From the IMG/VR virus record IMGVR_UViG_3300044655_000391: a stretch of 20,000 nucleotides of DNA; one strand, 5' to 3'. This document shows, one piece after another, positions 1 through 20,000 of this stretch. Source of the DNA: an uncultured virus (IMG/VR IMGVR_UViG_3300044655_000391) (Duplodnaviria; Heunggongvirae; Uroviricota; Caudoviricetes). Made by a program: the position numbers and the translations under genes. Under the pieces are notes generated by a model that was not told where the DNA came from, made no database searches, and was given only the letters and a program-made list of their open reading frames with translations. Position 1 is the stretch's first letter; each line of letters begins with the position of its first letter.

Positions 1-744
1 CAACAAACTATAGAAGCTAATAATGTTTCAGATTTTAATTTAGGAACTGCTAATGCTGTTACTGTAACTTTAAGTTTTTGGGTTAAATCAAGTTTGACTG
101 GTTTATTTGGATTAGGCATACGTAATGCTCCTACTTTTAATAGAAGTTATGTTGCAACATATACAATTAGTGCAGCAAATACTTGGGAGCGAAAAACTGT
201 AACATTAACAATGGACACTACAGGAACATGGTCTACTTCTGGTAATGGAGCAGCTCTTAATATTGCATGGTCACTTGGAGTCGGAACTAATGGTCGTGGA
301 ACTGCAGGAGTATGGCAAGCAGGTGGTCAAGTCCAAACAAGCGGGTGTGTAAATGTGGTTTCAAATGCAGCAGCAACATGGCAAATTACAGGCGTTCAAC
401 TAGAACGAAATACAACCGCCACGCCTTTTGAGTGGTTACCTTATAGTACTGAGTTAGCGTTGTGTCAGAGGTATTATCAAGTAGGCGATGTGCATTTATT
501 TTCAGCAGGCACCAATTCTGGCGATGGAACAGTTTTATTTCCAGTTCAAATGCGAACAAGTCCTACTATAACATTTTCTGACAGCGCTGGAACTGCAAAT
601 AGATATACAGATAGTGGTGGCAATGGACAAACTTTTGCAATTAATGTAAATATCGCTAATGCGTATAGATTTAGGATTCAAAATCTTTTAGGTAGAATTG
701 CTACTTGGTTTGAATTTAATTATACAGTTTCAGGAGAACTTTAA
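1..744 (+). CDS. Tail fibre / receptor-binding-like protein, 5'-truncated (paralog of 2306..3493)
   Basis: Frame is open from base 1 (QQTIEANNVSDFNLGTANAVTVTLSFWVKSSLTG...), so the TTG at 94 is internal. Shares TVTLSFWV, ANTWE, ITGVQLE.NT.ATPFE, ELA.CQRYY and terminal S.EL with 2306..3493. Confidence 0.75.
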   Translation, partial: QQTIEANNVSDFNLGTANAVTVTLSFWVKSSLTGLFGLGIRNAPTFNRSYVATYTISAANTWERKTVTLTMDTTGTWSTSGNGAALNIAWSLGVGTNGRGTAGVWQAGGQVQTSGCVNVVSNAAATWQITGVQLERNTTATPFEWLPYSTELALCQRYYQVGDVHLFSAGTNSGDGTVLFPVQMRTSPTITFSDSAGTANRYTDSGGNGQTFAINVNIANAYRFRIQNLLGRIATWFEFNYTVSGEL

Positions 745-746
745 TT

Positions 747-911
747 ATGTATACATATAAATTATTGCCACCATATCAAGACAAACCATCAAAAAATATT
801 TTGCGGTTACCAGACAATGCTTATATCCCATTCGACCCAGCTAACACCGATTACCAACAATATTTAAAATGGTTAGACGAAGGCGGAGTTCCGCTTCCAG
901 CAGACGAATAA
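747..911 (+). CDS. Small 54-aa fibre-associated (assembly/chaperone-like) protein, absent from ORF track
   Basis: Manual translation MYTYKLLPPYQDKPSKNILRLPDNAYIPFDPANTDYQQYLKWLDEGGVPLPADE*. Starts 2 nt after the fibre stop. Clear paralog at 3496..3657 (IPFDPANTDYQ.YLKWL...LPADE). Confidence 0.85.
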   Translation: MYTYKLLPPYQDKPSKNILRLPDNAYIPFDPANTDYQQYLKWLDEGGVPLPADE

Positions 912-923
912 AGGAGAACTAAA

Positions 924-1274
924 ATTAGCCACTTCGCAAAAGTAGTAGACGGTAAAGTTACACAGGTCATCGTGGCTGAACCAGAATTTTTTGATACATT
1001 CGTAGATTCAAGTCCTGGTACTTGGCTACAAACAAGCTATAATACGCATGGTAATCAACACCCAGAAGGTAGACCTTTACGTGGAAATTATGCTGGTATT
1101 GGTTTTTCTTACGATGCAACTAACGATGTATTCATAGCCCCTAAACCTTTTAATTCTTGGGTTCTTAATGAAGATACTTGGCTTTGGGAAGCACCAGTTG
1201 CAATGCCAGATGATGGCAAACTATATAACTGGGATGAAGAAACAACTAATTGGAAAGAAGTAGACTTAGGATAA
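924..1274 (+). CDS. Small fibre-associated hypothetical protein, probable ATT start
   Basis: AGGAG at 912-916, then ATT-AGC-CAC-TTC-GCA-AAA at 924 giving (M)SHFAKVVDGKVTQVIVAEPEFFD... in frame with the track ORF 972..1274. WLQTSYNT / LRGNYAGIG / FIAPKPF / WEAPVAMP motifs are typical of a small phage family found next to Gly-rich fibres. Confidence 0.75.
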   Translation: MSHFAKVVDGKVTQVIVAEPEFFDTFVDSSPGTWLQTSYNTHGNQHPEGRPLRGNYAGIGFSYDATNDVFIAPKPFNSWVLNEDTWLWEAPVAMPDDGKLYNWDEETTNWKEVDLG

Positions 1275-1277
1275 TAA

Positions 1278-2084
1278 ATGACAAACGCAGTCAATCTATC
1301 AGCACTAGGTTCTAACGGAGGAACATCAGTTTCTACGTGGACTACAGGAACTCGTCCAGCTTCGCCTTTAACTGGTCAAACAGGATATAATACAACTTTA
1401 AGTACACTAGAAGTTTATAACGGAAGTGCTTGGGCACAGGTAACTAATAGTACACCACAAGTAACTGTCTATACATCAGGTTCAGGAACATATACTGTAC
1501 CTACAGGAGCTAAATACCTGTATGTAAAAATGGTTGGAGGCGGATGTGGTGGGGGTGGTGGTGGTGGTAATGGATCTAATGGTGCTGCTGTGGCACCAGG
1601 TTCAGGTGGTAATACTACTTTTGGTACATCATTATTAACTGCAACTGGATCAACAAGAAGTACTACTGGCGGTGGTGGAACTCCAGGTACTGCAACAGTT
1701 AGTAGCCCAGCAACATCAGTTGTTGCATTATCAGGTTCACAAGGTTGTGAGTGGCAGTATAACTATGGTGTTGCTACTCCAGTAGTAGGTGCGCCTGGTC
1801 AAAACTCACCATTTGGTGGAGCAGGTGCTGTAGTTGGTGGAGTAGCCTTATCTAATACTGGTTCAGGTGGCGGTGGCGGTTTTGTAAATAATACTGCTGG
1901 TAGATTTGGAGGTTCAGGAGGTTCATCAGGTGGATATATTGAAGCTATTATAACCTCTCCTTCTGCAACATATTCTTATGCTGTAGGTTCAGGGGGAACT
2001 GGTGGTACTGCTGCAGATGGTAATGGAACTAATGGCGGTGCTGGCGGTTCTGGCGTAATATACATTACTGCTTATTTTGGTTAA
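1278..2084 (+). CDS. Glycine-rich fibre/adhesin-like virion protein
   Basis: N-terminal WTTGTRPASPLTGQTGYNTTLSTLEVYNGSAW fibre-type motif, followed by a Gly-rich domain framed by YTSGSGTYTVPTGAKYLYVKMVGGG and GGSGVIYITAYF. Confidence 0.7.
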   Translation: MTNAVNLSALGSNGGTSVSTWTTGTRPASPLTGQTGYNTTLSTLEVYNGSAWAQVTNSTPQVTVYTSGSGTYTVPTGAKYLYVKMVGGGCGGGGGGGNGSNGAAVAPGSGGNTTFGTSLLTATGSTRSTTGGGGTPGTATVSSPATSVVALSGSQGCEWQYNYGVATPVVGAPGQNSPFGGAGAVVGGVALSNTGSGGGGGFVNNTAGRFGGSGGSSGGYIEAIITSPSATYSYAVGSGGTGGTAADGNGTNGGAGGSGVIYITAYFG

Positions 2085-2093
2085 AAGGATACT

Positions 2094-2306
2094 ATGAATT
2101 TAATTAGACATTGCATAATAGACACAAACACAAATTTAGTCGTAAACATTATTGACTACGAAACAGAACAAACAGGTGTACCACCTGGTTTAGAAGAACA
2201 TTTACTTTGTGTAAAGTCAGATACAGGTCAAATTGGTGGAACTTACGAAAATGGTGTAATAACTAATCCACCACAACCTGAACCAATTATTCCAGGAGTA
2301 GTATAA
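2094..2306 (+). CDS. Small 70-aa fibre-associated hypothetical protein
   Basis: AAGGA SD upstream. TAATG coupling to the next gene. IIDTNTNLVVNII...IGGTYENGVITNPP pattern is typical of small partner genes of Gly-rich fibres. Confidence 0.65.
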   Translation: MNLIRHCIIDTNTNLVVNIIDYETEQTGVPPGLEEHLLCVKSDTGQIGGTYENGVITNPPQPEPIIPGVV

Positions 2307-3493
2307 TGCCATTAACACAGGTACCACCAGCGCTTTTAACTTCCACTACAGGAACAGGATCAACTGTAGTTTTAAGTGCGTCTCCTTCATTTACAGGAAC
2401 AGTAACAACTCCTGGTGTAACCTTTTCAGATGCAAGTTCTCAGACTGCTGCAGCGTCACCTTATGTGCTAAAGAACCGTATTATAAATGGTGATATGAGG
2501 ATTGACCAAAGAAATGCTGGTGCTGCAACTGCAAACACAATTAGTGGGTATACATTAGATAGATGGCAAGTGATTCAATCTGTAACAGGAAAATTGATAG
2601 CACAACAAAATGCTGCGGCAGTTACTCCCCCAACAGGATTTACAAATTATTTAGGTGTTACATCTCAATCAAGTTATTCAATTTTGACTGGTGATTACTA
2701 TGCAATTCTTCAACCAATAGAAGGATACAACATAGCTGATTTAGACTTTGGTAAAGCTACTGCCAAAACAGTTACTTTAAGTTTTTGGGTAAGAAGTTCA
2801 TTAACAGGAACATTTAGTGGTTCTTTAAGAAATAGTGCAGCAGATAGAAGTTTTCCATTTACTTATACAATCTCTGTAGCAAATACTTGGGAACTAAAGT
2901 CTGTAACAATTGCTGGCGATACATCAGGCACTTGGCTAACAACTAATGGAATTGGTCTATATATATGGTTTAGTTTAGGAACTGGTTCTACATATTCTGG
3001 AACTGCTGGTGCTTGGGCTGCAACAAACTATGTATCAGCCACAGGTGCAACTTCAGTAGTAGGCACTAACGGAGCTACCTTCTACATCACAGGTGTCCAA
3101 CTAGAACAAAACACATCAGCAACACCTTTTGAACGCAGACTTTATGGTCAGGAATTGGCTAATTGTCAGAGGTATTATTATACAATTGGTGGAAATAACT
3201 CATTTGAAACATTTGCTACTGGTGTCATTCAAGCATCCAATAATGCAGAGTTTATATTAAATATGCCTGTTACTATGCGAGGTTTGCCTACAGCGACTAT
3301 CGGTGGAACTGCTGGAAATTTTATTGTTAATAATAATTCTTCGTTTACTCCATCTGTAATCAGTTTTGATATTTACGCTTTAAATACTTTGAGGATTTCA
3401 GCAACAATATCTGGAGCAACGGCTGGTAATGGAACATATTTGAGAGCAAACAACACTCTTTCGGCAAAAATTAATGTATCTGCGGAGTTATAA
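2306..3493 (+). CDS. Tail fibre / receptor-binding-like protein with carbohydrate-binding-like beta domain
   Basis: KNRIINGDMRIDQRNAG, YTLDRW, TLSFWVRSS, ITGVQLE, ATPFERR, ELANCQRYY motifs. Short Thr/Ser-rich N-terminal stalk (TGTGSTVVLSASPSFTGT). Paralog of 1..744. Confidence 0.75.
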   Translation: MPLTQVPPALLTSTTGTGSTVVLSASPSFTGTVTTPGVTFSDASSQTAAASPYVLKNRIINGDMRIDQRNAGAATANTISGYTLDRWQVIQSVTGKLIAQQNAAAVTPPTGFTNYLGVTSQSSYSILTGDYYAILQPIEGYNIADLDFGKATAKTVTLSFWVRSSLTGTFSGSLRNSAADRSFPFTYTISVANTWELKSVTIAGDTSGTWLTTNGIGLYIWFSLGTGSTYSGTAGAWAATNYVSATGATSVVGTNGATFYITGVQLEQNTSATPFERRLYGQELANCQRYYYTIGGNNSFETFATGVIQASNNAEFILNMPVTMRGLPTATIGGTAGNFIVNNNSSFTPSVISFDIYALNTLRISATISGATAGNGTYLRANNTLSAKINVSAEL

Positions 3494-3495
3494 TT

Positions 3496-3657
3496 ATGTA
3501 TAAACTATACAAAAGTAGAGAAGGAATGGTTCAAGTTGTTATTCGCCTATCAGATAACGCTTTCATCCCATTTGACCCAGCCAACACAGACTACCAAGCC
3601 TACCTTAAATGGCTTTCAGAATCTCCTGATAATAAACCATTGCCAGCAGATGAATAA
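3496..3657 (+). CDS. Small 53-aa fibre-associated protein, absent from ORF track (paralog of 747..911)
   Basis: MYKLYKSREGMVQVVIRLSDNAFIPFDPANTDYQAYLKWLSESPDNKPLPADE*. Same TAATTATGTATA junction after the fibre gene as at 742-753. Confidence 0.85.
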   Translation: MYKLYKSREGMVQVVIRLSDNAFIPFDPANTDYQAYLKWLSESPDNKPLPADE

Positions 3658-4120
3658 TACTGTTTGCGTATATTGGATTAGACATAAAGACCATACTGAT
3701 ATATTTAATCAGGGTTATGTTGGAATATCTAATAATTTTAAAATAAGATTAAGAGATCATAAAAGCAAACCTACTAATTTACATATGAAAAATTCAATTA
3801 ACAAGTATGGATGGGTAAACTTAATCAAAGAAAAAATATTAATTGCTACACAAGAATATTGTGTAATGATTGAAAAACAATTAAGACCTAATGATTTTAT
3901 TGGTTGGAATCAAGCTGCTGGTGGTGGAGTTCCGCCAAAATCTAAAAAAGGTATGGGTAAAGGTAGAAAATTATCAGAAGAAACTAAACTAAAAATTAGC
4001 TTAGGTGGAAAAGGAAGAAAATTTAGCATGGAAGCAAGACAAAAGATTAGACAAGCAGCTATTGCACAATGGGCTAGATATCGTGCTAATGGCAATAAAC
4101 ATTTACCTGCGGACGAATAA
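3650..4120 (+). CDS. Free-standing GIY-YIG homing endonuclease with NUMOD3-like DNA-binding repeats
   Basis: From ATG 3650: VYWI...GYVGIS (GIY-YIG variant), R.RDH, I.KYGW, conserved Glu (IEK), GWN..GG, then KGRKLSEETKLKIS and KGRKFSMEARQKIR. Visibly more AT-rich than flanking genes. The track's 3536 start only overlaps the preceding small gene. Confidence 0.85.
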   Translation: MNNTVCVYWIRHKDHTDIFNQGYVGISNNFKIRLRDHKSKPTNLHMKNSINKYGWVNLIKEKILIATQEYCVMIEKQLRPNDFIGWNQAAGGGVPPKSKKGMGKGRKLSEETKLKISLGGKGRKFSMEARQKIRQAAIAQWARYRANGNKHLPADE

Positions 4121-5019
4121 TGTTCGGGTACGCTGCCTTTGCTCAACCTACATTTGCTGGACTAGGCGGTAATTCGTTCGTACTATCTTTAACTGAAGAT
4201 ATTATTATGGCTGACGCAAGTAGCCAAGTCTTTGTATTTAATGAAGCCGTCTTTGAAAATGTTGTGATGGATGATATTGATGCTACAACAGGTGATTTCT
4301 TCGGGCTTATTAATGAATTTGTAGCAATGAACGATACTAATGCTGTTACAGCTCAGTTTGCATCAAGCATTACAGAAAATTCAGTATTAGCCGATACACC
4401 TACAATAGCAGCACAGTTCGCTGTAAGCAAGGCAGAGAATGTAGTTATGGACGATGTAAGAGATGTTTATTTTGCAGCGTTACAAGAGCGTGTTGAGCCA
4501 TTTACGATGGCTGATATTGTTTCTATCGCTGCACAGTTTATAGCTAGTTTGAATGAAAACAGTGATCTTGCAGATACACCAAGTATCACAGCTCAGTTTG
4601 CACAAAGTGTGACTGAAAACATGACAATGGCAGATGCAGCTACGGTATTAGCTGATTTTGTAGCATCAAGAACTGAAGATGTTACCATGGAAGATATTGA
4701 AACCATTATCTCAATATTCTTATTTACAATTACAGAGAATCTTGATTCAGCAGATGCAAACTCTGTTATTACGAATTACCTTGTATCTTTAGATGAAAAC
4801 GTTAATTTAGCTGATACTTCTAGTGTAACAGCTCAGTTCCAGGCTTCTATTATTGAAACATTTGCACTATTAGATTCCCAATTCCCTCGTGGATGGTTTA
4901 AAATAAACGATGACCAAGCTGTTACATGGGCAGCAATAAACAATGATAATTCAGTATCTTGGACTGAAATTAATAACAATGTACCTACTTCATGGACAGA
5001 TATAAATAATACTCAATAA
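4120..5019 (+). CDS. Acidic repeat-containing virion structural (fibre shaft-like) protein
   Basis: MFGYAAFAQPTFA N-terminus. Twelve in-phase 20-aa repeats and four C-terminal 11-aa W-x-x-I-N repeats. TAATG-coupled to the upstream gene. Confidence 0.65.
   Translation: MFGYAAFAQPTFAGLGGNSFVLSLTEDIIMADASSQVFVFNEAVFENVVMDDIDATTGDFFGLINEFVAMNDTNAVTAQFASSITENSVLADTPTIAAQFAVSKAENVVMDDVRDVYFAALQERVEPFTMADIVSIAAQFIASLNENSDLADTPSITAQFAQSVTENMTMADAATVLADFVASRTEDVTMEDIETIISIFLFTITENLDSADANSVITNYLVSLDENVNLADTSSVTAQFQASIIETFALLDSQFPRGWFKINDDQAVTWAAINNDNSVSWTEINNNVPTSWTDINNTQ
4177..4875 (+). repeat. Degenerate 60-bp (20-aa) tandem repeat, 12 units
   Basis: Glu at residues 26, 46, 66 ... 246, with no indel. 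Consensus approx. (AQ)F-x3-hydrophobic-x-E-N-x2-(M/L)-A-D. GAA/GAG codons recur exactly every 60 nt. Confidence 0.85.
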
Positions 5020-5028
5020 GGACATATC

Positions 5029-6039
5029 ATGGCAAGCACCTATTCAAGTTCGTTAAAACTTACCCTCATTGGAGATGGTGAGCAGGCTGGTACCTGGGGA
5101 TCAACTACCAATAATAATTTAAACTTAGTAGAACAAGCCGTTACAGGCGTAGATGGTATTGATCTTACTGGCCTTACAACTTATACACTATCTAGTTTTA
5201 ATGGAACTACAGATGAATCCAGAAATGCCGTATTGTTATTTACAGGCACCCCAGCATCTACAGTTACAATTACAGCTCCATTGCAAAACAAATTTTATAT
5301 TATTAAGAACGGAACTGGACAAACAGTAACAATGTCAGCTTCTGGAGGAGCTATATCTTTATCAGTTCCATCTGGAGTTACTGCACAATGTTATTGTGAT
5401 TCAACTAATCAATCTGGTACAGGTACTGGATTCTACTCTGCACAAACAGGATCTGCTGGTAACTTTACAGTTAATGGTAATTTATCTGTTACTGGAGCCC
5501 AGGTTAACACAGGAAACTTTTTAGCTGCTGGTGTTTTAGGTGCTTATACTGCATCATCATTTACAGGCGGTATTAGCAATGGCTCTGGTGCTGCAGGTAC
5601 AGTTCTTAACGTCACAGCGGTAGCAAGTGGCACAATATTTATTGGCCAAAGAGTTACTGGCTCTGGTGTATCATCTGGCACGCTTGTCACTGGATTTGGA
5701 ACAGGATCTGGTGGTGCTGGTACTTACACAGTCAACACATCTCAATTAGTAGGTGCTGGCACAACACTAACTGGTGCAGCAAGTGCAGTTGCAACAACAC
5801 CAGCAACTGGGGATAACTCAGTTAATGTTGCTACAACTGCTTTTGTTCAATCAACTGTAGGCAATTTAGGAACTATGGCATCTCAAAATGCTAATGCTGT
5901 AGCAATCACAGGTGGTACATTATCTGGCGTTACAGTTGGAGGAGCAACCATTGGCACAAATGCTACAGGTGTAAAAACAGTTTCAACAAGCACTCCAACA
6001 GGAGGATCAGATGGAGATATCTGGTACCAAGTGGTCTAA
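5029..6039 (+). CDS. Tail fibre-like structural protein
   Basis: [32 protein letters not shown]-terminus seen in aquatic podophages. Fibre motifs [13 protein letters not shown] and [18 protein letters not shown]-terminal [22 protein letters not shown]. Confidence 0.75.
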
Positions 6040-6041
6040 CC

Positions 6042-7835
6042 ATGCCATTTTTATATGTAAAATCAGGTGGTGTTTGGAAAACAGTACAACGTTTATACGT
6101 TAAACAATCAGGCACATGGAAAGATGTAGCTGTAGGACTTGTTACGCAAAGCGGTATTGGAAAACAATTTTATCCAGACTCAGTAGGCCCTACAACCTAT
6201 ACAAGTCCAGGCACTTATTCATATACCGTACCTGCTGGTGTATTTTCTCTTGCTGTTGATTTAATAGGTGGCGGAGGTGGTGGATCAGGCGGTGCTTCTA
6301 AACCTGACGGTAATGCTAATTACCAATGGGCTGGTGGAGGTGGTGGAGGTGGTGCTGGTGGCCGTGTAACTTCAACCGTAGCCGTTACTCCTGGACAGGT
6401 TTTATCTGTAACTGTGGGCTCAGGTGGCGCTGGTAGTGGTGGCACTAGTGGTAGTAATTCTTCTAATGGTTCAGCTGGTACAGCTACAACAGGATTTTCT
6501 TTAACTGCTAATGGTGGCAATGGTGGCATAGGAGCTAGAGCATACTGCTGCGGTGGTGATCCAGGCCCTAGTTTTGGTGCAGGCGGCACAGGTGGTACAG
6601 GAGCTACGTCTAACGGAGGAACTGGAGGAAATGGTGCTAGAGGAGGTTCTGGACCAAGTGGCGGAGTTCATGTAAGCCCATCTCCTGCAGCAACAGGTAC
6701 AGGTGCAGGCTCTGCTGGTACCGATGGTGGAGCAGGCGATTGCGCTGGTGGTGGTGGTGGTGGTTCAGGCATTGCATCATCTGGAGGTACTGGAGGTAAT
6801 GCAGGAACTAGTTCAGGTGCTGCTGGAATCACAGGTGGTGGAGGTGGTGGTGGCGGAGCTGCTCAATCTGGAGCCACAGGAGGCGCAGGTGGTGCTGGTG
6901 GAAATGGATATATTAAAGTTACACCCATTAATGCTAATGTGGTTACTTTTTCATCAAGTTCAACATGGACCGCTCCGACAGGCGTTACATCAGTTAACTT
7001 AACTGTAGCTGGCGGTGGTGGTGGACAAGGCGGTAATTTTTTAAATACAAGTAGAACTACTTACAATGGCGCTGCTGGTACAGGCGGTCAAGTTGTAACA
7101 GGTACTGTTTCTGTTGTTCCAGGTCAAACATATACAGTTACTGTAGGCTCTGGTGGCGGATTTGGGGCAAACAGTTTTTATACCGCTGCTGGGGGTAGTG
7201 GTGGTACAGGTTATGCAAGTGGTAGTGCAGGCACTGCAAGTGGCAATGGCTCAGGTGGTGGTGGTGGTGGTTCATCCGCATTCTTATTAGGTGGAACTGT
7301 ATTGGCTGCTGCTGCTGGAGCTGCTGGTGGTGCTGGCTCTGTTGGTGGTAGTGGTGGGGCTGCGGGAGCTGGAGGTGGATCTAATGTTATTCCAGCTGGA
7401 GGATCTTCATCTACAGGATCAAATGGTGGAGCAGCATCAAGTATAACAGCATCTTATAGTGGTAGCTATAGTCAAGGGTCAGGAACTGGTCAACTTGAGG
7501 CAATACGTACTACATTAATATCTACTTACCCATTTTTATATAATTCTATAGGCGGCAGTGTATTTTACGATGGTAGTCAATTTGTTTTCCAATTAACACT
7601 AGCAGCAGGTACTGGACTAGTTGCATCTAACCCAGAACGAGGTTCTAGAGTATACTCTGCATATTCAACTCAATATTCAGCACTAAATGCGGGTGGTTTT
7701 TTTGTTGGAAATACTGTGTCAGGTATTAACTTTGCAACGACAAATACACAAGGTAATGGCGGCCAATCATTTTGGTTCTTTACAGGATTTACTTATAATA
7801 GTGGAGGTAATGGATACGTAACTATTTCGTATTAA
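6042..7835 (+). CDS. Glycine-rich adhesin-like protein with two tandem Gly-rich domains
   Basis: N-terminal LYVKSGGVWK/LYVKQSGTWK repeat. Two domains with pattern T(Y/W)..T(V/A)P.GV.S....GGGGG ... V.PGQ...VTVGSGG ... GGNGY(I/V). Confidence 0.75.
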   Translation: MPFLYVKSGGVWKTVQRLYVKQSGTWKDVAVGLVTQSGIGKQFYPDSVGPTTYTSPGTYSYTVPAGVFSLAVDLIGGGGGGSGGASKPDGNANYQWAGGGGGGGAGGRVTSTVAVTPGQVLSVTVGSGGAGSGGTSGSNSSNGSAGTATTGFSLTANGGNGGIGARAYCCGGDPGPSFGAGGTGGTGATSNGGTGGNGARGGSGPSGGVHVSPSPAATGTGAGSAGTDGGAGDCAGGGGGGSGIASSGGTGGNAGTSSGAAGITGGGGGGGGAAQSGATGGAGGAGGNGYIKVTPINANVVTFSSSSTWTAPTGVTSVNLTVAGGGGGQGGNFLNTSRTTYNGAAGTGGQVVTGTVSVVPGQTYTVTVGSGGGFGANSFYTAAGGSGGTGYASGSAGTASGNGSGGGGGGSSAFLLGGTVLAAAAGAAGGAGSVGGSGGAAGAGGGSNVIPAGGSSSTGSNGGAASSITASYSGSYSQGSGTGQLEAIRTTLISTYPFLYNSIGGSVFYDGSQFVFQLTLAAGTGLVASNPERGSRVYSAYSTQYSALNAGGFFVGNTVSGINFATTNTQGNGGQSFWFFTGFTYNSGGNGYVTISY

Positions 7836-7841
7836 AATATT

Positions 7842-8357
7842 ATGGATTATATATTATTTAAAGACGCTTTAACTCCTTCAGAGTGCCAAAGTTTTTTAGA
7901 GTTTGGTGAAAGCCAATACTCATCATTAAAAGAAGATCAGTTATATCCTAACAGAGGATATCCAGGCTTTACTTTGAAAAATTCAAAGCATGTGCTTGAT
8001 AAGCTAGCTACATTTATTACTCAATCAGAATTTAATATTAATTACGACTATAGCTTTGGTACGGGTGTTAATTTTATTAATGCACAAGATGGTGAAAAAA
8101 TAGAATTACATATAGACAGACCATTGTATGAAATGGATCAGAATTACAACATTAAACCAGAGTTTGAAAATAGAGTTTGTGCTGTTACAGTTTTAGCAGC
8201 TATTAGCGGTAATAACGTTATGTATATTGAAGAAACTGGCGTACTTATGTATCCAGGTGATGTGATCGTATTAAAAGGATTTACACCACATAAAATGAAA
8301 ACTGTTATATCAGATACCTTTTATTTATTAAGTGCTTTTTATTGTAGTGATAACTAA
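7842..8357 (+). CDS. 2OG-Fe(II) oxygenase-like (prolyl-hydroxylase/PKHD-type fold) protein
   Basis: N-terminal FKDALTPSECQSF. H-x-D (LHID, 8109-8117). PGDVIVL followed by a distal His (TPH, 8289-8291). Confidence 0.6.
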   Translation: MDYILFKDALTPSECQSFLEFGESQYSSLKEDQLYPNRGYPGFTLKNSKHVLDKLATFITQSEFNINYDYSFGTGVNFINAQDGEKIELHIDRPLYEMDQNYNIKPEFENRVCAVTVLAAISGNNVMYIEETGVLMYPGDVIVLKGFTPHKMKTVISDTFYLLSAFYCSDN

Positions 8358-8358
8358 T

Positions 8359-8826
8359 ATGAAAATTTTAATTGGCGTTTTAATTACACTTTGTTTACTT
8401 GTTTGCGTACATCAAGCGCACGCAGAAACTACGACAATCAATCAAAAAGGAATGCCAGTGCCTAGTGCTATGGCACCTAGTATGTCTGCATTCTCACAAG
8501 ATGTTTGTGCTGTTCCTATTAGTGCAGCGGGTAATTTAGGTTTTATCTCTCTATCAGGTGGTACTGTTTTGCTAGATGAGAACTGCGTAAAGATTAAGTT
8601 AGCTAAAACATTAAATGACTTAGGTCTTAAAGTAGCTGCTGTGTCAGTCTTATGTCAAGATCCTAAAGTATGGGATGCTATGGAGATGAGCGGTAGCCCT
8701 TGCCCTATGGGTGGGTCTGTAGGTGCTGCTGCTAAGAAAGCTTGGTATGAAACAAATCCTGAGAGGTTTAAAAAATTATATGGCCAGAATTACACTCTTC
8801 CTACTTCTTCTAATACTAAGGAGTAA
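8359..8826 (+). CDS. Exported Cys-containing hypothetical protein (signal peptide)
   Basis: ATG 8359 gives MKILIGVLITLCLLVCVHQAHA|ET (Sec signal, A-x-A site). Mature part has PSAMAPS, DVC, DENC.KIKLAK, GLKVAAVSVLCQD, AMEMSGSPCP, a pattern I recognise from uncharacterised aquatic-phage proteins. Confidence 0.7.
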   Translation: MKILIGVLITLCLLVCVHQAHAETTTINQKGMPVPSAMAPSMSAFSQDVCAVPISAAGNLGFISLSGGTVLLDENCVKIKLAKTLNDLGLKVAAVSVLCQDPKVWDAMEMSGSPCPMGGSVGAAAKKAWYETNPERFKKLYGQNYTLPTSSNTKE

Positions 8827-9814
8827 TGCATATGCTTGGTCATGTTCTTTTGCAAATACAGAAGAAGGTTGGTATCTTCAAGGATCAATGCAGTGCCAAG
8901 GTATTGCAACTGAAATTGCTTTGGAGCAACATTATTGTGGATGGTATAGACCGAATGACCCTTATTGTAGCGTATATCAAGTACCAGTTTGTAGCCCTCA
9001 AGTTGAGTATCAAACCTTATCTTGCCCAGTTCACCAATCAGGTGCTATTAATCAAAGTAGGAATTATGAATGCACTTCACAATCTTGGACAGGTTGGACA
9101 ACAACTTCTAACAACTGCACGCCAGATCCTCCAACGTGCATTGAATCTACTGAAACGAGAACACTAACATGTCAAGCTGGATTCGAAGGATTATCTCAAG
9201 AGCAAAGAATTTCAATCTGCTCGGATCCGTATGGATCTCCAACTTGGACAACTTGGTCGGAAATATACAATACTTGCAAAATGACGGCAACGAATGTAAA
9301 CAATCCAACATCTCCAATCAGTCCTATAAGTCCAATGAATCCAACCAGTGTGTTGAATCAACAGATCGCACCAGCAATATCTGTGGAAACTGTAACGGTA
9401 CAAGACCTAACTGCTACTGTACCTACAATATCAAAAGACGTACAAGGTACTACGATGACATCGGCTACAGGGGCGGTATCAACCAGCTTGACAACGACCT
9501 CATCAGCATCCAGCTCAGCGGAGAAGAAAGACTCATCAAAGGAAACATCACTTCCTAAAGGCAAAGAAATTGTGCCAGGATTTGGCATAGTAATGAGTAT
9601 GCAGATTATTAATGCTTCATACAGCATGCAACAGCAACAAATAGAAGAATATATTAAATTAGAACAGGAAAATGAATATGGACGAATTCAAGAGTTTACT
9701 CTCTCACTTCTCTCCGAAACAAATGTTGGTGATCGGTTCGATTCTCTTAACCGCAATCGGTGGGCCAATCTATTACGGAATAACCCTCTTCAACGACTTG
9801 CAGAGTACGATTGA
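8780..9814 (+). CDS. Exported Cys-rich repeat protein (signal peptide, Ser/Thr-rich linker)
   Basis: ATG 8780 gives MARITLFLLLLILRSNAYA|W. Twelve Cys in the N-terminal half, including two 4-Cys repeats. NPTSPISPISPMNPTS motif and a Ser/Thr-rich stretch. Overlaps both neighbours. Confidence 0.65.
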   Translation: MARITLFLLLLILRSNAYAWSCSFANTEEGWYLQGSMQCQGIATEIALEQHYCGWYRPNDPYCSVYQVPVCSPQVEYQTLSCPVHQSGAINQSRNYECTSQSWTGWTTTSNNCTPDPPTCIESTETRTLTCQAGFEGLSQEQRISICSDPYGSPTWTTWSEIYNTCKMTATNVNNPTSPISPISPMNPTSVLNQQIAPAISVETVTVQDLTATVPTISKDVQGTTMTSATGAVSTSLTTTSSASSSAEKKDSSKETSLPKGKEIVPGFGIVMSMQIINASYSMQQQQIEEYIKLEQENEYGRIQEFTLSLLSETNVGDRFDSLNRNRWANLLRNNPLQRLAEYD

Positions 9815-10073
9815 CGAAGTAAAGAAGATGAGTAATGTAGAAACACGCATTACTGTATTAGAAGATAGATCTAAATCTACTGAGCGTCAATTGGTAGATG
9901 TAATGATGTCTAATAACCGTGCTTTAGAAAAAGCAAATGAAGCTTATGGTAAAGCGATTGAAGCAAGCAGTGTAGCTAGATCGTCTCAAGACAAGATAAC
10001 TGACACTGTAACTAATGTAAAAGAAGATATGAAAGCCCTTAAAAAGGCCGTCACCAACCCACTAGGAAATTAA
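9678..10073 (+). CDS. Single-pass membrane protein with C-terminal coiled coil
   Basis: AGGA at 9666-9669 favours ATG 9678 over 9672. Hydrophobic MLVIGSILLTAIGGPIYYGITLF, then a heptad-like helix ending in KKAVTNPLGN. Confidence 0.7.
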   Translation: MDEFKSLLSHFSPKQMLVIGSILLTAIGGPIYYGITLFNDLQSTIDEVKKMSNVETRITVLEDRSKSTERQLVDVMMSNNRALEKANEAYGKAIEASSVARSSQDKITDTVTNVKEDMKALKKAVTNPLGN

Positions 10074-10075
10074 AT

Positions 10076-10561
10076 ATGCTATCCATCCTCTCCTCGATTC
10101 TCGGCTTCGCTACTGCGGGGCTACCAAACATTTTAGGTTTCTTTCAACAACGTGGCGATCAAAAGCATGAGCGTGAAATGGCTCAATTACAAAATGCCCA
10201 AGCAATGGCTATGGCAGAAAAAGGTTTTGTAGCTCAAGAAAAAATAGCAGCTATAGAATTAGAAGGTACATATGCAGAAACATACGCTCAAGAACGTGTA
10301 GCTTTATATGACCACGATAAGAAATTAGTAGAAGGTGGTTCTCAAACAGTTAAGAATTGGAATGCTATGGTAAGACCTGTAGTAGCATTTATCTTTGTAG
10401 GTGAACTAGTGCTTATTAATTTTGTATCATTAGCGTGGGCTATGTATTCTGGCGTTGACTTTATTGTAGCTTCACAAGAAGTATTTTCAACAGATGAAAT
10501 GGCTATCGTAGCATCAATTATTGGTTTCTACTTTGGTTCAAGAACTTGGGAAAAGAAATAA
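10076..10561 (+). CDS. Holin-like membrane protein (resembles 3-TM GTA-holin type)
   Basis: Hydrophobic N-terminus, DQKHE motif, A.VRPVV followed by a TM helix, IIGFYFGSR and a basic C-terminus. Immediately upstream of the lysozyme. Confidence 0.7.
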   Translation: MLSILSSILGFATAGLPNILGFFQQRGDQKHEREMAQLQNAQAMAMAEKGFVAQEKIAAIELEGTYAETYAQERVALYDHDKKLVEGGSQTVKNWNAMVRPVVAFIFVGELVLINFVSLAWAMYSGVDFIVASQEVFSTDEMAIVASIIGFYFGSRTWEKK

Positions 10562-11011
10562 GTGAAGGTATCAGAACGTGCTATCAAACTTATTAAACAT
10601 CATGAAGGTGTGCGTAATCGTCCCTACCGTTGCCCTGCAAACCTGTATACTGTGGGTGTTGGTCATCTTATCGGGGATGGCAAATCATTGCCTGAATCTT
10701 GGAACAGAACTTTTACGGAAGCTGAAATAGATGGAATTCTTAAATCAGATCTCAGACGCTTCGAGCTTGGAGTACATAAGATGCTACCTAACGTGCCTCT
10801 TAGACAACATGAATTTGACGCCATTATTAGTTTTTGCTTCAATTTGGGCCTTGGATGCTTTCAAAGATCAACACTCCGTCAAGCGTTGCTTCGTGGCGAT
10901 AAAAAGGCGGCTATGGAATCGTTAGTGAAGTATTGTCGTGCAGGTGGTAAAATACTACGAGGTTTACAAATCCGTAGATTAGATGAAAAAGCACTCTTTG
11001 AAGGTAAATAA
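10562..11011 (+). CDS. Endolysin, glycoside hydrolase family 24 phage lysozyme
   Basis: LIKHHEG...PYRCPA..YTVGVGH (E-x8-C-x5-T triad), FDAIISFCFNLG, STL, GGKILRGLQIRRLDE. GTG start. No SAR segment. Confidence 0.92.
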   Translation: MKVSERAIKLIKHHEGVRNRPYRCPANLYTVGVGHLIGDGKSLPESWNRTFTEAEIDGILKSDLRRFELGVHKMLPNVPLRQHEFDAIISFCFNLGLGCFQRSTLRQALLRGDKKAAMESLVKYCRAGGKILRGLQIRRLDEKALFEGK

Positions 11012-13230
11012 TGCCATTACAAAAATTAACATATAGAGCTGGAGTTAACCGTGAAGGAACCGACTACTCAAACGAGGGTGGTTTCTATGACGGTGATAAA
11101 GTACGTTTCCGTTCAGGCCAAGCTGAAAAGATTGGTGGCTGGGTACAAGTAGACACAGATCAGTTTGAAGGTATTGCACGTTCATTATGGACATGGACTG
11201 GCGCTAATGGATTATCAAATTACTTATCTCTAGGTACAAGTAAAAAATACTACATATTCTTTGGTGGTATTTACTATGATATTACACCTATTGTTCAAAC
11301 AGATGGCACAGCATTAGCTCCTCCAAATCAATTAGCGGCAAGTCCAATCTCTACAGTATCTGGATCTAACGTAGTGACTATTACAGATGGTAATTACAAT
11401 CCAGCTATTGGTGATTACGTTACGGTCACGTCTACATCAGCTGTTGGTGGATTAACCATCAGTGGTGAGTACGTTGTTAATACTGTACCTTCTACAACTA
11501 CATTTACTATTTTAGCTGCATCAAACGCATCATCTACAGCAAGTGGTGGTGGCACAGTTACATTAGCATTTCAATACCCTATTGGTAATGATGTTTCAAC
11601 AATTGGTACTGGATGGGGTGCTGGAACATGGTGCGGTGCTATTGCCACTACAGGCACTACCTTAACTAATCCATTTGATACAATCAACACAAGCACTACA
11701 GTATCAGTAAATCAAACTGCTCACGGACTTACCTCTGGCGATTGGATATATTTTAGCTCTGTACAAAATAATGTTTCAGGTATTCTGAATACTATATTAC
11801 AGCAAGCATTTCAAGTAACTGTAGTCAATCCAAATAAATATACTATATCAACTGTATTTGCATCTCAAAGCTATCCAGCTAACGCTACAGCATCTGGCCT
11901 TGGTGGAACTGTTGTAGTTAGAATACCAGTCTCTGCTACTCGTGGCTGGGGAACTGGCTTTACATCTGGTATTGCACAACAATTAAGACTTTGGTCTCAA
12001 GACAATTACGGTTCTAACTTAGCTTATGCTCCTCGTGGTGGCCCAATATTCTATTGGCTAGATGTATCAGGCGTATCAGTTCGTGGCGCATACTTATCTA
12101 AATTATCCACTGATGCAGGATTTAGTGGTGCTTTTGTACCAAAAACAACCAGTCAAATTTTAACTTCAGCTACAGAACAGTTTTTAATTGCTTTAGGCTC
12201 TAATTCATATGAAGTAGGAAATGCTAATACAGCATTTAATCCTATGATTGTAAGATGGTCTGACCAAGGTAATCCATATCAATGGGTTCCAGAAACAACA
12301 AATCAATCTGGTGAATTTACATTAGCAAATGGTTCGTTTATTGTGACAGGCATTACAACCCGTCAAGAAATTTTGATATGGACTAATTCTTGCTTGTATT
12401 CTATGCAGTATGTTGGATATCCTTACGTATGGTCTTTCCAAGTGCTGATGGATAATATTTCTATCATTGCTCCTAACGCAGCTGTTACAGTTAATAATGT
12501 GACTTACTGGATGGGTAAAGATAAGTTCTATCAATATACTGGTGTGGTTTCAACATTACCTTGCTCACTCCGTCAATTCATATTTGAAGATATTAATATT
12601 GATCAAGCATTCCAAATATTCTCTGGATCTAATGAAGGATACAATGAGGTATGGTGGTTCTATGTAAGTCAAAATAGTGGCGGCACTACAGTAGACCGTT
12701 ATGTTATTTATAACTATGTAGACAAGGTATGGTCATATGGTACTATGGCAAGAACAGCTTGGTTACAATATGGTATCCAACCAAATCCAGTAGCCGCTGA
12801 TTACAATAGAAGACTTTTATACCATGAGGTAGGAAACGATGATGTATCTACAAACAGCCCACAACCTATTGAAGCCTATATCCAATCTTCTGATTTTGGT
12901 ATTGAGGCTGGCGAGCATCTTGGTTTTGTATGGCGTATGTTGCCTGATGTCAATTTTAATGGTTCAAGTGTTAATGCACCTTCCGTTACAATGACATTGT
13001 TTGGCCGTCAAAATTCTGGATCTTCTCAAGAGCCTTCAGATGTTGATACGGTAACTAGCGGACAAAACTATTCAACAGTAACTCAATATATTATTCCTAA
13101 ATTTACAGGACAAGTTTATACAAGGCTAAGAGCTCGTCAAATGGCATTTGAAATTAGATCTACAGATCTTGGTGTAGCTTGGCAATTAGGTATCCCTCGT
13201 ATTGATGTTAAGCCAGACGGAAAACGCTAA
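11011..13230 (+). CDS. Tail hub / DNA stabilisation-like protein (P22 gp10-like role)
   Basis: 739 aa, beta-rich. DGDKVRFR...EKIGGW, RLWSQDNYG, IVRWSDQ, EILIWT, YWMG..KFY.Y.G, EVWWFY, RTAW, C-terminal WQLGIPRIDVKPDGKR. Position before the ejection genes. Confidence 0.7.
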   Translation: MPLQKLTYRAGVNREGTDYSNEGGFYDGDKVRFRSGQAEKIGGWVQVDTDQFEGIARSLWTWTGANGLSNYLSLGTSKKYYIFFGGIYYDITPIVQTDGTALAPPNQLAASPISTVSGSNVVTITDGNYNPAIGDYVTVTSTSAVGGLTISGEYVVNTVPSTTTFTILAASNASSTASGGGTVTLAFQYPIGNDVSTIGTGWGAGTWCGAIATTGTTLTNPFDTINTSTTVSVNQTAHGLTSGDWIYFSSVQNNVSGILNTILQQAFQVTVVNPNKYTISTVFASQSYPANATASGLGGTVVVRIPVSATRGWGTGFTSGIAQQLRLWSQDNYGSNLAYAPRGGPIFYWLDVSGVSVRGAYLSKLSTDAGFSGAFVPKTTSQILTSATEQFLIALGSNSYEVGNANTAFNPMIVRWSDQGNPYQWVPETTNQSGEFTLANGSFIVTGITTRQEILIWTNSCLYSMQYVGYPYVWSFQVLMDNISIIAPNAAVTVNNVTYWMGKDKFYQYTGVVSTLPCSLRQFIFEDINIDQAFQIFSGSNEGYNEVWWFYVSQNSGGTTVDRYVIYNYVDKVWSYGTMARTAWLQYGIQPNPVAADYNRRLLYHEVGNDDVSTNSPQPIEAYIQSSDFGIEAGEHLGFVWRMLPDVNFNGSSVNAPSVTMTLFGRQNSGSSQEPSDVDTVTSGQNYSTVTQYIIPKFTGQVYTRLRARQMAFEIRSTDLGVAWQLGIPRIDVKPDGKR

Positions 13231-14090
13231 TGGCTAATATAGCGACAATAAGAAATACCGTAGCACCTAGCTTACCTATTGCTATGACTGACTATAGTCA
13301 GCAATATACAGATCAATACTCAAATATCTTGCGTTTGTATTTTAACCAATTAGATAACTTTACTAGAGCACTTACGGCATCTGGCGGTGGTTCAGCGTTA
13401 AGCTTTCCTAATGGTGCATTTCATCAGGACGGATATACTACTTTAACTAATGCCATTCCTAATAGTTCTTCAACAGCGACTATTGTTGTAGCCTCAACCG
13501 CTAACTTTGCATCCGCTGGCACGATTCTGATTGGTAAAGAATTAATTAGTTATACAGGCAAAACTGCCACTTCATTTACAGGAATTACCCGTTCAGAGTA
13601 CGGCTCTAGTGGCGCTGCTCATTCTGCTGGAGTTTATGTAACTGAAGCCCAGGCAGTGCCATCTGCAACTACTGCTTTACAAGTCCCATTTGATACAACA
13701 GATGTCAGCAATCAGATAGCTCTAGACCCCGCAGATAACACTAAAATTGTATTTGCCGTAGCTGGTTATTACAACATACAGTTTAGCGCTCAGCTTCTAA
13801 ACCCCAAGAGTTTAATAGATAACGTATCTTTTTGGTTTAGAAAAAATACAAATGACATACCAAATACAGCTGGTGTTTCTACGGTTCCAATAGGACCTGG
13901 TGCTAATTTAGGCGCTACATTAACCGCTTGGAATATAGTAGTACCTCTAAATGCTGGGGATAACGTTCAGTTAATGATGAGTTCAGTTTCTGGGGATACG
14001 GTAATTGGTACGTACCCTCCTGGCACAGCTCCAGTTAGCCCAGCTTCTCCAGCTGTAATTCTTACTGCAACATTTGTATCAGCATTGTAG
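13230..14090 (+). CDS. Tail-associated protein with N-terminal helix and C1q/TNF-like C-terminal domain
   Basis: APSLP...YSQQY...ILRLYFNQLD N-terminus. GAF ... VPFDTTD ... AGYYNIQFSAQL ... WFRKN ... LNAGDNVQLM pattern of a C1q/BclA-like jelly roll. Confidence 0.55.
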   Translation: MANIATIRNTVAPSLPIAMTDYSQQYTDQYSNILRLYFNQLDNFTRALTASGGGSALSFPNGAFHQDGYTTLTNAIPNSSSTATIVVASTANFASAGTILIGKELISYTGKTATSFTGITRSEYGSSGAAHSAGVYVTEAQAVPSATTALQVPFDTTDVSNQIALDPADNTKIVFAVAGYYNIQFSAQLLNPKSLIDNVSFWFRKNTNDIPNTAGVSTVPIGPGANLGATLTAWNIVVPLNAGDNVQLMMSSVSGDTVIGTYPPGTAPVSPASPAVILTATFVSAL

Positions 14091-14168
14091 TAGCAATAAA
14101 GGTGATAAAAAGCAATGATTTTTAGTAGAAATAGTTTAAAATGTCAATATTAACATTATGGTGAAATT
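14091..14168. promoter_or_regulatory. Only sizeable intergenic gap; candidate promoter with 18-bp palindrome
   Basis: AT-rich 78 bp. TAAAAT at 14137-14142 on + strand, with no good -35. AATGTCAATATTAACATT at 14140-14157 pairs 8/9. GGTG SD-like sequence before ATG 14169. Confidence 0.4.
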
Positions 14169-15746
14169 ATGAGTCTAGCACTAGCCGCCAAACATCTCGA
14201 ATCCCAAGGTCGTAATAAGGACAGTAAACTCGTCCATATGACCCCTGATGAGCTACGTGCTCTTAATAAACTATCGTTAGACCATGTTGGTAAACCTTTA
14301 TCAACTAACCCTAAAACAGGCCTTCCTGAAGCTGGTTTCCTAAGCTCATTATTACCTACTGTAGCTGGTATTGCTGGTGCAGCTATGGGTATTCCATTGC
14401 CACTTTTGGCAGGTGGTGTAGGGCTTTTAAGTTATGCAATGACAGGCGATATTGGCCAAGGTATTATGGCTGGTCTTGGTGCATGGTCAGGTGGTAAATT
14501 AGGCGCAGATATTAGGGGTGCAGCAGATTTAGCTCAGGTGGGTGGAAATTCAGCAGCTGCTGCATCAGATGCCGCAGCAAGAGCAGCATTAGATACTTCT
14601 GTATATAGCCCAATCAGCACTATGGGTGCACCCTCTATGTTGGGCACACCTTCTTTAATAGACGCAACTGGTGGACTGGCTAACATAGGCGCTGCAGGAA
14701 CTACAAATGCTTTAGGTCAAACAATCGCACCTCAAATGGCTCAAAAAATTGTTGGCTCTGGATTTAGTGCTGCACCTTCAAATTGGGATACGTTTACTAA
14801 AGGTGTTCAAGGTGTAATGGATAAGCCTGGTGAATTTTTTGCTCGTGATGGGGTAAAATTAAATACAGCTATGGCAGCAGCTCCATTAGTGTTTGGTGCA
14901 TTACAACCAGATCTTCCAAAATTATCAGGCGAAAAAGAACCAGAAAATCCATTTGGTTTTAAAAAGCTAAGTAAAGATTTTAAAGGCTCATTCCCAAGCC
15001 AACCTAACCCATATTACACAGCACAATACCCAGACTATAGGGCTAAACCATACGGATCAGCAGATGGCGGACTTATGGGTATTGATAGATATAAATCTAA
15101 AGGCAAGGTAGATGTAGAAAAACAATTACGCTCTATAGAAACAATGAATAAAGGTGTTAATTTAATGTCACCCACACCAGATGGATATGCTCCAATCAAT
15201 CCTCGTGATCCAGGTGATGCTATGGGTGGCCCAGGAATAATTCCCTATGAACAAGAATATGCAGGTTTAAGCGCAGATCAAAGAGCTTACGCTATGATGA
15301 AAAACCTAAGAAAGAAAACATTAAAAGATGATTTAGCAACTGGTCTTCAACCAGTTGGCGCATTGGGAGAACTTGATCTAATGCCAGTGATGCAAAAACA
15401 AGCTATGTTAGAAGCACAAGCTAAAAACCAAATTGCACAAGAAGCTAAACGTGGTGGCTTGATGGATAGTCATTTAGGTGATTACTCAGATGGTGGTCGT
15501 TTATTAAAAGGACCAGGCGATGGTGTATCTGACTCAATACCTGCTACAATAGGCGGCAAACAAGCTGCAAGATTAGCTGAAGGTGAATTTGTTATTCCAG
15601 CAAGAATTGTATCTGAATTAGGTAACGGCTCTACAGACGCTGGCGCTAAACGTTTATATGCCATGATGGATCGTGTCAAGGCTAAACGTAGAAAAGCTAA
15701 AGATATAGCAGCAGATACTAAAGCATATAAATTATTACCAGTATAG
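14169..15746 (+). CDS. Probable internal virion / ejection protein
   Basis: GR.KDS.LVHMTP.E and TNPKTGLPEA N-terminal motif. Gly/Ala hydrophobic segments. C-terminal GPGDGVSDSIPA...RLAEGEFVIPA..VS.LGNGS..AGA module, also seen in tape-measure proteins. Confidence 0.6.
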   Translation: MSLALAAKHLESQGRNKDSKLVHMTPDELRALNKLSLDHVGKPLSTNPKTGLPEAGFLSSLLPTVAGIAGAAMGIPLPLLAGGVGLLSYAMTGDIGQGIMAGLGAWSGGKLGADIRGAADLAQVGGNSAAAASDAAARAALDTSVYSPISTMGAPSMLGTPSLIDATGGLANIGAAGTTNALGQTIAPQMAQKIVGSGFSAAPSNWDTFTKGVQGVMDKPGEFFARDGVKLNTAMAAAPLVFGALQPDLPKLSGEKEPENPFGFKKLSKDFKGSFPSQPNPYYTAQYPDYRAKPYGSADGGLMGIDRYKSKGKVDVEKQLRSIETMNKGVNLMSPTPDGYAPINPRDPGDAMGGPGIIPYEQEYAGLSADQRAYAMMKNLRKKTLKDDLATGLQPVGALGELDLMPVMQKQAMLEAQAKNQIAQEAKRGGLMDSHLGDYSDGGRLLKGPGDGVSDSIPATIGGKQAARLAEGEFVIPARIVSELGNGSTDAGAKRLYAMMDRVKAKRRKAKDIAADTKAYKLLPV

Positions 15747-15755
15747 GACAAGATT

Positions 15756-16400
15756 ATGGGTATGGGTAGCGGAGTAGGTGGATCAGGTAAAGGCGGTGGC
15801 CAAGCTACTAGCAATGGTCAGCCAGTATATTATGATTCAACAAAAAACCAATACTACACAACAAACAACTCAGGATCATCAGGTAATCTTTTAACATCTA
15901 TATTGGGTGGAATGGTTGGACAAACAGATAGAAATTACTTAGGTAATTCTTTAAATACTAATAATTTCCAGCAATCCACATCTGAACCAAAAGTATATAA
16001 TGCATCATATCCACAACCTACTGGAGAAGCATTTAACAATGGCGTAAATAGTGATAGCGGTTTAGCTTCTATATTAGCTGGTCTGTATAGCTCTGGTGTG
16101 TTGAATCAACAAACTACAAATCCATATGCTCCACAAGGAACCACAGGGTCATTCAATGCAATTCCTTATGGTCAACAACAAGAGTCAATGTTTAGTCGTC
16201 CAAACGTTAACCCTTATGGTGGGTCTCAAGGACAACAATGGAATCCTTATGGTAATTACTATACATCAAGCAATACTTCTGCTGGCGGTGGTAATACCAA
16301 TAATAATATAGCACCTCCACCTAGAACTACAGGGCCTGATGCTTTACAACAATTATCATTTATGATGCAAAATAACCAGAACCAAAATACACAAATATAA
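15756..16400 (+). CDS. Low-complexity N/Q/G/S/Y-rich hypothetical protein
   Basis: 214-aa ORF with AGGA SD. TAATG-coupled to the next gene. Very few charged residues. Confidence 0.6.
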   Translation: MGMGSGVGGSGKGGGQATSNGQPVYYDSTKNQYYTTNNSGSSGNLLTSILGGMVGQTDRNYLGNSLNTNNFQQSTSEPKVYNASYPQPTGEAFNNGVNSDSGLASILAGLYSSGVLNQQTTNPYAPQGTTGSFNAIPYGQQQESMFSRPNVNPYGGSQGQQWNPYGNYYTSSNTSAGGGNTNNNIAPPPRTTGPDALQQLSFMMQNNQNQNTQI

Positions 16401-16816
16401 TGGATGTATCTTTAGTACCTAAAGAATATATTGATCGTGTATGGCCAGAAATAAATGCTTACGCAGAGAAGTGTGCTAAGTATACTTATGGACGTTATAC
16501 CGCAGATGATATGCGCCAAGAAGTTATTGATAATCCAGAACAGCAGTTATGGATTGCTTTCGATGAAAGAGGTATTGTAGGTTTTTGGATTACTGAAATC
16601 TATCAATATCCCAGAAAAAGAGTTTTGATGTTGCACTTTGTGGGCGGTAAAGATTTTCATAGTTGGAGAGTCGTAGGCTTTCCAATACTTGTAAGATTTT
16701 GCAAGGATCATGGATGTGAAGTTATGGAGTCCTACGGTAGACCAGGTTGGAAGAAATTCTGGGAAGCTGAAGGATATAAGGCAAGGTTTGTTTTTTATGA
16801 ATTACCAGTGGAATAA
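16400..16816 (+). CDS. GNAT-fold-like morphogenesis protein (P22 gp14-like position)
   Basis: SLVP...VWP, QQLWIAF, TEIYQYP, FVGG, GCEVMESYGRPGW motifs. Lies directly before the pilot-like gene. Confidence 0.5.
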   Translation: MDVSLVPKEYIDRVWPEINAYAEKCAKYTYGRYTADDMRQEVIDNPEQQLWIAFDERGIVGFWITEIYQYPRKRVLMLHFVGGKDFHSWRVVGFPILVRFCKDHGCEVMESYGRPGWKKFWEAEGYKARFVFYELPVE

Positions 16817-16821
16817 AAATT

Positions 16822-19095
16822 ATGTTTAAATTATTTAATATGTTTACTTGGATCACTGATTTAGTGGACTACTTCACATTTTACGGTGGAGGTAAAGGTA
16901 AGGGTGGTGGAACACCTCCGCCTACTCAGTCTACCAGCTATACGACTAATATTCCAGAATACGCTAAACCCTATGTAGAGAATATGCTTAATGCTACACA
17001 AGCACAAATCTATAGCTCAGATATGGGTGGTTTTAATAAGTATGTTCCTTACTCCACTGATCCTACTAAATACGTTGCTGGCTTTTCTCCGCTACAAAGT
17101 TACGCACAATCTGGTGCAGCCAACTTAAACCTTCCAGCTAACTATGGTTTAGCTACAGGACAGACTTTAGGCACTGGTATGCAAATGGGTGCACTTGCTC
17201 CACAAATGGGCATGGCAGGTGCTAATTATGGAGCTATGGCTACTAATCCGTATGCTACCCAAGCCTACATGAATCCATATCTATCTGCATCTTTAGCTCC
17301 TCAACTAGCTGAAGCTCGTAGACAATACGATATCACTGGCCAACAACAACAAGGTCAAGCGACTCGTGGTGGTGCTTTTGGTGGATCTCGTGAAGCTCTT
17401 ATGGCTGCTGAAAACAGACGTAACATGAACACAGCTATGAATCAAATGATTGGTCAAGGTTATAACCAAGCGTTTGGTCAAGCACAACAAGCTCAACAGT
17501 TTGGTGCTAACTTAGGCCTTCAAGGTCAACAAGCTCAGCTAGGTGCATTACAAGGTCAACTTGGTGCTGCTAATCAATTGGCTGGTCTTGGCGGTCAACA
17601 ACTTCAAGCTCAACAAGGTATCTTCAATCTTCAGAATCAACTTGGTCAACAACAACAAGCACAACAACAAAACATTATCAACCAAGCTATTCAAAACTAC
17701 GCAACAGAACAACAATATCCATTCATGCAATTGGGTGTTCTCAACTCTATGCTTCGTGGTTTACCAATGCAACAAAGCTCTACACAAATGTATCAAGCAC
17801 CTCCAAGTGCAGTATCTCAATTGGCAGGTCTTGGCACAGCAGGTCTTGGTGCTTTAGGTATGTATAATCAAGCTACAGGTGGCAAGAGCGGTGGACTAAT
17901 GGAAGTTAAGAAGATGGCCGCTGGCGGCAATGCTATTCCTATGAAGAGCTATTCTGACCCACAATTACAAAATGTAATTAAAAGTCCAGCTTCATCTATG
18001 ATGGCTGATATCTATGCTCAATCATTATTAAAAGATCGTGCTTACTTAAAGTCTAATCCTATGGCTGCTAATTTAATTAATCAGCAACAAATGCCACAAG
18101 GTATGCCACAGCAAATGCCTCAGGGAATGCCTCCAGGAATGCCACAAACACCTCCTATGCCTTCTCCAGATCAAATGGCTATGGCACCCCAAAGTAGAGT
18201 TGGTTTAGACTCTATTGGCACTGGTGAGATGACTCAAATGGCAGGTGGTGGTTTATTAGCTTTTGCTGATGGTGATGTAGTTCCATCTACAACATCTTTA
18301 CCATCTATGGATCCTAACGTAATACCTAGAAATAAAGAAGGTTATGATTGGGATACTTATATCGCACAAAAACTATCTCAAAAATATGCAGAAAGCCCAA
18401 CGGTTAAAGCACAAAGAGAAGCTTTAGAAGCTGGTATTGCTGAGCGTAAAAAATCTATGGGTTATGAAGGTTTAACTCGCTTTGGTTTAGATATGATGGC
18501 TGGCACCTCACCATACGCACTTACTAACATAGGTAAGGCTGGTACATCTGCATTAGACTATATGTCTGGCGAAGGGAAAGATATTGCACAACAAAGAGAA
18601 AAACTTCTTGAACTTAAATCTGGCGAAGAGAAAAACAAAGAAGCTCGTGAAGCTCAAATGTTGGGCTATGCAATCCAAGCTGACACAGCTAAGAAAAATA
18701 AGATTCTACAAATGGCTCAAATTGAAGCAACTCGTGAAGCTACTAAAGCGGCTCAGTTTGCTACTAACCAACAGAGTGCAGCTAAAGCATATGCAGATCA
18801 ATTTTCTAAACAAGTGTTATCATTACGCAAATATTATTCTGATACTGGTTTACCAATTGATGAAAATGATTTACAAGCAGAAGCAGAAAGACTTACATAT
18901 AATGCATTTAAATCTTCCCCAAAAGGAAGTCCTATGGCTGAATATATGATAGGCGTTACTGCACCTGAAGTAAGAAAACCAAAAGAACCAGAACCTCCAA
19001 AAGAACCTAACTTACTTCAAAGAGCTGTTAAAGCATTAGTTGGTGACGAAAAAAAAGTAATTAATTTTGATTCAAAAGGCAATAGAATTCAATAA
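16822..19095 (+). CDS. Probable DNA ejection (pilot) protein
   Basis: GGGKGKGGG after a short leader. TNIPEYAKPY, VAGFSPLQ, YMNPY, GAFGGSR motifs. Long Q/A/G-rich helical region and Gly-zipper (LAGLGTAGLGALG). Confidence 0.7.
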   Translation: MFKLFNMFTWITDLVDYFTFYGGGKGKGGGTPPPTQSTSYTTNIPEYAKPYVENMLNATQAQIYSSDMGGFNKYVPYSTDPTKYVAGFSPLQSYAQSGAANLNLPANYGLATGQTLGTGMQMGALAPQMGMAGANYGAMATNPYATQAYMNPYLSASLAPQLAEARRQYDITGQQQQGQATRGGAFGGSREALMAAENRRNMNTAMNQMIGQGYNQAFGQAQQAQQFGANLGLQGQQAQLGALQGQLGAANQLAGLGGQQLQAQQGIFNLQNQLGQQQQAQQQNIINQAIQNYATEQQYPFMQLGVLNSMLRGLPMQQSSTQMYQAPPSAVSQLAGLGTAGLGALGMYNQATGGKSGGLMEVKKMAAGGNAIPMKSYSDPQLQNVIKSPASSMMADIYAQSLLKDRAYLKSNPMAANLINQQQMPQGMPQQMPQGMPPGMPQTPPMPSPDQMAMAPQSRVGLDSIGTGEMTQMAGGGLLAFADGDVVPSTTSLPSMDPNVIPRNKEGYDWDTYIAQKLSQKYAESPTVKAQREALEAGIAERKKSMGYEGLTRFGLDMMAGTSPYALTNIGKAGTSALDYMSGEGKDIAQQREKLLELKSGEEKNKEAREAQMLGYAIQADTAKKNKILQMAQIEATREATKAAQFATNQQSAAKAYADQFSKQVLSLRKYYSDTGLPIDENDLQAEAERLTYNAFKSSPKGSPMAEYMIGVTAPEVRKPKEPEPPKEPNLLQRAVKALVGDEKKVINFDSKGNRIQ
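18091..18149 (+). repeat. Degenerate 12-bp coding repeat (MPQG)n
   Basis: ATGCC recurs every 12 nt, encoding MPQG-MPQQ-MPQG-MPPG-MPQT. Confidence 0.7.
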
Positions 19096-20000
19096 TGTCT
19101 GACATAGTCGCTAAATTAGCTGACGGTACAGAACTTAGATTTCCAGCAAGTACACCAGATGATGTTGTAAATAATGCGGTAAAAAATTATCTGGCAGAAC
19201 CTGCTAATCAAGTTACTGCCGCTCCAAACGTGCAGGCTCCTGTAACACCTACAGGACCCGAAGGCGCTCCCATACCCCCTATCTTGCAAACGCAAGAAAA
19301 ACCAAAAATTGAAACTGCAAATCCATTAGAAGCTTTCGTTGGCAGCGCCAAGAGAATGGGCTCTGATATTGTAACTGGAGCACAATTACCTTTTGATGCT
19401 AACAAAGCTACTATTGAAGGCATGGCTAGGCAGCAAGATATTACTGAAAGACCAGCAACTAGCTTAGAAGCTGTTACACAGGCTTATGAAAGAGATGGAA
19501 TTATTCCAGCAGCTAAAGAGGTTGCAACTCAATTTCCAAGTTTTATAGCAGAACAAGCTCCCCTTGTAGGTTCAATGTATGCTGGTGCTAAAGCTGGGGC
19601 TATGGCACCAGTACCGCCTATGTTAAAACCATACACTGCAATTGCAGGCTCAATATTACTTCCTATACTAGCTTACTCTGGATCAAGTGCTGAAAGAAAA
19701 GCTGGTGAACAAATTGCTAAAGGTGAAAAGGTTGATATTGATGCAGCAGGTGCGTTTGCTTCTGGAACAGCTCAAGCAGCTTTAGATAGGTTGTCTTTAG
19801 GATTAAGTGGTTTATCTAAACTCTTTGGTATTTCTTATAAACAATTAGGAAAAAAAGGAGCTGACAAGATAGCAAGAGAATCAATTGGTACTGCTCTTGT
19901 CAAAGGAACACTAAAAACACAAGCATTAGAAATGCCTACTGAAATAGCACAACAAGCTATTGAAAGATATTACGCTGGACTATCTCTTACAGATGAAGAT
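19095..20000 (+). CDS. Large ejection/internal virion-like protein, 3'-truncated, absent from ORF track
   Basis: TAATG-coupled ATG at 19095. Open to the window end: MSDIVAKLADGTELRFPASTPDDVV...EMPTEIAQQAIERYYAGLSLTDED. Pro-rich linker followed by Ala/Gly-rich helices. Confidence 0.75.
   Translation, partial: MSDIVAKLADGTELRFPASTPDDVVNNAVKNYLAEPANQVTAAPNVQAPVTPTGPEGAPIPPILQTQEKPKIETANPLEAFVGSAKRMGSDIVTGAQLPFDANKATIEGMARQQDITERPATSLEAVTQAYERDGIIPAAKEVATQFPSFIAEQAPLVGSMYAGAKAGAMAPVPPMLKPYTAIAGSILLPILAYSGSSAERKAGEQIAKGEKVDIDAAGAFASGTAQAALDRLSLGLSGLSKLFGISYKQLGKKGADKIARESIGTALVKGTLKTQALEMPTEIAQQAIERYYAGLSLTDED

Follow-up and report, generated by a model that had tools for sequence, protein, structure and literature searches.

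How can a selfish gene enter an operon of overlapping genes without breaking either neighbour? The question is raised by a nuclease-like gene in a virus record of 65,576 bases from an uncultured lake phage, of which a stretch of 20,000 nucleotides was analysed (the window; all positions refer to it and all features lie on the + strand). A first-pass annotation made from the letters alone had proposed that the nuclease gene inserted inside a small gene, supplied a recoded 3' end for it and was itself fused to the original 3' end. The nuclease gene indeed sits within the 3' end of the small gene, with a substitute ending ahead of it and the native ending displaced behind it, and we consider it probable that it homes by cutting empty alleles near Gly-Asn-Thr-Pro (GNTP) codons, which are then repaired by copying the element. 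This arrangement would explain how the gene entered the operon with both neighbours intact.

Organization of the locus

The region 2306-5019 has the appearance of a phage structural operon. A tail-fibre-like gene (2306..3493; phrog_4492 tail fiber protein, E 8.9e-53) is the 5' neighbour of the adjoining small gene, which encodes 53 aa (3496..3657; PHROG 20370/34019, function unknown). The small protein had no Pfam or NCBIfam match, every one of its Atlas matches was 'hypothetical', and fold searches were weak with a best Foldseek E of 0.23 and a best Z of 3.8. The nuclease ORF of 156 aa (3650..4120) follows, and its stop is overlapped by the start of a downstream gene of 299 aa (4120..5019, MFGYAAF...), for which family searches gave no match. 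No promoter-like site was seen within 3300-4300.

Re-reading of the sequence bore out the basic description given in the first pass. The small gene ends NKPLPADE* (* denotes the stop), the ORF with its ATG at 3650-3652, within GAT-GAA, ends NGNKHLPADE*, and the stop of the latter is coupled to the 4120 gene by TAATG. The nuclease gene lies between two 3' ends of the small gene, and the ORF of the host gene is complete. A paralog of the small gene at 747..911, which has no nuclease on its 3' side and reads GGVP in its tail, ends PLPADE* as had been noted. The gene behind this paralog (region ~912-1274) is listed from 972 (GTG), but its true start is likely a more upstream ATT-type codon preceded by an AGGAG motif. 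The same ATT-type-start arrangement (ISHFAKV...) is present at locus L289, and the homolog at L059 is ATG-started (MGHFAKV...).

The occupied junction is not an assembly artefact, because three lake runs that are not flagged as source (X4, X6 and X11) also have contigs with it. Support from these runs is piecewise, the whole occupied stretch being spanned by none of the listed contigs: an X4 contig covers 3580-4283, X6 contigs cover 3578-3728 and 3721-4461, and X11 contigs cover 3550-3890 and 3957-4255. A joint left by precise deletion was not found among the lake-run contigs, which cannot show absence. X4 also shows a loose end, at position 3615, with the reading of a GNTP allele. In run X1 the summed contig depth was 244-339 over a conserved block of the small gene (3546-3627) versus 9.7 over the element; thus many other small-gene alleles in the sample share this block. 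Annotated phage genomes yielded a single match, of 57 nt.

The nuclease ORF

The ORF scored 24.1 bits against Pfam GIY-YIG PF01541 (cut-off 22.6) and 21.4 bits against NUMOD3 (cut-off 20.4). The best fold match of its structural model (mean pLDDT 74.6) was the catalytic domain of I-TevI, 1ln0_A, with a Z of 8.6 and an rmsd of 2.6 over 78 residues. Foldseek likewise ranked I-TevI at the top, yet with an E of only 0.021, and a sequence search of solved structures returned no significant match. Residues Y8, Y23, G25, R33, H37, E75 and N87 were invariant across 40 nuclease homologs; we take them to be the catalytic-type residues by I-TevI numbering. Helices are predicted at 110-120 and 127-146, and together with NUMOD3 they make up separate C-terminal DNA-binding modules as in I-TevI. 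Judged by these features, the product is an I-TevI-like GIY-YIG protein with a catalytic domain and intact catalytic-type residues. Towards its C-terminus it has the KIRQAAIAQWARYRANGNKH module of the family, which continues in frame into the native tail of the host gene.

Homologs begin MNNTV, MSNTV or MVSVYW, which backs the start at 3650. For the same reason the TTG of a 194-aa ORF (3536-4120) was rejected as the real start. A group I intron was dismissed as well, as the DNA encodes the host ORF without interruption and the insert is filled wholly by the nuclease ORF; furthermore, there was no Rfam match in 3300-4500 at E up to 1. No splicing is involved, in line with the intronless invasion suggested in the first pass.

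Native and element-borne 3' ends of the small gene

The two copies of the tail share 21/27 nt, and 14/18 of the last 18 nt, where the four differences are all synonymous third-position changes. Empty alleles tell which copy is native. A search with the 4120 gene returned 46 loci, of which 42 were examined, the four left out beginning inside the gene. At least 9 of these 42 have the small gene coupled by TAATG straight onto the 4120 gene, which is the junction the first pass expected in uninvaded relatives. At L046 the small gene precedes the 4120-gene homolog with a longer tail, at L057 an unrelated HNH-AP2 gene lies between the two, and in at least 7 close relatives another gene is upstream of the homolog. 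The 3' end of the nuclease gene matched the coupled empty alleles exactly over the last 16-18 nt in 9/9 cases, while the upstream copy matched the same nine for 6 nt only. The native end of the small gene has thus been displaced to 4103..4120 (LPADE*), where it now provides the stop of the nuclease and the TAATG overlap; the suggested fusion to the original 3' end holds. The duplication is shorter than first thought, however. LPADE* is the only host-derived part of the downstream copy, and the additional 'NK' match was rejected as a host-derived duplication, since NGNKH recurs throughout the element family and the empty alleles have GN-TP or GN-EP instead. Both junctions fall within the coding sequence of the small gene.

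The downstream copy equals the tail of an empty allele at other loci too, namely L291/L292 with L273, L081/L288 with L169, L304/L299 with L260 and L287 with L226; L026 and the empty L203 both have the tail TPEQAD*. The match was weak at L029, L296, L086, L088 and L310, and for 11/26 occupied loci no empty allele was found above the score cut-off.

The upstream copy behaves differently. Over 3618-3707 the window and L289 have the same sequence, but their small genes differ 5' of a conserved block, and the gene downstream at L289 is a homolog of the one that follows the paralog at 747. L313 has a similar SPDN tail in front of a third downstream gene. From this comparison the element starts at ~3622, just past a conserved Glu codon, and ends at ~4102. 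Its 5' part is the replacement tail SPDNKPLPADE* (3622..3657), which has no GN-TP codons and contains the start codon of the nuclease at 3650. The SPDN tail precedes three different downstream genes (window, L289, L313), and a GNTV tail present in 7 loci precedes 5 different genes. These alignments show the upstream tail travelling with the element and the downstream tail belonging to the locus, in line with the proposal that the element supplied a recoded 3' end. On this comparison the small gene at 3496..3657 has become chimeric, with a resident 5' part and a 3' tail brought in by the element. Upstream of the insertion point lies the block DYQAYLKW-x-x-E (3589..3621), which is defined by column conservation in 129 element-free alleles and is likely to serve as the upstream homology arm and as the left half of the target site.

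The first pass had also singled out the Asp codon GAT at 3649-3651, which is GAC in the other two copies. The difference is real, but GAT is not rare: it is used by 31/84 element-free alleles versus 19/23 occupied ones.

A family of elements behind one small gene

Searches with the C-terminal module yielded 26 distinct loci; a 27th (L115), missed by the pattern, stays outside the counts. All 26 elements lie directly after the small gene, and L115 fits too. Three heads are joined to the module: GIY-YIG in 12 loci, HNH in 6 and a head we call VMEHN in 8. The VMEHN head had no Pfam nuclease match, its PHROG homing-endonuclease matches were weak, and its profile match to the GIY group was driven by the shared C-terminus. 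On the protein level there were 101 homologs, 53 of them with the module. Because 45/53 of these end in a small-gene-like tail versus 0/48 homologs without the module ending in PADE/PAEE, the resemblance of the tails is beyond chance. The first pass had conceded that LPADE ends on homologs at unrelated loci would speak against it; L002-L025, where the same GIY head sits at other junctions with no such module, do not end in LPADE, and the relatives that end in the tail are all behind the small gene.

The downstream genes of the occupied loci form 15 clusters. We count ~13 unrelated ones, because L310, whose start was miscalled, goes with L086, and the N-termini of the MFG genes suggest that these are related. 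In the tree, near-identical elements stand before different genes (L082/L288/L299; L081/L304). Flanking genes on either side are not conserved among occupied loci, which leaves the small gene as the sole shared target. The elements either overlap the substitute tail with their start or begin 1 nt past its stop. At the other end the nuclease frame runs onto the host tail and borrows the host stop in 19/26 cases (L287 included), and in 7/26 it is out of frame or goes past the tail. Between sister elements the sequence varies on the 5' side of the DYQAYLKW block and agrees on its 3' side, a pattern suggestive of short co-conversion and a cut in the vicinity. The 26 loci are not independent of one another. 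Tandem arrays of elements were not seen among them.

Some related genes deserve mention. The same GIY-YIG head with other C-termini (L007-L025) occupies the junction of another pair of conserved genes; start and stop codons mostly overlap there, and the LPADE tail is missing. At L001:3614-4276, one small gene downstream of the element, there is a second nuclease-like ORF with a GVY/YVGKG-type N-terminus and a CPHC C-terminus. L332:2331-3256, on a Candidatus Methylopumilus MAG contig, comprises a tail-fibre-like gene, a small gene with a GNEV tail and a related GIY head; the contig points, if weakly, to the group of hosts that related phages infect.

The predicted target site

Gly-Asn-Thr-Pro, spelled AAYACNCC, occurs in 100/130 element-free alleles, a set consisting mainly of 123 loci from a scan of 9/64 parts. 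It occurs in 0/26 occupied upstream tails. These carry nine other spellings: GGVP in 8, GNTV in 7, SPDN in 3, GGQP and GNQP in 2 each, and GNEP, GGIP, DGNQ and GNLP once each. The nominal Fisher p of 2e-14 is overstated because the loci are related. By hand estimate, nine independent tails would give ~2e-6, and three heads only would give 0.23^3 = ~0.01. Two unrelated nucleases behind the same gene, at L057 and L251, served as a control and keep GNTP (2/2). The GNTP codons are therefore likely to mark the target. Resistance of the upstream tail to cleavage would be predicted from the same association, which also points to the insertion site as the putative site of cleavage.

The octamer alone cannot be the whole site, because it is contained in the element 3' ends of L085 and L086. 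Against the predicted target, 30/130 element-free alleles are also without GNTP. Which domain sets specificity is blurred by L332, where the GIY head is related but has another C-terminus and lies behind a GNEV allele. The sequence GGNAAYACNCC is absent from the 65.6-kb genome, which is not significant (~0.4 expected by hand estimate).

The two control genes, an HNH-AP2 gene at L057:2350-2999 and another GIY-YIG-like ORF at L251, sit directly behind the small gene, so that this junction attracts several selfish nucleases.

The paralog at 747-911 is of interest in this regard. Its GGVP tail is almost identical to the element-borne tails of the HNH-head elements L029 and L296, and tails of the GG type occur in 4/130 element-free alleles. 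The paralog is likewise likely to be without the target, and it is possibly an immune, element-free relic. A check for self-immunity found a second small-gene copy in only 1/15 element-bearing records (n=1).

Proposed mechanism and alternative explanations

Upon co-infection the nuclease would cut an empty allele, aimed probably by NUMOD3 and the C-terminal helix module. The left broken end would pair with the DYQAYLKW block of the donor and copy the substitute tail and the nuclease gene, while the right broken end would pair with the old host tail at the 3' end of the donor element. The recipient's own tail would then become the C-terminus and stop of the nuclease, and the start overlap of the downstream gene would be preserved. 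The substitute tail, having no Thr-Pro codons, would escape cleavage. An immune empty allele would result from repair on the substitute tail alone or from a deletion between the tails. With both arms inside the small gene, no homology in the downstream gene would be needed and any copy of the family could be entered.

Even with the architecture and the target as proposed, the elements may have reached their many downstream contexts by ordinary module shuffling at the conserved tail or by recombination between occupied alleles via the shared C-terminal module, not by ectopic homing. We regard this as quite possible, although it is not the explanation we expect. The same TPTPADEGTQ tail stands before different genes in the empty L169, L198 and L260. 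Downstream genes vary also among empty alleles sharing one tail, so changes of context need not be driven by the nuclease. Furthermore, the C-terminal module of the window (3992-4099) agrees with the HNH-head elements L026 and L029 at 89 and 88 of 108 nt but with L289, which has the same head, at only 73 of 108 nt, a sign of module shuffling among elements at one site. On the other hand, the 3' junction differs by codons and frame among elements, as would be expected of repeated independent joins, and the portion of PMC2988022 available to us documents one-sided microhomology repair for T4 homing.

In 77/130 element-free alleles the next gene starts at -1 or -4 of the small-gene stop. Keeping the native tail downstream is therefore a simple form of harmless insertion. 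By the same count any insertion must duplicate or break an end, and the duplication might be a mere footprint of insertion at an overlapped junction by a T4-type free-standing enzyme that cuts elsewhere, the lack of GNTP being inherited from a few founders. T4 enzymes of this kind cut hundreds to thousands of bases off and often overlap upstream ORFs, as the available text of PMC2988022 describes. Yet a footprint would have to accommodate nine different substitute tails with three heads, all without Thr-Pro. Crossovers repeatedly replaced the small gene to within a few bases before the site and never through it, GNTP is intact where the unrelated nucleases have entered this junction (2/2), and the non-conserved flanks leave only the small gene as a common target. 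We consider a footprint unlikely.

That the nuclease is inactive or domesticated and its fused PADE tail has a protein function, e.g. in tail-fibre binding, is very improbable: the host tail is kept in frame in most elements, but the 7/26 exceptions, the tracking of tail sequences with the locus and the invariance of the catalytic-type residues argue against it.

Homing into the GNTP site of empty alleles may have wider consequences. Tentatively, a portable C-terminal module of ~45 residues may aim all three heads at one site in the small gene, with non-allelic homing driving the exchange of tail-fibre modules and seeding immune alleles such as 747-911. The small gene could, as an equally tentative part of this reading, be a widespread closer of tail-fibre modules in freshwater phages. 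If the shared C-terminal module sets the specificity of both GIY-YIG and HNH heads, it would be a compact DNA-binding part for nuclease design. From the naturally occurring alleles the target is predicted to within a few codons, so that the 156-aa enzyme and short substrates would suffice for testing. For annotators it follows that the C-termini of such nucleases are host sequence.

Comparison with known systems

The comparisons below extend to the portions of the cited papers available to us. The closest in logic are the WHO elements at yeast FBA1, for which a resistance-conferring upstream 3' end next to a nuclease and the same homing model have been shown (Coughlan et al. 2020, PMC7282813), and which a preprint places in a third, rare category of homing elements (Osborne et al. 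2026, bioRxiv 10.64898/2026.08.13.744650). In both systems a nuclease gene is combined with an upstream host-gene 3' end, the old 3' end is displaced downstream and there is no splicing; the displaced end of the recipient acts as the second homology arm in WHO and is proposed to do so here. Resistance has been shown for WHO (PMC7282813) and is predicted here. WHO elements encode LAGLIDADG-zinc finger proteins, carry fragments of ~400 bp and accumulate in tandem arrays at a single essential gene. Unlike these, the phage elements have GIY-YIG or HNH heads, a displaced tail of at most ~35 nt and usually no stop of their own; they overlap their neighbours at either end, and the gene family that hosts them is a variable one of phages. 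Membership in the WHO family was rejected, since the locus combines a GIY-YIG and NUMOD3 protein with a phage host gene, not a LAGLIDADG/intein-zinc finger protein with FBA1.

Gene hybrids of fungal mitochondria have a similar layout, e.g. atp6 of Allomyces macrogynus and atp6, atp9, cox2 and nad3 of Glomus (PMC3630166), rps3 of Ophiostoma and cox2 of Phlebia (PMC4019555); the layout is also found in PMC7487136. There, as here, a foreign C-terminus restores the host gene and is followed by a LAGLIDADG or GIY-YIG ORF, and of the two copies it is the displaced native C-terminus that agrees better with empty relatives. The mitochondrial cases lie in organelle genomes, have duplicated ends of ~50-280 bp, and their displaced end is described as a leftover. 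In contrast, the displaced end in the phage is translated as the C-terminus of the nuclease and bears the start overlap of the downstream gene.

The seg and mob genes of T4 share with the present locus intron-free phage GIY-YIG or HNH nucleases, starts that overlap upstream stops, and hybrid enzymes (segF) (Edgell et al. 2010, PMC2988022). They are intergenic and cut at a distance of hundreds to thousands of bases (PMC2988022), whereas here the insertion is within coding sequence, the end is duplicated and the predicted target is at the insertion point. Duplicated ends do not figure in the available text of this review of free-standing enzymes ('duplicat', 0 matches in PMC2988022). The end-replacing layout was not found described for phages in the literature covered, which was largely open-access main text, nor in the available text of PMC1524935 and PMC12724721.

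Taken together, the layout is known from yeast and from fungal mitochondria. The present locus adds a multi-locus family with three heads and a prediction of the target at the level of codons, and it appears to place a logic of the WHO type in phages, with other classes of nuclease and very short arms.
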